Positions 1-61,912 of a DNA stretch of 61,912 nt are shown piece by piece. Made by a program: the position numbers and the translations under genes. Origin of the DNA: a bacterium (GTDB taxonomy: Bacteria > Patescibacteriota > Minisyncoccia > Phycocordibacterales > JABMNX01); assembly GCA_002687905.1 (NCBI GenBank), contig NZBM01000008.1, positions 1 to 61,912 on the forward strand. The letters run 5' to 3'. The notes beneath the pieces were generated by a model. That model was given only the letters and a program-made list of their open reading frames with translations, was not told where the DNA came from and did no database searches. How positions within the stretch are numbered: position 1 is the stretch's first letter; each line of letters starts with the position of its first letter.

Positions 1-116
1 CGCTACCGGATCCAGTTTCCATATACGCCAGAGTGTTTCCGGCTACGGCTTGAAACAGCGTGTGGTATGCGAACTCAAAAAATGAAAATACTTGGTGCGA
101 TATGCTGGCATTTTAG

Positions 117-422
117 ATGCCGGATTCGATACAGCTCGGAGAGTATTCAATGAGCAGTGGTATGGATGGCATTTCGTACACAACCGCGACCGGGAAGGCA
201 GCCTCTGCGTCCGTTACCTCGGCTGAGGCGCGACAGGTGGAGATTAATTTTGACGTAATCAGTACGGGCAAATTAGTTGAAGCAGACGGACATTATAAAA
301 ATATCTTTGTGGGCGATACAGACCAGACAGACTATGCAAGATATGTACTTACTCTTGAGCCAGATGACGGTGACCCAGCTCCAGCAAAAGACCATATTGT
401 AGAAGGGGATTTGAAAAAATAG
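117..422 (+). CDS. hypothetical protein (101 aa)
   Basis: ORF track only; no motif recognised; bounded upstream by an in-frame TAG at 114-116. Confidence 0.3.
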   Translation: MPDSIQLGEYSMSSGMDGISYTTATGKAASASVTSAEARQVEINFDVISTGKLVEADGHYKNIFVGDTDQTDYARYVLTLEPDDGDPAPAKDHIVEGDLKK

Positions 423-506
423 ACCAGAATTTTGGGGTGTGTAAAGGTGGTTTTACATATCGACATTTTGGGTTAGAGTATATGCATTATCAATAATTGG
501 ATATAT

Positions 507-746
507 ATGAGTAGTTCAATATTTAATCGCGGAATGATGAGCACCAAGACAATGGTTATCGTTGTTGTTGTGCTTGTTGTCCTTGCAGGAGCGTACTACT
601 ACTTCTACGCAGGTGGCGGGGCAGTCACTGACGAAGTAGCGGACGAAATCGCAGCCGCAGCTGACGCTGTCATGGAAGATGACAGTGAGAGCCATGACGA
701 TGGTGACGCTATGGATAACGGAAGCGAGGACGCAGACGAAGAGTAA
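507..746 (+). CDS. small membrane-anchored protein with acidic C-terminal tail
   Basis: One hydrophobic helix (VIVVVVLVVLAGAYYYF) followed by a D/E-rich tail. Confidence 0.4.
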   Translation: MSSSIFNRGMMSTKTMVIVVVVLVVLAGAYYYFYAGGGAVTDEVADEIAAAADAVMEDDSESHDDGDAMDNGSEDADEE

Positions 747-769
747 TCTTCTTAATATCGGGCATCTGA

Positions 770-1087
770 TATATAGATGAGCTCTCGCTAACGTTTGCGT
801 TTGTCGCAGGGCTTGTTTCTTTTTTAAGCCCGTGTGTGCTACTTCTTATCCCGGGCTTCCTAGCATTTCTGGGTGGTAGTACCGTAGCTGAGGCTAAAGA
901 ACGCCGGATTGAAATTTTCATCAATTCGGTTTTCTTTGTTCTCGGGTTTTCACTTGTTTTTTCAGCACTAGGAGTGCTTTTAAACTCTTTTCTTTCAGGG
1001 GCGGCATATGATATACAATTGTGGCTTTCACGAATCGGTGGGGCATTAATAATCTTTTTCGGCCTCTTTTCCAATGCCAATGAGTAG
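770..1087 (+). pseudogene. ccdA: truncated CcdA/DsbD-family thiol-disulfide transporter (N-terminal ~105 aa only, no canonical start)
   Basis: The frame open from 770 reads ELSLTFAFVAGLVSFLSPCVLLLIPGFLAFLGG, the CcdA N-terminal Cys motif. The first canonical start (GTG 836) lies after that Cys. The ORF stops after the third TM helix, where full-length CcdA has about 230 aa. Confidence 0.55.
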
Positions 1088-1436
1088 AATTATTACGAAA
1101 ATCACCACCACGGCGACCGTAGGAAGAACCGCGTGCTTTGCGTTCTCTGGCAGTCCTTAATATCTCACTAATTTTTGAAAACATATATCGCAAGACAACA
1201 ATACAGCCACAAAATGGCTCTGTCAAAAGGGAATTATTACCTTAACTAGTTATCCACAATTGTGGCTAATTCGGGCTAGACGAGCGGGCGAGTTGATGTA
1301 TTCTGACAACATATCCGTTGATGCTTGCATTGGCGGATATATGGAAAACGTCACTCCGGTGGCGTTTTCCACTTTTAGGGGATATCGAAAAACTTTTTAT
1401 TTAGCAATGCTAGAATTAAGTTGTTGAATATTTTTT

Positions 1437-1934
1437 ATGGAGATTTATCCCTTTTTAACCATTTCTCATATCGTAGGGATCGTACTTGGAGTTGGTGGTG
1501 CCACCTTTGCGGAGTTTTTATATCTACGCGCACTTAAAGACGGGGTAGTAGATGCGGAGGAAAAGATAATCCTCGATACGACGTATCGGATAATCCGGAT
1601 AGGACTTTTTCTTGCTGTAATATCGGGGTTTGGTTTCCTGCTTTTATTCCGCTTTACAGGAGCTGAAGAGCGCCTACTTGACCCAAAGCTCTGGGCAAAG
1701 ATGAGTATCGTGATAATTCTTGCATTTAACGCAGTACTGCTTACGATGCATAAAATTCCTTTCTGGCTTGGCTCGTCACTTTCCCTTACTTCTTGGTATG
1801 CCGCACTAATATTGGGTTCTTGGCGGCCATACCCATACTCATTTATGGAGACCATAATTGCCTACGTAATAGCAGTCTTTGTTGTGGCGTATATCCTTCA
1901 CCTTATTAGGAGTAGATTCTTACGAAAATCATGA
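1437..1934 (+). CDS. polytopic membrane protein, unknown function
   Basis: 165 aa with about 4 hydrophobic helices; stop overlaps the next start (ATGA). Confidence 0.5.
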   Translation: MEIYPFLTISHIVGIVLGVGGATFAEFLYLRALKDGVVDAEEKIILDTTYRIIRIGLFLAVISGFGFLLLFRFTGAEERLLDPKLWAKMSIVIILAFNAVLLTMHKIPFWLGSSLSLTSWYAALILGSWRPYPYSFMETIIAYVIAVFVVAYILHLIRSRFLRKS

Positions 1935-2386
1935 GCAGTATATTTACCACAATGCTAATAACTCATGTAGTAGTAGGAATAATAGGAGTCTCTGCCTCCT
2001 ACGCGCTTTTAATGGCAATCCTCAAGAAAAAGCCATCTCTCTGGTTTATGAAGCTTTCTGCTTTAATAGCATTCCTTTCTTACTTAGTGTCTTGGGGATC
2101 CGGTGGCTACTACTATGTTCTTCGTTATGGAGCAGAAGTGAAACCAGTCATAAAAGCGGGGGATTATCCTTGGGCTCACGGAATATTTATGGAGTCTAAA
2201 GAGCACATTTTTCTATTTATCCCAGTCCTTATTTTCACAACACTTTTTATTTTGTGGACACATGGCCACGATGTATTGGCTAATAAAGATTTAAAGAGAG
2301 CACTAGCATTTCTGGTATTTATAATATTCTTGTTAGCGCTTTTCGTTACACTTTCAGGAATAATAGTTTCAGATTCAGCCGGATAA
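1931..2386 (+). CDS. polytopic membrane protein, unknown function
   Basis: 151 aa with about 4 hydrophobic helices; translationally coupled to its neighbours. Confidence 0.5.
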   Translation: MSSIFTTMLITHVVVGIIGVSASYALLMAILKKKPSLWFMKLSALIAFLSYLVSWGSGGYYYVLRYGAEVKPVIKAGDYPWAHGIFMESKEHIFLFIPVLIFTTLFILWTHGHDVLANKDLKRALAFLVFIIFLLALFVTLSGIIVSDSAG

Positions 2387-2387
2387 T

Positions 2388-2717
2388 ATGAAGACTTCAC
2401 GAAAAAATAAATTAGTTAGTGCGTTTCTTGTAAGTTCCGCGCTTTCTGTGATTGCAGTTGTAGTCCTCACAATAGGGGGAGAGCTTTATAAACCGCTTAA
2501 GAATTGGCTAGCTGAAACCTTTACTCATCACTGGGTTGGCAAGGGAATACTAACTTTCGTCGGTTTTTACATTCTTGGACTCCTACTTCAAGTATTTGGA
2601 AGTAGGAGTATTAAAATTGTAATAGGGTTAATATACTTACTTTCATTTGTTGCGCTTATCGGAGCTCTTGCTATTATCGGGTTCTATTATTACGAAGTAT
2701 TTATAGTTGCTCACTAA
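2388..2717 (+). CDS. small membrane protein, unknown function
   Basis: 109 aa with about 3 hydrophobic helices. Confidence 0.45.
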   Translation: MKTSRKNKLVSAFLVSSALSVIAVVVLTIGGELYKPLKNWLAETFTHHWVGKGILTFVGFYILGLLLQVFGSRSIKIVIGLIYLLSFVALIGALAIIGFYYYEVFIVAH

Positions 2718-2720
2718 ATA

Positions 2721-3317
2721 ATGAAAAAGAAAAAAATTTTTATCTTACTCGGTCATCCAGATACTGAAACCTCCGTAGGCTCATTTGCAGATGAATACGA
2801 AAGAGGGGCGAAAGAAGCAGATCACGAAGTTCATAGAATAAATATTAGTGATTTAAATTTTGATCCAATTCTTCACAAAGGTTACAAGGAGATCCAAGAA
2901 TTAGAGCCAGATTTGAAAAGGGTTCAAGAAGAGATGAAATGGGCAGACCATTATGTATTCCTTTACCCAAACTGGTGGTGCACAATGCCAGCAGTACTAA
3001 AAGGAATGTTTGATCGTATGTTTTTGCCAGGCTTTGCTTTTAATTACAGGAAGAACAAAAAAGGTGGAAATACTATCTTTTGGGACAAGCTGCTATCTGG
3101 AAAAAGTGCTCGTATAGTTGTAACAACTGGTTCACACCCACTTCTCATACGTATTTTCTTTGGTGACTATACAAATGAATTATCTAGGGGTATTCTCGGT
3201 TTTGCCGGAGTCTCACCAGTTAGGGTAAGCGTCTTTGGGCCTTGCGGAGATACTCCTCCTAAAAAGAAGGAGGGATGGAAAAAGAAGATGTACAGTCTCG
3301 GTAGAAAAGGAATCTAG
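2721..3317 (+). CDS. flavodoxin-like fold NAD(P)H oxidoreductase (NQO/KefF/MdaB-like)
   Basis: KIFILLGHP N-terminus and ADHYVFLYPNWWCTMPAVLKGMFDR segment, typical of Flavodoxin_2 quinone reductases. Confidence 0.7.
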   Translation: MKKKKIFILLGHPDTETSVGSFADEYERGAKEADHEVHRINISDLNFDPILHKGYKEIQELEPDLKRVQEEMKWADHYVFLYPNWWCTMPAVLKGMFDRMFLPGFAFNYRKNKKGGNTIFWDKLLSGKSARIVVTTGSHPLLIRIFFGDYTNELSRGILGFAGVSPVRVSVFGPCGDTPPKKKEGWKKKMYSLGRKGI

Positions 3318-3318
3318 G

Positions 3319-4416
3319 ATGTCACTATCAATAGGAATAGTAGGCCTACCTAATGTAGGCAAATCTACGCTTTTTAATGCGTTAACTAAAAAATCGGTTC
3401 CAGCCGAGAATTTTCCGTTTTGTACAATTGACCCTTCCGTTGGTGTGGTAGCAGTTCCAGATAATCGACTCACTCGATTGAGTCGATTATCAAATTCTGA
3501 GAAAACAATCTCTGCAGTAATTGAGTTTGTAGATATTGCAGGGCTTGTAAAAGGAGCTGCAGAAGGTGAAGGACTAGGGAACCAGTTTCTCTCAAATATC
3601 CGCGAAGTGGATGCAATAGCTGAAGTGGTAAGAATTTTTGACGACACAGACATTACGCATGTGCATGGCGAGGTGGATCCAGTGCGAGATATTGAAGTGA
3701 TAAATCTTGAGCTCATGATGGCGGATCTTCAGACGGTAAGCAAAAGACAGGGAAGTGTAGCAAAAGACGTTAAGCGAAATGATAAGGATGCAATCTTTAA
3801 AGACGCTGTTTTAACAAAACTCTCACAAGGACTTGAAGGAGGAAAATTAGCAAATCAACTTGAGCTTAGTAAAGAAGAATTAGAGGTGGTAAAAGGACTC
3901 CATCTTCTTACAATGAAGCCAGTTCTCTATGTACTCAATAAAAAGAATGGGGCGTTTAATTTTGATGATGAGAATGATGAGAGATTTAATAAACTAGTTG
4001 AGTTACTTCAAAGTATTGGAGCAAAGTATGTAATAGTTGATGTTGGTGTAGAGCACGAACTTCGTGATGTAAGTGGTGAAGATAAAGAGACGTTTAGGAG
4101 AGAGTTTGGTGTAGTTGAGGATGGAGTGGATAATTTAATACGAGTTGGGTATGAACTTTTGGGCCTCATCACTTTTTTCACAACAGGAGAGAAAGAGACA
4201 CGTGCGTGGACTATTAAAAAAGATTGGATTGCGCCTGAGGCAGGGGCTGCAATTCACTCTGATTTCAGAGATAAATTTATTCGTGCTGATGTAATAGAGT
4301 GGGGGCGACTTCTATCAGCAGGATCATACGTAAAGGCAAAAGAAAATGGAGAGCTAAAAACCGTTGGGAAAGATTATATTGTTAAAGATGGTGACGTTAT
4401 AGAGTTCAGGATTTGA
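3319..4416 (+). CDS. ychF: redox-regulated ribosome-binding ATPase YchF
   Basis: MSLSIGIVGLPNVGKSTLFNALT P-loop, GLGNQFL, C-terminal TGS-like DGDVIEFRI. Start moved to ATG 3319 because the track ORF begins inside the previous gene. Confidence 0.9.
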   Translation: MSLSIGIVGLPNVGKSTLFNALTKKSVPAENFPFCTIDPSVGVVAVPDNRLTRLSRLSNSEKTISAVIEFVDIAGLVKGAAEGEGLGNQFLSNIREVDAIAEVVRIFDDTDITHVHGEVDPVRDIEVINLELMMADLQTVSKRQGSVAKDVKRNDKDAIFKDAVLTKLSQGLEGGKLANQLELSKEELEVVKGLHLLTMKPVLYVLNKKNGAFNFDDENDERFNKLVELLQSIGAKYVIVDVGVEHELRDVSGEDKETFRREFGVVEDGVDNLIRVGYELLGLITFFTTGEKETRAWTIKKDWIAPEAGAAIHSDFRDKFIRADVIEWGRLLSAGSYVKAKENGELKTVGKDYIVKDGDVIEFRI

Positions 4417-4457
4417 TTTACACTTACATAATAGTGTTGTACGATTAGCGTGTATTT

Positions 4458-5387
4458 ATGGAACATAAAGCAAAAATGACACCGAAAGACTTTTTCCTCT
4501 GGGTTGCTGCAACTGTTGCACTTTATGTAAGTGCTGTTAGTCTTCTAGCACTTCTTTTTGAGTATATAGATGTTGTTTTTGCTGATCCTCTAAGGAGTTA
4601 CCAATTCTCTGGTCCAATTAGATTCGCGATGGCTTCTCTTATCATTATTTTCCCGCTCTATATTTATCTCACTCGAAAGCTAAATCAGGATATTAGAGTA
4701 AATCCCGAAAAAAAGGATATTGGAATACGAAAGTGGCTTCTTTTTCTTACTTTATTTATTGCCGGGATCACAATAGTGATCGATCTTATTGTTCTCATAA
4801 ATACCTTTCTTGGCGGGCAAGAATTAACTACTGCATTTCTCCTAAAAGTCCTTTCAGTACTTGTAGTGATCGGTGGCATATTTTTCTACTACCTAAAGGA
4901 TCTTAAAGGTAAATGGGAGCGTGAACCACAGATGTCAAAAAATATTGGCTGGCTTGTATCAGCTGTCGTACTTCTCTCGATTGTTGGAGGGTTCTTTATA
5001 ATTGGATCTCCACAGACACAGCGACTCTTGCGTATTGATCAAGAGAAAGTAAATGACCTTTCCTCAATTCAACACCAAATCACAAGCTTCTATCAGCAAA
5101 AGGAGCGCTTGCCGAGAGATTTAGACGAGCTTTCTGACCCACTTGTGGGATTCATCTTGCCAACTGATCCACAGACTGATGAGAATTATGGTTACTCGGT
5201 GAAGGGAACTCTAACATTTGAGCTTTGCGCTGAATTTAACAAAGAAAGTTCAGAGAAAGAGACAAGGGCAATACGTACACCATTTGGTAAAGTGGTAGAT
5301 TCAAATTGGGCACACGGTGTTGGAGAGGTTTGTTTTGAGAGAACAATAGACCCAGATAAATTTCCACCACTGAAGTTACTTAGGTAA
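4458..5387 (+). CDS. multi-pass membrane protein (DUF5671-like N-terminal domain)
   Basis: 309 aa; about 6 N-terminal TM helices then a soluble C-terminal domain; the DUF5671 assignment is from memory of CPR proteins. Confidence 0.55.
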   Translation: MEHKAKMTPKDFFLWVAATVALYVSAVSLLALLFEYIDVVFADPLRSYQFSGPIRFAMASLIIIFPLYIYLTRKLNQDIRVNPEKKDIGIRKWLLFLTLFIAGITIVIDLIVLINTFLGGQELTTAFLLKVLSVLVVIGGIFFYYLKDLKGKWEREPQMSKNIGWLVSAVVLLSIVGGFFIIGSPQTQRLLRIDQEKVNDLSSIQHQITSFYQQKERLPRDLDELSDPLVGFILPTDPQTDENYGYSVKGTLTFELCAEFNKESSEKETRAIRTPFGKVVDSNWAHGVGEVCFERTIDPDKFPPLKLLR

Positions 5388-5407
5388 ACCATGCGCTCGT
5401 ATGATCA

Positions 5408-5437
5408 CCCCATTACAAAGCAAAGCTTGTAACGGGG
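5408..5437 (+). repeat. minimal hairpin copy D of the inverted-repeat element family, between the two copies of the leuS start
   Basis: CCCCATTACAA...TTGTAACGGGG (one A-C mismatch); termini resemble copies A-C. Confidence 0.5.
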
Positions 5438-5472
5438 CAAGCCAAAAGATTAAAGAAACATATAAATAAAAA

Positions 5473-7854
5473 ATGCGTTCGTATGACCACAGGAAAATAG
5501 AGGCTAAATGGCAAGAGAAGTGGGAGAAAGAAAAACTATATGAAGTTAAAGATGAAGTAGCGGGACGCAAGAACCGCTACGTTTTGGTTGAATATCCATA
5601 CCCCTCTGGGAATCTTCATATTGGACACTGGTATGCATTTTCTGTGCCTGACATATACGCCCGCGCAAAGAGAATGCAGGGAGAGAATGTTCTCTTTCCA
5701 ATGGGCTTTGACTCCTTTGGTCTTCCTGCAGAAAACGCTGCAATAAAGAATAAAGTAGATCCGAGAGAGTGGACAGAGGAGAATATAAAGACAATGACGA
5801 AGCAGTTAAAGAGTATGGGAAACTCTTTTGATTGGTCGCGAAGACTGGCTGCGTCAGATCCAGATTATTACAAATGGACACAGTGGCTCTTTCTTAAGTT
5901 TCTTGACGCGGGTCTCGCGTATCGCGGGAAGGCGGCAGTTAATTGGGACCCAGTAGACCAGACCGTGCTTGCAAATGAACAAGTTCTTCCAGACGGAACG
6001 GGCGAGCGCTCAGGCGCAAAAGTTGAAAGAAGGTATTTAGAACAGTGGTTTATCCGCATTACAGATTACGCAGATCGTCTCGTTGATGATTTAGAGGTTT
6101 TGGAGTGGCCGGAGCAAATAAAGGAGTCGCAAAGGAACTGGATAGGGAGAAAAAGCGGAGCAGAGATTGATTTTAAAGTCACCGGGACTTCAGAGAAGAT
6201 AAAAGTTTTCACAACAAGACCCGATACTCTCTTTGGTGCAACATACATGGTTCTTGCTCCCGAGCATGAGCTAGCAGAGAAGCTAAAAAATAGTATTTCA
6301 AACTGGTCAAAGGTTACTAAGTATATAAAAGAGGCAGAACTTAAATCTGATATTGATAGAACAGCACTCGATAAAGAAAAAACAGGAGTGCTACTTGAAG
6401 GGGTATCAGCAATTAATCCAGCAAACGAAAGTGAGATACCGGTTTACATCGCTGATTATGTCCTTGCCCACTATGGTACTGGGGCGATTATGGCAGTTCC
6501 CGCACACGATGAGCGTGATCATGAATTTGCAGTGAAATTTGGTATTGAAGAAGTAGAAGTAGTTGAAGGAGGAAACATTCCATACACCGGAGAGGGAATT
6601 CTTAAAAACTCAGGCGAGTTTAATGGAATGGATAATGAAGATGCAAAGATAAAAATAACCGAGCGTGTTGGGGGAGCGCTTACAAACAATTACAAGCTTC
6701 GCGACTGGCTAGTCTCTCGCCAGCGCTACTGGGGTGCGCCAATTCCGGTTGTTTATGATCCAAATGGAAATCCTCATCCTATTCCAGAGGAGCACCTGCC
6801 GTGGCTTTTACCGCAGGACATCAGCTTTGATGTAAAAGGAAAATCGCCACTTAGCACTTCCAAGGAATTTGTAGAACGAACAGAGAGTATCTTTGGGCAG
6901 GGGTGGACCCCAGAGATGGATACTTTCGACACTTTTGTTGATTCTTCCTGGTATTTCTTAAGATATCTTGACCCAAAAAATGAAAGTGACTTCTCAGACA
7001 TAAAGAAACAAAAGAAATGGATGCCGGTTGATATGTACTCTGGTGGCGCGGAGCACACGACTATGCACGTCCTTTATTCTAGGTTTTTCTACAAGGCACT
7101 CTTTGACCTGAAGCTTGTAACCGATAAGGAGCCTTACAAAGTAAGAATGAATAGAGGAATAATTCTTGGAACAGATGGTGCAAAGATGAGTAAAAGCAAA
7201 GGTAATGTCATTGACCCTGACGATCAAGTTAAAAATGTCGGTGCAGATTGTGTGAAAATGTACCTCGCATTTGTTGGACCCTATGGAGAGGTTGGAACAT
7301 ATCCGTGGGATATGGGAGGAATTGCGGGTATCAGACGTTTTCTTGAGAGGGTGTGGGGTGTTTCGGAGAAAGTAGAAGGCACTGAGACAAGTGAGAACGT
7401 TAGAAGAGAGCTTAATAAGACTATAAAAAAGGTGGAAGAGGATATAGACGAATTTAAATTTAACACCGCAATAAGCCAGATGATGATTCTTGTAAACAAA
7501 ATTGAAAAAGAGGGCCCGATATCAAAAGGTGATTTTATGAAATTCCTAAGAGTACTTGCTCCGTTTGCGCCACATTTAACTGAAGAGATATGGGAAGGCA
7601 TTGGCAATAAGAAATCATTACACCTAGATGATTGGCCGATTTATGAGGAGAAGTATCTACAAAGTGAGGAGGTAAAAATAGCTGTTCAGGTAAACGGCAA
7701 AGTGCGGGCAACGATATCTATACCAACAGATTCATCTGAAGAAGAGACTATAAAGGTGGCAAAAAAGGACAATGTGGTTAGCAAGTGGTTAGGGGACAGT
7801 AAGGTTAAAAAACAGATCTATGTTAAAAATAGGCTCATAAACTTCGTCACTTGA
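5473..7854 (+). CDS. leuS: leucyl-tRNA synthetase
   Basis: PYPSGNLHIGH (HIGH), KMSKSKGN (KMSKS), 793 aa. Confidence 0.95.
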   Translation: MRSYDHRKIEAKWQEKWEKEKLYEVKDEVAGRKNRYVLVEYPYPSGNLHIGHWYAFSVPDIYARAKRMQGENVLFPMGFDSFGLPAENAAIKNKVDPREWTEENIKTMTKQLKSMGNSFDWSRRLAASDPDYYKWTQWLFLKFLDAGLAYRGKAAVNWDPVDQTVLANEQVLPDGTGERSGAKVERRYLEQWFIRITDYADRLVDDLEVLEWPEQIKESQRNWIGRKSGAEIDFKVTGTSEKIKVFTTRPDTLFGATYMVLAPEHELAEKLKNSISNWSKVTKYIKEAELKSDIDRTALDKEKTGVLLEGVSAINPANESEIPVYIADYVLAHYGTGAIMAVPAHDERDHEFAVKFGIEEVEVVEGGNIPYTGEGILKNSGEFNGMDNEDAKIKITERVGGALTNNYKLRDWLVSRQRYWGAPIPVVYDPNGNPHPIPEEHLPWLLPQDISFDVKGKSPLSTSKEFVERTESIFGQGWTPEMDTFDTFVDSSWYFLRYLDPKNESDFSDIKKQKKWMPVDMYSGGAEHTTMHVLYSRFFYKALFDLKLVTDKEPYKVRMNRGIILGTDGAKMSKSKGNVIDPDDQVKNVGADCVKMYLAFVGPYGEVGTYPWDMGGIAGIRRFLERVWGVSEKVEGTETSENVRRELNKTIKKVEEDIDEFKFNTAISQMMILVNKIEKEGPISKGDFMKFLRVLAPFAPHLTEEIWEGIGNKKSLHLDDWPIYEEKYLQSEEVKIAVQVNGKVRATISIPTDSSEEETIKVAKKDNVVSKWLGDSKVKKQIYVKNRLINFVT

Positions 7855-7910
7855 CAGACCCTTGACTAACTGGCAGGGTAGTGATACAAACAACGGGACA
7901 AAAAACCTAA

Positions 7911-8939
7911 ATGGCAACACTTACTTTTAAACCAAAGAATGTCACAAAACAGCTTCTCTCTGTGCTGCCCGATCGCGCTCAAGATGTTTTAACTAGTCGT
8001 TACGGACTTGGTATAAAGTCTGAAAAAATGACACTAGAGGCGATCGGAAAGAAGTATGGCATTACACGTGAGCGTGTGCGTCAGATTGAGAATTATGCAC
8101 TTACCAATATAAGGAAGTCTGATGAATTTGATGAGGCAAAGGAGTATTTTGATGAAATAGAGAGAGTTATAGATTCTCTTGGGGGACTTGTTTCGGAAGA
8201 GGAGCTTTTAAATGAAATTTCAAAAGATTCAAGTACACAAAACCATATCCATTTTCTTCTTGTGCTTGGAAATACTTTCATTAAAAAGAAAGAGGATTCA
8301 GAATTCGGGCATCGCTGGTATGTTGACGAGGGATTAGCCGACGAAGTCCACAAAGCACTGCGAAGTCTTTATACGGGTCTTTCTGATGACGATTTAATTC
8401 CAGAGTCTGAGATGTTAAATGCATTTCTTGAGGAGGTTAAAAACCTAAATCAAAAGTACAAAAATGAAGAGATTCTTAGACGATGGCTATCTCTTTCAAA
8501 AGGACTTGGGAAAAATCCACTTGGTGAGTGGGGTGTGGCTCAATCTTCAAATGTTAAAGCTAAAGGAATGAGAGATTATGCATATCTAGCTATAAAGCGA
8601 CACGGTTCTCCAATGCACTTTACTGAAGTGGCGAAGGCTATTGCCGAATTATTTAACAGGAAAGCTCACGTTGCGACTTGTCACAATGAGTTAATTAAAG
8701 ACAAGAGGTTTGTGTTGGTGGGCAGGGGTCTTTACGCTCTTACAGAATGGGGTTACACAAGCGGAGTAGTAAAGGAAGTAATAAAAGAAATCCTTGGCGA
8801 GAGCGGACCCCTTTCAAGAGAAGACATTATAGATAAAGTTAGAAAAGAAAGGTACGTTAAGGTCAATACTGTTTTGGTTAATCTACAGGACACTTCAGTT
8901 TTCAAAAGAGATAAACAAGGTAAATACACTCTAGCGTAA
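7911..8939 (+). CDS. sigma-70 region-4-like HTH protein with C-terminal HARE-HTH-like domain
   Basis: TLEAIGKKYGITRERVRQIENYAL (sigma region 4 type HTH); C-terminal YLAIKRHGSPMHFTEVAKAI resembles the delta-subunit/HARE-HTH fold. Confidence 0.6.
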   Translation: MATLTFKPKNVTKQLLSVLPDRAQDVLTSRYGLGIKSEKMTLEAIGKKYGITRERVRQIENYALTNIRKSDEFDEAKEYFDEIERVIDSLGGLVSEEELLNEISKDSSTQNHIHFLLVLGNTFIKKKEDSEFGHRWYVDEGLADEVHKALRSLYTGLSDDDLIPESEMLNAFLEEVKNLNQKYKNEEILRRWLSLSKGLGKNPLGEWGVAQSSNVKAKGMRDYAYLAIKRHGSPMHFTEVAKAIAELFNRKAHVATCHNELIKDKRFVLVGRGLYALTEWGYTSGVVKEVIKEILGESGPLSREDIIDKVRKERYVKVNTVLVNLQDTSVFKRDKQGKYTLA

Positions 8940-8986
8940 TCTTATTCACGAATCTTTTTGAGCCTGCTTAAGGGCGGCTTGTTTTG

Positions 8987-10345
8987 ATGTATCATATATT
9001 CACAATGAAGACTTTAATAAAAACCTTAGAAGGTTTTGCCATAGCTCCACCGGTAGTACTCACACCAATTTTGTTGGCACTTCTGTATGCTTCCTACAGG
9101 ATAGTTCCAGAATTTGTAGAGGCTACTTTTAGATCAATTTTTGTCTTATCTCCGATATGGCTTCCAGTTGTATTTGTAATAGTTTTCTGGAAAATATGGG
9201 TTCCTTATATTCGTTCATATTTGGAGTTTTATGGTCAGGAAAAGATTTTGCTTGAGGTTCGTATACCTCGGGAAGTTGTAAAGTCACCCCTTGCAATGGA
9301 GACGATAATAACTAATTTGCATGCGGGTTTTGGAGAGACGAGTTTTATAGACCGGTATGTTACAGGAAAAACCCGTGCCTGGTTTTCTCTTGAAATAGTT
9401 TCTATAGAAGGAGAAATACATTTTTATATTTGGACACGAAAATTCCTTAAAAATTTTATCGAGGCTCAGATATATGGCCAATATCCTGATATGGAAGTAA
9501 AGGAAGTAAACGACTATGCTTCTGAATTCTCATATGATAAAGAGAAATACAGTCTCTTCGGGTGTGATCTTCAATTAACAGATTTAGATGCATATCCAAT
9601 AAAGACATATGTTGACTATGGTCTTTCAGATGATCCTAAAGAGGAACTAAAAGTTGATCCAATGTCAGGGTTTTTTGAGTTTTTAAGTAAGATGGGACCA
9701 GGGGAGCAGATTTGGCTTCAGATGATTATTAGAGTTAATAAAGGGGATCGCCCTGAAGATAAAATATTTAAACCCGGATTTCCATTTGGCACTACTACAA
9801 CATGGAAAGATGAAGCCAAAAGTGAAATAGAAAAAATAAGAAAAGAAGCAACACCGGAAGTGCCAGATTTTAATGATCCAACAAAAGTTACGAGAGGATT
9901 TCCAAATCCAACGCCCGGGCAAGTTGAAAAACTGAAGGCAATAGATAGAACGCTTGGGAAAATTCCCTTTGATACGGGTATGCGTGTAATTTATCTTGCG
10001 AAAAAAGATAATTTCAATGGTGCAAATATTCCATCTCTACTGTTGTCATTCAGACAATTAAGTGCTCCAAATCATAACTCAATTGGGCCTGTAAGGTGGC
10101 ATATAATGTTTGATTATCCTTGGCAGGATTTTCGTGGTCTCAGAGAAGAACGTATGAGAAGAAGGCTGGCAGATGCTTACAGAAGGAGAGCCTGGTTTCA
10201 TTCACCGTATAAAACAAAATCATTTATTATGAGTGCTGAAGAATTAGCAACAATATTTCATTTCCCGGGAGCAGTGTCAGAGGCGCCTTCACTTCCTAGA
10301 ATAACTTCAAGGCGCGGAGAAGCTCCGGCGAATTTGCCAACGTAA
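8987..10345 (+). CDS. conserved hypothetical membrane protein
   Basis: Two N-terminal TM helices, then a large soluble domain ending in EELATIFHFPG; start set to ATG 8987. Confidence 0.5.
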   Translation: MYHIFTMKTLIKTLEGFAIAPPVVLTPILLALLYASYRIVPEFVEATFRSIFVLSPIWLPVVFVIVFWKIWVPYIRSYLEFYGQEKILLEVRIPREVVKSPLAMETIITNLHAGFGETSFIDRYVTGKTRAWFSLEIVSIEGEIHFYIWTRKFLKNFIEAQIYGQYPDMEVKEVNDYASEFSYDKEKYSLFGCDLQLTDLDAYPIKTYVDYGLSDDPKEELKVDPMSGFFEFLSKMGPGEQIWLQMIIRVNKGDRPEDKIFKPGFPFGTTTTWKDEAKSEIEKIRKEATPEVPDFNDPTKVTRGFPNPTPGQVEKLKAIDRTLGKIPFDTGMRVIYLAKKDNFNGANIPSLLLSFRQLSAPNHNSIGPVRWHIMFDYPWQDFRGLREERMRRRLADAYRRRAWFHSPYKTKSFIMSAEELATIFHFPGAVSEAPSLPRITSRRGEAPANLPT

Positions 10346-10346
10346 T

Positions 10347-11357
10347 ATGGATCAGCTGATTAAAACTAATGTCGGTCTTGCTCAAAATAGAGCGAAAGAC
10401 TGGTTAAGTAATGATAGAAATCGCTACCTAACGATAGGTTTTGTTGTGCTTGGTGTGGTCTCTTTTTTCCATGTCCTCTTTCTTAGTGCACCGACCGGTT
10501 TTCCAATACAGAGCACTATAAAGATTGAAGAAGGAACAACATTGGGACAAATAGTTGATCAGTTTAAGGAAGATAAGTTGATTCGCTCTCCATTTCTAAT
10601 GAAGGCATTTGTTGTAATTCTTGGTGGAGATAGAAACGTAATGGCAGGCGATTACTATATGGGGGTAAAACAAAATGTAATGGCGATTGCAAGGAGAGTT
10701 ACGTCAGGTGCCTTTGCGTTTGATCCTATCGCGATAAGTGTTCCCGAGGGAGCAACAATAAGCGATATGTCAATAATATTCTCTCGCCGACTACCTGAGT
10801 TTGATGAAAGAAGATTCCTGTCAATAGCAGAAGATGAGGAAGGTTATCTATTCCCTGATACGTATTTCTTTTTGCCAAATACAACTGACGTTCAGGTAGT
10901 AGATGTAATGCGTGAGACTTTTAAGAAGCGAATTGAAAGTATATCTGAAGAAATAGAGGCATTTGGCAAATCGGTGGAAGATATAATTATAATGGCCTCT
11001 ATCTTAGAGAAGGAAGCGCGAAGACTTCAGACAAAAAAGAAGATATCCGGAATCTTATGGAAAAGAATATCTATAGGTATGCCACTTCAAGTTGATGCTG
11101 TATTTCCTTACATAATAGGTAAAAATACATTTGAACTTACATTAGAGGACTTGAGAAATGAGTCTCCATACAATACGTATGTACATAAAGGACTTCCACC
11201 AACTCCGATAGCAAATCCTGGCCTTAACTCTATACTTGCAGCGGTAACTCCAATCGAGAGTAATTATTTGTTTTATTTAGCAGACAGAGATGGAATTACT
11301 CACTACAGCGCGACTTTTGAAGAGCATAAGAGAAAGAAAAGACTTTATCTAAACTAG
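10347..11357 (+). CDS. mltG: endolytic murein transglycosylase MltG (YceG-like)
   Basis: N-terminal TM anchor, GYLFPDTYFF and ASILEKEA motifs. Confidence 0.85.
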   Translation: MDQLIKTNVGLAQNRAKDWLSNDRNRYLTIGFVVLGVVSFFHVLFLSAPTGFPIQSTIKIEEGTTLGQIVDQFKEDKLIRSPFLMKAFVVILGGDRNVMAGDYYMGVKQNVMAIARRVTSGAFAFDPIAISVPEGATISDMSIIFSRRLPEFDERRFLSIAEDEEGYLFPDTYFFLPNTTDVQVVDVMRETFKKRIESISEEIEAFGKSVEDIIIMASILEKEARRLQTKKKISGILWKRISIGMPLQVDAVFPYIIGKNTFELTLEDLRNESPYNTYVHKGLPPTPIANPGLNSILAAVTPIESNYLFYLADRDGITHYSATFEEHKRKKRLYLN

Positions 11358-11392
11358 CTTGTAATAATAGACTTAATAAGTTATCTAAAGGC

Positions 11393-12442
11393 ATGGCTAA
11401 AGATGCTAAAACTGTTTTTGTTGGATTAAGTGGGGGAGTTGATTCCTCGGTAGCGGCAGGACTCCTTAAAGATGCCGGTTATAAGGTTGAGGGAGTTTTT
11501 ATCAAGGTGTGGCGACCGCCTTTTTTGAAGTGCTCGTGGAGTGACGACAGGTTGGACGCTATGCGGGTTTGCGCTCATCTTGAAATCCCTTTTCGTGATC
11601 TAGATCTAAGCGGTGAGTACAAGAGTGAAGTAGTTGATTATATGGTTTCAGAGTATAAGAGGGGCAGAACCCCAAATCCTGATGTAATGTGTAATAAACA
11701 CATTAAGTTTGGAAAATTTCTTGATTATGCAAAAAGAGAAGGAGCGGAATATGTTGCAACAGGTCACTATGCAAGAGTGGAAAAGAGAGGTGGTGAATTT
11801 ATATTAAAAAAAGGAAAGGATGAAAATAAAGATCAGTCATATTTCTTATGGACGTTAGGAAAAGACGAACTTGAAAATGTATGGTTTCCGATAGGGGATT
11901 ATAAAAAATCAGAAACAAGAAAATTGGCAGAGAAATTTGGACTTCCAACTGCAAGTAAAAAAGAGAGCCAAGGACTTTGCTTTTTGGGTGAGATTGATTT
12001 GAAGGAGTTTTTAGGTGAATTTATGGAGTTAAAATCCGGAGATGTTCTTGATGAGGATGGTAACAAAATCGGTGCTCACGACGGAGCGATAATTTATACA
12101 GTAGGACAAAGGCATGGATTTAGGGTTAAGAGTGAGAAAGGATCTCCCCATTATGTTATTTCTCGTGATATGTCCAAAAATACTATTACGGTTTCAACAA
12201 AGCCGCCCACTTTAGACATAAAAGATTCTTATAAACTTGAAGACATAAACTGGATAAGTGGTAACCCCAAAGAAGATTACACATATTTTGCTAGGATTCG
12301 TCATCAAGGGAGTTTAATACCCTGTAACATTATAGATAGTAATAAAGTAAAGTTTCTATCAAAAGTGGATTCTCTAGCCGCTGGTCAGTCGTTGGTTCTT
12401 TATGTCAATGAGTTGTGTATTGGTGGAGGGGTAATAGAATAG
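11393..12442 (+). CDS. mnmA: tRNA 2-thiouridine(34) synthase MnmA
   Basis: VGLSGGVDSSVAA PP-loop, NPDVMCN, DQSYFL, ESQGLCF motifs. Confidence 0.9.
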   Translation: MAKDAKTVFVGLSGGVDSSVAAGLLKDAGYKVEGVFIKVWRPPFLKCSWSDDRLDAMRVCAHLEIPFRDLDLSGEYKSEVVDYMVSEYKRGRTPNPDVMCNKHIKFGKFLDYAKREGAEYVATGHYARVEKRGGEFILKKGKDENKDQSYFLWTLGKDELENVWFPIGDYKKSETRKLAEKFGLPTASKKESQGLCFLGEIDLKEFLGEFMELKSGDVLDEDGNKIGAHDGAIIYTVGQRHGFRVKSEKGSPHYVISRDMSKNTITVSTKPPTLDIKDSYKLEDINWISGNPKEDYTYFARIRHQGSLIPCNIIDSNKVKFLSKVDSLAAGQSLVLYVNELCIGGGVIE

Positions 12443-12463
12443 AAGCGTGGTAATATATTTCAA

Positions 12464-12895
12464 ATGAAGAAATTGCTCGAAGATCAAAAGACTTTAATAT
12501 CAGTTGCTGTCCTTGTCCTTGTTGCGGTATTTGTTTATGTCTCAATAGATAGAATTCCTATTGAAAGTCTAACAAAAGGAAATGGAGAAGGCATTGTTGC
12601 AAAGCATTTCTATGATGGAAAGGTTCATAAAGTTGTTGGGACAGTTGATTTACCAACTCCTTGTCATTATTTAGAAACGAAGATAGCCGTGGCAGAAAGT
12701 TTTCCCGAACAAGTTACGATTCTACTTACTCCAATGTCAAACTCTGAAATGTGCGCGCAAGTAATAACTGAGCAGACTTTTATAGCTTCGTTTGCGGCAG
12801 ACGGGCGAGCGAGCATTTCAACAAAACTGAATGGAGAAAACGTACCACTTGAGCTTGTTGAAGTTGAGTCAGACAGAGACTTGGAGACTTTCTAA
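12464..12895 (+). CDS. hypothetical membrane-anchored protein
   Basis: ORF with a single N-terminal TM helix. Confidence 0.45.
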   Translation: MKKLLEDQKTLISVAVLVLVAVFVYVSIDRIPIESLTKGNGEGIVAKHFYDGKVHKVVGTVDLPTPCHYLETKIAVAESFPEQVTILLTPMSNSEMCAQVITEQTFIASFAADGRASISTKLNGENVPLELVEVESDRDLETF

Positions 12896-12910
12896 TGAAA
12901 ATGCAAAAAC

Positions 12911-13750
12911 ATGCTAATTACAAAAGCTAATGGAGAGCAGGAAGAGTTTGACGATAATAAATTAAAACAATCACTTAAGCGTTCTGGAGCAGAGAAGAGA
13001 GTTGCTGACTATATTACCGAGCATGTTGTCTCTGAGCTAAAGGATGGAATGTCTACAGAACAAATCTATAGCCACGCTTTTGATTTACTAAAAAAAGAAG
13101 AGCAAGATCCTGCGGCAGCCAGGTATTCTCTTAAAAGGGCGGTGCTTGATCTAGGACCAAGTGGTTTCTCTTTTGAGGATTTTGTTTCAGAGATTTATAG
13201 AGAAAAAGGCTACAAAGTTATGACTGGAACAATGGTGGATGGTAAGTGTGCTAGTCACGAAGTAGATATTCTGGCCCACTCAAAAGATCATACATTTGCA
13301 GGAGAGATAAAATTTCATAATAAACTTGGTTTTAAGACTGGTTTAAGAGTGGCGCTTTATGTGTTTGCAAGATTCGATGACCTTAGGAACAATAGAGATA
13401 ATCACGAAGAGGATTACAAAATTGATGATGGATTCCTTATTACAAATACAAAATTCACCAAAAACGCTGAAAAATATGCAAAATGCGTAGGACTTTCTTT
13501 AACCGGGTGGAATTACCCAGAAAAAGGAGGACTTCAAGATTTAATAGAGGAGACGTCCCTACATCCAATTACATGTCTTACGTCTCTTTCAAATGAGGAG
13601 AAAAAGAAACTTCTTGATAATAAACTAGTGCTTTGTAGGTCCATTAAAGGAAATCACAAAGTGCTCCTTAAGCACGGAATATCGCCCGATAGAGCCCAGA
13701 ATATTATAAAAGAGGCTTCGGTCTTGTGCCAACCTGGCACTGGGGTGTAA
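12911..13750 (+). CDS. ATP-cone domain protein fused to a restriction-endonuclease-like (Mrr-type) domain
   Basis: N-terminal KANGEQEEFDDNKLKQSLKRSGA (ATP-cone like); central HEVDILAH...GEIKFH resembles a D-x(n)-E-x-K nuclease core. Confidence 0.55.
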   Translation: MLITKANGEQEEFDDNKLKQSLKRSGAEKRVADYITEHVVSELKDGMSTEQIYSHAFDLLKKEEQDPAAARYSLKRAVLDLGPSGFSFEDFVSEIYREKGYKVMTGTMVDGKCASHEVDILAHSKDHTFAGEIKFHNKLGFKTGLRVALYVFARFDDLRNNRDNHEEDYKIDDGFLITNTKFTKNAEKYAKCVGLSLTGWNYPEKGGLQDLIEETSLHPITCLTSLSNEEKKKLLDNKLVLCRSIKGNHKVLLKHGISPDRAQNIIKEASVLCQPGTGV

Positions 13751-13761
13751 AATGCGCCCAT

Positions 13762-14274
13762 ATGGAATTTATACACACACAGACTTTTAGAGTCACAACA
13801 GCTTTTATTATAGGTCTAGTAGTCGGGGGTAGCGGGGTTTGGGCACTTTTTGCTAAAAAAGTGGAAGCTCCAGAGGAACAGACAGCAGCAGTAGTAGAGG
13901 TAATAAATGAACCAATAGTTGGGTTAGTTGATACAACGCCAAGCACAGAGTTAAGTAAAAACCCAGCAATTCACGTAAGTAATCAATCATCTGGCGATAG
14001 CGTAATTATTGAAAAAGTAGTTCTTGAAGAAGACGGTTGGGTAGTAATCCACGAAGGAACGGAAAGCAGTATTGGAAATGCACTTGGCGCTACAAGGCTT
14101 GATGCGGGGGAGCACCAGACAACAGTTGAACTTCTTCGCGCAACGGAGGCAGGAAACATTTACAGAGCTGTACTTTATAGAGACAGTGGGGACAGGGCTT
14201 TTGGTCTGGATAAAGATTTCCCAGTAATTGATTCGAGTGGGGGCCCTGTAATGACAATGTTTGTAATAAATTAG
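13762..14274 (+). CDS. hypothetical secreted/membrane-anchored protein
   Basis: Start moved to ATG 13762, after the stop of the previous gene; N-terminal TM helix. Confidence 0.45.
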   Translation: MEFIHTQTFRVTTAFIIGLVVGGSGVWALFAKKVEAPEEQTAAVVEVINEPIVGLVDTTPSTELSKNPAIHVSNQSSGDSVIIEKVVLEEDGWVVIHEGTESSIGNALGATRLDAGEHQTTVELLRATEAGNIYRAVLYRDSGDRAFGLDKDFPVIDSSGGPVMTMFVIN

Positions 14275-14763
14275 ATGGAAGTATTCGTACCAAGTTCAAC
14301 ACTAATAGTATTTGGTCAATTGCTATTGGCTATGCTCCTTGGAATGCTCCTTGGTACAGAGCGTTCAGTTCTTGCTGGAAAGCGTGCCGGGACTAGAACT
14401 TTTGCGCTTGTTTCAATGGGGTCGTGCCTCTTCACTATAGTTTCAGTAATTGTAACTACTAGCTATATCGGAATAGCAAACTTTGACCCAATGCGGCTAT
14501 CTGCGGGCATTATCACTGGAGTAGGCTTTCTTGGCGCTGGAGTAATAATTTTCCGCGACGATATGCTAAAAGGACTCACCACTGCGGCCGGGCTTTGGGT
14601 TTCGGCAGCTATTGGAGTTGCGGTAGGTTTTGGACTATACATAATTGCGATATTTACGACACTTTTGACACTTTTGGTGTTCACAGCCATTTGGTTTATA
14701 GAAGACCATTTAAAGGAATGGACCGAAAAGTTTCCTCATATTGGAAAGAAAGAGGAGGAATAG
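14275..14763 (+). CDS. MgtC/SapB family membrane protein
   Basis: LGTERSVLAGKRAGTRTFALVSMGS matches the MgtC signature region. Confidence 0.75.
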   Translation: MEVFVPSSTLIVFGQLLLAMLLGMLLGTERSVLAGKRAGTRTFALVSMGSCLFTIVSVIVTTSYIGIANFDPMRLSAGIITGVGFLGAGVIIFRDDMLKGLTTAAGLWVSAAIGVAVGFGLYIIAIFTTLLTLLVFTAIWFIEDHLKEWTEKFPHIGKKEEE

Positions 14764-14784
14764 TGGTTGTGCTATACTCAGCCG

Positions 14785-15567
14785 ATGGCAGTATATAACC
14801 CAGATCGCGGGAGTACGTGGAACTATGGAGGTGCAAAATGGCGGCTCTCTCGCTCAAAAATAGACTTTTTCATTGAGTGTCCTCGATGCTTTTATTTAGA
14901 TAACAAACTTGGAACAAAGCGTCCTCCTGGGTATCCGCTAACGCTAAATGTGGCGGTAGACACTCTTTTAAAGAAGGAATTTGATATACATCGAAAAGCT
15001 AAAAGCTCGCATCCTTTAATGGAGCAGTATGGAATAGACGCAGTTCCTTTTGAGCACAAAGATATTGATTTATGGCGAGACAATTTTAAAGGCATTGAGT
15101 ACAAGCACGAGTCGACGGGCTTTACGGTCTCTGGTGCCGTGGATGATGTTTGGGTTAAACCAAATGGAGAATTAATAATTGTTGACTATAAAGCAACAAG
15201 CAAAGAAGGTGAGGTAAATTTAGATGCCCCATGGCAAGATGGATATAAAAGACAAATGGAGGTCTACCAGTGGCTTTTTAGACAAAACGGATTTGAAGTT
15301 TCAGACACAGGATATTTTGTATATGTAAATGGAGATACTGATAAGGAAGCGTTTGACGGGAAGCTTGAATTTGATGTTAAAGTTCTTCCGTATACTGGAA
15401 ATGGTGACTGGATTGAAAAGACACTTTTAGATATTAAAAAATGTCTTGATAGCAATTCAATCCCAGAGAAAGGTGAGTTTTGCGAGTATTGTCCGTATAG
15501 AGAAGTGTCCGGGAAAAAATTACAAAGGTTATATCTTGAGAGTAAAGAGGATCCCAAGCTTTTCTAA
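14785..15567 (+). CDS. PD-(D/E)XK nuclease superfamily protein (Cas4/RecB-like) with two CxxC pairs
   Basis: GAVDDVW...LIIVDYKAT (D...D-x-K core), CPRC near the N-terminus and CEYC near the C-terminus; start set to ATG 14785. Confidence 0.6.
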   Translation: MAVYNPDRGSTWNYGGAKWRLSRSKIDFFIECPRCFYLDNKLGTKRPPGYPLTLNVAVDTLLKKEFDIHRKAKSSHPLMEQYGIDAVPFEHKDIDLWRDNFKGIEYKHESTGFTVSGAVDDVWVKPNGELIIVDYKATSKEGEVNLDAPWQDGYKRQMEVYQWLFRQNGFEVSDTGYFVYVNGDTDKEAFDGKLEFDVKVLPYTGNGDWIEKTLLDIKKCLDSNSIPEKGEFCEYCPYREVSGKKLQRLYLESKEDPKLF

Positions 15568-15568
15568 T

Positions 15569-15817
15569 ATGTTTAAAGATAGAGTTATAAAAATAGTAAG
15601 AGATATACCAAAAGGGAAAACTCTTACTTATAAAGAGGTCGCAGCACTTGCAGGTTCCCCAAACGCATCGCGTGCGGTGGGAAATATAATGAAAGGAAAT
15701 CTGGACAAAGACGTGCTGTGTCACAGAGTTGTAAAGTCAGACGGCACAACTGGCGGATATAATCGCGGAAAGGACGCAAAAAAGAGAAAACTTCGCGAGG
15801 AGGGAGCGATAAAATGA
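15569..15817 (+). CDS. MGMT-family DNA-binding domain protein (short, 82 aa)
   Basis: IPKGKTLTYKEVAALAGSPNASRAVGNIM...LCHRVV; PCHR-type site reads LCHR; start ATG 15569. Confidence 0.7.
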   Translation: MFKDRVIKIVRDIPKGKTLTYKEVAALAGSPNASRAVGNIMKGNLDKDVLCHRVVKSDGTTGGYNRGKDAKKRKLREEGAIK

Positions 15818-16407
15818 GTAAAACTGACGAGATGAAGAAAGTTCGCGACGAGGTTGTCGGACTCACTGCTTCACCGCTCTATGTTTATCGTAAAGAAAGT
15901 GGCAATTTACCTGTGATAGGCGAGGGGAATCACGACGCAAATATTTTATTTGTAGGAGAAGCACCAGGACGAAATGAAGCAAAGACAGGCAGACCTTTTT
16001 GCGGAGCCGCCGGAAAAATATTAGACGAACTGTTAGAGTCTATAGGAGTGGCTAGAGAATCTGTTTATATTACAAATATAGTGAAAGACAGACCGCCTGA
16101 AAACAGAGACCCGTCGCCATCTGAGATTGAAATATATGGCCCGTTTCTTGATAGGCAGATTGAAATAATTGAGCCTAAAGTAATAGCTCCGCTTGGACGT
16201 TACGCTATGGGTTATATAATGGAAAAGTTCGATTTGGGAGCAGAACTAGAACCAATAAGTGTGGCTCATGGGAAATTGTACAAAACCGGTTCACTTTTTG
16301 GTGAGATGACAATCTCGCCAATGTATCACCCAGCTGCAGCAATTTATACAAGAGCTCTTAAAGATACACTGCTTGAGGATTTTAAAATACTTAAACAATT
16401 TAGATGA
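15814..16407 (+). CDS. uracil-DNA glycosylase, family 4
   Basis: ILFVGEAPGRNE and GRPFCGAAGKIL motifs; HPAA near the C-terminus. Confidence 0.85.
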   Translation: MSKTDEMKKVRDEVVGLTASPLYVYRKESGNLPVIGEGNHDANILFVGEAPGRNEAKTGRPFCGAAGKILDELLESIGVARESVYITNIVKDRPPENRDPSPSEIEIYGPFLDRQIEIIEPKVIAPLGRYAMGYIMEKFDLGAELEPISVAHGKLYKTGSLFGEMTISPMYHPAAAIYTRALKDTLLEDFKILKQFR

Positions 16408-16976
16408 AATATACAGAGAGGATAGAAAAAGCAATACAAACCGCATCAACTCTTCATAGGAATCAAAAAAGGAAGAGTGATAAGGAATTACCTTACGTAT
16501 CGCACCTATTTTCTGTAGCAACAATACTTTCAGAACATACGGACGATGAGGACGTAATTGTTGCTGGGTTTCTACATGACGCGATAGAGGATACAGAGTA
16601 TACGAAAAAAGAGTTAGAAAAAGACTTTGGAAAAAAGGTTACAGAAATTGTTCTTGATGTTAGTGAGGACAATATAAGGGATGGAAAAGTGAGGCCTTGG
16701 AAAGATAGAAAAGAAAGATATATAAAACACTTAAAGGTAGCATCAGAGGACGCACTTCTGGTTTCGACCGCAGATAAGCTCCATAATCTTCATTCGATCA
16801 TTAATGAATGTGAGAAGGTGGGGAATAAATTTTTGGAAAAACTATCGACTGGTCCAGAAGAACAAATATGGTTTAATGAATCAGTACTTGAAGTTCTAAA
16901 AAAGCGAATAGATAACAAGTTGGTAGATAAGTTTGAGGAAGAGGTGATAAAATTCAAAGAATTAGCTTTAAAGTAG
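16404..16976 (+). CDS. HD-domain phosphohydrolase (RelA/SpoT hydrolase-like)
   Basis: YVSHLFSVATIL...AGFLHDAIEDT HD signature. Confidence 0.7.
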   Translation: MKYTERIEKAIQTASTLHRNQKRKSDKELPYVSHLFSVATILSEHTDDEDVIVAGFLHDAIEDTEYTKKELEKDFGKKVTEIVLDVSEDNIRDGKVRPWKDRKERYIKHLKVASEDALLVSTADKLHNLHSIINECEKVGNKFLEKLSTGPEEQIWFNESVLEVLKKRIDNKLVDKFEEEVIKFKELALK

Positions 16977-16977
16977 T

Positions 16978-17400
16978 ATGTGGCTTTTCTACGCATTTCT
17001 TTCAGCAATAGCGGCAGCGGCGGTTGCTATCTTTGCAAAGCTTGGTCTTGAGGACTTAGATTCAACTCTTGCGACCACAATTCGTGCCATCATTATGGCT
17101 GGTTTTTTGGTCCTTGTAAGCGTGTTTTTGAAAAAATTTGACGGCTTTTCCTTGACTAGTCTTGGCTCAAAGGAGTGGCTTTTAATATTTGCTGCAGGTA
17201 TAGCAGGAGCTCTGTCATGGCTCTTTTATTTCTTTGCTCTAAAGGCGGGTATTGCAACAGGCGTAGTAGCGATAGATCGGCTAAGTATAGTCTTTGTTGT
17301 ATTTCTAGCAGCGCTTTTCTTGGGAGAGACGCTTGGCTGGCAGGCGGTGGTAGGAGCACTTCTAATGGTTGGAGGTGCGCTTTTAATTACACTTCGTTAA
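16978..17400 (+). CDS. EamA-like small DMT-superfamily transporter
   Basis: 140 aa, 4-5 TM helices, EamA-like pattern. Confidence 0.6.
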   Translation: MWLFYAFLSAIAAAAVAIFAKLGLEDLDSTLATTIRAIIMAGFLVLVSVFLKKFDGFSLTSLGSKEWLLIFAAGIAGALSWLFYFFALKAGIATGVVAIDRLSIVFVVFLAALFLGETLGWQAVVGALLMVGGALLITLR

Positions 17401-18663
17401 TTAAGAAATAAGAGGTAAGAGCTCTCTCTCCTTAATCTCCGGCCCAATTCCAGCAAGTCTGAAATTTTCTGGCCTGAGTAGCTTCTTTGCAAGTTCTTCA
17501 ACTTGCTCTTTTGTTACGGACTCAATTTTTCGCTTCTCCTCTTCAAAGTCGTCTGTTTTTCTATAGAAAAGCTCGTTGTAGGCAAAGTGGTTTGCCACCT
17601 TCTCTGTATCTTCAGTCTCTAAGTCAATCTGACCCACAAGATATCCTTTTGCTTTCTCCAATTCCTTTTCACTAATTCCATTCTTAACTACGTCATCATA
17701 TTCATATCTAATTGCCTCAATTGCCTTTAATACATCTCCGAGTTTTACTCCTGCGCGAGTAGTGAGATAGCCGGTATCTGTAAATCCGTCTGTTTCGGTG
17801 TGTATTGAATAACTTAGTCCTTTTTCCTCTCTTACATTTTGGAACATCCTTGCAGACATGTTTCCACCTAATATGGCAGCTAAAACGCGCAGAGTAGGAT
17901 ATTCCTCACTTTGCTCAGACATAGCTCTAACACCGAAGTTTATATGGTACTGTTCGGTGTTTTTTTCTCGAATGGAATATTTTTTCTTTGCCAAATCAGG
18001 GTCAAAAGATACGTGCTCTCGATTTTTATCTCCGTCTTCAAACTGGAAGTATTTTTCTGCCTTATCTATATCTTTTTCATCAACAGCTCCCGCTATCGTG
18101 ATCACAATATTTTTTGGCACGTACAGGTCGTTCATATAATTTCTAAAATCCTGCTGTCTTACTGATTTTATGAATTCTTTTGTTCCAATTTGATCTCGCC
18201 CAAGTGGTTGGTCTCCAAAGATGAGGGACTCAATGTCCCACATTATCTGATACGTTGGTGTATCTTGATACATTGCCATTTCCTCAAGTATTACACCTCG
18301 CTCCTTTTCAATTTCCTCTGGAGGAAACTTTGCGTGAAGGAGCATATCACTTAATACATCAAGTGATATATCCAAGTTTACCTTTCCCGTTTTTACATAA
18401 TAGCCGACCTGCTCTTTTCCCGTAAACGCATTAAATTTTCCGCCCACAGCGTCCACTGACTCACTTACTGACTTTGGGGTAGGGAATTTCTTAGCACCTT
18501 TAAAGAACATATGCTCAAGGAAATGTGCAATTCCTGATATCTCCATCTCTTCATGTCTTGAGCCGGCGCCAGCAAGGACAAGCGTAGTTACTACGTTTGT
18601 ACCGGGCATCTCAACCGCCTGAATTCTTAAGCCATTTTTAAGTGTTCTTTTATGTAGCTTCAT
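17401..18663 (-). CDS. M16 family (insulinase-like) zinc peptidase
   Basis: GIAHFLEHMFFKG inverted zinc motif HxxEH. Confidence 0.85.
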   Translation of the reverse strand: MKLHKRTLKNGLRIQAVEMPGTNVVTTLVLAGAGSRHEEMEISGIAHFLEHMFFKGAKKFPTPKSVSESVDAVGGKFNAFTGKEQVGYYVKTGKVNLDISLDVLSDMLLHAKFPPEEIEKERGVILEEMAMYQDTPTYQIMWDIESLIFGDQPLGRDQIGTKEFIKSVRQQDFRNYMNDLYVPKNIVITIAGAVDEKDIDKAEKYFQFEDGDKNREHVSFDPDLAKKKYSIREKNTEQYHINFGVRAMSEQSEEYPTLRVLAAILGGNMSARMFQNVREEKGLSYSIHTETDGFTDTGYLTTRAGVKLGDVLKAIEAIRYEYDDVVKNGISEKELEKAKGYLVGQIDLETEDTEKVANHFAYNELFYRKTDDFEEEKRKIESVTKEQVEELAKKLLRPENFRLAGIGPEIKERELLPLIS

Positions 18664-18715
18664 AAATGCAAATAGTAAGCTAAATCATAATAATTTCAAG
18701 AAAGCAAAATAACAG

Positions 18716-18757
18716 CCATTCTCCACTTCTACTCCATGGAGTAGAAGTGGAGAATGG
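18716..18757. repeat. perfect 42-nt palindrome CCATTCTCCA-N9-CCATGG-N9-TGGAGAATGG (family 2, copy 1)
   Basis: The sequence equals its own reverse complement; followed by GTTTTTTG. Confidence 0.9.
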
Positions 18758-18812
18758 GTTTTTTGTAAAGTCGTGATGATAAGTGTGAAATTAACGTGAT
18801 ATAACCACGCTA

Positions 18813-19034
18813 ATGGATTTACTTTTTTGGGGACTTACGCTTGGAGTCTTAGGAAAGGTTCTATTGGGTTTTACCGTGCTCTCTGTGCACTGGAAGATTG
18901 TAAAGGAGCATAAGATAGGTAAAGTAGTGTTGCGCGAGATTAGGAGAGAGCGCAACTTGGCTATTCTAGGTATTTTGTTTATTGTGGTTGGGTATCTGCT
19001 AGAGCTTTCGTTTTACGAATATATAGCGCTCTAG
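18813..19034 (+). CDS. small two-helix membrane protein
   Basis: ORF track; two hydrophobic helices. Confidence 0.35.
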   Translation: MDLLFWGLTLGVLGKVLLGFTVLSVHWKIVKEHKIGKVVLREIRRERNLAILGILFIVVGYLLELSFYEYIAL

Positions 19035-19046
19035 AGATAGAGCACT

Positions 19047-20849
19047 ATGAAAACCGCCGAAATACGAGATAAATACATAAAATTTTTTGAAGAGCGCGGA
19101 CACGCGCATATCCCTTCTGCTTCTTTAAGGCCGGAGAATGATCCCACGACACTTTTTACCGGTTCTGGTATGCAGCCTCTTTTGCCATATCTATTAGGAG
19201 AGAAGCATCCAAAAGGCACTCGTTTGGTAAATTCTCAAAAGGCTTTTAGAGCCGAGGACATAGAAGAAGTAGGGGACAATCGCCACACGACATTTTTTGA
19301 AATGCTTGGAAACTGGTCTTTGGGTGAGTATTTCAAAAAAGAGCAATTACCATGGTTCTTTGAATTTTTAACTAATGAAGTCGGTCTTTCAAAAGACAGG
19401 CTATGGGTCACTTGTTTTGCGGGAGACGAGAGTTTGGGTATTCCTAAAGACACTGAGTCAGCAGAAATTTGGAAGGGTTTGGGAATTCCCGAGGAGCGCA
19501 TATGCTACTACGACGCTAAGAAAAATTGGTGGAGTCGTTCCGGCACGCCGGATAAGATGCCAGCAGGCGAGCCGGGTGGGCCAGATTCAGAAGTGTTTTA
19601 TGACTTTGGCACCGAGCACGACAGCGCCTTTGGCGCGGAGTGTCATCCTAATTGTGATTGTGGTCGCTTTGTTGAGATAGGTAACTCCGTTTTTATGGAG
19701 TACATAAAAAAGGAAGATGGAAGTTTTGAGCCACTTCCGCAGAAAAATGTTGATTTTGGAGGAGGGCTTGAGCGTATTACCGCTGCGGCAAATCAAGACC
19801 CAGATGTATTTAATGTGGATAGTTTAAATGTGGTTATAGAACATCTTTCAAAAGTTTCCGGAAAGTCATATTTAGATGAGGAGAATAAAGAGTCATTTAG
19901 GGTAATAGCAGACCATATGCGAGCGGCAATATTTATGATTGTTGATGGAGTGGTACCAACAAATACAGATGCGGGATACTTCACTCGCAGGCTTATAAGA
20001 CGCGCAGTACGGCATATGGATAAATTAGGGGTGGACAAAGAGACGCTTCACGGAGTTGTGGCGCCGGTGGTAGAGGTGTATGAGGGAGTATATCCAGAGC
20101 TAACAAACAAAAAAGCGGACATTGAGCGCGAGACTGCGCTTGAGGAAGAGAGATTCCGCGCAACTCTAGGTAAAGGCTTGAAACAGTTAGAGAAAGCAAA
20201 AGGAGGCAAGCTCTCGGGTAAAGAGGAATTTACACTTTTTTCAACATATGGATTCCCTCTAGAGTTAACTCTAGAGCTAGCTCCTGAATTAAATATAGAA
20301 GTGGATGTTGAGGGCTTTAAGGTGGAGATGGCGAGTCACCAAGAGCTATCGCGCGCGGGAGCTGAGCAGAAGTTTAAAGGGGGACTTGCTGATGGCGGGG
20401 AGACGACGACACAGCTGCACACTGCGACGCACTTAATGCTTGCAGGTCTTCGGAAGTATCTAGGAGACAATGTCCATCAAGCAGGCTCAAACATCACAAC
20501 AGAGCGTACGCGCTTTGATTTTACACACCCGGAAAAAGTAGACAGAGAAACGCTAGATAAGGTGGAAAAATATGTTAACGATGCCATCGCGGCTAACGCC
20601 GTGATGGAATTAGTTGAGATGCCTAAAAAAGAGGCAAAAGCCTCTGGCGTAGAAGGCAGCTTCTGGGAAAAATATCCAGACACAGTCCAGGTTTATACGC
20701 TAAAGAGCAAAGACGGCACAGTATGGAGCCGCGAGCTCTGTGGTGGCCCCCACGTTAAAAACACATCTGAAATAAAAGGTACTTTCAAAATCACCAAAGA
20801 GGAATCATCATCGGCAGGAGTGAGGAGAGTGAAAGCTCTGCTTGAATAA
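19047..20849 (+). CDS. alaS: alanyl-tRNA synthetase, short form (no C-Ala/DHHA1 tail)
   Basis: Class II core (FTGSGMQP, WSLGEYFK), editing-domain HTATHLM and CGGPHV; only 600 aa. Confidence 0.9.
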   Translation: MKTAEIRDKYIKFFEERGHAHIPSASLRPENDPTTLFTGSGMQPLLPYLLGEKHPKGTRLVNSQKAFRAEDIEEVGDNRHTTFFEMLGNWSLGEYFKKEQLPWFFEFLTNEVGLSKDRLWVTCFAGDESLGIPKDTESAEIWKGLGIPEERICYYDAKKNWWSRSGTPDKMPAGEPGGPDSEVFYDFGTEHDSAFGAECHPNCDCGRFVEIGNSVFMEYIKKEDGSFEPLPQKNVDFGGGLERITAAANQDPDVFNVDSLNVVIEHLSKVSGKSYLDEENKESFRVIADHMRAAIFMIVDGVVPTNTDAGYFTRRLIRRAVRHMDKLGVDKETLHGVVAPVVEVYEGVYPELTNKKADIERETALEEERFRATLGKGLKQLEKAKGGKLSGKEEFTLFSTYGFPLELTLELAPELNIEVDVEGFKVEMASHQELSRAGAEQKFKGGLADGGETTTQLHTATHLMLAGLRKYLGDNVHQAGSNITTERTRFDFTHPEKVDRETLDKVEKYVNDAIAANAVMELVEMPKKEAKASGVEGSFWEKYPDTVQVYTLKSKDGTVWSRELCGGPHVKNTSEIKGTFKITKEESSSAGVRRVKALLE

Positions 20850-20908
20850 AAATTTCCTTAGGTTTTATACAAACTTTTCTAGCAAACACGCTTTACGAAA
20901 GCTATAAT

Positions 20909-22090
20909 ATGCTAAATATGCGCAAGTTTTTTGGTAGTGAAAAAATTTATCCAACAATTGCACTTTTTGATATTGGGAGTGGGAGCGTGGGCGGAGCTAT
21001 AGCCAGGTTTTCAGGAGACGATAGACCTACTATCACGTATTCAACAAGAAAATCTCTTCCTCTTCACAAGGAGCTAAACCCAGACAAGCTCTCATATCAC
21101 ACCATCTCTGCGCTTAACGAAGTGGGGAATGAGCTTATAAGAAAAGGGCTAGAGGGAGGCGAGGTTTTTGGGGTCCTGTGCACCGTTTCTTCTCCGTGGA
21201 GTACTGTTGAGCCTGCTACAGTTTCAGCAGAAGGAGTTGAGAGGAATATTACGGAGGATTATTTAGAGCGAATACTTGAACAAGGAAGGGAGGATATAAG
21301 AAGAAATGCGAGCGATGACCGTTCAGGAATGAATTTAGTAGAGGAAACTGTAGTGAGAACTCTTGCTGACGGGAGAGAGCTTTGGGATCTTGAGTCTCAA
21401 AGAGCAAACAGAGTAGATATTTCAATGCTTCAAGGTTTTGTATCAGACAGATTTCATAAACAAGCCGAAGATACTCTAGAGAGAATTTTCGGTGCTACTC
21501 CAATAGTCGTTCAGACATCGATTCTTCCTCTGTTTCTTGCAACAAGGGATGTTTACGACGGCTTACTCGATTTTATTCTTGTAGATATATCTGGAGAGGT
21601 AACTGACTTAGCTTTGGTGAAAGATGGAATGATAGCGGGAGTTGCATCTTTCCCAATTGGCAAACACTCAACTGCAAGAAATGCAGCAATGAAATCCGGG
21701 GTGCACCCAGTTGATTCAATTTCAAATATAAGACTTAGAGTAAATGGTTCGGACAACAGACTCTCATCAATGGATGCAGTTTATCTTCTCCAAAGTGCGC
21801 GCGAGTGGGGAAGAGCATTTAACGAAGCGTGCGCCAACCTTGCCGCTCTAGAACCACTCCCAAACACTGTTCTAGTCCACGCGGACTCCGACACTGCCGA
21901 CTGGTTCGTAAGCCAAATTTCAGGATCTCGCCTTGCTCCGATTACTAAAGGAAAGAGCGATTTGGTAAGTCAGTACATTTCAGAGGATATCCCAGGGAGG
22001 CTATGCAATTTTGAGGGCCCAAATATTGGCTATGACACTGGGCTAGGAGTGGCTGCCCTTTACTACAATAGGAGATTACTGTCCTCCTGA
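20909..22090 (+). CDS. hypothetical protein with actin-like (ASKHA) ATPase signatures
   Basis: LFDIGSGSVGGAI (phosphate-1 like) and ILVDISGEVTDLALV (phosphate-2 like). Confidence 0.4.
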   Translation: MLNMRKFFGSEKIYPTIALFDIGSGSVGGAIARFSGDDRPTITYSTRKSLPLHKELNPDKLSYHTISALNEVGNELIRKGLEGGEVFGVLCTVSSPWSTVEPATVSAEGVERNITEDYLERILEQGREDIRRNASDDRSGMNLVEETVVRTLADGRELWDLESQRANRVDISMLQGFVSDRFHKQAEDTLERIFGATPIVVQTSILPLFLATRDVYDGLLDFILVDISGEVTDLALVKDGMIAGVASFPIGKHSTARNAAMKSGVHPVDSISNIRLRVNGSDNRLSSMDAVYLLQSAREWGRAFNEACANLAALEPLPNTVLVHADSDTADWFVSQISGSRLAPITKGKSDLVSQYISEDIPGRLCNFEGPNIGYDTGLGVAALYYNRRLLSS

Positions 22091-22138
22091 TGAGCCTCAT
22101 TTTCCCGCGGGATAGGCTGTGATATAGTGCAAACACTT

Positions 22139-23404
22139 ATGGCAGGGGAATTTAAAGACATAGTTCCGCCAGATAGGCGCTCAATAAGAAAGGTGTCTGT
22201 ATCTAATTCGCGCCCTCACAGAAGAAGCAAAGTGCACGCAAGCGAAAGTTCAGCTGATGGTGAAAAGAAATCATCTCGTTTTGGGGTTTGGACAATAGCT
22301 ATTGGTTCAGTAGTTGTATTAGCGCTTGCTTTTTCATATATATTTTCAGGAGCAAAAGTAGAAGTCACTCCCAAACAAAGAACTGTAATTGTTGACGGAG
22401 AATTTGAATCATACAAAAACGCAGGTTTTGGTGAACTTGCATACGAGATAATGACAGTTGAAAGAGAGCTTTCAAAAGCAGTAACTGCGACAGGAGAAGA
22501 GGATGTATTAGAGAAAGCTTCAGGGAAGCTGCTAGTTTACAACGACCATAGCTCTGCAAACCAGCGCCTTATTACAAACACTAGATTTGAAACACCAGAA
22601 GGGCTTGTTTATAGGATAAATAAGTCTGTGGTGGTGCCAGGACAGAAAAAAGAAGACGGAAAAACAGTACCCGGAAGCGTAGAGGTGACGGTCTATGCTG
22701 ATGAACCCGGAGAGAAATACAATATCGGCTTAACCGATTTCACAATACCTGGATTTAAAGGCGGCCCGAGATTCGAGACATTTTATGCGCGCTCTAAATC
22801 ATCAATGACCGGAGGCTTTGAAGGAGTTAAAAAGATAGTAGATGAGGAGGACGAAGCAAAAGCAAGAATTGCACTTCAGGCAGATTTACGTGAGCAATTA
22901 AAAAGCGATGCACGAGCACAAAAACCTGAAAACTTTTATCTCTTTGATAGTGCTACTTTTGTAGAGTTTGAAGCGGGACAAACCAAATCAAGCGGATCAA
23001 ATGCCGAAGTGGTGGAAAAAGGAACCCTTTATGGAGTCATATTTGAAAGGGAGGAATTTGCAAAGTTCTTGGCGGAAAATACAGTGGGCGCCCTTGAGAA
23101 AGGTGATACCGTAGAGCTGCTGACTCCAGAGAACCTGACACTTAATGTGCCTGGAAATCCATTCCCTTGGAGCGAGGAGAGCTTTAGCTTTGAACTTAGT
23201 GGAAATGCTTACTTAATATGGACTTATTCAGAAGACGGGCTTAAGGAGGATCTGGCAGGAAAATCTAAAAGTGCAATTGAGACAGTGCTTTCAGGATATC
23301 CAAGTATAACAAGCACAAACGTTGTAGTGAGGCCGTTTTGGAAGAGATCCTTCCCTGAGGAGGAGGACAAGATAAAACTAGAGAGAATCATCACAGCTCC
23401 TTGA
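22139..23404 (+). CDS. hypothetical bitopic membrane protein
   Basis: Basic N-terminus, one TM helix (WTIAIGSVVVLALAFSYIF), large extracytoplasmic domain; ATG 22139 preferred over GTG 22127. Confidence 0.45.
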   Translation: MAGEFKDIVPPDRRSIRKVSVSNSRPHRRSKVHASESSADGEKKSSRFGVWTIAIGSVVVLALAFSYIFSGAKVEVTPKQRTVIVDGEFESYKNAGFGELAYEIMTVERELSKAVTATGEEDVLEKASGKLLVYNDHSSANQRLITNTRFETPEGLVYRINKSVVVPGQKKEDGKTVPGSVEVTVYADEPGEKYNIGLTDFTIPGFKGGPRFETFYARSKSSMTGGFEGVKKIVDEEDEAKARIALQADLREQLKSDARAQKPENFYLFDSATFVEFEAGQTKSSGSNAEVVEKGTLYGVIFEREEFAKFLAENTVGALEKGDTVELLTPENLTLNVPGNPFPWSEESFSFELSGNAYLIWTYSEDGLKEDLAGKSKSAIETVLSGYPSITSTNVVVRPFWKRSFPEEEDKIKLERIITAP

Positions 23405-23442
23405 CGATAGCCCTAAAATACTGGTAGTATAGCGAAACCTAA

Positions 23443-23667
23443 ATGGAGGAGAATCAAGATAAGGATAAAAACGAGGCCACGCCTGCCGTAGTGGATGAGG
23501 CTCTGCCAAATACTCTTTTTAGGGTAAAGCTTGAAGGAGGTGAGCAGCAGATTGCTTATCTTTCAGGTAAGATGCGAATGCATCGAATTAAGGTCCTTGT
23601 TGGCGATAAAGTGCTCGTAGAAGTTGAGCCATATGGTGGCAAGGGCAGAATTGTGAGGCGCTTATAG
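23443..23667 (+). CDS. infA: translation initiation factor IF-1
   Basis: [13 protein letters not shown]...[20 protein letters not shown]1-like fold signature. Confidence 0.9.
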
Positions 23668-23726
23668 TGCAGATTATTGATTGAGTTATTGAGCCGCACT
23701 CATAAACAGCGCTTTTTTTATATGAA

Positions 23727-23849
23727 TTCCGTTAGAGATTGCAAATTGCGATCGACGGGATATATCTCAAAAGTAAGTAGGAGTATGTAGGTGGTCAGTT
23801 ATAAGAGTAATGAACGGAAGCGACATGTTGCTTCCTATCTCTAACGGGA
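23727..23849 (+). repeat. inverted-repeat element copy A (123 nt, 13-bp terminal stem) between infA and rpmJ
   Basis: 23727-23739 TTCCGTTAGAGAT pairs with 23837-23849 ATCTCTAACGGGA; flanked by direct ATGAA at 23722-23726 and 23849-23853; ends match copy B. Confidence 0.75.
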
Positions 23850-23962
23850 TGAAAGTCAAAACGTCAGTAAAAAAGTTGTGTAAAGATTGCAAAAGCGTTC
23901 GAAGGAAAGGGCGCCTTTATGTAATTTGTGTAAATCCAAGACACAAGCAAAGACAAGGTTAA
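23849..23962 (+). CDS. rpmJ: 50S ribosomal protein L36
   Basis: Not in the ORF track (37 aa): [37 protein letters not shown]; position between infA and rpsM. Confidence 0.88.
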
Positions 23963-23963
23963 T

Positions 23964-24344
23964 ATGCGTATTTCAGGAATTACAATCCCAGATAATAAAA
24001 GACTTGAAATAGGACTTACCGAAGTCCATGGCGTTGGGCGTGCTAGAGCAAAAGATATTCTTGATAGTGCTAAAGTTGACGCCGGGAAAAAGCCGAAAGA
24101 TTTAAGCACATCTGAAGAGAACACACTGCGTCAAAAAGTTGAGGAGTTTCGGATTGAAGGAGAACTTCGTCGTGAAGTTGCCGGCAATGTGAAACGTCTC
24201 AAAGACATAAAGGCATACAGAGGAGACAGGCATGCAAGAAACCTACCAGTAAGGGGCCAGAGGACAAAGACTAACTCTCGCTCTGTTAGAGGAAATGTAA
24301 GAAAAACTGCGACTTCAGGTAGAAGAAAGGTAGATAAGAAATAA
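23964..24344 (+). CDS. rpsM: 30S ribosomal protein S13
   Basis: MRISGITIPDNKRLEIGLTEVHGVG; operon context. Confidence 0.95.
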   Translation: MRISGITIPDNKRLEIGLTEVHGVGRARAKDILDSAKVDAGKKPKDLSTSEENTLRQKVEEFRIEGELRREVAGNVKRLKDIKAYRGDRHARNLPVRGQRTKTNSRSVRGNVRKTATSGRRKVDKK

Positions 24345-24345
24345 T

Positions 24346-24780
24346 ATGGGAAAGAAAAGGATTATAAAAAAGAGCGGTAGCGGAATGAGTTCAGGGCTCA
24401 AAGCTCGTTCTCTTTCAAAAGTTCCAAAGAAAAAACTAGACACTGGAACTCTTCACATTCATGCAACATACAACAACACCAAGATGCTTCTAGCAGACAA
24501 GAGCGGAAACACAGTTATATGGTCATCAAGCGGCGCTCTTGGTTTTGCCGGCTCAAGACGCGGCACTCCTTTTGCAGCAGCCAAAGTTGGAGATCTTATA
24601 GGTGAGAAAGCAAATACTATGGGAGTGAAGGAAGTAGATGTAGTTATCAAAGGAGTAGGTTCTGGCAGAGAATCGGCACTTCGTTCTTTTGCGGGAAAGG
24701 GAATTAATGTCTCAAGAATAAGGGATGTAACCCCAGTTCCTTTTAATGGCCCAAGACCACCTAAGGTCAGACGTGTATAA
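24346..24780 (+). CDS. rpsK: 30S ribosomal protein S11
   Basis: HIHATYNNT...RGTPFAAA...DVTPVPFNGPRPPK. Confidence 0.95.
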   Translation: MGKKRIIKKSGSGMSSGLKARSLSKVPKKKLDTGTLHIHATYNNTKMLLADKSGNTVIWSSSGALGFAGSRRGTPFAAAKVGDLIGEKANTMGVKEVDVVIKGVGSGRESALRSFAGKGINVSRIRDVTPVPFNGPRPPKVRRV

Positions 24781-24782
24781 AT

Positions 24783-25394
24783 ATGATTGTTAAGTCAAAA
24801 TACAAAGTAGCAAAACGCCTAGGCGCAGAAGTGTTTGAAAAAACTCAAACACAGAAATTTGCTGCTACAGCGGCGAGGCGAAAGCAAAAAATGGGCAGGA
24901 GACCTAGAAGTTTGTCTGATTTCGGAAGACAGCTCTTAGAGAAGCAAAAAGTTCGCTATACATACGGGATATTAGAAAAGCAGTTCTCTCGATATGTTAA
25001 GGAAGTTACAAAGAGTCACAGCCAAGACCCTCTATCGGAGCTTTTCAGAAAACTTGAGATGAGAGTAGATAACGTTGTGTTTCGCCTTGGACTTGCCCCG
25101 ACACGCCGCCAAGCAAGGCAGATGGTCTCACATGGGCACATTACAGTTGGTGACAAGAAAATGACAATACCATCTCATCATGTGCGTGTAGGTGAAAAAG
25201 TAGCGGTAAAGGAAGGAAGTAGAGAAAAGTCTCTTTTCACGCTTCAAGCTGATCGTATAAAAGAATACAACCCACCAAAATGGGTTAAATTTGACGCAAA
25301 AAAGTTAAGCGGGGAGGTAACTCAGCTGCCGGTTTACACCACAGTAGATAATCATTTTGATTTGGCTCAAGTACTTGAGTACTACAGCCGTTAA
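24783..25394 (+). CDS. rpsD: 30S ribosomal protein S4
   Basis: LEMRVDNVVFRLGLAPTRRQARQMVSHGHI S4 domain. Confidence 0.95.
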   Translation: MIVKSKYKVAKRLGAEVFEKTQTQKFAATAARRKQKMGRRPRSLSDFGRQLLEKQKVRYTYGILEKQFSRYVKEVTKSHSQDPLSELFRKLEMRVDNVVFRLGLAPTRRQARQMVSHGHITVGDKKMTIPSHHVRVGEKVAVKEGSREKSLFTLQADRIKEYNPPKWVKFDAKKLSGEVTQLPVYTTVDNHFDLAQVLEYYSR

Positions 25395-25415
25395 TTATTA
25401 GTTAATAGTTTTAAT

Positions 25416-26393
25416 ATGTCAGACTATAACGTAGCATTGCCATCAAAACCGCGAATCGTTTCAGAGGAAGATTTTGATGGCACATATGAGATAGATGGAC
25501 TTCACCCGGGATATGGTCACACCTTGGGTAATTCCCTAAGGCGAATAATTCTTTCGTCTCTTCCAGGTGCTGCAATCACTTCAGTAAAAATTGATGGAGT
25601 ACAGCACGAATTCTCAACAATAGATGGTGTAAAAGAAGACGTGATAACTATTCTTCTTAATCTAAAGAAAGTGCGCCTTCAAATGCTTACAGAAGAACCA
25701 CAAACTCTTACTCTTTCGGTAAAAGGAGTTAAGTCCGTAACTGCTGGAGACATAACAGCTCCAGGGCAGGTGAATGTTTTAAATCCAGAACAAAACATTC
25801 TTGAAATAACCGACAAAAATAAGTCTATAGACATTGAATTTAGGGTAGAAAAAGGACTAGGGTATGTTCCAAAGGAAGTTTTGCAGAAAGACCGAGTAGA
25901 AATTGGGACAATATCTCTAGATGCGATATTTACTCCAATTCGTCGAGTTAATTACGAAGTAGAAAATATGCGTGTTGGTGACAGAACTGACTTTAACCGC
26001 TTACGTATTTTTATTGAAACAGACGGCACAATTACTCCTAAAGAAGCCCTCGAGCGTTCAATTGAGGTAATGATAAATCAGCTGCGAGCTGTAGTTGGAT
26101 TTAAGAAAGAAGAGCTTGAGCTCCCAGAGCCAGTAGTTGAAAGTGATGAGCCAGCTCCGGAAGTTAAAGAGGAGAAAAGGCAAGAGATTGATAAGGAGTT
26201 CATGAAGACTCGAATTGACTCACTTGATCTAACACCAAGAACGATAAATGCTCTTACTAAGGCAAATATAAGAACCGCAGGAGGACTTGTAAGAAAAAGA
26301 GAAGAGGATATATTAGCGATTGAAGGATTGGGGCAAAAAGGCCTTCAGGAAGTAAAAAGAGCACTCTCTAACTTTGGAGTGACTCTTAGGTAA
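25416..26393 (+). CDS. rpoA: DNA-directed RNA polymerase alpha subunit
   Basis: [22 protein letters not shown] N-terminal domain; C-terminal helix-hairpin-helix domain. Confidence 0.95.
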   Translation: [325 protein letters not shown]

Positions 26394-26402
26394 GGAGATA
26401 TT

Positions 26403-26756
26403 ATGAAGCACCATAAGAGAGAAAGAAAATTTGGACGAGTAGCAAGGCAGAGGACGGCTTTGCTTCGTTCTCTTGCTCGCTCTCTTATTCTTCACGGAAA
26501 GATTGAGACCACAGAGGCAAAAGCAAAAGAGCTAAGGCCTTTTATTGAAAAGCTAGTTACTATGGGAAACAAAAAGACCTTAGCTTCAAGGCGAATGATT
26601 AGCTCAAGACTGGGTGAGGAAAATCTAGCTTCTAAAAAGCTAGTTGATGAAATTGCGCCAAAATACAAAGACAGAGAAGGAGGATATACCAGAATAACTA
26701 AGACAGGCGTGAGCGGGCACGACGCCAGAAAGAATGCAGTTATAGAATTTGTTTAA
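26403..26756 (+). CDS. rplQ: 50S ribosomal protein L17
   Basis: MKHHKRERKFGR...GGYTRI signature. Confidence 0.95.
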   Translation: MKHHKRERKFGRVARQRTALLRSLARSLILHGKIETTEAKAKELRPFIEKLVTMGNKKTLASRRMISSRLGEENLASKKLVDEIAPKYKDREGGYTRITKTGVSGHDARKNAVIEFV

Positions 26757-26757
26757 T

Positions 26758-27102
26758 ATGAAGCACGAAATTGACGCAACAGGAAAGAAGTTAGGAAGAA
26801 TCGCGACAGAGGCGGCGCATATTCTTCTTGGTAAGGGAAGTGTTGATTTTGAAAAGCATATTGCTGCGGATGTAAAAGTTGATGTTACAAACGCTTCAAA
26901 AATGGACGTTGGAGAGAAGAAGATGGAGCAAAAGGAATACACAAGATACTCCGGCTACCCAGGTGGACTAAAGATTGAAACAGCAGGCGACATCGTAGCA
27001 AAGAAAGGACATTCAGAATTAATAAGAAAGGCAGTCTACGGAATGCTTCCTTCAAATAGGTTGAGAAAAACTCGTCTAAAGAATTTAAATATCACTGAAT
27101 AA
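26758..27102 (+). CDS. rplM: 50S ribosomal protein L13 (short)
   Basis: IDATGKKLGRIATEAAHILLGK...YTRYSGYPGG; ATG 26758 follows the rplQ stop. Confidence 0.9.
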   Translation: MKHEIDATGKKLGRIATEAAHILLGKGSVDFEKHIAADVKVDVTNASKMDVGEKKMEQKEYTRYSGYPGGLKIETAGDIVAKKGHSELIRKAVYGMLPSNRLRKTRLKNLNITE

Positions 27103-27103
27103 T

Positions 27104-27499
27104 ATGGCAACCGCAAATAAATACATTGAGGCCGTGGGACGACGAAAAACAGCTGTAGCAAGAGTGCGGCTTACTAAGAACTCTAAAAACGATATTGTAA
27201 TAAATGAAAAGAGTTTAAAAGAGTATTTTCCTGTCCCCAAAAACCAAAGAGCCGTTGAAGAGGCTTTTGGGCCGTCAAAAGACACTTTTTCTGTGTCAGC
27301 TAAAGTAATTGGGGGTGGTACTACCGCTCAATCTGAAGCGATACGACACGGAATAGCGCGTGCGCTAGTTAAGAACAACGAGGAGCTACGAAAAGAGCTC
27401 AAGCAAGCCGGATATCTAAAACGCGATCCTCGTATGAAAGAGCGCAAGAAGTTTGGACTAAAAGGAGCAAGGCGTGCACCTCAGTGGAGCAAGCGGTAG
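27104..27499 (+). CDS. rpsI: 30S ribosomal protein S9
   Basis: GRRKTAVARV...GGGTTAQSEAIRHGIARAL...RAPQWSKR. Confidence 0.95.
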   Translation: MATANKYIEAVGRRKTAVARVRLTKNSKNDIVINEKSLKEYFPVPKNQRAVEEAFGPSKDTFSVSAKVIGGGTTAQSEAIRHGIARALVKNNEELRKELKQAGYLKRDPRMKERKKFGLKGARRAPQWSKR

Positions 27500-27508
27500 T
27501 ACACTAAA

Positions 27509-27532
27509 AACCTTACGATATATCGTAAGGTT
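27509..27532 (+). terminator. 24-nt perfect palindrome after rpsI (hairpin, no clear T-run)
   Basis: AACCTTACGATATATCGTAAGGTT immediately downstream of the operon. Confidence 0.4.
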
Positions 27533-27559
27533 ATGAGTTAAATATAGATTTAGATTTCT

Positions 27560-28126
27560 ATGCCTAAGAAAAAAGCAGACCTAGAAAATATTGACAACGT
27601 ACAAGACGCGGGGCATAATGATGTTGTTTTTGAACCTGAGGACGAGAGTTCTAAGGATGCTATAGCCAAGCTTCGAAAGAAGCTAAAAGAATGTCAAGCT
27701 GAAAAACAAGAGTACCTTGATGGATGGCAAAGAGCTAAAGCAGACGTCCTAAATTCAAAAAAAGCAGGCTCCGAGCTTATAAAAAGCGTACGTGAGGATA
27801 CTCAAGATGAAGTTCTGATGTCTCTGATACCGATTTTAGATAGCTTTGAAGTCGCAATGAAGGGAGAGGCTTGGGAGAGCGTTGATGAAAACTGGAAAGT
27901 TGGAGTCACTCATATTCAAAGCAAGTTTATAAACACTTTAGAGGAATATGGAATTGAAGTTTATGGAGAAATTGGAGAGGAATTTGATCCCAACCTTCAC
28001 GAATCAATGAGCGTTAAAGAAGTAGAAGACAACTCTTCCAAAGGTTCAATAGTTGAAGTATTGCAAAGAGGATATAAAAGAGGGAATAATATTGTCCGAC
28101 CTGCAAAAGTAGTAGTTAATAAATAA
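27560..28126 (+). CDS. grpE: nucleotide exchange factor GrpE
   Basis: Coiled-coil N-terminus, FDPNLHESM and [15 protein letters not shown]-terminal signature. Confidence 0.9.
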
Positions 28127-28130
28127 AAAT

Positions 28131-30050
28131 ATGAGCAAAATTTTAGGAATAGATTTAGGTACTACAAACTCCGCAATGGCGGCAGTCGTTAGTGGTGAGT
28201 CAACAATCGTGGAAAATGCAGAAGGTAATCGTACGACTCCTTCTGTAGTTACTGTCTCAAAGACCAATGAGCGTCTCGTAGGAGTCTTAGCGAAGCGCCA
28301 AGCAGTTACAAATCCTAAGAACACAATTTACGGGATTAAGCGTTTTGTTGGCCATCGATTTGATGATAGTGAGGTAACTAAAGACAAAGACACCGTGCCT
28401 TTTGAAATAAAGAAAGGAAGCGATGGAGGAGTACTTGTTAATTTAAGCGATAAAGATCATCGCCCAGAAGAGATCTCAGCAATGGTTCTTCAGAAGATGA
28501 AGAAAGATGCTGAAGCAAAGCTTGGCGAAGAGATAAAGGAAGCTGTTATCACTGTGCCGGCTTACTTTGACGACGCGCAGAGAAAAGCTACTAAGGATGC
28601 GGGGCAGATTGCAGGGCTTGAGGTAAAGAGAATTATAAACGAGCCAACAGCTGCAGCGCTTGCCTACGGTTTTGATAAGAAAAAGAACGAACAGATTGTG
28701 GTTTATGACTTTGGAGGTGGAACTTTTGACGTCTCTGTCCTTGAGGTGGGGGATGACGTTATCGAAGTGAAATCAACTGACGGCGATTCTCACATGGGAG
28801 GCCGCGATATTGACCAAAAAATCATTAAGTGGATTGCAGAGGAATTTAAGAAAGAAAGCGGTATTGATATTACCGGCGACCCTCTTGCACTTCAGCGCCT
28901 TGATGAGGCGGCAGAGAAGGCAAAAATAGAGCTATCAACCGCAGCGGAGAGCGAGATTAACATTCCATTTATAACGTCTGACGCAAGTGGGCCAAAGCAT
29001 CTTCTCCTAAAGCTCACACGAGCGACTCTTGAGGAGCTTGCAGGTGAGTTTATAGACAAGTCTGTTGAGATCACAAAAAGAGCTATAGAGGCATCTCCAT
29101 TTTCAGTCTCTGACATAGATGAGGTGATTCTTGTTGGTGGACAGACCCGTATGCCGCTTATAACAGAGAAAGCAAAAGAGCTATTCGGAATGGAACCAAA
29201 CAAATCAATTAACCCGGATGAAGTGGTGGCGCTTGGAGCTGCAATTCAGGCAGGAATCCTTCAGGGAGACGTAAAAGACGTACTTCTTCTTGATGTTATT
29301 CCACTATCGCTTGGTCTTGAGACACTCGGTGGTGTAGCAACAAAGCTCATTGAAAGGAATACCACTATTCCGACTTCTAAATCACAGGTCTTCTCAACTG
29401 CAGCAGACAATCAGACATCAGTTGAGGTACACGTCGTACAGGGGGAGCGTTCAATGTCAGCGGACAATAAGAGTTTAGGGCGATTTATTCTAGACGGTAT
29501 TCCGCCTGCACCGCGTGGTATGCCACAAGTGGAAGTATCATTTGATATAGATGCAAATGGAATTCTAAATGTAAAGGCTAAAGACAAGTCCTCTGGTAAG
29601 GAGCAGTCAATTAAAATTGAGGCAAGCTCAGGCCTTACGGATGAAGACATTGAAAAGATGAAAAAAGATGCAGAGACTCATGCTGATGAGGACAAGAAAA
29701 AGACTGAGCTCATTGAGGCGAAAAATCTTGCAGAGCAGCTTGCATACACTGCAGAGAAAGCGCTTAAAGACGCAGGAGATAAAGTGCCTGCTGATATAAA
29801 GAGTGATGTGGAGGATAAAGTAAAAGCACTGCGAGAGGCAAAAGATAAGGATGACCTAGAGGCAATTAAAAGCGCGATTGAAGCACTATCTGCTTCAATG
29901 CAGAAAATAGGAGAGACAATGGCAAAATCGCAAGAGGCGCAGGGTGGCGAGCAAAATCCACAAGCCGGCGGAGAAGGAGAAGGTGAAGTACGAGATGCTG
30001 ATTTTACCGAAGAGAAAAAGGAGGATAAAGGGGAAGAGGACAAAAATTGA
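28131..30050 (+). CDS. dnaK: molecular chaperone DnaK (Hsp70)
   Basis: [30 protein letters not shown] signatures. Confidence 0.97.
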
Positions 30051-30080
30051 TTTTATCGAAGTTAGGCGTAAAATAGTGCC

Positions 30081-31148
30081 ATGCCACATAAGGACTACTA
30101 CGAAATACTCGGGGTGGATAAAAAGGCAAGCAAAGAAGATATAAAGAAAGCGTTTAGAAAGCTTGCGCACCAATATCATCCAGATAAAAAAGATGGGAAT
30201 GAAGCTCGCTTTAAAGAGGCTAGTGATGCCTATTCAGTACTCTCTGACGATAAGAAAAGAGCAGAGTACGACGCATACGGCCGCGTCTTTTCTGGAGCTG
30301 GCGGTGCACAAGGCGGAGCCGGTTTTGATGGTTTTGATTTCTCCGGCTTTCAGCAGGGAGGCTTTGAGGACTTTGATATAGGGGACATTTTTGGAGACAT
30401 TTTTGGCGGCGGAAGAGAAAGACAAAGACGCGGCCGCGATATTTCAATTGATTTAACGATTTCATTTAAGGATTCAGTTTTTGGTATTGAACGAAAGATT
30501 TTAGTAACCAAGACCTCAAATTGTGAGGTTTGCGAAGGCTCAGGAGCAGAGTCGGGCTCCGAAATGGAAAGTTGTAATGCATGTAATGGCAAAGGGCAAA
30601 TTCATGAGACACGAAGCTCGCTTCTTGGCACATTTACAAGTGTCCGAACCTGCACCACCTGTGGTGGTGCGGGCAAAGTGCCTAAAGTAAAGTGCAAGAG
30701 CTGCAAGGGCCACGGCGTGCTAAGGAAAGAGCAGGAGATTGCTGTTGCAATTCCAGCTGGAATAAACGACGGCGAGATGATCCGCCTTACTGGCGCAGGA
30801 GAGGCGCTTAAAGGAGCGGTATCGGGCGACCTCTATATTAAGATTCACGTTGAGCCACATGAGCGGTTTAGAAAAGAGGGAAACAATCTCGTAACCGAGC
30901 TTTCAGTAAAGCTCTCTGATGCACTCCTTGGAAGCGATTACTCGCTTGAGACACTAGAAGGCGCAATTACCGTTAAAGTGCCAGCAGGAGTTTCAGTGGG
31001 GGAGATTCTTCGCGTACGTGGTAAGGGTATTCCGAACCGAGCCGGTGTGCGAGGAGATCTCTTAATAAAGATCAAAGTTCCACTTCCAAAGAAGCTATCG
31101 CGCTCTGCTAAAAAGAAAGTAGAAGAACTCCGCGAGGAGGGGATATAG
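30081..31148 (+). CDS. dnaJ: molecular chaperone DnaJ
   Basis: J domain with HPD, G/F region, four CxxCxG zinc-finger repeats. Confidence 0.95.
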
Positions 31149-31162
31149 CCGGATATACTAAA

Positions 31163-31429
31163 ATGAATTTTCGCGAGTACTTCCAAAGTAAAGATTTAAA
31201 GAAAACTCCGAATGTAGGCTTGCATTACGAACAAAAATTTACCCCCGATCTGCTTTGGAGTGTGGCACATACAGTCCTGGATTTTACAAATGATGACACT
31301 GAGAAAGTCTTTGAAGACAAAGACATTCGAGAATCACAGATATTTGGAGCATCATCCGGGCCCTCATGGCAGGTGATCTCGCCAGGGATGGCAACATATG
31401 CGTCGCCGCCGTCCAACTTGCCGAGATAG
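31163..31429 (+). pseudogene. N-terminal gene fragment running into a GC-rich foreign-looking patch
   Basis: The first ~58 codons have host-like AT-rich composition (MNFREYFQSKDLKK...). Composition switches abruptly near 31335 and the frame ends at 31429. Confidence 0.3.
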
Positions 31430-31647
31430 GGTCCCAGCACTTCGTCTGTCTCTCCTGCAGGAATCTGAACGTCCTCGCCACAGCCGTGCCTGAGATGCCA
31501 GCCGAAGGCGAACACGGAGTAGCTTGTGTTATTGTAATGCGCATTTCACCGCTCCCAATCCAAGATTAATCAATGTTCTTTCAGGGGCGACTATAACAAA
31601 GCTATAGTCTTTAAGCAACAGCATATTTCTGGTATTATTTTGCCCAT

Positions 31648-32601
31648 ATGGCAAGTAAAAAACGCCTTGTTTCAGGCATAAAACCGACGGGCGATCTACA
31701 TCTGGGGAACTATTTTGGCGCCATGCGCCAGTTTCTTGATTATCAGGAGGAGTATGAAAGTCATTTATTCATAGCCGATTATCACGCGCTCACTACAGCG
31801 TATGAGCCAGAGAAACTCCGAGAAAGCATTTACAGGGTAGCGGCAGGGTATATTGCAATTGGTATTGATCCTAAAAAAGTAACGCTCTATAAGCAGTCCG
31901 ATATCTCCGAGCACTCAGAGCTTGCATGGGTCTTCAACTGTATTACAACAATGCCGTTTTTAATGCGTGCACACGCATTTAAGGACGCAGAGGCAAAGAA
32001 TAAAGAAATTTCAGTCGGAACATTTGACTATCCAATGCTCATGGCCGCTGACATTTTAATCTACGGAGCCGATGTGGTGCCGGTAGGGAAAGACCAACAA
32101 CAGCACATAGAAATTGCGCGGGATACTGCAGAGAAGTTCAATAGTCGCTATGGGCAAACTTTCAAGCTCCCAGAAGCGCTCATTCGCGAAGAAGTTGCTA
32201 CTGTGCCTGGAGTAGATGGCCAGAAGATGAGCAAGAGCTACAAAAATACCATTCCACTTTTTGGTTCAAAGGACGAGGTGGCAAATGCGGTGATGGGAAT
32301 TGTGACGGATTCTGACGGAGAGTTTCCAGAGTATGTATATGAAATTCACAAACTCTTTAGAGGAGAAGATGAGTTAAAACCACTCTACGGAGAAAATAAG
32401 AGCAATTACAAAGCCCTTAAAGAAGCGTTAATAGCGGACGCGGAAAAGGTGCTTTCACCAATGAGAGAAAAATACAATGCATTACTTTCAGACAAAGCGG
32501 AGCTTGAAAAAACTCTCGTCGCGGGCTCTGAGAAAGTGAAAGAACTAGCAAGCGAGAAAATGATGGACGTACGAAAGAAGGTTGGAGTTTCTCTTAATTA
32601 A
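31648..32601 (+). CDS. trpS: tryptophanyl-tRNA synthetase
   Basis: GIKPTGDLHLGNY (HIGH variant typical of TrpRS), KMSKSY. Confidence 0.93.
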   Translation: MASKKRLVSGIKPTGDLHLGNYFGAMRQFLDYQEEYESHLFIADYHALTTAYEPEKLRESIYRVAAGYIAIGIDPKKVTLYKQSDISEHSELAWVFNCITTMPFLMRAHAFKDAEAKNKEISVGTFDYPMLMAADILIYGADVVPVGKDQQQHIEIARDTAEKFNSRYGQTFKLPEALIREEVATVPGVDGQKMSKSYKNTIPLFGSKDEVANAVMGIVTDSDGEFPEYVYEIHKLFRGEDELKPLYGENKSNYKALKEALIADAEKVLSPMREKYNALLSDKAELEKTLVAGSEKVKELASEKMMDVRKKVGVSLN

Positions 32602-32612
32602 TACTGATTAAT

Positions 32613-33938
32613 ATGGATAGAACCGCAATAGGCGAGCTAAATGAAAAAGTTGGAAGCGAAGTTAGAGTCGCTGGCTCTGTTTCTGTGCGTCGTGATCATG
32701 GCAAACTTATTTTCTTTGATCTTCGTGACCAGAGTGGCACAGTGCAAGCTGTAGTAACGCCAAAAGTAGATGCTCACAAAGTCGCAAGTGAAATGAGGCC
32801 TGAATGGGCGGTGCGAGTAGGGGGAGTAGTAAACAAAAGACCGGACAATATGGTAAATAGCGAGATTCCGCTTGGCGACATAGAACTTGAGGTAAAGGAG
32901 ATAGAAGTGCTTGGGCGCGCTCAAGAGCTTCCTTTTGATACTGATGCAGAATTAAATATTGACACTCATCTTGATTATTTACCGCTAACACTTAGAACTA
33001 AAAAAAGCCGAGCAATTTTTAAGGTGCAGTCAGAAATCGCATATGCTTTTAGAGACTCATTAAAAAAGTGCGGATTTACTGAATTTCAGGCGCCGAAAAT
33101 AATTGGAGAAGACGCAGAAGGCGGGGCCTCTGTTTTTGAGGTTGAATATTTTGATAACAAGGCAAATCTCGCGCAGAGTCCGCAATTCTACAAACAGATT
33201 ATGGTGGGTGTCTTTGAGAAAGTTTTTTCTGTTGGCTCTGTATTTCGGGCGGAGAAGCATAAGACAACAAGACATTTAAACGAATACACAAGCCTTGATA
33301 TAGAGATGGGCTACATTGAAGACCACACTGATGTGATGAAATTTACCAGTGGCCTTATGCGCGTTATAAATGAGCATCTCAAGGAGACGTGCAAAGAGGA
33401 GTTTGAGCTTCTTGGCGCAGAGTTTCCGAGTATTCCTGAGGAAATACCATACATGAAATTACGTGAAGCTCAGGAGCTAATAAAGGCAGAGTTTGGTGAA
33501 GACGGAGTTGGAGCGCCTGACCTTGAACCACAGCATGAAAGGATGATTTCAGAGTATGCAAAAAACCAATTTGATTCTGATTTTGTATTCGTAACTCATT
33601 TTCCAACATCAAAAAGGCCGATGTATACGTATCCTGACGAGGAAGATCCAACTTATACAAAAGGGTTTGACTTACTTTTTAGAGGACTTGAGATTCTTAC
33701 CGGAAGCCAGCGAATTCACGACTATGATCAGCTAGTTGAAAGCATGAAGAAAAAAGGGTTAGTCCCGGAGAAATTCTCCTTCTATTTGCAAGCATTTAAG
33801 TACGGAATGCCTCCGCATGGGGGATTTGGAATGGGTCTTGAAAGACTAACAGCACGTTTCTTAGGATTAGATAATGTAAAGGAAGCTACGCTTTTCCCGA
33901 GGGAGATTAATAGAATAGACACGCTACTATCTGAATAA
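32613..33938 (+). CDS. aspS: aspartyl-tRNA synthetase, archaeal/type-2 short form
   Basis: OB-fold N-terminus, FRAEKHKTTRHLNEYTSLDIEM (motif 2), GGFGMGLERL (motif 3), 441 aa. Confidence 0.85.
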   Translation: MDRTAIGELNEKVGSEVRVAGSVSVRRDHGKLIFFDLRDQSGTVQAVVTPKVDAHKVASEMRPEWAVRVGGVVNKRPDNMVNSEIPLGDIELEVKEIEVLGRAQELPFDTDAELNIDTHLDYLPLTLRTKKSRAIFKVQSEIAYAFRDSLKKCGFTEFQAPKIIGEDAEGGASVFEVEYFDNKANLAQSPQFYKQIMVGVFEKVFSVGSVFRAEKHKTTRHLNEYTSLDIEMGYIEDHTDVMKFTSGLMRVINEHLKETCKEEFELLGAEFPSIPEEIPYMKLREAQELIKAEFGEDGVGAPDLEPQHERMISEYAKNQFDSDFVFVTHFPTSKRPMYTYPDEEDPTYTKGFDLLFRGLEILTGSQRIHDYDQLVESMKKKGLVPEKFSFYLQAFKYGMPPHGGFGMGLERLTARFLGLDNVKEATLFPREINRIDTLLSE

Positions 33939-33995
33939 TATGAGAATAGAGTTCAATGAGGATAAGGACCACAACAAAGCTATCAAGATTAGAAA

Positions 33996-34718
33996 ATGAA
34001 CGCATACGTTGTAAAAACAGACGTCTTTGAAGGGCCTTTAGACTTACTCCTTCAGTTGATAGAGAAGCGAAAGCTTTTTATTAATGATGTGTCTCTGGCT
34101 ACAGTTACAGACGATTACCTCTCTTACGTAGAGTCACAAAAGAAATCAGTAGGGCAAACCGCTAATTTTGTTTTAGTAGCATCTACTCTTCTTTTAATAA
34201 AGTCCAAGTCGCTTCTTCCAGTACTTGAGTTAACCGAGGAAGAGGAGCAGAGTATCGAAGATCTTGAAAGAAGGCTAAAGCTCTATAAACATTTTAGAGA
34301 ATTATCAAGAAACTTGGGTGATCGTTTTGGCAAAAATATTCTCCACTCTGGTGGAGAGAAAAGAGTCCAAGAAGTTTCTTTTGCGCCGGGAAATGATATC
34401 TCAATAAAGTCACTGAGAGAATCCATTGAGGAGGTTATCTCGTTGTTACCTAAGAAAACTTTCATTCCAGAGACAGTAGTGAAGAAAGTAGTAAGTCTTG
34501 AGGAGATGATAGAAAAATTGGCAGACAGAGTTACAAGGGCGATATCTACAAGTTTTAAAGAATTTGCAGGTCTAGAGAAAGGTGATAAGTCTGACATTGT
34601 AGTTAGTTTTCTAGCAATGCTTGAGCTTGTAAAGCAAGGAGCTATTAATGTAAGACAATCCGGTCGATTTTATGACATAACAATGGAGTCAGACGAAGTT
34701 TCCGTGCCTAAGTACTAA
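33996..34718 (+). CDS. scpA: segregation and condensation protein A
   Basis: FEGPLDLLLQLIEKRKL N-terminus; followed by scpB. Confidence 0.85.
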   Translation: MNAYVVKTDVFEGPLDLLLQLIEKRKLFINDVSLATVTDDYLSYVESQKKSVGQTANFVLVASTLLLIKSKSLLPVLELTEEEEQSIEDLERRLKLYKHFRELSRNLGDRFGKNILHSGGEKRVQEVSFAPGNDISIKSLRESIEEVISLLPKKTFIPETVVKKVVSLEEMIEKLADRVTRAISTSFKEFAGLEKGDKSDIVVSFLAMLELVKQGAINVRQSGRFYDITMESDEVSVPKY

Positions 34719-34719
34719 T

Positions 34720-35286
34720 ATGGAATTAGAACAGAAACTTGAAGCAGTGTTATTTTTTAAAGGCGAACCTATGAAAGTAGATGAGCTTTCTGAGATTTTA
34801 GAAGTGTCTGACGTAAATATAAGGGAAGCCGCAAACAAATTAAGAGAGTCTTTAAAGGGACGAGGGCTTGTATTGGTGGAGAAAGAAAAAGCATATGCGC
34901 TAAGAACTTCAAGCGAAGTTTCTGAAATTATTGCTAAGATAAAAGAAGAAGAGCTAACAAGGGAAATTGGAAAAGCGGGTCTTGAGACCATATCGGTACT
35001 TCTTTACAAGGGTCCGTCAACGAGAGCAGAAATTGACTACATCAGAGGAGTTAATTCTACTTTCATACTGCGCACCCTTATGATACGGGGACTCGTTGAA
35101 AGAGTTAGCAATCCAAAGGATGCCCGCAGTTTTCTCTACAAACCGACTTTTGACCTACTCACTTTTCTTGGTATAAGTAGAATTGAAGAGTTGCCAAATT
35201 ATGCAGATATTAAGCTAGAAATAGAGAATTTTGAGGATAGATTAGACGAAGAAACAGAAAATGGAGAACACACCCACACAGCTTAG
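34720..35286 (+). CDS. scpB: segregation and condensation protein B
   Basis: LEAVLFFKGEPM...GLETISVLLYKGPSTRAEIDYIRGV winged-helix repeats. Confidence 0.85.
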   Translation: MELEQKLEAVLFFKGEPMKVDELSEILEVSDVNIREAANKLRESLKGRGLVLVEKEKAYALRTSSEVSEIIAKIKEEELTREIGKAGLETISVLLYKGPSTRAEIDYIRGVNSTFILRTLMIRGLVERVSNPKDARSFLYKPTFDLLTFLGISRIEELPNYADIKLEIENFEDRLDEETENGEHTHTA

Positions 35287-36208
35287 CGAAAGAGACTCAA
35301 CAGTGTTGAGCATAATGCTATTAGTAGGAGTAATAGGGCTTTTAGGTTTGACTCTTGATAAATATGGTGGCAGTAGGGTTGAGGTTGTAATAAAAGAACC
35401 AGTAGCAACTCCAAGTCCTTTTGCTGAAATTGAGCTTGAGGCAAGCGCGGCCTACGTATTTGACGTAAACAAGGAAGAAGCGCTATTTAGCAAAAATTCC
35501 GAGACACAACTTCCATTGGCGTCACTAACAAAAATAATGACAGCACTTGTTGCTTACGAGAGTGCTCCAGTTGATTCTGTAATTGCGATTGAAAAAGAAT
35601 CAATTGATATAGAGGGGGATAGCGGACTTAGTGAGGGCGATAATTGGCTCTTGTCTGATTTGCTTGGCTTCACACTTTTGGTCTCTTCAAATGACGGGGC
35701 GCACGCCGTAGCAAGTGCGGTAGAGTCTATTCCAAGTGACTTTGAGGATGAGGCCGAGGAGGAAACCTCTTTTATAGACAGAATGAACTCAAGAGCGAGC
35801 GAGCTTGGTCTTGTTCAAACTTATTTCATAAATGAAACCGGACTTGATCCAAACTTATCAATAAGTGGTGGGTATGGTTCTGCAAGAGATACTGTAGAGC
35901 TCTTCAGGCGGGCTATTTCAATTGCGCCGGAATTGCTTGAAGATACGGCATATAGTGAAGTTGAGTATAGTAATGGAGGAGAGGAAATGCTTGTTGCCGA
36001 GAATACAAATGAGGCAGTCAACAGCATCCCGGGATTAATTGCCTCAAAGACCGGATTTACAGATCTTGCAGGCGGCAACTTGGTGATTGCTTTTGATTCA
36101 GGGCTAAATCATCCAATAATAATTACTGTTCTAGGCTCAAGCATCGACGGTAGGTTTAGTGATGTGAATAAGCTAGTTTCAGCAAGTATTAAAGCGGTTG
36201 GACGATAG
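35261..36208 (+). CDS. D-alanyl-D-alanine carboxypeptidase (S11 family PBP)
   Basis: SLTKIM (SxxK), SSNDGA (SxN), SKTGFT (KTG). Confidence 0.78.
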   Translation: MENTPTQLSERDSTVLSIMLLVGVIGLLGLTLDKYGGSRVEVVIKEPVATPSPFAEIELEASAAYVFDVNKEEALFSKNSETQLPLASLTKIMTALVAYESAPVDSVIAIEKESIDIEGDSGLSEGDNWLLSDLLGFTLLVSSNDGAHAVASAVESIPSDFEDEAEEETSFIDRMNSRASELGLVQTYFINETGLDPNLSISGGYGSARDTVELFRRAISIAPELLEDTAYSEVEYSNGGEEMLVAENTNEAVNSIPGLIASKTGFTDLAGGNLVIAFDSGLNHPIIITVLGSSIDGRFSDVNKLVSASIKAVGR

Positions 36209-36213
36209 AAAAT

Positions 36214-37272
36214 ATGGTTATAGATATAGTAAAAGTTATAGTGCCGGCTGCTTCGGCATTTTTCATTGGTATAGCCATTACACCGCTTCTTACGCATTAT
36301 TTATATAAATATAAAGCTTGGAAGAGCACGCCCGGAAAAGTAGCCCTAGACGGAAAGGAAGCTGTTGAATTTAATAAGATTCACAAAGAAAGAGAGGGAC
36401 ACACTCCCAGAATGGGAGGGATTGTGATTTGGGGAAGCGTAGTAATAACGACACTAGCCGTTTGGGGGGTTTCTAAATTTTTTCCAACAGAGACTACTAC
36501 TAAATTAGATTTTTTAAGTAGGGACCAGACTTGGATCCCGCTTTTCACTCTTGTATTTGGCGGGGTGGTCGGTTTTGTTAATGACGTTCTTGATATACGT
36601 GGCAAGACAAATGGGTTAGCTCTATCAAAAAGACTATTGGCAATTACCGCAATGGCGACATTTATTGGTTGGTGGTTTTTTGAGAAGCTTGAGATTACCG
36701 CCGTTGGGATTCCTTTTGATGGGGCAATTGATATAGGACTTCTTATAATTCCATTTTTTGTTCTCACAGTTCTGGCACTTTATGCAAGCGGAGTGATAGA
36801 TGGCATAGACGGACTTTCTGGAGGCGTCTTTGTAACGATTTTTCTAGCGTACGCTGGAATCGCCTTTTATCAACAACAGATAAACCTAGCGGCATTTTCT
36901 GCTACTGTTGCAGGTGCAATTCTTGCATTTCTTTGGTTTAATATCCCGCCGGCTAGATTTTGGATGACTGAGACCGGCACAATGAGTCTTACACTCACAA
37001 TTGTCGTAATAGCTTTCATGACAGATAGCCTAGGAGGAGGCTACGGAATAGCCGTGCTTCCAATAATTGCATTTCTTCTTGTTGCAACAGTTGCTTCTGT
37101 GATAATTCAAACTCTCTCAAAGAAATTTAGAGGAAAGAAGGTATTTAAGGTGGCACCGCTCCATCATCATTTTGAAGCAATAGGGTGGCCTGGATATAAA
37201 GTGACGATGCGATACTGGATTCTAAGCATCGTATTTGCGCTCCTAGGGGGTATTATTGCCCTAGCGGGATGA
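36214..37272 (+). CDS. mraY: phospho-N-acetylmuramoyl-pentapeptide transferase
   Basis: TPRMGG, NDVLD/DGIDGL, APLHHHFE motifs. Confidence 0.93.
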   Translation: MVIDIVKVIVPAASAFFIGIAITPLLTHYLYKYKAWKSTPGKVALDGKEAVEFNKIHKEREGHTPRMGGIVIWGSVVITTLAVWGVSKFFPTETTTKLDFLSRDQTWIPLFTLVFGGVVGFVNDVLDIRGKTNGLALSKRLLAITAMATFIGWWFFEKLEITAVGIPFDGAIDIGLLIIPFFVLTVLALYASGVIDGIDGLSGGVFVTIFLAYAGIAFYQQQINLAAFSATVAGAILAFLWFNIPPARFWMTETGTMSLTLTIVVIAFMTDSLGGGYGIAVLPIIAFLLVATVASVIIQTLSKKFRGKKVFKVAPLHHHFEAIGWPGYKVTMRYWILSIVFALLGGIIALAG

Positions 37273-37398
37273 ATCCCGTTGGAGGTTGTAAAGGGTGGTT
37301 AATGACATAACGTATATATGGTAATGCACATTAAGAAAGTAAATTTTACTGGAGTAACAAACGGGAGTGGCTGAGCAGCTTCTTACCTCTAACGGGAT
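37273..37398 (+). repeat. inverted-repeat element copy B (126 nt, 14-bp terminal stem) between mraY and ftsW
   Basis: 37273-37286 ATCCCGTTGGAGGT pairs with 37385-37398 ACCTCTAACGGGAT (one G-U); flanked by direct ATGAA at 37269-37273 and 37397-37401. Confidence 0.75.
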
Positions 37399-38485
37399 GA
37401 AAATAGATAGGACACTCTTAATAATTACGATAACCCTGGTTGTAGCAGGTTTTTTTATATTTACCTCCGCCTCATTAGGGCTTCTTGCAAGGGAAGGAGC
37501 TAGGTTTTCTTCGGTGGCATTTAATCAGATATTTCTAGGTATGTTATTGGGGTCGGCCATTCTTTTTTTGACTTCACGTATTCGCTATAGAAAATGGAGA
37601 AAATATGCATTTGTGCTTTTCATAACTTCAATAGCCACAGCACTACTTGTATTCGTTCCCGGTTTAGGACTTGAGGCAGGTGGTGCTAAAAGGTGGATTC
37701 TTTTTGGTCCAGTGTCATTTCAACCTGCCGAGTTTTTAAAGATTGCGTACGTAATTTACTTAGCAGCGTACCTAACAGGAAATCGCTCTCAGACTACGAG
37801 AATCACGCACGGACTACTTCCTTTCCTTGGTATTACTGCGGCCGCTGCAATTCCTCTTATTCTTCAGCCTGATACAGGAACTCTACTTGTAATACTTTCA
37901 GCTGGGACTGCTATGTTTATCGCGGCCGGAGCGAGAGCAAGAGATGTTCTAACGATAGCTGCTGTACCAGTTATTGGAATAACAATCCTTGCGGCTATAA
38001 GACCATATGTTCGTGAAAGACTTCTTACTTTTTTCAATCCTGCTACTGATCCTTTAGGCTCAAGCTATCAGATACAGCAATCACTAATATCTATTGGTTC
38101 CGGTCAATGGTCTGGGCGAGGTTTTGGTCAGAGCGTACAGAAATTCAACTTTCTGCCAGAGCCGATAGGAGATTCTATTTTTGCGGTATTTTCAGAGGAA
38201 TTCGGTTTTATAGGCGCAAGTCTATTAATTGCTCTTTTCCTGGCTTTTGCCTTTAGGGGCTTAAAAATAGCCTCTCAAGCGCCAGATTACTTTGGTGGAC
38301 TGCTTGTCGTGGGGATTGTTATACTAATTGTGTCACAGTCGTTTATAAATATAGCCTCAATGTTAGCAGTTCTTCCGCTTACGGGGCTACCACTAGTCTT
38401 TATCAGTCACGGTGGCACAGCGCTTTTATTTGCTCTGGCAAGTATTGGAATAGTGCTGAATGTTTCAAAATATAGAAAATCATGA
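37397..38485 (+). CDS. ftsW: peptidoglycan glycosyltransferase FtsW/RodA (SEDS family)
   Basis: 10-TM SEDS pattern, QPAEFLKI, PDTGT, LPEPIGDSIFA, GLPLVFISHGG. ATG 37397 preferred; GTG 37367 is the alternative. Confidence 0.85.
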   Translation: MKIDRTLLIITITLVVAGFFIFTSASLGLLAREGARFSSVAFNQIFLGMLLGSAILFLTSRIRYRKWRKYAFVLFITSIATALLVFVPGLGLEAGGAKRWILFGPVSFQPAEFLKIAYVIYLAAYLTGNRSQTTRITHGLLPFLGITAAAAIPLILQPDTGTLLVILSAGTAMFIAAGARARDVLTIAAVPVIGITILAAIRPYVRERLLTFFNPATDPLGSSYQIQQSLISIGSGQWSGRGFGQSVQKFNFLPEPIGDSIFAVFSEEFGFIGASLLIALFLAFAFRGLKIASQAPDYFGGLLVVGIVILIVSQSFINIASMLAVLPLTGLPLVFISHGGTALLFALASIGIVLNVSKYRKS

Positions 38486-39615
38486 AGATAGTTTTTACTG
38501 GAGGGGGTTCTGGAGGACATTTTTATCCGATTATTGCGGTAGCGCAGTCAGTACGCGATGTTATAGCCGAGAAAAAATTACTCAAGCCGGAGCTTTACTA
38601 CATAGGCCCCAAACCTTTCGACGAAAGAGCTCTTTTTGAAAATGACATAGAGTTTAGAAAAAGCGCGGCGGGAAAGATTCGTCGCTATTTCTCAATCAAA
38701 AATATTTTTGACTCAATAAAAACAACCTGGGGGGTTATAAAAGCAGTATTCCAAATATATTCAATTTATCCAGATGTAGTCTTTAGCAAAGGGGGATATG
38801 CAAGTTTTCCAACAGTCCTTGCTACAAAGCTATTTCGTATTCCTCTTATTATTCATGAATCAGATGCGGCGGCAGGTAGGGTAAATAAATGGGCCGGGAA
38901 ATTTGCAAATAAAGTTGCTGTGTCATACCCGGAGACTGCAGAAGATTTCCCGGAGGAGAAGGTTGCCTACACTGGAAACCCGATAAGAAAGGATTTGTTT
39001 AATTTGCAACGCGAGGGAGCTCGCGAGTATCTAAACCTTGAGACAACAGTGCCGGTAATTCTAATTATGGGTGGTTCTCAAGGTTCACAAGCTATTAACG
39101 ATAAAGTTTTAGACGCGCTACCAGAGCTTGTTAAGGACTATCAGATAATTCATCAAGTAGGGGAGAAAAACATAAAAGAGATTGAAGGGGTAGCTAAGGT
39201 GGTTCTAGATGGCAACCAAAATATAACGAGGTACCATCCATTTGGAACGCTAGACACCTTGGCTCTTAGGATGTCAGCGGGAGCGGCTAGTTTAATAGTC
39301 TCTAGAGCCGGCTCAGGAGCCCTATTTGAGATAGCGGCGTGGGGAGTTCCAAGTATAATTATCCCTATTCCAGAGGACGTATCGCACGATCAGCAGAAAA
39401 ATGCATTCTCTTTTGCAAAGGCCGGGGCGTGTGTAGTGGTCCATCAGAAAAACCTCACAGCACATCTGCTTGTGTCTGAAATAAATAGATTAATGAACGA
39501 TGAAGGTGAGCGAGCAAAAATGGGAGAAGCGGCAAAGACATTTTCAAAACCAGATGCAGCAAAGGTGCTCGCTGAAGCTATTATGGAGACTGCTCTAGAA
39601 CATGAGTCCTCGTAA
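38482..39615 (+). CDS. murG: UDP-N-acetylglucosamine-LPS-type transferase MurG
   Basis: FTGGGSGGHFYP G-loop; SRAGSGALFE; ATGA overlap with ftsW. Confidence 0.9.
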   Translation: MKIVFTGGGSGGHFYPIIAVAQSVRDVIAEKKLLKPELYYIGPKPFDERALFENDIEFRKSAAGKIRRYFSIKNIFDSIKTTWGVIKAVFQIYSIYPDVVFSKGGYASFPTVLATKLFRIPLIIHESDAAAGRVNKWAGKFANKVAVSYPETAEDFPEEKVAYTGNPIRKDLFNLQREGAREYLNLETTVPVILIMGGSQGSQAINDKVLDALPELVKDYQIIHQVGEKNIKEIEGVAKVVLDGNQNITRYHPFGTLDTLALRMSAGAASLIVSRAGSGALFEIAAWGVPSIIIPIPEDVSHDQQKNAFSFAKAGACVVVHQKNLTAHLLVSEINRLMNDEGERAKMGEAAKTFSKPDAAKVLAEAIMETALEHESS

Positions 39616-40924
39616 CCTACTCAATTCAATATTTGGGAAAAAGGAAAAAGTTGTAACAAGAATTGCAGCAAGCCCTACCGGGAACCTTCACGTTGGAACA
39701 GCACGTTCGGCGCTTTTTAATTACTTATTTGCCAGAAAAAACAAGGGCAAATTTATTATCCGAATAGAGGATACTGACGAGAGCCGTAGTGAAAGGGAGT
39801 ACGAGAAAAATATCCTTGATGGTCTAAACTGGCTCGGACTTGAATCCGATGAAGTAGTAAAGCAGTCTGATTTAGTAGAAAGACATACAGAGTGTATAGA
39901 AAAATTGCTTTTAGAAGATAAGGCATATGAATCTCTCGAAGATGGAAACAAAGTCATAAGATTAAGAAATAATGGGGGAGAGGTAGTCTTTAATGACTTG
40001 GTACGAGGAGAGATAAAATTTGATGTAGGCGAGTTAGGAGATTTCATAATAGCCAGGTCTAGAACCTCACCCCTTTATCATTTAGCTGTTGTTGTGGATG
40101 ATGCCGATATGGACGTAACTCATGTTATTAGGGGAGAAGACCACATATCAAATACACCGCGTCAGATTTTGATACAACAGGCACTAGGCTTTAAACGCCC
40201 AAAATATGCACATATTCCGCTTATTTTAGCCCCAGATCGCTCCAAATTATCAAAACGCACTGGAAGTACGTCAATTGATGAATTTAGGAAAAATGGCTAT
40301 TTAGCCGGGGCGTTTCTAAATTACCTGGCACTCCTCGGATGGAATCCAGGAACTGACAAAGAGCTATTTACAATGGACGAACTTATAAGAGAATTTGATT
40401 TAAATGGCATACAGAAAGGAGGTGCAATCTTTGATGAAGAGAAGTTGAAATGGTTTAACCGAGAACATATATCTAATCTAAGCGAAGAGGATAAATTATC
40501 TTATTTTTCTAAATCTCTTTCAGGATTTGATAAAGAAACTGCAATAAAGATGATTCCAGTAGTAGAAGAGAGATTCAGCACAACTCTAGAAGTAAGAAAT
40601 GCAATAAGGGAAGATGAATTTTCATATTTTAGTGAGAGACCAGCAGTGGACGAGACAAAGGTAAGTTGGAAAAAGGATTCTTTTAAAGATACTTTGATGC
40701 ATTTAGAGAATGTTATGGAGCTCCTTGAGAAAGTACCTGAGTCTGACTTTACGGAAGAAAATATAAAAGAGGCAATTTGGTCTTATGCGTCGCGTGAAGG
40801 TACTGGATCGGTACTCTGGCCTATGCGCTACGCTCTTACTGGTAAAGAAAAATCTCCAAGTCCTTTTAGTGTTGCTGCGGTACTTGGCAAGGAAGAAACT
40901 CTTTCGCGTTTAAGGTTACAATAG
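39602..40924 (+). CDS. gltX: glutamyl-tRNA synthetase (short, 440 aa)
   Basis: ASPTGNLHVGTARSAL (HIGH), KLSKR (KMSKS). Confidence 0.9.
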   Translation: MSPRNLLNSIFGKKEKVVTRIAASPTGNLHVGTARSALFNYLFARKNKGKFIIRIEDTDESRSEREYEKNILDGLNWLGLESDEVVKQSDLVERHTECIEKLLLEDKAYESLEDGNKVIRLRNNGGEVVFNDLVRGEIKFDVGELGDFIIARSRTSPLYHLAVVVDDADMDVTHVIRGEDHISNTPRQILIQQALGFKRPKYAHIPLILAPDRSKLSKRTGSTSIDEFRKNGYLAGAFLNYLALLGWNPGTDKELFTMDELIREFDLNGIQKGGAIFDEEKLKWFNREHISNLSEEDKLSYFSKSLSGFDKETAIKMIPVVEERFSTTLEVRNAIREDEFSYFSERPAVDETKVSWKKDSFKDTLMHLENVMELLEKVPESDFTEENIKEAIWSYASREGTGSVLWPMRYALTGKEKSPSPFSVAAVLGKEETLSRLRLQ

Positions 40925-40928
40925 GGGA

Positions 40929-42260
40929 ATGAATTCGTGCTTAAAGCACATTTTAGTGTCGTCTTTTTTGATGCTGGCGCTTTTTGTATTTGATGTAAGT
41001 GCGGCCAATTTAGATGACCTAAAGGGACAAATTAATGAGAGAAATAAAAAGATAGTAGAGCTTGAAGCTGAAATAGCCGAATATGAAGAGGAATTAGTTG
41101 AAATAGGGGAGGAGAGACAAACGCTTGAAAGCGCAGTGAATACTCTCGACATATCAAGAAGAAAGCTTTCAACCGATATAAAAGTCACTGAAAATAGAAT
41201 TACCTCTACAAGTCTTCAGATTGAGGAACTTGGAGGGGAGATAGGGGGCAAGGAGCGCCTTATTGCTCAAAATAATAAAGCGGTTGCGCAAGCTATAAGG
41301 AAAATAAACGAGATTGAATCCCAAACCTTAGTAGAGGCGGTTTTAGTTCACGATGATTTAAATGAATTTTGGGACGAACTTGAGACACTGCAAAGATTTC
41401 AAATTGTAGTAAGAGATGAGCTAAAAGAATTGGAGGTTCTTAAAGAGGATTTGGAAAATACTAAAGATAAATCTGAAATTAAGAAAAGGGACCTTACAGG
41501 TTTTAGAAATGAACTGGGCGGACAGAAGAGAGTTCTTGATGATACTAGGGAAGAGAAGAATACTTTACTTAAGGAAACAAAAAATGAAGAAGCCGAGTAC
41601 CAGACTCTTCTTAATGAAAAGAAGGAAGCGAGAGAGCGTTTTGAGCAAGAACTCTTTGAGCTTCAGTCACAGCTTCAAATTGCAATTGACCCTACAAGTA
41701 TTCCCCCAGCTGGATCAGGAGTATTGAGGTGGCCTTTTGATACTTCCTATATGCAAAAGTGCCAGTCCTACAAGACATCTCTTGGAAATATATTTTGTGT
41801 GACTCAATATTTCGGAAATACCAAGTTTGCTACAAAGAACCCCCAAGTTTATGGAGGGAAGGGGCACAACGGTGTTGACTTCAGAGCGCCAACCGGAACT
41901 AAGCTAAGAGTCTCTCTTGGAGGCATTGTAACAGGCTCTGGTAATACTGATTTACAGCGAGGGTGCTTCTCTTATGGAAAGTGGGTTCTTATAAAGCACA
42001 ACAATGGTCTATCAACCTTATATGCGCATCTCTCTCATATAAGCGTATCTTCAGGAGAGGTTCTTGTAAGTGGAGATTTGATTGGATATAGCGGAAATAC
42101 GGGATACTCAACAGGGCCGCACCTTCATTTTGCTGTATTTGCTACTCAAGGAATTCAAATTGTTAGACTCGGAGATGTGAAGAGGGTTACTAATTGCAGT
42201 AATGTAAAAATACCTATTGCTCCTTTAGAAGCTTACTTAAATCCACTATCTTATTTATAG
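40929..42260 (+). CDS. M23 family metallopeptidase with N-terminal coiled coil (EnvC-like)
   Basis: Long heptad region, then HNGVDF...YAHLS...GYSTGPHLHF LytM motifs. Confidence 0.8.
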   Translation: MNSCLKHILVSSFLMLALFVFDVSAANLDDLKGQINERNKKIVELEAEIAEYEEELVEIGEERQTLESAVNTLDISRRKLSTDIKVTENRITSTSLQIEELGGEIGGKERLIAQNNKAVAQAIRKINEIESQTLVEAVLVHDDLNEFWDELETLQRFQIVVRDELKELEVLKEDLENTKDKSEIKKRDLTGFRNELGGQKRVLDDTREEKNTLLKETKNEEAEYQTLLNEKKEARERFEQELFELQSQLQIAIDPTSIPPAGSGVLRWPFDTSYMQKCQSYKTSLGNIFCVTQYFGNTKFATKNPQVYGGKGHNGVDFRAPTGTKLRVSLGGIVTGSGNTDLQRGCFSYGKWVLIKHNNGLSTLYAHLSHISVSSGEVLVSGDLIGYSGNTGYSTGPHLHFAVFATQGIQIVRLGDVKRVTNCSNVKIPIAPLEAYLNPLSYL

Positions 42261-42344
42261 GTGTGAATAATGCACTTGCGCTTACTTTCTAGCGTGGAAA
42301 AATAAATATAGGTCGTATTAAATTACATTTTATTTACAAAACAT

Positions 42345-42575
42345 ATGCACATGTTACATAAAGTTGCTTGGGTTTTTGTAGTAGTTGGAGCACTAAACTG
42401 GTTATGGTTCGGGCTAGCAGGATCAGAACTAGGATCATATCTAGGAGGAATGGATGGAACCACAGCAAGAGTTGTTTACGTAGTAGTAGGTCTTGCAGGT
42501 CTATGGCTACTTGTTTCAAAGTTCATGATGAAGGGTCGCCATGGTGGTGGCGGATCAATGGGCGGAGGCAACTAA
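42345..42575 (+). CDS. DUF378-like small membrane protein
   Basis: KVAWVFVVVGALNWLWFGL pattern and glycine-rich tail. Confidence 0.6.
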   Translation: MHMLHKVAWVFVVVGALNWLWFGLAGSELGSYLGGMDGTTARVVYVVVGLAGLWLLVSKFMMKGRHGGGGSMGGGN

Positions 42576-42597
42576 TTTTCTCAGCTTAATTCAGAAG

Positions 42598-42618
42598 AGC
42601 CGCTCACGCGGCTTTTTT
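42598..42618 (+). terminator. rho-independent terminator
   Basis: AGCCGC-TCAC-GCGGCT followed by TTTTT. Confidence 0.7.
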
Positions 42619-42633
42619 GATTTAAAAGGAAAT

Positions 42634-42996
42634 GCGCCGGCTGTGGGAGGTCCTTCCAGCCGGCGCTTCGCATCGCTTTTGGAGGTCCCCGTGGGGGCGT
42701 GTGACCCAGCGGAGAGGAGCGATGCTAGGTTAGCCCATACAACCTAACCATAAGAGACATCCTAATTGAAATAAATATAAAAGCAAGAAAAATAAAATGA
42801 CCGCCCGGCTCCAGGGGCGGCCAAGTCACGTCTAGTCGCTTGAGGGCTTCTGCGTAAGCCACTCGCGCTCCAATAGAATAGGGGAGGGGGAGCAATTTAG
42901 CAAGTTAAAAAGGACCCGCTGGTTTGCGAGTTTCGCAAATGCTCCAGCGGGCCAAGGTGTCGCCGGTAGGCGCGGGGGCGTTTTGTGCCATACACC
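42634..42996. other. GC-rich, hairpin-dense non-coding island (candidate small RNAs, identity unknown)
   Basis: Nested stems at 42634-42666, 42670-42725, 42726-42746, 42801-42820, 42845-42860, 42912-42953 and 42956-42996. Two of them are followed by T-runs when read on the minus strand. Confidence 0.35.
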
Positions 42997-43377
42997 AGCG
43001 ATAGGTTAATTCTAAATTCAAAAAATTTTTCTTAACAGTGGATAAGTATTAAGAGTCGGAAAAGATATATTGTGCGACACATATATAATTAAGGAATGTA
43101 GCAAATAAGCCCTATTCCCTACATATATTAGCTAAAGCAACCTTATAATTTTTAGACTGTGTTATCTCCCTCCCCTCTGCTATGTATTACTCACTCTTCT
43201 GTTTACATTAATACAAATAAATTCTATTTACCTTGTTTGAATTTAAATTCTTTTTTCAGATCATTTGATTCACATCTTTTATATAAATACGAGGAGCTAA
43301 ATTCTACGTATAAAACTTTGAGAAACTATTCCCTGTTTCGTTATATAATTTTCGTATTAATAATAAAGTAAGTATTT

Positions 43378-43758
43378 ATGAATAAATTACTTCCATGGGG
43401 TCCGCTTGTCGCTCGTATTGTTGTTGGCGGATTTTTCATAATGTCTGGAGTAGCAAAAATTACAGGCTTTGCTGGTATTGTTGCTTTCGCAGCTTCCGCA
43501 GGTCTCCCTGCGCCGGCTTTGGCTATTATGATTGCAATAGTAGTTGAGCTACTTGGTGGTCTTTCTGTACTTCTTGGTTACAAGATTCAGTGGGGCGCAC
43601 TTGCGCTTGCTCTTTTTGTGGTAGCTACCGCAGTTCTCTTTCACGCTGACTTTGCTGACCAAGCACAACAGACTGCATTTATGAAGAATCTTGCCATCGC
43701 GGGTGGTCTTCTCTATATGGCACGCTTCGGTCCCGGAAAAATGTCTATCGAAAAGTAG
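43378..43758 (+). CDS. DoxX family membrane protein
   Basis: LVARIVVGGFFIMSGVAKI...ELLGGLSVLLG pattern. Confidence 0.75.
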   Translation: MNKLLPWGPLVARIVVGGFFIMSGVAKITGFAGIVAFAASAGLPAPALAIMIAIVVELLGGLSVLLGYKIQWGALALALFVVATAVLFHADFADQAQQTAFMKNLAIAGGLLYMARFGPGKMSIEK

Positions 43759-43780
43759 TCTATATTTTAGGCCTAAATTT

Positions 43781-43808
43781 GCGACTCACTTGGTTGAGTC
43801 GCTTTTTT
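43781..43808. terminator. bidirectional terminator hairpin (palindromic box family 1, copy 1)
   Basis: AAATTT-GCGACTCA-CTTGGT-TGAGTCGC-TTTTTT between convergent DoxX and LOG genes. Confidence 0.7.
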
Positions 43809-44532
43809 AGTTTCTAAGTGCACTACACTTTGGCACATTCTTTATTATTGTCTCGTATGCCTCCTCTGTTGAATCAACAATATGAAAAAGGGTCATATCC
43901 TCCGGCGAGATTGTGTGATGTTTTTCTAAAAGTTGTGTCTTAAAGCATTTAATAAGGGGTTCCCAATATGCTTTTCCGTATAAAATTATGGGAATTTTTC
44001 GTATTTTTTTTGTCTGCACTAATGTAAGAATCTCAAAAAACTCATCCATCGTCCCAAAGCCCCCCGGGAAATAAACATAAACTTCTGAAGCAGAAGCAAG
44101 CATTACCCTTCTTGTGAAGAAGTAATGAAAATCTTCTGAATCATTTGTAAATTCATTGAGCCCCTGCTCATTTGGCAGTTCTATATTTAATCCGACAGAC
44201 TTTCCTCCTGCTTCAAAGGCACCTTTGTTTGCAGCTTCCATCACACCTGGTCCCCCACCTGTAATAACGGCAAAACCGGCTCTAGCGAGCTTGCCAGCCA
44301 GCACTTCTGCTTCATCATATATTCTATCTCCCAGGCCACATCTAGCCGAACCATAAAATGTTACGGCAAGTGAGTATTTGCGTAGAAGCTCAAAGCCTTC
44401 CACTAGTTCCCCCATTATTCTAAAAACTCGCCAGGAACTCTCGCTTTCGCTAAAAAGCTCCTCGTCTATCCGACAGGTATTTGCAGGCGCTTTTTTGTCT
44501 AAATTATCTCCTTCAGGGTCAAGTTCTCGCAT
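43807..44532 (-). CDS. LOG family (TIGR00730) nucleotide phosphoribohydrolase
   Basis: GGGPGVMEAANKGA and PGGFGTMDEFFE motifs. Confidence 0.85.
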   Translation of the reverse strand: MRELDPEGDNLDKKAPANTCRIDEELFSESESSWRVFRIMGELVEGFELLRKYSLAVTFYGSARCGLGDRIYDEAEVLAGKLARAGFAVITGGGPGVMEAANKGAFEAGGKSVGLNIELPNEQGLNEFTNDSEDFHYFFTRRVMLASASEVYVYFPGGFGTMDEFFEILTLVQTKKIRKIPIILYGKAYWEPLIKCFKTQLLEKHHTISPEDMTLFHIVDSTEEAYETIIKNVPKCSALRN

Positions 44533-44552
44533 TAAAAACTATTGTAACACTA

Positions 44553-45149
44553 CTATTTTTCTTTTTGCCAAGGAATTGGGAATTCATCAAACTCTGGTAG
44601 AAGTTTTTTATCATAAAGAAGTCTTGAAAGCACTTCTGCGTGTGAAAGCGCCCCTGTAAGAGCATTATGCGGAGCAGGTTCATTTGGTATTCCACAGTAA
44701 TTTAGAACGGCGTCTAGATTAAGAGCTGACCTTTGCTTTTCCATTGGTGGCTTATTCCCTCTTTTAACAATATGCATCCAAGCCAACGTATGTGTATCAA
44801 TTGTTCTGTACGCCAGCTCCCAATTTAAATGAACACGCTCGGCTGCCGTTTTTAAGAAATCTCTATCAAAGGATACATTCTGCCCTGCAAGCATATGGTC
44901 GCCCACACTCTTTGCCCATTCTAGAAACTCTGTAATTAATTCTCCTTCGGTTTTTTTATTCGGGTCAGTGATTTCTTCTTTTGTCAGTCCGTTTACTTCA
45001 AGCGCTTCGTCCATTATATGAGCCCCATCCCAAATCCTACACTCGCCATAAAAACGATTCTCTGGATTGGCTAAATCAAGAGCTCCAATTGATACAATTG
45101 AATGCTTGTGATATTCGGTTCCGGATGCTTCTACATCTACTACTATCAT
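44553..45149 (-). CDS. DEDD-type 3-prime-5-prime exonuclease domain protein
   Basis: MIVVDVEASGT (Exo I), GQNVSFD (Exo II), HNALTGAL (Exo III, DEDDh). Confidence 0.75.
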   Translation of the reverse strand: MIVVDVEASGTEYHKHSIVSIGALDLANPENRFYGECRIWDGAHIMDEALEVNGLTKEEITDPNKKTEGELITEFLEWAKSVGDHMLAGQNVSFDRDFLKTAAERVHLNWELAYRTIDTHTLAWMHIVKRGNKPPMEKQRSALNLDAVLNYCGIPNEPAPHNALTGALSHAEVLSRLLYDKKLLPEFDEFPIPWQKEK

Positions 45150-45158
45150 TTTAAATAT

Positions 45159-45524
45159 TTATTTAAGTCCCTTACAATTTGCTGCTGGTGTGTACCCTGC
45201 CCTTCTAGCTTCTTCAATTGTGCTAAATTCTACCTTATTTTGAGGAGCTATGCGCTTTGCTCCAGAGCACCAAGGGTAGTGATATTTGCTGCCATTTCTT
45301 GATGCCACAACCGCCCCTCCTCCTAAGGAGGCTGTTGAGGTCAAATCAGTGCCTAATTCAGCGCTAATTATCTCCACGGGCTCTTTTTTGGTCTCAAGAG
45401 CGGACAATCTACCCAGACCAAAAGAGCCCGTTCCTACTAAAATAATGATTAAAATAAGGGCAGTTTTCGAGTCCAGAATATCCTCAGATTGCTTGATTTT
45501 AGCCCAAATCTCTCGTATACTCAT
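45159..45524 (-). CDS. membrane-anchored sunset/Ada-Zn-like domain protein
   Basis: N-terminal TM helix; C-terminal [14 protein letters not shown]...[14 protein letters not shown]. Confidence 0.55.
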
Positions 45525-45544
45525 CTTTCAAGTATAAAGTCAAT

Positions 45545-45817
45545 ATGGCACATAAAAAAGCTGGTGGATCAGCTAAAAACCTAAGAGACTCAAACCCGAA
45601 ATACCTCGGCACAAAGCTCTATCAAGGCGCTAAGGCCAAAATCGGCTCTATTATTGTGCGTCAGCGCGGAACCAAAATTGAACCCGGTAAAAATGTTGGA
45701 CTGGGAAATGACCACACCCTTTTTGCGACAAAGGAGGGCACGGTTCAGTTTAGAGACAAAAGAAAAACTCGTTTTGACGGAAAGGTGGTCAGAAAAAAGG
45801 TAGTGGACGTTCTCTAG
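45545..45817 (+). CDS. rpmA: 50S ribosomal protein L27
   Basis: [22 protein letters not shown]...VRQRGTK. Confidence 0.95.
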
Positions 45818-46257
45818 CTCGCTTTTACGACAAGTTTAAGGACGCCTTTCTTACCTCCCGCCTCAAGTTCAATATCGAATTCACCAACCTCTTTTATGGA
45901 GCTTTTTAATTGAATAGACTCTTTTGAAAGCTCAATTTCTTTTTGCTCTTTAAGAGTTTTTACAATAGCGAGCGCAGTAATTCCTTTAAATAAGCGACCT
46001 TTCTCATTTGCCTCTTGTGTAATTTCTACTTTAGTCTTCTTTAAATCAGCAAGAGCTTTCGTAAGGACATCTGATTTTTCTTTTTCTTCGGCAAGTTGCT
46101 CCTTCTTCATTAACTCAATTCCCTTCACTTTTTTATCTGTAGCTACTTCGGCCAGTCCATTTGGAATTAAAAAATTCATTGCGTATCCATCTGCAACATT
46201 TTTTACATCATATTTTACTCCAACCCCTGTTACATCATTTACTAATATTACTTTCAT
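45814..46257 (-). CDS. rplI: 50S ribosomal protein L9
   Basis: MKVILVNDV...[16 protein letters not shown]. Confidence 0.9.
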
Positions 46258-46260
46258 ACT

Positions 46261-47502
46261 TTATAAAGATTTAAGATAATCTGCAGCGGCTTCAAGTTGT
46301 GTGTCTACTCCATTCTCAAAGGATTCTTCGTCAAAATCAATCTCAATATCTGGAGCCAATCCCCCATCTGAGATTGAATTTCCGTTTGGCGTAAGCCAGC
46401 GCGCAATTGTGACCTTAAGCGAGGTTTCGTCTGTGACTGAAACCAACTCCTGTATCGAACCTTTTCCAAAAGTGTTATTTCCAACTAAAGTAGCTATTCC
46501 GTGCTCACGAAGTGCTCCTGCCAATATTTCAGACGCTGAAGCCGAACCGCCGTTTATAAGAATTGCTAACTTAAGATTCTCGTTGAATATATCATAACCG
46601 CGCGATCTATGAACGTTTGCTTTTACTCCTTCCCCAAAACTCTCCGACACAATTACCTTCCCGGTTGGTAAAAACCAACTCGCCATATCTACTGATGCTC
46701 CGAGAAATCCGCCGGGGTTTCCGCGAAGGTCAATAATCAGTTTGTCTGAGTCAGATATTATAAATGGTCTAAGAGCCTGTCTGAACAAGTTTTGAGATAT
46801 GGCAGAGAAGTTATAAAGCTCTATAACATAAACACCGTCATCTCTAAGTCCTGCCCCGTCTTCGGGTTCAATATTTATTGTTGGAATTTCTATGACGTCA
46901 CGGATTACAGAGATGGTTAGGGGCTCATCCACTCCTTCTCTAAATATAGTAAACACAACTTCAGTTCCTCTTTCTCCTCTTATAATCTTTACGGCTTTAT
47001 CAACTGTAAGACTTGAAGTTTCTGCCTCATCAATTCTTAAAATTTTGTCACCACTTTTTATTCCGGCATTATAAGCGGGAGTTCCTTTAAGAGGAGCTAT
47101 AACAGTCAGTATGTTGTCACGAATCCCAATCTCCATTCCAACTCCTTCAAAATTTCCACTTATATCTGCTTCAAAGAGTTCAGCGTCCTCCGGTGGCAAA
47201 AATACCGTATAAGGATCTTCAAGTGAGTTAGTGAGGCCCTGTATCATCCCCCACACCCTGTCCTCGCTATCTACGACTGAAGTAGTAGTAGCTGCAACGT
47301 ATTTATCATCAAGTAGATTCCACACCTTCCACACAGGAGTAAAATCAATATTTTGAGGCTGGGTTATATCAACCTTTGCATTCACACCCGCCCCTCCGTT
47401 TCCCGCGAAAAGTCCCGCAAAAAAAGCAATCGCAACCAAAAGCACCACCGCTACGGCAGTTGTAACTAGCTGTGCCTTCTTATCACCTTTTTGAGTGAGC
47501 AT
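46261..47502 (-). CDS. S41 family C-terminal processing peptidase
   Basis: PDZ segment (GDKILRIDE), LRGNPGG, INGGSASASEI motifs. Confidence 0.85.
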   Translation of the reverse strand: MLTQKGDKKAQLVTTAVAVVLLVAIAFFAGLFAGNGGAGVNAKVDITQPQNIDFTPVWKVWNLLDDKYVAATTTSVVDSEDRVWGMIQGLTNSLEDPYTVFLPPEDAELFEADISGNFEGVGMEIGIRDNILTVIAPLKGTPAYNAGIKSGDKILRIDEAETSSLTVDKAVKIIRGERGTEVVFTIFREGVDEPLTISVIRDVIEIPTINIEPEDGAGLRDDGVYVIELYNFSAISQNLFRQALRPFIISDSDKLIIDLRGNPGGFLGASVDMASWFLPTGKVIVSESFGEGVKANVHRSRGYDIFNENLKLAILINGGSASASEILAGALREHGIATLVGNNTFGKGSIQELVSVTDETSLKVTIARWLTPNGNSISDGGLAPDIEIDFDEESFENGVDTQLEAAADYLKSL

Positions 47503-47545
47503 GTTGCGTAATTATTGCACAGTTAAATAATACGGGTCAATTTTA

Positions 47546-47621
47546 CCCCCACACCTTTCATTGCAAAGCTGGTCTCTTAAAAACCAGCGCTCGCAGAGCA
47601 TTACAATGAAAGGTGTGGGGG
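47546..47621. repeat. 18-bp perfect inverted repeat enclosing 40 nt, in the ctp/corA divergent region
   Basis: 47546-47563 CCCCCACACCTTTCATTG = reverse complement of 47604-47621; inner hairpin GCTGGT...ACCAGC at 47568-47588. Confidence 0.9.
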
Positions 47622-47644
47622 TTAAGTTGTTATATAATATATTC

Positions 47645-48562
47645 ATGGTTGCAAAATATAAGCACAAGAACATTACGTGGGTGGATGTTGAATCCCCGAC
47701 TCAAGAAGAGGTGCGCAACTTGATGGAGGAATATAGTATTGACCCGCTTGTTGCAGACGAACTTCTTCTGCCTACGTTAAAACCAAGAGTTGAGGAGCAC
47801 GGAAATCTTATTTATTTAATACTTCACTTCCCTGCCTTCAGACACTCACACCAAGCTTCAATCTCTCAAGAAGTAGATTTTCTGATTGGCAAAAACTTTA
47901 TTATCACTGTTCGTTATGACACTGTGGATCCGCTTCATAAATTCTCAAAAGTATTTGAAGTAAATTCAGTTTTGGACAAGGGAGATATTGGAGAACATGC
48001 AGGTTTTCTTTTTTTCTATATGATACGAAAGCTTTACAAATCTCTTGAGCACGAAATAGAATATATCAATGACGCCCTTGAGTTAATTGAGACTGAGATA
48101 TTTGATGAAGGAAAGTCCAAAGAAATGGTGCGCGCACTCTCAAGTATTGGTCGCGATATATTAAACCTAAAGCAGGCACTCTGGCCACACAGAGATGTTC
48201 TAGATTCTTTTGATGATGCGTCAGCTAGATTTTTTGGAGACGAGTATCACAATCATGCAAAATCAATATTTGGAGAATATTACCGCATACAAAATAGCAT
48301 TCGAGCCCATAGCAATACCTTAAATGAGTTGAGGCAGACTAATGATTCTTTGCTATCAACTAGGCAGAACGAAATAATAAAAACTCTTACTATAATGGCT
48401 TTTATTACCTTTCCTCTCACCCTTATTTCAAGTGTGTTTGGTATGAATACACAATATTTGCCAATAGTGGGGCGAGAGAATGACTTTTGGCTTATAACTG
48501 GTGCTATGCTTGCATTAACCTTCGCATTCTTTATATTCTTTAAGCGAAAGCATTGGTTATAA
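47645..48562 (+). CDS. corA: CorA-family magnesium/cobalt transporter
   Basis: C-terminal two TM helices with the GMN motif (VFGMNTQYLP). ATG 47645 preferred; an in-frame ATG at 47606 lies inside the repeat arm. Confidence 0.8.
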   Translation: MVAKYKHKNITWVDVESPTQEEVRNLMEEYSIDPLVADELLLPTLKPRVEEHGNLIYLILHFPAFRHSHQASISQEVDFLIGKNFIITVRYDTVDPLHKFSKVFEVNSVLDKGDIGEHAGFLFFYMIRKLYKSLEHEIEYINDALELIETEIFDEGKSKEMVRALSSIGRDILNLKQALWPHRDVLDSFDDASARFFGDEYHNHAKSIFGEYYRIQNSIRAHSNTLNELRQTNDSLLSTRQNEIIKTLTIMAFITFPLTLISSVFGMNTQYLPIVGRENDFWLITGAMLALTFAFFIFFKRKHWL

Positions 48563-48563
48563 G

Positions 48564-50033
48564 ATGGATTTTTTAAACAAGTTATTTGGAGCAAAGAAAC
48601 GGGAGGATATACTCCCGATTTACCTTTTTAACTCTTTAACAAAAGAAAAAGAGAGGTTTATAGAGATACTTCCCGGAAATGTAAAAATTTACACTTGTGG
48701 TCCAACGGTTTATAACTACGTAACAATTGGAAACTACAGGTCATATATATTTTCTGACACCTTAAGAAGGGTCTTTGAATACAACAGCTATTCCGTTAAG
48801 CAGATTATTAATATCACAGACGTAGGGCATCTCACTTCTGACGCTGACACAGGCGAAGATAAGATGATGGTAGGCCTTAAACGAGAGGGCTTAACAATAA
48901 ATCTTAAGGGAATGAAAGCGCTTTCCGACAGATACACCAAAAAGTTTAAAGAAGAGCTCAAAAAGCTAAATGCCCGTGAAGCTCTTGAGTATCCACGAGC
49001 AAGCGAGCATATAAATGAGCAAGTCGCGTTTATAAAAACTCTTGAGGAAAAGGACTATATATACAAACTGAAAGACGGAATATATTTTGATACTTCCCTG
49101 CCTCACGATTACGGACAACTTGGTGGCACTACAAAAGATGAGTCAAAGCAAAAAGCCAGAGTAAAAAGGGTTGCTGGCAAAAAGCAACCTCAAGATTTTG
49201 CGCTTTGGAAATTTAATGAGGAAATCGGTTGGGATAGTCCTTGGGGAAAAGGTATCCCCGGTTGGCATATAGAATGTTCTGCTATGTCTAGCAAATACCT
49301 CGGACGACATTTTGACATACACACAGGCGGAGTAGATCATATTGCGATTCACCATAACAACGAAATCGCACAAAGCGAGGCTGCTACCGGCTCAAAGTTT
49401 GTTAATTACTGGCTACACAATGAATTTATAACAATTGATAAACAAAAAATATCCAAATCTACTGGAAACACTATTTTCATTAGGAATTTGGAGGACAAAG
49501 GATATTCTCCACTAGCTTTAAGATATTGGTTTTTGACAGGACACTATCGCTCTTCAATGAATTTCACCTGGGAAGCCTTAGACGGCGCGCAGACCGCCCT
49601 AACTAAACTACACAAAGCTTTTCTTGACCTAGGCAAAGTAAATGGGCGAATTGATGAGAACTATAGAAAAAGGTTTAGTAAGTTTGTAAATGATGATTTA
49701 AACACTCCAAAAGCGATAGCCCTTATGTGGGAGCTAATGGATGATGAAAGTCTTATCGATAAAGACAAAAGAGTTACCCTTCTTGATTTTAACCGAGTGC
49801 TTGGTATTGGACTTTATGAATCTTACAAGCAAATGAAGGAGATTTTTAATAACGAGATAAAGAAGATAGAGGTAAAAGAAGCTCCAAAGAACATCCAAGA
49901 GCTTATAAATGAACGTGAGGAGGCGCGAAACAAAAAAGACTGGAAAGAAGCTGACAGATTACGCGAGGAAATATATAAAGAGGGCTATAAAGTGAGTGAT
50001 ACAGAGAGTGGACCTGAGATTGAGAAGAGTTGA
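48564..50033 (+). CDS. cysS: cysteinyl-tRNA synthetase
   Basis: [42 protein letters not shown]; the HIGH position reads TIGN. Confidence 0.93.
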
Positions 50034-50061
50034 CCTAATATCTCATAGTGGTACAGTTTGA

Positions 50062-50340
50062 TCCGAACAAAAGTTAGGAGGTATTTCCACGCGTAAACGT
50101 TTTAAGATTCCAGATCTGGAGAGTGACTCTTCGGTTGTATCTAAACTAGGTTGCAGACTGGGCGACGGAGCCGAGCATCCGAGAACTTTTCTGGTAGCAA
50201 GCAACAATCATGTTGTCGGGCGAGTATTCCGAAAGACCTTTGTGGTAACCAGAACGGATATGATCAACCGTGCACACACGTTCACAACTGAAGCCGAGTA
50301 GTAGAGGCCCCAAAAATGAGTTAATCATTCGGGGCCTTCT
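50062..50340. other. GC-rich intergenic island between cysS and dnaB (unassigned)
   Basis: Composition shift; AGGAGG at 50076-50081 with no canonical start after it; hairpin 50305-50337. Confidence 0.3.
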
Positions 50341-50421
50341 TGTTTATATCCCCACAAAGTCCACCTATACACAATAAGAGAGCTTATATAGTCAAGCGAG
50401 TGCTGTGATAATATTTCTTTA

Positions 50422-51801
50422 ATGGCTAATAATTTACGCGTACCTCCTCAAAGTATTGATGCTGAAAAAGCTCTTCTTGGTTCTATTATGCTAAAACCTC
50501 AAGCACTGAATGACGTTATAGACATCATCTCAAGCGATTCATTTTATGCAGAAAAACATCGTATTATATTTTCCTCAATGATTGATCTGTTTGATAAGGG
50601 CGAGCCAATTGATGTTCTCTCACTCTCCACAAAACTTAAAGAGAAAAAACAAGTTGAGCAAATTGGAGGCTCTGGATATCTTAACGACCTTGTGAATACC
50701 GTGCCCTCTGCCGCAAACATTAAACACTACGCAGAAATTGTTCAGAAGAAGCATATGATGCGAAGCCTTATAGGAGTTTCAGATTTAATATCTGACTTAG
50801 GATATCAAGAAGACCAAGATATAGAACAGCTTTTAGATTCAGCACAAAGCCACGTATTTAAGATCACAAACTCCCCTACTCTCCAGAAATTTGTGGCACT
50901 CAAAGACGCCCTTGGTGAGGCTTGGGAAAGATTAGACAATCTTCATAACTCAAAAGAAGGTATGCGAGGAGTATCCACTGGCTACCGAGATTTAGACAAC
51001 CTACTTGCAGGGCTTCAGAAATCAGACTTGGTAATTCTTGCGGCGCGTCCTTCTATGGGAAAGACCGCGCTTGCTCTTGATATCGCAAGGCAAACCGCGG
51101 TAGAGCATGGCACTCCTGTTGGAATATTTTCACTTGAAATGAGCGCACAACAACTAGTTGATAGGATGCTTGCCGCACAATCGCACGTAAACGCATGGAA
51201 ACTCCGTACTGGAAAGCTTTCAGCAGATGAAGAGTTTGAACGCATTCGTCACGCCCTTGATTCCCTATCACATGCTCCAATATATATTGATGACAAGCCG
51301 GCAAATAATGTCCTGCAGATGCGCTCGGTTGCAAGGCGCCTTAAGAGCGAAAAAGGTCTTGGACTAATAATAGTTGATTATCTTCAGTTAATGGCACCAA
51401 CCACAGCTAAAAGTAATGAATCTCTTGTTCAGCAAGTAACAGAAATCTCCCGCTCACTTAAAGCAATGGCGCGTGAACTTGATGTACCTGTTCTGGCTCT
51501 CTCACAGCTATCACGTGCGGTTGAACAACGTCGTGGTCGTCCACGACTCTCTGACCTGCGTGACTCTGGTTCAATTGAGCAAGATGCGGACGTTGTTATG
51601 TTTATACATCGTGACGACAAAATGAATGAGCTTTCAGACAGGCCAAATATTGCAGAGATTTTAATTGAAAAGCATAGAAATGGCCCAACTGGAAAGATTG
51701 AACTTTATTTTGATGACCAAAAAGCCACCTTCCTTTCCGTTGATAAAAGCGATGTAAAAGATTTCGAGAATGTCACAGAAGCTAGCGTAGAGGAAGGATA
51801 A
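50422..51801 (+). CDS. dnaB: replicative DNA helicase DnaB
   Basis: PPQSIDAEKALLGSIM N-terminal domain, ARPSMGKTA Walker A, IIVDYLQLM Walker B. Confidence 0.95.
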   Translation: MANNLRVPPQSIDAEKALLGSIMLKPQALNDVIDIISSDSFYAEKHRIIFSSMIDLFDKGEPIDVLSLSTKLKEKKQVEQIGGSGYLNDLVNTVPSAANIKHYAEIVQKKHMMRSLIGVSDLISDLGYQEDQDIEQLLDSAQSHVFKITNSPTLQKFVALKDALGEAWERLDNLHNSKEGMRGVSTGYRDLDNLLAGLQKSDLVILAARPSMGKTALALDIARQTAVEHGTPVGIFSLEMSAQQLVDRMLAAQSHVNAWKLRTGKLSADEEFERIRHALDSLSHAPIYIDDKPANNVLQMRSVARRLKSEKGLGLIIVDYLQLMAPTTAKSNESLVQQVTEISRSLKAMARELDVPVLALSQLSRAVEQRRGRPRLSDLRDSGSIEQDADVVMFIHRDDKMNELSDRPNIAEILIEKHRNGPTGKIELYFDDQKATFLSVDKSDVKDFENVTEASVEEG

Positions 51802-52412
51802 TGAGCTCCCTTGATAGACTTACAGAGCTTTTCGGAAAACTCCCTGGCATCGGTCCGCGTCAAGCTCGACGTTTTGTATTTTACCTTTTAGCCACACCTG
51901 AGGGATTTAGACGTGAGTTGGCAGATGCAATTACAGGCCTAAGGAGTGATACAAGAAGATGTTCCCTATGTTTTCGCTTTCATAGCGCTATAGATAGAAA
52001 TACGGATATATGTAATACCTGCTCTAATGAGAGCCGTGATAGTTCGCAACTTATGATAGTCGCCAAAGACGTTGATTTTGAAAATGTAGAGCGAAGTGGA
52101 CTTTATAAAGGATATTATTTTGTTCTTGGTGGAACTGTGCCAATACTTTCAAGCGAAACTCCTCGCTACGTTAGAGAAAAGGATCTAATTAAAACTGTTG
52201 ATGGTAGAAAAAAGATGGGTCTAACCGAAATAATACTTGCCCTCCCTGCAAACCCAGATGGTGATAATACGGAGAAATTTGTAAAAAACCTTTTGACTTC
52301 AGAAGAGAATAAATTAAAAATCTCGGCTCTTGGCCGAGGTCTTTCTACGGGATCTGAGCTTGAGTACGTAGATTCAGATACTATACGGAATGCCTTAGCT
52401 AATAGAGGCTAA
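51801..52412 (+). CDS. recR: recombination protein RecR
   Basis: LPGIGPRQARR HhH motif, C4 zinc finger, Toprim domain. Confidence 0.93.
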   Translation: MSSLDRLTELFGKLPGIGPRQARRFVFYLLATPEGFRRELADAITGLRSDTRRCSLCFRFHSAIDRNTDICNTCSNESRDSSQLMIVAKDVDFENVERSGLYKGYYFVLGGTVPILSSETPRYVREKDLIKTVDGRKKMGLTEIILALPANPDGDNTEKFVKNLLTSEENKLKISALGRGLSTGSELEYVDSDTIRNALANRG

Positions 52413-52838
52413 TTACTTTAGTGCTTCAATCTTTACCTTCATAAAAGGCTGCCTGTGTCCGCGTTTCTTGAAATAACGACTTTTTGATTTAAATTTAATT
52501 ACATCAATTTTTTTTGCTTTCCCCTCCTCTAAAAGTGAGCCCTTAACCTTTGCTCCTTTTATATATGGGTCGCCAACGGTGGTGGAATTCTTTCCATCAT
52601 CAACAAGAAGGACCTTATCGAAGGTAACTTTAGCACCCTCTTTCATATCTCCTGTAAGTTTCTCTATTGTTAGGATATCTCCAACCGAAGCCACGTACTG
52701 CTTCCCGCCTGTCTCTATAACAGCAAATTCCCCAGACTCCTTTTTTGGAGCAGCTTTCTTTACTGCAGCCTTCTTAGCCTTTACAGGCGATTTTTTGGCG
52801 GCACTCTTAACTGTTTTTGCTTCGGGCATAACCTCCAT
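52413..52838 (-). CDS. rplU: 50S ribosomal protein L21 with K/A/P-rich N-terminal extension
   Basis: FAVIETGGKQYVASVGD...KKRGHRQPF core preceded by about 35 aa of KSAAKKSPVKAKKAAVKKAAPKK. Confidence 0.9.
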   Translation of the reverse strand: MEVMPEAKTVKSAAKKSPVKAKKAAVKKAAPKKESGEFAVIETGGKQYVASVGDILTIEKLTGDMKEGAKVTFDKVLLVDDGKNSTTVGDPYIKGAKVKGSLLEEGKAKKIDVIKFKSKSRYFKKRGHRQPFMKVKIEALK

Positions 52839-52886
52839 ATCTTACCTATAAAGCAAAAATATGCAAGTCAGAGCGTGGCTCTATAG

Positions 52887-52922
52887 AGCCAAAATTTGCG
52901 ACCCAACCGGTTGGATCGCAAA
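52887..52922. repeat. palindromic box family 1, copy 2
   Basis: AGCCAAAATTTGCGACCCAACCGGTTGGATCGCAAA, 34/36 identical to 57551-57586. Confidence 0.85.
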
Positions 52923-52927
52923 ATTAT

Positions 52928-52955
52928 TTGACTTTGATTATATTTATGATATTAT
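52928..52955 (+). promoter_or_regulatory. sigma-70-like promoter (TTGACT-16 nt-TATTAT)
   Basis: Hexamers read directly from the sequence; no CDS downstream before the terminator at 53173. Confidence 0.5.
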
Positions 52956-52961
52956 GTAGAC

Positions 52962-53198
52962 AGTTTTAAGAGTGACATCACAAAACCCTCCGCACTACTT
53001 CCCATAAAAGATACCTCTCACGACCTGCTAGCAAGGTCGTAAAAGGCCGCAACCGTTGAGGTACCGTAAGGAACCCAAGCTACTTGTATTCGCTAAGCAG
53101 TCGCCTATTTGGTGATAAAGTTTATGAGTCTTGGTGGCCGACGATGGCTCGCGGATTCTGCGCGATCACTAGGCCTCGCTTCGGCGAGGCGGTATTTT
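52962..53198 (+). ncRNA. candidate ~235-nt non-coding RNA of unknown class
   Basis: Promoter upstream; UUCG-capped terminator downstream; GC-rich; internal hairpins (53021-53040; GGTACC-GTAA-GGAACC near 53060; 53148-53166); no ORF of 60 aa or more on either strand. Confidence 0.4.
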
Positions 53199-53200
53199 TT
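53173..53200 (+). terminator. rho-independent terminator with UUCG tetraloop
   Basis: GCCTCGC-TTCG-GCGAGGC then GGTATTTTTT. Confidence 0.7.
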
Positions 53201-54251
53201 ATTCCCCCCTATCAGGTTTATCTAAAACCAGCGGATCAAGATTTGCTGACTCGCCGGTAATTCGCAAAACGTCTTTGTCCATTTTGCCGAGCTCTTTATA
53301 CCCTGTGTTATAGTGGTTCACAGTCGTAGCTAATGAGTTTCCAAGTTTTTTATAATATTCTTCGTAGTTATTTACATGTCTGCCAAGCTCACCCACTCTT
53401 TTCATTATCTCCTGTGCCTGCTTCTCTATTTCAAGCGACTTAAGACCCTGAAGCACGGTTTGAAGATATGCCATAAATGACGTTGGCGATACTATAATCA
53501 CTTTCTTTTGCTGAAACGCATACTCAATTAAATCGCGAGCTGAAGTCTGTACAGCGCCCACTTTATTTACCAAAAGGTCATAATAGACTCCCTCTGAAGG
53601 AATAAACATAAAGGCAAATTCCATTGTGTTTTCATTTGGGCGAATATATTTAGCGGTCTCATCAATTCTGTTTTTAAGATCTTGTTTAAATACTTTCTCA
53701 AGCCGCTTTCTTTCTTCCTTGTCACGAGACTCCAAAATACGATTGTAATTCTCTAACGAAAACTTAGAGTCAACTGGCAAAATCTTATCGCTCTCAAGGA
53801 AAACAACAGCATCCACTATTTCTCCATCCTCAAATTTATATTGCATAGCAAAGCGTCCCGGAGGAAGAACATTCTTTAGCACTGTCTCGAGGTAATACTC
53901 GCCGAGTACGCCACGTTGCTTTGGATTCTGAAGTATGTCTTGGAGATGCTGTAGCTGGTCTGCAAAAGATACAACTTGTTTATTTGTCTCGTCGAGGCGA
54001 GCCAAGCGCTCTGTAACATCGCGAACTATTTTGTCCGACGAGCCAAGTTGCGCTTTTACAGAATCATGAATCTGCTTCGTACTCTCCCCTATCTTTTGGT
54101 TCATCGTTCCGCGAAGCTCTTGTAATTCTTTTTGAAGCATTAAGACTCCTTCAGTTCCATCGCTTTTAGAACCTCTTTTAAATAAAGCAAAAAGCGCTAC
54201 GGCATTAACCAAAAAGGCTATAGCCACCAAAACTATGAGAATATCTGACAT
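53199..54251 (-). CDS. rmuC: DNA recombination protein RmuC
   Basis: N-terminal TM helix plus coiled coil; C-terminal FAFMFIPSEGVY and SPTSFMAYLQ nuclease-like region. Confidence 0.85.
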   Translation of the reverse strand: MSDILIVLVAIAFLVNAVALFALFKRGSKSDGTEGVLMLQKELQELRGTMNQKIGESTKQIHDSVKAQLGSSDKIVRDVTERLARLDETNKQVVSFADQLQHLQDILQNPKQRGVLGEYYLETVLKNVLPPGRFAMQYKFEDGEIVDAVVFLESDKILPVDSKFSLENYNRILESRDKEERKRLEKVFKQDLKNRIDETAKYIRPNENTMEFAFMFIPSEGVYYDLLVNKVGAVQTSARDLIEYAFQQKKVIIVSPTSFMAYLQTVLQGLKSLEIEKQAQEIMKRVGELGRHVNNYEEYYKKLGNSLATTVNHYNTGYKELGKMDKDVLRITGESANLDPLVLDKPDRGE

Positions 54252-54263
54252 TTAGTCATTTTA

Positions 54264-56921
54264 TCATTTGCTGGAGTGCCTCCCAAATATGAAATATTTA
54301 ACGATCTCAATGGCAAGCAGATTTAAAATTCCTATAATCGCAAGGAAAAGAATCTCTCCAAAAGTAAGTGTTGTGATAGAAAGGAGTGCTTGAAGCGGTG
54401 GTAAGGTAAGCGCTGCAAGAAGGAAAAGCGAGCTAAGCCCAAGCGATAGTAGTAGGTAGCGGTTTGAAAAAAGATCTATTTTCCATATAGGTTTGCGAAG
54501 GTTTTTAAATGAAAGTGCAAAGAAAATAGAGTCAAGAGAAAGTGCGGCAAACATAAGTGTTCGTACCTCTTCAATCGGCAGATCGAGTTGTAGAAGCAAG
54601 AAATAAAGTGCAAGCAAGATTATACTTGTGATAATACTTATAATAAAAATTATCTTCTTAATCTCGCTTGTAAGAATTTCTTTTGTTCTGTTACTTCGTG
54701 GATCCCTTTCCATCACATCGCCTGCCCTCGGCTCAAATGCAAAAGCAAAGCTCATAAAGCCTTCCTCTACTATGTTTGCCCAAAGAATTTGTGTCGGTAA
54801 AAGAGGAAGAGGAGCAGAAGCCGCAAGCGCTCCTCCAATCACCAATACCTCACTAAAACTAGTTGAAAGAAGGTAGGCTATTATTTTTTTCAGATTATCA
54901 ATAATGCGACGCCCCTCCGCTATTGCCTCTGTGATAATAGAAAAGCTGTTATCAAGAAGGACTAGATCAGAAGCTTCTTTTGCAACCTCTGTAGCGCTTC
55001 CCACAGCAACTCCGATGTCCGCACTTCTTAAAGCCGGCGCGTCGTTTACTCCGTCCCCTGTCATGGCGACCACCTCTCCCGCGCCTCGAAGAGTCTGAAC
55101 TATGCGAAGCTTTTGTTCCGGAAGCACACGAGAGAAAATACTTACCCTATCAAGTTCTTCAAGAAGCTCTTCATTAGACAATTCATCTATATCAACACCT
55201 CGTAAGACTTCCGCATTCTCATCAGCGATCCCAACTGAAATTGCAATATTTTTGGCGGTTTGAGGGTTATCTCCCGTAACCATAATCACGTGCGCGCCGG
55301 CACTTTTCGCTATTTCAATTGATTTGGGCACATCGGCGCGCACTGGGTCTATAAAAGAGATGAGACCAACAAATGTAAGCCTCTCTGTTACGGTTTTATG
55401 CTCGTCAAAAGATTCAGGGAGAGAATCGTCTTTTATTTTTTTTGTAGCAACTGCAATAAAGCGAAGTCCATCTGCGCTTAGCTTATTTTGTGTATCAAGA
55501 AATTTTTTACGTTCACTCTCTGTAATAGCTTTTGAATGGCCGTCAACGTAGACATATTGAGACTTCCTTAAAAGTGCTTCGGGAGCACCGCTAAAATAAA
55601 GTGTGTTCTCTGATTCTCCTTTGCAATTGTTAAGAGATACTGCAAAGCGTCTTTTTGATTCAAATTGAAGAAGATCCATCCTGGAGCAGCTTTCATCTAT
55701 ACCGTGCTCAGTAAGTCCAGCCTCGATCCCTGCTGTAATTATCGCTTTCTCGATCGGCCTTCCGTGGATATTAATTTTCCCCGTATCATCTCTCGCCCCC
55801 CCAACAAATGCGTCAGATGAGCGTACAGCCATACGAAGAAGCTCTGCATTATCGTTTCTTGCTTCATTTACTTTTCTTCCCATTCCCCAAAGAGTATGCA
55901 GACCATGAAGCTTCATTTTAGCTTCAGTCAGAGTGCCGGTTTTATCTGTAAGAATTGTGGTAGTAGAACCCAAAGTCTCCGCCGCTAAAAGATTTCTCAC
56001 TAAGCCACCTTTTTTTAGTATTGCCTCCATCCCAAGAGCTAGCACGATAGTTACCGCAGCAGGAAGACCTTCAGGCGTTGATGCAACAGCTATTGCAATC
56101 GCAACCAATATCATTTCCCCCATTGCCTCACCACGAAGAAGCCCGATGAGTACAATGCCGATTACAGCCACTCCGATTAAATAAAGTAAGAATCTGGCAA
56201 TTGAGCGAACATTTTGCTGAAGCGGGGTATTTCTTTCAACGTGCTGGTGAAGATGGCGTGCGATTTTGCCAACTTCTGTTTTCATTCCTGTCTCAACTAC
56301 AACCCCTCGCCCAAAACCATTCACTACTAAAGTTCCCATCCACGCCATATTCATTCTTTCTGCAAGAGGTGTACCTGTTTTTTCTATGGCATCTATATCC
56401 TTACTAACTGCAACCCACTCTCCAGTAAAAGCCGCTTCGTTTACTGATAGATTTTTCTCCTTAACTAGTCGTACATCAGCTGGGACATAAGCTCCCCCGG
56501 TTAGCTCTACAATATCGCCCGGCACAAGTTCTTTAGAAAGAATTACTCTTCTTTTTCCATCTCGTATTACGGTTGCGTGTTTTTCTTGCGAGCCGCTTAG
56601 TGCTTCAAATGCCTTTGAAGCGCGACCTTCTTGAAAAGTGCCTATTGATACATTTATTAATATAGCTATGAATATAACTGTCGCATCCAAGTACTCACGA
56701 AGAAAAATTGTGGCAATACCAGCCACAAGAAGTATTAACACAAGTGGGCTTTTAAATTGCTTTAAGAAATTTTTAAATACTCCAAGTCTTTCTTTTGAAA
56801 CTAATTCATTTTTCCCATGGAAAATGAGCCTTTCTTTGGCAATTTCCTCAGCCAGACCTCTTTTTATATCGGTATTTAGATTTGTGGCTACTGCTTTTGC
56901 CTCATTATTTTCCCATTCCAT
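54264..56921 (-). CDS. P-type cation-transporting ATPase (Ca2+-type, P2)
   Basis: DKTGTLT phosphorylation site, MVTGDNPQTA, TGDGVNDAPAL, PEGLP. Confidence 0.9.
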   Translation of the reverse strand: MEWENNEAKAVATNLNTDIKRGLAEEIAKERLIFHGKNELVSKERLGVFKNFLKQFKSPLVLILLVAGIATIFLREYLDATVIFIAILINVSIGTFQEGRASKAFEALSGSQEKHATVIRDGKRRVILSKELVPGDIVELTGGAYVPADVRLVKEKNLSVNEAAFTGEWVAVSKDIDAIEKTGTPLAERMNMAWMGTLVVNGFGRGVVVETGMKTEVGKIARHLHQHVERNTPLQQNVRSIARFLLYLIGVAVIGIVLIGLLRGEAMGEMILVAIAIAVASTPEGLPAAVTIVLALGMEAILKKGGLVRNLLAAETLGSTTTILTDKTGTLTEAKMKLHGLHTLWGMGRKVNEARNDNAELLRMAVRSSDAFVGGARDDTGKINIHGRPIEKAIITAGIEAGLTEHGIDESCSRMDLLQFESKRRFAVSLNNCKGESENTLYFSGAPEALLRKSQYVYVDGHSKAITESERKKFLDTQNKLSADGLRFIAVATKKIKDDSLPESFDEHKTVTERLTFVGLISFIDPVRADVPKSIEIAKSAGAHVIMVTGDNPQTAKNIAISVGIADENAEVLRGVDIDELSNEELLEELDRVSIFSRVLPEQKLRIVQTLRGAGEVVAMTGDGVNDAPALRSADIGVAVGSATEVAKEASDLVLLDNSFSIITEAIAEGRRIIDNLKKIIAYLLSTSFSEVLVIGGALAASAPLPLLPTQILWANIVEEGFMSFAFAFEPRAGDVMERDPRSNRTKEILTSEIKKIIFIISIITSIILLALYFLLLQLDLPIEEVRTLMFAALSLDSIFFALSFKNLRKPIWKIDLFSNRYLLLSLGLSSLFLLAALTLPPLQALLSITTLTFGEILFLAIIGILNLLAIEIVKYFIFGRHSSK

Positions 56922-56972
56922 CTGGACAGTATAGCAGTTGCACTGACCCCAGTGACTGCTACAATTCCCACA

Positions 56973-57425
56973 ATGTTACAAAACCAAATTAAAGAAGAAA
57001 TGCGAGACGCGATGAAAGCGCGTCATGAGGTTAAGCTAAGAGTTCTCCGTGGCATTATGGCCGCTTTTACTAATGAGCTTGTAGCCAAAAAAAGAAAGCC
57101 CGACGAAGAGCTTTCTGACGACGAAGCTCTCTTGGTAATAAAGAGAGCTGCAAAGCAGAGACAGGATTCTATTGAACAATTTAATAAAGGAGGGCGAACG
57201 GATTTAGCCGAGACCGAAGAAGAGGAGCTTAAAGTTCTTGAAGGATATATGCCAGAGATGATGGGCGAAGACGAAATAAGAAAAGTAGCTGAAGCCAAAA
57301 AAACAGAGCTTGGAGTAGATGACAAAGCTAAAATGGGAATGCTAATGGGTGCAGTTATGTCTGAACTAAAAGGCAAGGCGGATGGAAATTCTGTGAAAGC
57401 AGTAATCGAGTCAATGTTTATATGA
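56973..57425 (+). CDS. GatB/YqeY domain protein
   Basis: LQNQIKEEMRDAMKARHEVKLRVLRGI...LSDDEALLVIKRAAKQRQDSIEQF; ATG 56973 preferred over GTG 56952. Confidence 0.8.
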   Translation: MLQNQIKEEMRDAMKARHEVKLRVLRGIMAAFTNELVAKKRKPDEELSDDEALLVIKRAAKQRQDSIEQFNKGGRTDLAETEEEELKVLEGYMPEMMGEDEIRKVAEAKKTELGVDDKAKMGMLMGAVMSELKGKADGNSVKAVIESMFI

Positions 57426-57436
57426 CCACTTCTTGC

Positions 57437-57464
57437 CCCATTAGAAGCGAGGCTTTCTAATGGG
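57437..57464 (+). repeat. minimal hairpin copy C of the inverted-repeat element family
   Basis: CCCATTAGAA-GCGAGGCT-TTCTAATGGG followed by ATGAAA; the right end matches copies A and B (TCTAAYGGGATGAAA). Confidence 0.6.
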
Positions 57465-57530
57465 ATGAAAGAGCTTTCTGGAAAGGCCGACGGAGGTGAC
57501 GTAAAAAAAGTGGTAGAGCCACTTTTTTAA
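57465..57530 (+). pseudogene. displaced duplicate of the YqeY C-terminus (22 codons)
   Basis: MKELSGKADGGDVKKVVEPLF versus the gene end MSELKGKADGNSVKAVIESMF (13/21 identical); in frame with yqeY across a single TGA. Confidence 0.6.
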
Positions 57531-57550
57531 GTCCAAAACATTAATATATA

Positions 57551-57586
57551 AGCCAAAATTTGCGACCCAACCGGCTGGGTCGCAAA
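57551..57586. repeat. palindromic box family 1, copy 3
   Basis: AGCCAAAATTTGCGACCCAACCGGCTGGGTCGCAAA; 15-bp perfect stem. Confidence 0.85.
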
Positions 57587-57592
57587 TTTTCA

Positions 57593-57621
57593 TTGACAAA
57601 ATACCATTTTCTTGCTATAAA
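57593..57621 (+). promoter_or_regulatory. near-consensus sigma-70 promoter (TTGACA-17 nt-TATAAA)
   Basis: Hexamers and spacing counted directly. Confidence 0.6.
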
Positions 57622-57647
57622 TTAACCAGCAAAACGGAGGTACCTGA

Positions 57648-57893
57648 ATGGATAGGGTATTGGAAGCTGATGCTTCCAGAGTCACCATACAGCCAGATGG
57701 CTTCTGTGGCAGTATAACGTTCGTGTGCAAAGCTCCAGGCGATGAACTTCCCAACTGGGACAACGTCAACTGGTCAGCGCGCGATGATGGTCTCAACCTT
57801 AGCAAAGGGCAGTGGCAACGAATAAAGCGAAAAGCTGTTGCAGTGTTTCGCGACAAGCGAGGCTTCCGAAGACATAGCCGTCGACCCTTATGA
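57648..57893 (+). CDS. hypothetical 81-aa protein in a GC-rich cassette
   Basis: GGAGG 7 nt upstream of the ATG; own promoter and terminator; no motif recognised. Confidence 0.45.
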   Translation: MDRVLEADASRVTIQPDGFCGSITFVCKAPGDELPNWDNVNWSARDDGLNLSKGQWQRIKRKAVAVFRDKRGFRRHSRRPL

Positions 57894-57964
57894 CCACGCT
57901 GAGAAGAAAATGAGGTAAGCAGGACAAGGGAGGGTCCTGCTAGCCTCATAATCACAATTCACAC

Positions 57965-57989
57965 AAAAACCGCCGGAAGGCGTTTTTTT
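57965..57989 (+). terminator. terminator hairpin with flanking A- and T-runs
   Basis: AAAAACCGCC-GGAA-GGCGTTTTTTT. Confidence 0.55.
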
Positions 57990-58004
57990 ATTTCTAAAAC
58001 AACA

Positions 58005-58042
58005 ATTCTCCAGTTTTGCACCATGGTGCAAAACTGGAGAAT
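58005..58042. repeat. perfect 38-nt palindrome ATTCTCCA-N8-CCATGG-N8-TGGAGAAT (family 2, copy 2)
   Basis: Self-complementary; same outer arms and centre as 18716-18757; lies downstream of the truB stop. Confidence 0.9.
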
Positions 58043-58069
58043 GGTAAATATTATAAATTCTGCTTTTAA

Positions 58070-58720
58070 TTATATGCTTCTCGCGTCCTCTATTTTAAAG
58101 TTTCCTATACTTATGCGTCTAAGCTCAGCCACCGTGGCAGGATGTCCCAATCGTTTTCCAAATTCCTCTGCTAATGATCGTATATAGGTACCACTACTTA
58201 CATTAAATTCTACTTTAACTACCGCTCTCTTTTTTTCCAAATCATACGATATATCGTATGATTTTGCGCTATAGACAATCATCTTCCTTTCCGATGGTTT
58301 AAACTCTTCTCCTCGCCTAGCTTTTTTGTAAAGTGGTTCCCCTCTTTCCTTTATTGCAGAGTATCTCGGTACCGGCAAAGTTAGCCCCCCTACCATTTCT
58401 TGAAGCATGTTTTTAACTTTACTCACATCTAACTCATTGACTTCACTCTCCTCTATTATCTTCCCTTCTAAATCCCCTGTGTCTCTTTTTTCACCAACTA
58501 AAATATCTACTAGGTAAACTTTATCTAGTTTTAAGTATTCATTTAGCTTTTTAGTTCCCTCCCCAACCCCGACTATTAAAAGCCCTGTAGCAAGAGGGTC
58601 AAGCGTGCCAGCGTGGCCGATTTTCTTAATCCCAAGTTCTTTTCTAAGTTCTCGTATTACATCAAAGGAAGTAATCCCTTTGGGTTTGTCTATGAGAATA
58701 ATATTCTCATTAAGCGACAT
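58070..58720 (-). CDS. truB: tRNA pseudouridine(55) synthase TruB (short)
   Basis: IDKPKGITSFDV...GHAGTLDPLATGLL catalytic Asp motif. Confidence 0.9.
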   Translation of the reverse strand: MSLNENIILIDKPKGITSFDVIRELRKELGIKKIGHAGTLDPLATGLLIVGVGEGTKKLNEYLKLDKVYLVDILVGEKRDTGDLEGKIIEESEVNELDVSKVKNMLQEMVGGLTLPVPRYSAIKERGEPLYKKARRGEEFKPSERKMIVYSAKSYDISYDLEKKRAVVKVEFNVSSGTYIRSLAEEFGKRLGHPATVAELRRISIGNFKIEDARSI

Positions 58721-58970
58721 GGATTTGCCTATTTAAAAGAGTTACAAGAAGAGCCGCTACAGCTGCAGCAACAAAAGCTATTTTAATCGAGCCAAAAGAT
58801 ACAAAGATTACAACGAGTCCGAGTATTAAAACCCTTCCTACTCCAAGAGCCATTTCGCGAAGCGTCGTAAATTCATCTATATAGTGACTATTGTCAGCAG
58901 AATGGTCATACATATTTGCATTAAGAGAGAGCATAGAAAAAGATTGGAAGAAAAACACTAACAATACCAA
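58710..58970 (-). CDS. small hydrophobic protein, doubtful
   Basis: ORF track only; TTG start; the true start could be an internal ATG. Confidence 0.3.
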   Translation of the reverse strand: MVLLVFFFQSFSMLSLNANMYDHSADNSHYIDEFTTLREMALGVGRVLILGLVVIFVSFGSIKIAFVAAAVAALLVTLLNRQIHVA

Positions 58971-59126
58971 AAGCTATCTGCATTGCTAATCGGTTAAGAT
59001 ATAGAACTTTAGTATTGTGTGAAAAACTGATTCCTTTGAAATCTTTTACTGAAAGGCGCATCTACAAATTATATCAAACAACAGCGCCACGTTTGCCGCT
59101 TGATTCACAATTAAAGCTAAATGAAT

Positions 59127-59166
59127 CAATACTATAAACTTCGTCATGACGAAGATTATAGTATTG
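59127..59166. terminator. 40-nt near-perfect palindrome downstream of the antiporter gene
   Basis: CAATACTATAA-A-CTTCGTCATGACGAAG-A-TTATAGTATTG (one A-A mismatch); ATGAAT at 59121-59126 and 59171-59176. Confidence 0.5.
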
Positions 59167-59187
59167 AATTATGAATTTCCTTTTCTA

Positions 59188-60144
59188 TTAACCGCGGATT
59201 ATTAAGAAAACAAAGTAGGCTACATAAGCGAGCATTAAAAGAAGGCCCTCTGCGCGCGAGATATGGTATTTCTTACCAATCAAGACCGCTACCGTGGTAA
59301 ATATTAGCGCCGCAAGAAGTGACGCAAAAATATCAAAGCGAAGCTCTGGGGCTACTACTATTGGTTTTATTAAAGCTGTTGTTCCTAACACCCCAAAAAG
59401 TCCGAATATATTTGAGCCAATAATATTTCCTATAGCTAGTCCTGGCTGTTTTTTTATTGCCGCTACAATTGATACTGTAAACTCAGGCACGGAAGTTCCA
59501 ATAGCAACCAGTGTAAATCCTACAAAAGCGGGACTTAGGCGAAGAAGTTCTGCAATAGTAATGGCTCCATCAACTACAAAACGCCCTCCAATAAATACCC
59601 CAATAAATCCAAGCATGATCAGAACTATAGAGTTAAATATTGTGAAAACTCTGTAAGCTGTCTCATCTCCGTCAGCATTTCTTCTATTCAGCATAAACAC
59701 AAACCAGAAGATAAGGAGTGTGACTAGTACCGCTCCTTCAGGTCTTGATATTCCATTTGTTGCAGTTCCAAAAAATGGAATAAGAATAGCCGCAGACGCA
59801 GTTAGCACTACTACGAGGTTTAGTGGCACATCGCGCATTATCCAGCCCTGTTTAAGCGCAAGAGGTGTAATAACTGAAATAAAGCCGAGCAAGAAAAGAG
59901 TGTTAAAAGTATGGCTTCCAATGATAGTAGCAAGCCCTATATTATGGCCGTTAAATACCGAAGCTACGTTAATAGCAAATTCTGGAAGTGAAGTTCCTAT
60001 TCCCACTACCACAGCCCCTATAAACCACGTTGAGACCCCGAGAAGCTTTGCAATTGAGGCAGATCCATTTACTAAAATTTGCGCTCCTTTTACAAGAACA
60101 TAAAAACCCACTGCAAAGAGTGAGACTGAAATAAGCGTTTCCAT
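59188..60144 (-). CDS. CaCA family sodium/calcium antiporter (YrbG-like)
   Basis: Two alpha-repeat regions (GTSLPEF and GTSVPEF), about 10 TM helices. Confidence 0.85.
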   Translation of the reverse strand: METLISVSLFAVGFYVLVKGAQILVNGSASIAKLLGVSTWFIGAVVVGIGTSLPEFAINVASVFNGHNIGLATIIGSHTFNTLFLLGFISVITPLALKQGWIMRDVPLNLVVVLTASAAILIPFFGTATNGISRPEGAVLVTLLIFWFVFMLNRRNADGDETAYRVFTIFNSIVLIMLGFIGVFIGGRFVVDGAITIAELLRLSPAFVGFTLVAIGTSVPEFTVSIVAAIKKQPGLAIGNIIGSNIFGLFGVLGTTALIKPIVVAPELRFDIFASLLAALIFTTVAVLIGKKYHISRAEGLLLMLAYVAYFVFLIIRG

Positions 60145-60171
60145 TAAGAAATATTATCTCATAAAAACCGA

Positions 60172-60201
60172 AACGCCGCGGGCTTCAAACTCCGCGGCGT
60201 T
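60172..60201. other. GC-rich 10-bp hairpin in the antiporter/tRNA intergenic region
   Basis: AACGCCGCGG-10 nt-CCGCGGCGTT. Confidence 0.6.
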
Positions 60202-60209
60202 ACTCTTTA

Positions 60210-60238
60210 TGGTCATTTCCCGAAAGTCGTTATATAAT
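60210..60238 (+). promoter_or_regulatory. putative tRNA-Glu promoter (TGGTCA-17 nt-TATAAT)
   Basis: Consensus -10 hexamer 20 nt upstream of the tRNA 5-prime end; weak -35. Confidence 0.45.
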
Positions 60239-60246
60239 TCCCGCAC

Positions 60247-61803
60247 TTAAATATAGACGGCCCTATCGTCTAACGGTTTAGGACACCACCCTCTCACGGT
60301 GGAAATCGGGGTTCGATTCCCCGTAGGGTCACAATTTAGAACTTTTCCCAACGCGCGTCGCTCCGCGACGAATTCAGACAGAACTGGCGCGCCGAAGCGC
60401 GCGGATTTGTCACGAACCGTAGGGTTCGTTCCAACTTTTTTAATGAAGGAGCTGATTTCGTATAAATCTTGCGAGAAGCTCAAAAATTGGGCTTGTTTCG
60501 TATCTAAAATCCATTCCCGCAGGGGTTCGACCCAATTATTTCCCACACATTCAAAATCTTTCCTTTTCTCCTGCAAAGTAAGCGATTCTCTCATAAGCTT
60601 GTCTTTCTTGGCGAGGTAAATATCTTTAGGAACATCACCATCAATAAAAGCCGAGACAAGACGGTCAAGCTTCTCCTCGCTTGCTTTGATTTTGTTTGTA
60701 AGATTTTGAAGCGTACTTTGCGATGAGTGACTTTCTTCTTTCTCCCATGTATCAACTTGTTTGAGCATTTCATCAGTCACATCATCGGAAAGCGAAATTG
60801 TTTGCAGTCGTTCCTTTACCTCTGCGACAAGAGACTCTTCACGCAAATATCCTTGGGAACATATTCCTTTCTTTTTCGTACATCGATAGTAGCGATATCT
60901 GCCACCGCACTTTCCTGTCGCCCACTGCGCAGTGATCATACTCCCGCACTCGCCGCAACGAAAAAGCCCAACAAACGGAAAGTTGTGCGCGGTCTTGGTT
61001 TTGCGCGGGCGCTCTCGCGTCGCAAGGACTTTCTGCACGGCTTCAAACAATTTCGGGGAAATAATTGGCGCAAAGCTTCCGTCAAACCATTCCTCCTTAT
61101 GCTTCACAAAACCTAGATACGCTCTGTTTGTAAGCAGTCGTTTGATGGAAGCTTTGCCAAGTGGCGCACCTTTGGAAGTAGTTACTCCGTGGAGCGCCAA
61201 AAAGTCGGCGAGAGATTCGTATGAATATGTTCCTTTTGCATACTCACGAAAAGCGCGAGCAATAATTTTAGAATGAGTCGGATGCGGTTCGATATTGCGA
61301 GTCTTTGGATTGTTCACATAACCAAAAGGTGCTTTCGTGAGCCACTCACCTCGCCGTACTTTTTGGCGCATACCTCGCTTGGTATTTTCTACCAAATTAT
61401 CGGAGTAATACTTCGATTGACCGAACGCCACTTGAAGCATAAAGAGTCCCTGCGGGGTAGGTTCAAACCAAAAAGTCGGAAAACGCAAAGACGTAATTTT
61501 CTTTTGATCGACAAGATAAATGATGCGACCACCATCTACACTATTTCGCGCGAGTCTATCTGGATGCCATGCGAGAATACCCGCATTCTCCATTTCCTCA
61601 ATCTTCGCCATCATTTTATTAAACACACTTCTCCCCGGAGTCTTTGCGCTTTTCGACTCTTGAAATGTCTCAACAATTTCAAGATTTTCTTTGCGAGCAA
61701 ATTCACGAAGCTCAAAGAGTTGCGCTTCAATACTCATGACTTGTTTGTCATCATCCTCCGTACTCTTGCGAGCATAAAGAAAATATTTTGGTTTGATGTT
61801 CAT
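60247..61803 (-). CDS. large serine recombinase (resolvase catalytic domain + recombinase domain + zinc ribbon + coiled coil)
   Basis: YARKSTEDDDKQVMSIEAQ catalytic Ser region, HPDRLARN, CGECGS...YYRC zinc ribbon. The last ~85 codons are encoded by IR-related sequence and the antisense tRNA. Confidence 0.9.
   Translation of the reverse strand: MNIKPKYFLYARKSTEDDDKQVMSIEAQLFELREFARKENLEIVETFQESKSAKTPGRSVFNKMMAKIEEMENAGILAWHPDRLARNSVDGGRIIYLVDQKKITSLRFPTFWFEPTPQGLFMLQVAFGQSKYYSDNLVENTKRGMRQKVRRGEWLTKAPFGYVNNPKTRNIEPHPTHSKIIARAFREYAKGTYSYESLADFLALHGVTTSKGAPLGKASIKRLLTNRAYLGFVKHKEEWFDGSFAPIISPKLFEAVQKVLATRERPRKTKTAHNFPFVGLFRCGECGSMITAQWATGKCGGRYRYYRCTKKKGICSQGYLREESLVAEVKERLQTISLSDDVTDEMLKQVDTWEKEESHSSQSTLQNLTNKIKASEEKLDRLVSAFIDGDVPKDIYLAKKDKLMRESLTLQEKRKDFECVGNNWVEPLREWILDTKQAQFLSFSQDLYEISSFIKKVGTNPTVRDKSARFGAPVLSEFVAERRALGKVLNCDPTGNRTPISTVRGWCPKPLDDRAVYI
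60259..60331 (+). tRNA. tRNA-Glu (anticodon CUC), no encoded CCA
   Basis: Hand-folded cloverleaf: acceptor GGCCCTA/TAGGGTC (one G-U), anticodon stem CCACC/GGTGG with loop CTCTCAC, T arm CGGGG-TTCGATT-CCCCG. Close resemblance to canonical tRNA-Glu. Confidence 0.85.
60329..60411. repeat. inverted repeat, left copy (IR-L, 83 bp)
   Basis: Exact reverse complement of 61828-61910 (checked base by base); starts in the last 3 nt of tRNA-Glu. Confidence 0.95.
60492..60509. repeat. inverted repeat extension, left copy (18 bp)
   Basis: CTTGTTTCGTATCTAAAA = reverse complement of 61809-61826. Confidence 0.9.
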
Positions 61804-61808
61804 ATAGC

Positions 61809-61910
61809 TTTTAGATACGAAACAAGAGACAAATCCGCGCGCTTCGGCGCGCCAGTTCTGTCTGAATTCGTCGCGGAGCGACGCGCGTTGGGAAAAGTTC
61901 TAAATTGTGA
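61809..61910. repeat. inverted repeat, right copy (18 + 1 + 83 bp, contiguous)
   Basis: Lies 5 nt upstream of the recombinase start codon; ends 2 nt before the window edge. Confidence 0.95.
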
Positions 61911-61912
61911 AG

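Follow-up and report, generated by a model that had tools for sequence, protein, structure and literature searches.

What is the structured sequence that separates infA from rpmJ in this 0.59-Mb Patescibacteria genome, and how does it come to end on the rpmJ start codon itself? A sequence-only reading of the window (the whole stretch of 61,912 nucleotides that was analysed) had described a repeated inverted-repeat element inserted precisely on that codon, had noted one further copy, and had also considered an RNA switch. The insertion and its boundaries are confirmed by additional copies and by an empty site. As an interpretation, that reading is partly supported; what it could not see is that the element, here called A, is a deletion derivative of a mobile element encoding a GIY-YIG nuclease. 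In our judgement, A is most probably MITE-like, the non-autonomous form of a very small Patescibacteria mobile element whose full version carries a nuclease of ~90 residues with an Slx1/UPF0213-like fold, and would represent selfish DNA tolerated at its site, not a regulator of rpmJ.

The infA-rpmJ spacer measures 181 nt, from the end of infA at 23667 to the rpmJ ATG at 23849-23851 (Table 1). Element A is closed by a 13-bp stem (23727-23739 with 23837-23849) consisting of 12 Watson-Crick pairs and one T-G pair. The final stem base is the A of the rpmJ ATG, and direct ATGAA words bracket the element at 23722-23726 and 23849-23853, all as originally reported. The displaced native ATG opens a mini-ORF whose codons 2-6 read the left arm and which ends 58 nt before the rpmJ ATG; in full-length relatives, the ATG matching this start at 23722 opens the nuclease ORF MNPVRD.... 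Element A is predicted to fold at -41 kcal/mol (z = -4.2), and none of 200 shuffles folds equally well. Its internal hairpin is the remnant of a long-range inner stem of the full-length element. Searches of Rfam returned no match for A, either at gathering thresholds over the window, where only tRNA elsewhere was recovered, or at E <= 1 over 23660-23900.

Table 1. Coordinates of element A, its neighbouring genes and related elements in the window.
Feature	Position	Strand	Description	Basis
infA	23443..23667	+	74 aa; upstream gene in the same operon as rpmJ	ORF list
Mini-ORF	23722..23790	+	22 residues from the displaced native rpmJ ATG; stop TAG 23788-23790	ORF list
Target-site duplication of A, left copy	23723..23726	+	TGAA, 4 bp	single ATGAA in the empty site of G001
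Element A	23727..23849	+	123 nt, T to A; non-autonomous, gene-less	orthologous spacer of a same-genus genome without the element
Left terminal inverted repeat of A	23727..23739	+	TTCCGTTAGAGAT	family consensus TCCCGTTAGAGAT
Internal hairpin of A	23816..23835	+	GGAAGCGA-CATG-TTGCTTCC; 1 nt 5' of the right arm	fold; inner-stem covariation in 11 full-length copies
Right terminal inverted repeat of A	23837..23849	+	ATCTCTAACGGGA; ends on the A of the rebuilt rpmJ ATG	
Target-site duplication of A, right copy	23850..23853	+	TGAA	
rpmJ	23849..23962	+	ribosomal protein L36, 37 aa, intact	ORF list; orthologue alignment
Left TGAA of copy B	37270..37273	+	its TGA (37270-37272) terminates the mraY-like gene	
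Element B	37274..37397	+	124 nt; non-autonomous; between the mraY-like gene and ftsW	same-genus junction without the element
Right TGAA of copy B	37398..37401	+		
Palindromic element, second subfamily	47546..47621	.	76 nt; 18-bp arms CCCCCACACCTTTCATTG	

Comparison with relatives identifies A as an addition to this spacer. Homologues of infA are present in 38 of 40 relatives, and the infA-rpmJ spacer lacks the element in 27 of the 30 examined, the sister species among them; between a repeated element and a leader conserved in the lineage, the two options originally left standing, this supports the former. The empty site predicted from A, TATATGAAAGTC, is present in G001, a genome of the same genus, as agcgctttttttgtATGAAAGTT. 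G001 is empty at rpmJ, ftsW and pheS-pheT and has the topA copy in common with this genome, which marks the element as an insertion and not a lineage leader. The rpmJ site is also found empty in G008 and filled in G006, where identical stretches of 11 nt and 14 nt flank the insert. For A itself, the empty allele or an excision junction is expected to read ...TTTATATGAA joined directly to AGTC.... The starts of rpmJ, pheT and topA are recurring sites across lineages. Copies at the same gene have interiors that are unrelated between lineages, and A instead resembles the other copies of its own genome.

Where two copies had been noted, a genome-wide search recovers seven, each in the same orientation as its downstream gene. 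Six of them, at rpmJ, ftsW, rpmE, proS, a holB-like gene and topA, supply the A of the downstream ATG with their own last base. The previously described second copy, element B, is genuine: its left end agrees with A at 20/24 positions, its right 24 nt are 92% identical and its interior ~55%, and its last A rebuilds the ftsW ATG (37397-37399). The compensatory change claimed between the two stems is likewise present, as GAGAT/ATCTC in A and GAGGT/ACCTC in B. Element A shares 74% identity with the topA copy over the whole length. Since A is specific to this genome and the topA short copy is older, the short form itself appears to have multiplied. Judged by sequence comparison, A arose after this lineage split from its sister species, and A and the older topA copy belong to the same short-element lineage.

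The seventh copy (C7:22097-22373, 277 nt) is full-length. It lies between pheS and pheT, 7 nt upstream of the pheT ATG, and encodes a GIY-YIG nuclease ORF (Pfam GIY-YIG, E = 3.9e-14). This copy is atypical: it lacks the left ATG, is closed by a G...C and not a T...A pair, rebuilds CTG and not ATG, and has no visible target duplication. This genome also contains a second nuclease/arm subfamily with short copies of its own, each nuclease subfamily being associated with separate arms; the arms of the palindromic element at 47546..47621 match those around another GIY-YIG gene (C12:4962-5264). A loose two-arm search allowing 2 mismatches yielded noise only, and exact cores were used instead. A solitary right-end-like sequence, at most a putative remnant of an element, is located at C14:19877-19895.

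Full elements of this family measure ~273-282 bp and comprise 13-bp terminal inverted repeats (TCCCGTTAGAGAT...ATCTCTAACGGGA) and one gene. The arms and the inner stem of the pheS-pheT copy recur in ten full-length copies from relatives. Across the 11 aligned copies both stems covary, with 95.6% of cells paired and 9 pairs double-changed, a result equalled by 0/500 shuffles; the terminal stem thus withstands the covariation test by which the sequence-only reading had proposed to refute it. Positions 1-13 of the terminal arms pair in 183 copies, and the non-Watson-Crick pairs among them comprise 12 G-T and 11 A-C, a symmetry that fits inverted repeats at the DNA level and not an RNA-only structure. 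In 7/11 full-length copies the nuclease ORF starts at the left ATG (MNPVRD...) and stops at the TGA within the right-hand ATGA; an internal ATG is also present in 7/11. In its canonical form, this ORF is opened by the displaced host ATG with the host initiation context, and it stops at the TGA that the duplicated TGAA supplies, which overlaps the rebuilt ATG as ATGA.

Short copies lack ~150 nt between the halves of an internal 12-14-bp stem abutting the right arm, and they keep the arms and the hairpin. Dispersed through the genomes, they are whole elements of 112-133 nt with duplications, not solitary hairpins. Local alignment with shuffles, used after MAFFT had misplaced the interiors of short against long copies, detects no significant similarity of their interiors to the coding interior of the long copy except for B (8/300 shuffles as good). 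Interior similarity is weak, and the deletion-derivative link is drawn from the shared ends, from the inner hairpin and from the architecture as a whole. Element A combines terminal inverted repeats, a target-site duplication, presence or absence with an intact empty site, and a coding parent with matching ends, four of the features expected of a MITE.

The insertion point falls between bases 1 and 2 of the start codon (N^TGRA), and 4 bp, usually TGAA, are duplicated. With the element read from T to A, its final A and the host TG form the rebuilt ATG. The 4-bp duplication occurs in 32/49 copies of one set and 61/87 of another; 10/49 and 16/87 have none, and lengths from 2 to 7 bp also occur. 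Duplications are seen at non-ATG sites too (TTGA, TACA, TTCG). The base 5' of the left duplicate is A in 65 cases, G in 4, T in 2 and C in 0. The rebuilt ATG starts an ORF of 60 aa or more in 79/87 copies, compared with 27% of control ATGs. The genome contains 3357 ATGRA words, ~173-265 at gene starts and 295 intergenic, and the location on start codons could in part reflect this word and purifying selection acting together.

The terminal-repeat core was detected in 79/400 genomes and 57/222 genera of the order, with a maximum of 18 copies in one genome; a reversed-pattern control matched in 2 genomes. Public genomes contain at least 80 loci, and among the matches listed most are labelled Paceibacteria/Parcubacteria, Patescibacteria or Saccharibacteria. 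The associated nuclease comprises 89-94 aa in a single domain, matched in Pfam by GIY-YIG only. Its structural model (pLDDT 94) adopts the GIY-YIG fold, with UPF0213 BH0048 and the Slx1 nuclease domain as best matches. Almost no variation is seen in the C-terminus RLKRFLSLTG (35/35 aligned homologues have F, L, S, L and T), because the DNA of the right arm encodes FLSLTG. NCBIfam returned only a weak, sub-threshold match to group I intron endonucleases. In sources, the protein is named "excinuclease ABC subunit C" or simply "GIY-YIG family".

Other candidate enzymes were sought as well. A genome search for DDE transposases (PF01609 and PF00665) gave no match, with control genomes responding, and a DDE insertion sequence was rejected on this basis. 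Two Y1_Tnp-domain ORFs of ~230 aa are present in this genome; Y1-like genes are common in the order and occur in 15/18 high-copy genomes, three of which (18, 10 and 8 copies) gave no Y1 match. A close cognate nuclease (E <= 1e-15) is absent from 5/18 high-copy genomes, which suggests that copies persist, or perhaps move, without it.

Does A act on rpmJ? One explanation sees in A an RNA structure that controls rpmJ translation in cis, with two mutually exclusive helices hiding or exposing the start codon. The transcript is predicted to fold well, the ATG lies within the 13-bp stem, the stem covaries, and Shine-Dalgarno enrichment is absent in this genome (11.3% vs 10.2% at random positions), so that structure at the start codon should matter. 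We nevertheless regard such regulation as very improbable, as the sister species and most other relatives lack the element in this spacer, the identical element type precedes unrelated genes, the interior is not conserved, Rfam is silent even at the relaxed threshold, and the balance of G-T and A-C pairs gives no sign of selection on the RNA strand only. The AACGGAA (23813-23819) proposed as the alternative pairing partner does exist, just 5' of and overlapping the internal hairpin, but the pairing lies outside the minimum-free-energy fold, and in the full-length element the motif corresponds to nuclease ...LRKR codons. The alternative helix is not conserved. A cis-regulatory r-protein leader or riboswitch was rejected on similar grounds, namely missing conservation at the orthologous position, no Rfam match and no RNA-strand-specific covariation. 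Two smaller suggestions survive only as observations on A: TTGCAA-16 nt-TATATC, a candidate outward promoter, is present but is missed by a consensus promoter scan and lacking from other copies, and the in-frame ATG at 23810 opens a 50-aa ORF but recurs in 0/6 of the other copies. A further explanation holds that short copies are not purely selfish relics and have been co-opted, translation through them coupling the downstream essential gene to upstream ribosomes without a Shine-Dalgarno sequence. Elsewhere, 20/66 short copies contain an ORF that opens at the left start and stays open across the element until a right-arm stop, compared with 6.2 +/- 2.4 for shuffled interiors and 1 and 0 in the other two frames; these ORFs end 4 nt before the host ATG or overlap it, element length is divisible by 3 in 33/66 copies, and the topA copy has kept its arms and hairpin since the genus split. 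In this genome, however, none of the six short copies (A and B included) is open throughout, and the early stop of its mini-ORF makes the coupling idea weakest for A. Sister genomes do well without the element at the corresponding genes, and openness could derive from the parental nuclease ORF. Co-option is quite unlikely in our view, and selfish DNA remains the preferred account of A.

How the copies move is a separate matter. We tentatively propose, with somewhat less than even confidence, that transposition is carried out by the ~90-residue Slx1-like GIY-YIG nuclease itself. On this view the folded ends of its own element would be what it recognises, insertion would take place at base 1/2 of start codons, expression would begin at the host start codon, the ATG would be returned via ATGA stop/start coupling, and gene-less 120-nt copies would be moved in trans. 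In this genome, the nuclease of the C7:22097-22373 copy would bind the folded arms, probably when the DNA is single-stranded or extruded, as the analogy to Ssn and Slx1 suggests, and would cut at the stem base, thereby moving full and short copies. Translation of rpmJ may continue because ribosomes from the left ATG would melt the left arm and free the rebuilt ATG. It is possible, if unlikely, that the family is mobile by other means, through another enzyme (e.g. HUH Y1, IS200/RAYT-like) or homing by repair of nuclease-induced breaks using filled copies, with the nuclease as cargo or homing endonuclease. The wide occurrence of Y1-like genes, two of them here, and the high-copy genomes without a close cognate nuclease speak for another enzyme, and the repeated hits at the rpmJ, pheT and topA starts are as expected for homing. 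However, a 4-bp duplication is the rule here and HUH Y1 elements are not known to make one, three high-copy genomes have no Y1 match, and each nuclease subfamily has its own arms. As for homing, the nuclease lacks a DNA-binding domain of I-TevI/Seg type, and unrelated interiors at the same gene in different lineages, together with likeness within the genome, argue for spread within the genome and against homing between alleles.

Correia elements, ERIC and RUP are bacterial MITEs with parent insertion sequences. Element A resembles these in its terminal inverted repeats, short target duplication, absence of genes, several copies per genome, size range (~100-150 bp), derivation from a coding parent with matching ends, and co-transcription with neighbouring genes. 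It differs in that its parent measures ~275 bp with a GIY-YIG nuclease and not a DDE transposase as sole gene, and in its insertion at start-codon base 1/2 in a single orientation with the codon rebuilt. GIY-YIG homing endonuclease genes include phage T4 Seg and, in fungal mitochondria, GIY-YIG ORFs joined in frame to host genes; their proteins have DNA-binding domains, target a single allele for homing and are not known to leave inverted repeats or duplications behind. The present element is similarly wedged between or onto host genes, uses host expression signals and recurs at the same gene junctions in different lineages, whereas it is found at many unrelated genes within a genome and has given rise to gene-less copies. 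A free-standing homing endonuclease gene was rejected for the single domain and the many unrelated sites per genome, with duplications. HUH Y1 elements use an HUH tyrosine enzyme and subterminal hairpins and are not known to make a target duplication. IS200/IS605 elements, with their PATE and REP/RAYT derivatives (also discussed in PMC11893778), share with the present family very small size, reliance on DNA hairpins, a short specific target word, abundant non-autonomous palindromic derivatives and a plausible single-strand mechanism. Here, in contrast, one stem joins both ends and a 4-bp duplication is made; an IS200/IS605 or REP/RAYT type was rejected for this duplication, the true terminal repeats and the absence of Y1-like genes from 3/18 high-copy genomes.

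The closest published analogue is the Ssn/NTS system, comprising Ssn nucleases and NTS/SRM hairpin repeats (Chenal et al. 2025, Nat Commun, PMC11893778). On single-stranded DNA, the stem is bound by SsnA, which cleaves immediately upstream of this stem; cleavage persists when the stem halves are two distinct strands or when long stretches are added where the loop would be (PMC11893778). Geometrically, the two distant arms of the present element would provide such a split or extended stem. Both systems encode a GIY-YIG protein of ~90-95 aa with one domain and have stem-forming sequences on either side of its gene, many dispersed repeat copies near genes, and a cognate repeat for each nuclease subfamily, and the authors of the Ssn study themselves liken its architecture to an insertion sequence (PMC11893778). 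The brackets differ: here they are halves of one 13-bp stem, that is, terminal inverted repeats, and Ssn repeats are two self-contained hairpins of ~30 nt (ATTCCC-N8-GGGAAT type), an arrangement not seen here. A 4-bp target duplication with filled and empty sites, the position on start codons, and start and stop codons in common with the host also set the present family apart. The Ssn clade is cd10448; the nearest solved structures of the present nuclease are UPF0213 BH0048 (E = 4e-5) and Slx1. The Ssn study mentions neither Patescibacteria nor start codons (PMC11893778). In the literature on GIY-YIG proteins with inverted repeats, start codons or Patescibacteria, and on insertion sequences or MITEs at start codons, this element was not found described, and we could not find an account of a lifestyle of landing on start codons and rebuilding them.

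If the nuclease is the transposase, it would constitute a new mechanistic class beside DDE, DEDD, HUH, serine, tyrosine and Cas1 enzymes, and ~275 bp would make the family the smallest autonomous mobile element known. One GIY-YIG domain of ~90 residues would then be sufficient for DNA transposition, and the nuclease with its ~120-nt substrate is small enough for complete biochemical and structural dissection. Nuclease/stem pairs of differing specificity could extend the Ssn-type toolbox for single-stranded DNA. For annotation, 13-bp stems lie over the start codons of essential genes (ftsW, topA, proS, rpmJ) and create spurious N-terminal extensions and mini-ORFs. The same starts offer a natural experiment on initiation at a structured start codon without Shine-Dalgarno pairing. 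As a whole, the family illustrates a selfish-DNA strategy in a dense genome (89% coding), in which the element sits on a start codon, borrows its initiation signal and returns the ATG, with the stop/start overlap avoiding polar effects on the host gene.

Element A, the 123-nt insert on the rpmJ start codon, lies in an infA-rpmJ spacer of 181 nt. Its terminal stem comprises 12 Watson-Crick pairs and one T-G pair, with the A of the rpmJ ATG as the final paired base, and it is flanked by ATGAA at 23722-23726 and 23849-23853. Spacer, arms and flanking ATGAA pair are as described in the sequence-only reading, whose bounds coincide exactly with the element, including the A of the rebuilt start codon (the element's last A followed by host TG). 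The predicted RNA fold of the region, in which the terminal stem is joined by another hairpin (23816-23835), reaches -41 kcal/mol (z = -4.2; 0 of 200 shuffles equal). Copy B, located at ftsW, shares its ends with element A and carries a compensatory A-T to G-C change in its stem. The native part of the infA-rpmJ spacer (window 23668-23721; the same spacer in loci L002-L012 of relatives) holds a conserved motif, ...gattgagtt...agcgc(a/t)tttttt, that ends 2-15 nt 5' of the rpmJ ATG; this motif is unrelated to the element and may represent a native leader or a terminator-like signal.

Coordinates of the element copies, their arms and associated genes (C-numbers are contigs of this genome)
Feature	Location	Strand	Remarks
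infA	window 23443-23667
rpmJ	window 23849-23962
Element A	window 23727-23849	+	downstream gene rpmJ
Element A left arm, TTCCGTTAGAGAT	window 23727-23739		pairs with 23837-23849
Element A right arm, ATCTCTAACGGGA	window 23837-23849		pairs with 23727-23739
Copy B	window 37274-37397	+	between mraY-like stop TGA (37270-37272) and ATG (37397) of downstream gene ftsW
c1	C7:18078	+	downstream gene rpmE
c2	C7:22097-22373	+	277 nt; downstream gene pheT
c5	C10:14822	-	downstream gene proS
c6	C10:19475	-	downstream gene holB-like
c7	C16:20310	+	downstream gene topA
76-nt palindromic element	window 47546-47621		upstream of corA; perfect 18-bp arms CCCCCACACCTTTCATTG
Y1_Tnp ORF (IS200/RAYT-like HUH), ~230 aa	C7:61091-61783	+	near contig end
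Y1_Tnp ORF (IS200/RAYT-like HUH), ~230 aa	C7:963-1646	-	near contig end

The assembly (591,505 bp in 18 contigs, the window being contig C8) contains seven full copies, all seven in the orientation of the downstream gene. Six are short, gene-less copies, each terminating on that gene's ATG. The remaining one, c2, is this genome's full-length copy, and its 89-aa ORF matches the Pfam GIY-YIG family (E = 3.9e-14). It is decayed at its ends: the closing pair is G...C, giving the pheS stop codon TAG and a CTG where ATG is expected, and the nuclease ORF uses its own ATG and, further downstream, a TGA overlapping the pheT start. A lone right-end-like sequence (TATATCTAACGGGATGAAAAATG) at C14:19877-19895 (- strand), for which no left arm was found, adjoins a possible gene start; either coincidence or a degenerate eighth copy could account for it. 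At window 5391-5490, the first 18 nt of leuS (ATGCGYTCGTATGAYCAC) are present twice, 82 nt apart, bracketing a 30-nt palindrome (CCCCATTACAAAGC...GCTTGTAACGGGG) with arms like those of the element A family; the arrangement could be what is left of a much reduced element with a long duplication.

Judged by sequence comparison across the orthologous infA-rpmJ junctions of 30 genomes, element A is an insertion and not a leader. In G001, a genome of the same genus, the junction reads agcgctttttttgtATGAAAGTT, the empty site that the sequence-only reading had predicted. The rpmJ ATG is filled in G006 and empty in its relative G008, with an identical 11 nt before and 14 nt after the site, and G023, from a third lineage, has a copy at rpmJ with different arms (TCCCGATAGTGAC). 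Since the interiors of these three rpmJ copies are unrelated, they represent independent insertions at one site. The sequence-only reading would have been refuted by a lack of other copies together with a conserved homologous sequence in all orthologous spacers (a lineage-specific leader), or by a stem without covariation; we found seven copies, an empty spacer in G001 and covarying stems. G001 is also without the element at mraY-ftsW and at pheS-pheT, and carries a short copy at the topA ATG with 74% identity to the topA copy of this genome. Element A is likewise 74% identical, over its whole length, to this genome's topA copy, and is thus a later copy of an already short element. We take this as evidence that, once the genus had split, the short form itself gave rise to further copies.

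At ATG sites, a 5-bp (ATGAA) and a 4-bp (TGAA) reading of the duplication are the same sequence, and other sites discriminate between them. With the element read as T-CCCG...CGGG-A, the duplication is 4 bp in 32 of 49 copies from this genome and relatives, the non-ATG sites TTGA, TACA and TTCG being likewise duplicated, and the final element base forms ATG with the next two host bases in 39 of the 49. Named Patescibacteria assemblies supplied 87 short copies, of which 61 show a 4-bp duplication (TGAA 38, TGGA 14, TGAG 7). In the set of 87, the left duplicate follows A 65 times, G 4 times, T twice and never C, corresponding to the three usual start codons, and an ORF of at least 60 aa begins at the rebuilt ATG in 79 of the 87, compared with 27% of control ATGs. 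Together, the non-ATG sites, the preceding base and these ORFs assign the A of the rebuilt start codon to the element. At L086 (G261), L068 (G245) and L093 (G236), G or T precedes the left duplicate (GTGAA, CTTG) and ATG stands on the right; a GTG or TTG start codon apparently became ATG on insertion. The word ATGRA occurs 3357 times in this genome (~173-265 at gene starts, 295 intergenic, the remainder within genes), and does not alone predict that all copies lie on start codons in one orientation; part of this pattern can be explained by selection against other sites. Tandem or abutting copies occur at L034 (123-165), L035 (1744-1890), L150 (5472-5713) and L151 (6578-6911), which would follow if every insertion restored a usable target (ATGAA) on either side of itself.

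We gathered eleven full-length copies of 273-282 nt. In seven, the ORF opens at the left, displaced host ATG (ATG AAT CCC GTT AGA GAT, MNPVRD), spans the element and stops at the TGA within the right GGGATGA, overlapping the rebuilt host ATG. An internal ATG lies just 5' of a (W/F)YTY motif in 7/11 full-length copies. Homologues fall into at least 1090 protein clusters; in an alignment of 35 taken from these, the C-terminus RLKRFLSLTG hardly varies, with F, L, S, L and T present in every sequence, and its final FLSLTG is encoded by the right arm. The inner stem of 12-14 bp pairs the LRKR(F/L)K codons (around nt 90-105) with the LKRFL codons and ends 1 nt before the 14-nt right arm. In the full-length alignment, 95.6% of cells are paired and 9 pairs are changed on both sides, with 0 of 500 shuffles as high; both stems contribute to this covariation, and some compensations alter amino acids on both sides.

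Both arms are preserved in the short copies, whose inner stem forms a local hairpin with a 3-8-nt loop, in which pairing is kept while the sequence varies. These copies are best explained as deletions of ~150 nt between the inner-stem halves. Their ~75-nt interior drifts freely, and copy B is the only one with significant similarity to the coding interior of c2. Among 183 copies, the non-Watson-Crick pairs of the terminal stem include G-T 12 times and A-C 11 times. This near-equality indicates that pairing or recognition is symmetric at the DNA level and not RNA-specific. The riboswitch-like details of the sequence-only reading are not supported.

The AlphaFold model of the nuclease (pLDDT 94) best matches UPF0213 BH0048 (1zg2), followed by the nuclease domain of Slx1 (TM 0.60-0.66), a structure-selective nuclease; matches to I-TevI and UvrC are much weaker. 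In source annotations these proteins appear only as "GIY-YIG nuclease family protein" or "putative endonuclease", or under the erroneous name "excinuclease ABC subunit C". Three points lead us to infer that the folded arms are the target of the cognate nuclease, which would cut at the base of the stem: the element carries no other cargo, arms and nuclease vary together by subfamily, and the related Ssn nucleases offer an analogy. Ssn nucleases bind a stem in single-stranded DNA and cut immediately next to it, and cutting persists with the stem halves far apart or on separate strands (PMC11893778).

Three more small GIY-YIG genes in this genome each lie within their own distinct inverted repeats. 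The arm type CCCCACACCTTT is also present gene-less, in the palindromic element upstream of corA, whose arms match those around the GIY-YIG gene at C12:4962-5264, and at C5:32542-32680. Apparently this is a second nuclease/arm subfamily that has short copies of its own; each nuclease subfamily accordingly has its own arms and short copies. A third subfamily lies at C5:16038-16515, directly 5' of a tRNA gene whose first 9-11 nt (GGGCGGTTAGC) are duplicated to the left of the element; the same layout occurs in a distant relative (L045, G039). This subfamily thus targets the tRNA start and produces a longer duplication.

Of 400 genomes of the order, 79 contain the core CCGTTAGAG-N60-300-CTCTAACGG; they represent 57 of 222 genera and carry at most 18 copies each. 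A reversed-pattern control matched 2 genomes. Element lengths cluster at ~112-125 nt and ~273-282 nt. An exact pattern recovers at least 80 loci in public genomes, and the matches listed are mostly labelled as Parcubacteria/Paceibacteria lineages (Wolfe-, Kaiser-, Yanofsky-, Nomura-, Harrison-, Taylorbacteria and others), Patescibacteria or Saccharibacteria. As for candidate movers, a close cognate nuclease is absent from 5 of 18 high-copy genomes. This genome carries Y1/HUH-like genes, as do 15 of the 18, and three lack them; both Y1_Tnp ORFs on C7 have intact HxH and Y motifs. Y1/HUH chemistry is not known to make target duplications. A search of this genome for the DDE transposase families PF01609 and PF00665 returned neither.

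The comparisons show that the element inserts into start codons at N^TGRA, duplicating 4 bp, and that its last base rebuilds the ATG. They also show that the nuclease ORF borrows the host start, its stop overlapping the rebuilt one, that two stems covary and that short derivatives multiply. The cognate nuclease would bind the folded arms and cut the stem base. The rebuilt ATG sits inside the 13-bp stem; the left arm would be opened, and this ATG released, by ribosomes that start at the left ATG or, at copy B, finish mraY. An ORF from the left start spans the whole element in 20 of 66 short copies elsewhere, ending in 18 at a TAA that lies 4 nt 5' of the host ATG and in 2 at an overlapping TGA, compared with 6.2 +/- 2.4 for shuffled interiors and 1 and 0 for the other frames, which suggests that reading by ribosomes across the element has been selected for. 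The case is weakest for element A, as its mini-ORF ends 58 nt short. Among 265 long ORFs, Shine-Dalgarno motifs are not enriched 5' of starts (11.3% vs 10.2% at random positions); the same ORFs show instead an A/T-rich start signal (T at -12, A at -11, T at -7) that looks like a -10 box placed for leaderless transcripts.

By its anatomy, element A qualifies as a MITE, and the mobile-element view of the sequence-only reading is right. The parent element does not resemble any insertion-sequence family known to us or found in a literature search. The nearest published system is Ssn/NTS, whose NTS-ssnA-NTS layout its authors call IS-like; that paper shows no mobility, duplications or start-codon sites (PMC11893778). 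Element A belongs to a family of start-codon parasites that is apparently undescribed.

What the first reader, a model, noticed from the sequence alone, without database searches (positions are those of the whole stretch)
60329..61910. Large serine recombinase gene enclosed by perfect 83-bp (101-bp composite) GC-rich inverted repeats that begin inside tRNA-Glu
Seen directly: 60329-60411 is the exact reverse complement of 61828-61910 (83/83). A further 18 nt (60492-60509) is the exact reverse complement of 61809-61826. The repeat is about 57% G+C by my hand count, in an AT-rich genome. Each copy carries two dyad-symmetric GC stems (CGTCGC-TCC-GCGACG and GCGCGC-CGAA-GCGCGC, which reads GCGCGC-UUCG-GCGCGC on the other strand). 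The left copy starts in the last 3 nt of tRNA-Glu(CUC). The right copy is the 5-prime leader of the recombinase (start codon at 61801-61803). The left copy lies inside the 3-prime end of the same ORF, so the mRNA ends are perfectly complementary. A recombinase gene sitting inside its own inverted repeats is the layout of Hin/Gin-type invertible segments. Those systems use small serine invertases and 26-bp sites. Here the enzyme is a ~500-aa large serine recombinase of the integrase/transposase class, and the repeats are several-fold longer. Alternatively this is an IS-like unit with a serine transposase and long TIRs, which I do not recognise as a described IS family. Inversion would place the gene co-directionally just downstream of the tRNA-Glu promoter and would exchange its C-terminal tail. 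Caveat: the window ends 2 nt after the right copy, so the outer flank is unseen.
Basis: partly seen in the sequence, partly recalled or inferred. Interest (0 to 1): 0.85.

Follow-up and report, generated by a model that had tools for sequence, protein, structure and literature searches.

The report
tRNA-targeting serine-integrase element, inverted spare end
The repeat is real: it is the tRNA-side end of a small mobile element, very common in ultra-small (Patescibacteria/CPR) bacteria, whose integrase gene is cut at its tail when it inserts beside a tRNA gene and which carries an inverted spare copy of that gene end upstream.

Summary
The 83-bp perfect inverted repeat (IR), the extra 18-bp piece, tRNA-Glu and the 518-aa large serine recombinase (LSR) are all confirmed.

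It is not an assembly artefact. 67 of 80 related loci from other Patescibacteria genomes, three closed chromosomes among them, have the same layout. The LSR is flanked by 71-148-nt IRs ("arms"; median 131 nt, 36 perfect). In 60 of 67 the arm at the 3' end of the gene ends about 4 nt inside a convergent tRNA or tmRNA gene.

The outer edge of the arm is a recombination core. Contigs with the window's own host flank (99.9-100% identical) carry four different alleles that diverge exactly at GTGA|CCC. Two alleles differ by a 2.66-kb segment whose end points lie at two such cores.

Outside the upstream arm, on the other strand, lies a conserved in-frame tail of the LSR (…ILTFARTHFE). The integrated gene has lost it. 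The tail and about 200 nt beyond it recur, inverted, beyond 1-6 kb of variable cargo.

My reading: a tRNA-targeting integrative element with an attP-like site inside the integrase ORF and a second, inverted attP copy. Hin-like switching and an IS with terminal repeats are not supported as stated. The role of the spare copy is inferred only.

The parts
60210..60238 (+). Sigma-70-like promoter (TGGTCA-17-TATAAT) just upstream of tRNA-Glu. It belongs to the host, not the element.
60259..60332 (+). tRNA-Glu(CUC). This is the host half (B') of the attachment junction. Its T-loop CGAAC lies 15-19 nt from the boundary.
60329..60332 (.). Core (TCAC on the plus strand, GTGA in LSR sense), shared by the arm|tRNA and arm|tail junctions. 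The inferred crossover lies within it.
   Evidence: Four alleles of this same host locus diverge here. The L131/L132 deletion end points lie at such cores. The minimal shared block in other loci is 4 nt.
60329..60411 (-). 3' arm (left IR copy). It encodes the last 27 residues of the LSR before the core (DKSARFGAPVLSEFVAERRALGKVLNC-D). I read it as the P half of an attR-type junction.
60412..60491 (-). 80-nt coding segment X (…FLSFSQDLYEISSFIKKVGTNPTVR). It is present only in the 3' copy and interrupts the composite repeat.
60492..60514 (-). S: 18 (to 23) nt coding for WILDTKQ, complementary to the leader.
60247..61803 (-). Large serine recombinase ORF (518 aa as assembled). The native part ends at the core (60333). 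The last 28-29 codons are antisense tRNA, not native sequence.
61804..61827 (-). Leader (24 nt in this window, 26 nt most commonly in other loci) between the 5' arm and the ATG. It contains S' (61809-61826).
61828..61910 (+). 5' arm (right IR copy): the spare inverted copy of the LSR 3' end. Read on the plus strand it codes the same 27 residues and runs outward into the tail.
61837..61852 (-). GCGCGC-CGAA-GCGCGC hairpin followed by a T-rich tract. It is terminator-like for transcription entering the LSR from outside. The twin is at 60387-60402 (+), after the tRNA.
   Evidence: sequence
61911..61912 (+). AG: the first 2 nt beyond the core. It fits the start of the tail (TGT GA|A G.. = C-E-(E/G), as in L006 TGTGA|AGAAATA). 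The rest of the element (tail, post-tail, HTH gene, cargo, distal junction) lies off the window.

Best explanation
The window ends inside a compact integrative mobile element. The element is inserted at the 3' end of tRNA-Glu.

Its integrase is a large serine recombinase (LSR). The integrase's attP-like site lies inside its own ORF, between the last variable stretch (the 'arm') and a conserved C-terminal tail (…(D/E)IL(T)FART(H/Y)FE).

Integration crosses over in a 4-nt core at tRNA positions about 71-74. It joins the arm to the tRNA and moves the tail, a ~200-nt post-tail and the cargo to the far end of the element.

The element also carries a second, inverted copy of arm + tail + post-tail directly upstream of the integrase gene. 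In LSR orientation the integrated layout is:
x|tail-posttail - cargo (XRE-type HTH gene plus 1-6 kb of variable genes) - posttail'-tail'|arm' - leader - LSR - arm|tRNA.

Shown:
- the architecture and its wide conservation;
- the core as the junction of natural insertion and deletion variants;
- the coding conservation of the detached tail;
- tandem arrays in which a newcomer sits between a resident arm and the tRNA.

Inferred:
- the LSR itself catalyses these events;
- the free form is a circle with two inverted attP sites;
- the repeats stay identical through homologous recombination or gene conversion;
- the spare copy allows insertion in either orientation and/or lets an inversion across the arms restore a full-length integrase in the integrated state.
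For: Family size: more than 6,600 homologues at 66-89% identity. Every named hit in the list is annotated as a Patescibacteria-group bacterium or simply 'bacterium'. 572 related stretches were found in GTDB species genomes.

Architecture: 67 of 80 loci have IRs of 71-148 nt around the LSR. 36 are perfect and 50 are at least 98% identical. In 60 of 67 the 3' arm ends in a convergent tRNA (Glu, Ser, Ala, Arg, Leu, Lys, Gly, Pro) or tmRNA, usually with a 4-nt overlap. Three closed chromosomes are among them: CP060229.1, OY970382.1 and CP129473.1.

Tail: in frame just outside the 5' arm in 42 of 43 loci. Variability is highest at the third codon position (entropy 1.13, against 0.85 and 0.59).

Second IR pair: the tail and post-tail region (about 85-260 nt, mostly 98-100% identical) brackets 1-6 kb of cargo in at least 18 loci.

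Three junctions: x|tail, arm|tail and arm|tRNA share only a 4-7-nt core.

Same host locus as the window: flanks are 99.9-100% identical but there are four alleles, all diverging at GTGA|CCC. L132 equals L131 minus 2.66 kb, with end points exactly at two cores.

Mobility: modules 85-95% identical in DNA sit at different tRNAs in different species.

Tandem arrays: L126, L131, L140 and L141 have a distal arm joined to the neighbour's tail.

Half-site geometry: an invariant CGAAC lies at +21..25 in the tail and at +15..19 in the tRNA T-loop. This fits the longer attP half-sites known for LSRs (my knowledge of the LI integrase work).

Cargo: a conserved HTH_3 gene plus varied genes.
Against: - There is no biochemical or read-level evidence.
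- No unambiguous free circular form was found. The 399-nt IR of L086 ends at the contig end and could be a mis-threaded palindrome. L081 also fits an integrated copy.
- Most 'opposite orientation' contigs have perfect arms that short-read assemblers can mis-thread. Only L121 (arms about 80% identical) is safe.
- No true virgin attB was seen at the window's locus. The LSR-free allele L130 still has a degenerate arm next to the tRNA.
- Newcomers appear to use arm|tRNA sites, which are not canonical attB sites for known LSRs.
- Why the spare copy exists is not shown by any test here.
- The 18-nt S/S' match and the conserved post-tail are unexplained.
Confidence: 0.75

Rival explanations
1. A programmed invertible segment, Hin-like in logic. 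The main job of the recombinase is to flip its own gene between the two repeats. That switches its C-terminus and its position relative to the tRNA promoter, as a phase-variation device resident in the chromosome.
For: - Perfect IRs flank the gene in most loci.
- The conserved in-frame tail can only be joined to the gene body by inversion, excision or a neighbour's insertion.
- The opposite orientation with the tail exists in L121.
- Near-perfect identity of the arms implies ongoing exchange between them.
Against: - 60 of 67 genome loci have the tRNA or tmRNA at the 3' end of the gene and none has it upstream. That includes the 12 loci whose arms have diverged below 95%.
- The window and the window-type contigs L136 and L138 all show one orientation.
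- The same core is the end point of insertions and deletions.
- Near-identical modules sit at different tRNAs in different species.
- Known LSRs do not recombine two like sites (established knowledge of phiC31 and Bxb1).
- The defining Hin/Gin features are absent: about 190 aa, a C-terminal HTH and 26-bp sites.
Confidence: 0.1
2. An IS-like transposon. The unit [post-tail'-tail'-arm'-LSR-arm-tail-post-tail] (about 2.3 kb with roughly 380-nt terminal inverted repeats) is the mobile entity, the LSR is its transposase, and the flanking 'cargo' is merely whatever it landed in.
For: - The module is conserved while the sequence beyond the post-tail varies.
- L082 and L083 are 100% identical for 1.9 kb and diverge exactly at the post-tail end.
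- L086 shows a 399-nt IR on both sides of the LSR.
- Several diverged copies occur per genome.
Against: - In integrated copies one repeat is cut at the core and joined to a tRNA.
- The second tail and post-tail copy lies beyond the cargo, so the cargo is inside the unit that moves.
- Targets are tRNA or tmRNA 3' ends in 60 of 67 loci. There is no target-site duplication, only a shared 4-7-nt core.
- An HTH gene always sits next to the module.
- The L082/L083 pattern is also what an unresolvable IR longer than the reads would give.
Confidence: 0.08
3. An assembly artefact at a contig end: a chimeric fold-back that created a false inverted copy.
For: The window stops 2 nt after the right copy. 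Many related contigs also break at or near the arms.
Against: The same structure lies inside long contigs and three closed chromosomes from independent projects. Some of those arms differ by a few bases. Breaks at the arms are what a real repeat causes.
Confidence: 0.01

Closest known systems
Large serine integrases of phages and integrative elements (phiC31, Bxb1, A118/LI, SPbeta SprA, CcrAB, XisF)
   Same: The domain order is the same: Resolvase, Recombinase, then Zn ribbon with a long helical insertion. The best solved relative is SprA, E = 1e-14 over residues 10-416. The junctions share only a few bases. The two right-hand half-sites carry the same motif at positions 6 bp apart.
   Different: - It is below the cut-off of every named NCBIfam equivalog.
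- It has about 100 extra C-terminal residues.
- The target is the 3' end of many different tRNA and tmRNA genes rather than a protein-coding gene.
- The attP-like core lies inside the integrase ORF.
- A second inverted attP copy lies upstream.
- Newcomers seem to use arm|tRNA junctions.
SSV-type 'suicidal' tyrosine integrases of archaeal viruses and plasmids (SSV1, pTN3, pT26-2)
   Same: The recombination site lies within the integrase gene, so the gene is fragmented on integration. The targets are tRNA genes. Together this makes a compact int+att module (PMC8371274, read).
   Different: Those are tyrosine recombinases of archaea, split in mid-gene, with no spare copy. Here the enzyme is a bacterial serine recombinase, only a C-terminal tail of about 12-15 residues is removed, and an inverted spare 3' end is kept.
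Tycheposons and other small tRNA-integrating cargo islands
   Same: They are small site-specific elements at tRNA 3' ends. The integrase is next to the tRNA, the cargo is variable, they stack in tandem at hot spots, and they occur in streamlined genomes (bioRxiv 10.1101/2020.12.28.424599).
   Different: 910 of 937 of those use tyrosine recombinases and carry a partial tRNA copy as a direct repeat. No inverted duplication of the integrase end is described for them.
Yeast 2-micron plasmid (FLP and its 599-bp inverted repeats)
   Same: By my knowledge, a recombinase's target sites are embedded in long perfect IRs that divide a small circle into two invertible segments.
   Different: FLP is a tyrosine recombinase acting on identical sites. 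Its inversion serves copy-number amplification. No replication gene or free plasmid was shown here.
Hin/Gin/Cin/Pin invertases
   Same: They are serine recombinases. The hin gene lies inside its invertible segment between inverted sites.
   Different: They are small (about 190 aa), with a C-terminal HTH, 26-bp sites and an enhancer. None of these features is present here.

Membership tests
Large serine recombinase (integrase) family | N-terminal resolvase-type catalytic domain with the serine nucleophile | tested here: met
   PF00239, E = 4e-24, residues 8-154. The motif YARKS-T…Q has S13 and R11 invariant in 50 homologues.
Large serine recombinase (integrase) family | Recombinase domain followed by a zinc-ribbon domain with an embedded coiled coil | tested here: met
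   PF07508 and PF13408. Four conserved Cys (C282, C285, C307, C314). Long helices at 339-419 in a low-confidence model.
Large serine recombinase (integrase) family | Short att sites with crossover at a central dinucleotide, and attP half-sites longer than attB half-sites | tested here: inconclusive
   The junctions share a 4-7-nt core. The natural deletion L131->L132 ends at two cores. The CGAAC motif lies 6 bp further out in the tail than in the tRNA. The crossover dinucleotide was not determined.
Large serine recombinase (integrase) family | Directionality: attP x attB alone, and attL x attR only with a directionality factor | not testable with these tools
   This needs biochemistry. The arrays suggest use of arm|tRNA (attR-like) sites.
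Hin/Gin-type DNA invertase system | Small (about 190 aa) serine recombinase with a C-terminal HTH | tested here: not met
   518 aa with LSR domains and no HTH hit.
Hin/Gin-type DNA invertase system | Both orientations of the segment coexist at one locus | tested here: not met
   The window-type contigs of the same host locus that I examined (the window, L136, L138) have one orientation. 60 of 67 genome loci have the tRNA or tmRNA at the 3' end of the gene and none has it upstream. Reads were not available, so rare variants are not excluded.
IS / transposon bounded by terminal inverted repeats | The inverted repeats are the termini of the inserted unit, with a target-site duplication | tested here: not met
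   The ends of the integrated unit are x|tail and arm|tRNA. The IRs are internal, and only a 4-7-nt shared core is present.
IS / transposon bounded by terminal inverted repeats | Insertion at many unrelated targets | tested here: not met
   60 of 67 loci lie at a tRNA or tmRNA 3' end.
tRNA-integrating integrative element / genomic island | Integrase gene next to a tRNA 3' end, variable cargo, and defined junctions at both ends | tested here: met
tRNA-integrating integrative element / genomic island | Presence/absence or replacement polymorphism in otherwise identical backgrounds | tested here: met
   Four alleles occur at the window's tRNA-Glu, with host flanks 99.9-100% identical.
tRNA-integrating integrative element / genomic island | Excised circular form with a rejoined attP | tested here: inconclusive
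   L081 and L086 fit a circle, but both end in the repeats.
'Suicidal' integrase modules (att site inside the int ORF) | Integration separates part of the integrase coding sequence from the gene | tested here: met
   The tail is in frame with the arm, conserved as coding sequence, and detached from the gene body in 42 of 43 loci. Most top homologues (about 100 of the 120 listed, by eye) read into antisense tRNA instead.
'Suicidal' integrase modules (att site inside the int ORF) | SSV-type tyrosine recombinase | tested here: not met
   The enzyme is a serine recombinase. The resemblance is functional only.

The most novel reading that the evidence does not exclude
The inverted spare copy is a built-in repair switch for a self-truncating integrase. 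Insertion removes the C-terminal helix and so locks the element in place. A flip of the gene across the perfect arms re-attaches the body to the spare tail. The flip would come from host homologous recombination or from the enzyme itself. It restores a full-length enzyme and licenses excision or further recombination. That would be a two-state, DNA-encoded control of mobility with no separate directionality factor. The family would also provide serine integrases whose natural target is the universally conserved tRNA T-arm and acceptor end.
Probability: 0.25. Interest if true: 0.8.

Novelty: new variant of a known kind. Interest (0 to 1): 0.66.

Why it matters
Patescibacteria make up a large share of bacterial diversity, have tiny genomes and almost no genetic tools.

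This element family is abundant. It has thousands of database copies, often several per genome. It carries varied cargo: restriction-modification genes, transporters, metabolic enzymes and surface proteins. At the window's own locus it turns over within a single marine population. It is therefore probably a main route of gene gain and loss in these organisms.

For recombinase biology it offers three things:
- a serine integrase that targets tRNA 3' ends;
- an attachment site inside the enzyme's own reading frame;
- a conserved inverted second site.

I found none of these described in the literature I could search.

Practically, the repeats explain why Patescibacteria contigs so often break next to tRNA genes. 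The integrase and site pairs are also candidates for engineering tools.

Tried and rejected
- Exact-protein look-up of the window's LSR found nothing.
- IMG/VR holds no relatives, only two antisense-tRNA matches, so these elements are not catalogued as viruses.
- Rfam gave nothing for the arms, leader or post-tail in the window or in seven related loci.
- Whole-arm RNA folding is not better than shuffles in 7 of 8 cases. I therefore do not claim a structured RNA, although each arm keeps 2-3 GC hairpins.
- The AlphaFold model is poor (mean pLDDT 62.6, pTM 0.38). I used it only for secondary structure and ran no fold search.
- I first took the 14 'tail-type' proteins, the 27 contigs with a tRNA upstream and L086 as proof of the flipped or free form. 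I then downgraded them. Arms of 115-140 nt can be mis-threaded by short-read assemblers. On long contigs, tail-type proteins turned out to be distal members of tandem arrays.
- L082 and L083 could be flip isomers of one element, but they share no cargo sequence, so this is unproven.
- L130 is not a clean empty site, because it retains a degenerate arm.
- A separate small ORF for the spare arm and tail: the frame is open on the plus strand at 61603-61911, but no ATG was seen there. I did not pursue this.
Full report
**1. The observation**

- 60329-60411 and 61828-61910 are perfect reverse complements, 83/83. A second piece, 60492-60509 / 61809-61826, is also exact, 18/18.
- The repeat is 56.6% G+C in a 41.3% window. 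A chance match of this length is expected about 1e-40 times.
- tRNA-Glu(CUC) lies at 60259-60332, so the left copy starts 3-4 nt inside it.
- The minus-strand ORF 61803->60247 (518 aa) has Resolvase, Recombinase and Zn_ribbon_recom domains. It passes through the left copy and then reads antisense through the entire tRNA, so its last 28-29 codons are not native.
- The two GC hairpins are present. Whole-arm folding is not better than shuffled controls.

**2. It is a conserved architecture, not an artefact**

The protein has more than 6,600 database relatives at 66-89% identity. All the named ones are annotated as Patescibacteria-group bacteria or simply 'bacterium', and many sit on 1.6-2-kb contigs.

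I analysed 80 loci from different GTDB species by self-BLAST and ARAGORN.
- 67 have inverted repeats ('arms') of 71-148 nt, median 131, around the recombinase gene.
- 36 pairs are perfect and 50 are at least 98% identical.
- In 60 of the 67, the arm at the 3' end of the gene stops about 4 nt inside a convergent tRNA (Glu, Ser, Ala, Arg, Leu, Lys, Gly, Pro) or tmRNA.

Three closed chromosomes show it: CP060229.1 (two diverged copies), OY970382.1 and CP129473.1. CP129473.1 carries the closest relative of the window's enzyme (89% identity). It has the same short 84-nt arm type at tRNA-Glu(CUC).

Contigs very often stop at or near the arms, as this window does. That is what a real repeat does to short-read assemblies.

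**3. What lies beyond the repeat**

Read outward from the upstream arm on the opposite strand, the sequence continues in frame. It gives a conserved peptide, (D/E/G)(E/D)(I/L)(L/I)(T/S)(F/L)ART(H/Y/F)F(E) followed by a stop. This holds in 42 of 43 loci. Variability is highest at third codon positions, so the stretch evolves as coding sequence.

The native recombinase therefore ends arm + tail. In the usual genomic state the gene body is joined to arm + tRNA instead.

The window's two extra bases (AG) fit the start of such a tail.

In at least 18 loci, the tail plus about 200 nt of conserved, GC-rich 'post-tail' recurs as a second inverted pair, mostly 98-100% identical. The other copy lies 1-6 kb further out. 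Between the two copies lie an XRE-type HTH gene next to the recombinase module and then variable genes. These include a beta-helix/PKD surface protein, a GTP cyclohydrolase II-methyltransferase fusion, an aromatic amino-acid lyase, an ABC transporter, restriction-modification genes and a reverse transcriptase.

The three junctions x|tail, arm|tail and arm|tRNA share only a 4-7-nt block: G(C/T)G(G/A), which corresponds to tRNA positions about 71-74.

**4. The repeat's outer edge is a recombination point**

The sodium/calcium exchanger gene next to the window's tRNA occurs with 100% protein identity on 20 public contigs. The host flanks are 99.9-100% identical to the window. Four alleles exist, and all diverge from each other exactly at GTGA|CCC, the arm|tRNA boundary.
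- (a) The window type (the window, L136, L138).
- (b) L130, L135, L137 and L139. They have no recombinase: murE, a cupredoxin gene and a degenerate solo arm.
- (c) L131, L133 and L134. This is a tandem: a full LSR2 whose arm is joined to a tail, then a few small ORFs, then a 5'-truncated LSR1 whose arm is joined to the tRNA.
- (d) L132. It equals L131 minus 2.66 kb.

The L131 junctions …GGTGA|GGATATT and …TGTGA|CCCTAC become …GGTGA|CCCTAC in L132. The two arms involved are unrelated in sequence. This is therefore the footprint of conservative site-specific exchange at the cores. It is neither homologous recombination nor an assembly error.

The same 'arm of one element joined to the tail of the next' is seen in CP129473.1, L140 and L141. 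This suggests that newcomers insert between a resident arm and the tRNA and so build arrays.

Recombinase modules 85-95% identical in DNA sit at different tRNAs in different species. That shows recent horizontal movement.

**5. Site anatomy**

I aligned 43 junctions on the boundary.
- The arm ends in GAAGTTTCnnTnTG(T/C)G.
- The tail begins GTGAnATnnTAACCTTTGCGCGAAC.
- The tRNA side reads …GGGAnTCGAACCC.
- AAGTTT in the arm and AACCTT in the tail form a weak dyad.
- The invariant CGAAC lies at +21..25 in the tail and at +15..19 in the tRNA T-loop.

A distal motif set about 5 bp further out in attP than in attB half-sites is the known hallmark of large serine integrase sites. That statement comes from my knowledge of the LI/A118 integrase work and was not tested here. 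It would also explain how one enzyme family can use many different tRNAs, since the T-loop is universal.

**6. Orientation**

I scanned metagenome contigs for a tRNA T-loop placed 173-203 nt upstream of the recombinase start on the same strand. This gave 37 contigs, about 27 of them with a genuine tRNA in that position.

Most of these have perfect arms and end in the distal arm, so they may be mis-threaded assemblies. L121 is safe. Its arms are only about 80% identical and its recombinase ends with the tail, …WWDILNVARTHFERDS.

The opposite orientation therefore exists but is rare. In the genome set, 60 of 67 loci have the tRNA or tmRNA at the 3' end of the gene and none has it upstream. The window-type contigs I examined all agree with the window. 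I found no locus with both orientations.

**7. Mechanism**

The best-supported reading is a tRNA-targeting integrative element. Its serine integrase carries its attP-like site inside its own 3' coding end. Integration therefore swaps the C-terminal tail for antisense-tRNA codons.

A poor AlphaFold model (mean pLDDT 62.6) still predicts a C-terminal helix at 500-519 with local pLDDT about 80. The helix spans the core and the tail and would be broken by the Pro-Thr-Gly read from the tRNA.

One copy is intact upstream of the gene. The other is split by integration.

What the spare copy is for is inference. There are four possibilities.
- It keeps an intact attP and an intact gene end in the integrated state.
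- It would allow insertion in either orientation.
- A flip across the arms would restore the full-length enzyme.
- Its inner hairpin plus T-tract looks like a terminator facing outward-in on both sides of the gene.

Recombinase genes in integrated copies are intact and strongly conserved. This argues that integrated copies are not dead ends. It fits either an active tail-less enzyme or restoration by flipping, by excision or by a neighbour's arrival. The near-perfect identity of repeats that differ widely between elements implies frequent exchange between the two copies.

**8. Comparison and novelty**

The enzyme is a large serine recombinase. It is below the cut-off of all named equivalogs, and its closest solved relative is SPbeta SprA.

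In concept it is closest to the archaeal 'suicidal' SSV-type integrases, whose att site lies within the gene (PMC8371274). It is also close to small tRNA-linked cargo islands such as tycheposons.

It differs from all of these in three ways: a serine integrase that targets tRNA ends, an att core in the ORF, and a conserved inverted second copy.

Literature searches combining Patescibacteria/CPR terms with serine recombinase, tRNA and inverted repeats found no description. A 2025 survey of Patescibacteria genomic islands does not mention recombinases or tRNAs. The searchable library is incomplete, so prior description cannot be excluded.

**9. Verdict**

The Hin-like switch and the IS with terminal repeats do not. 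I rate it a new variant of a known kind, with interest 0.66.

Noticed in passing
window 60492-60514 and 61804-61826; also L003-L013 and others: The 18-nt S/S' match is conserved across the family. S (coding for WILDTKQ) usually lies about 80 nt inside the arm. S' sits in the short leader (most often 26 nt) just before the ATG, in a different reading frame. A match was found in 34 of 47 loci scored. Possible explanations are an mRNA 5'-3' pairing, a protein-binding site, or two independently constrained relics.
   Followed up: partly
L006 3622-3847, L014 3605-3849, L126 9651-9907 and equivalents: The roughly 180-nt 'post-tail' after the tail stop is conserved at the DNA level whether or not the ORF runs on. 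It is GC-rich with small hairpins and a repeated GCGTGGTG motif. It has no Rfam match. It could hold the promoter or operators for the adjacent HTH gene.
   Followed up: partly
L002 1-1716 (DFOW01000001.1): The recombinase is flanked by tRNA 3' ends on both sides. The upstream arm, of a different sequence type, is joined to a co-directional tRNA fragment at the contig start. This may be the result of the spare site recombining with a second tRNA.
   Followed up: no
L126 4000-9650 (CP129473.1): The cargo of the closest relative's element includes a reverse transcriptase (RVT_1), a DNA methylase, an HTH gene and a tRNA-Arg(UCU) gene. The distal junction abuts a remnant arm of another element type, 126 nt after murE.
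   Followed up: partly
L127-L129, upstream of the LSR: In the P0002 host, the island at the same murE…tRNA-Glu…rmuC position carries a 760-aa TraG/VirD4-like ATPase (DUF87, TraG-D_C) and small ORFs. No second inverted pair is seen within 10 kb.
   Followed up: no
window 60172-60201: A strong GC hairpin (11 pairs) lies between the sodium/calcium exchanger gene and the tRNA-Glu promoter. It is terminator-like.
   Followed up: no
window 42000-46000: Cumulative GC skew peaks near 42-44 kb and GC skew changes sign there. This may be a replication origin or terminus, or simply a change in gene orientation.
   Followed up: no
window 61603-61911 (+): The plus-strand frame that encodes the spare arm is open for at least 103 codons, antisense to the LSR N-terminus. 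No ATG was seen in it. It is probably not a gene.
   Followed up: partly
L038, L042 (3' arm ends at 5523): In two of the 67 loci the 3' arm ends in a tmRNA gene (ARAGORN count). In L038 the sequence just past the arm looks like a tmRNA 3' end. L057 abuts non-tRNA sequence.
   Followed up: partly
L014, L019, L021, L022, L036, L050 versus L030, L039, L049, L062, L065, L074: A divergent tRNA-Ser(CGA)/tRNA-Glu(UUC) pair recurs in many genomes. Either member can carry the element at its 3' end.
   Followed up: no
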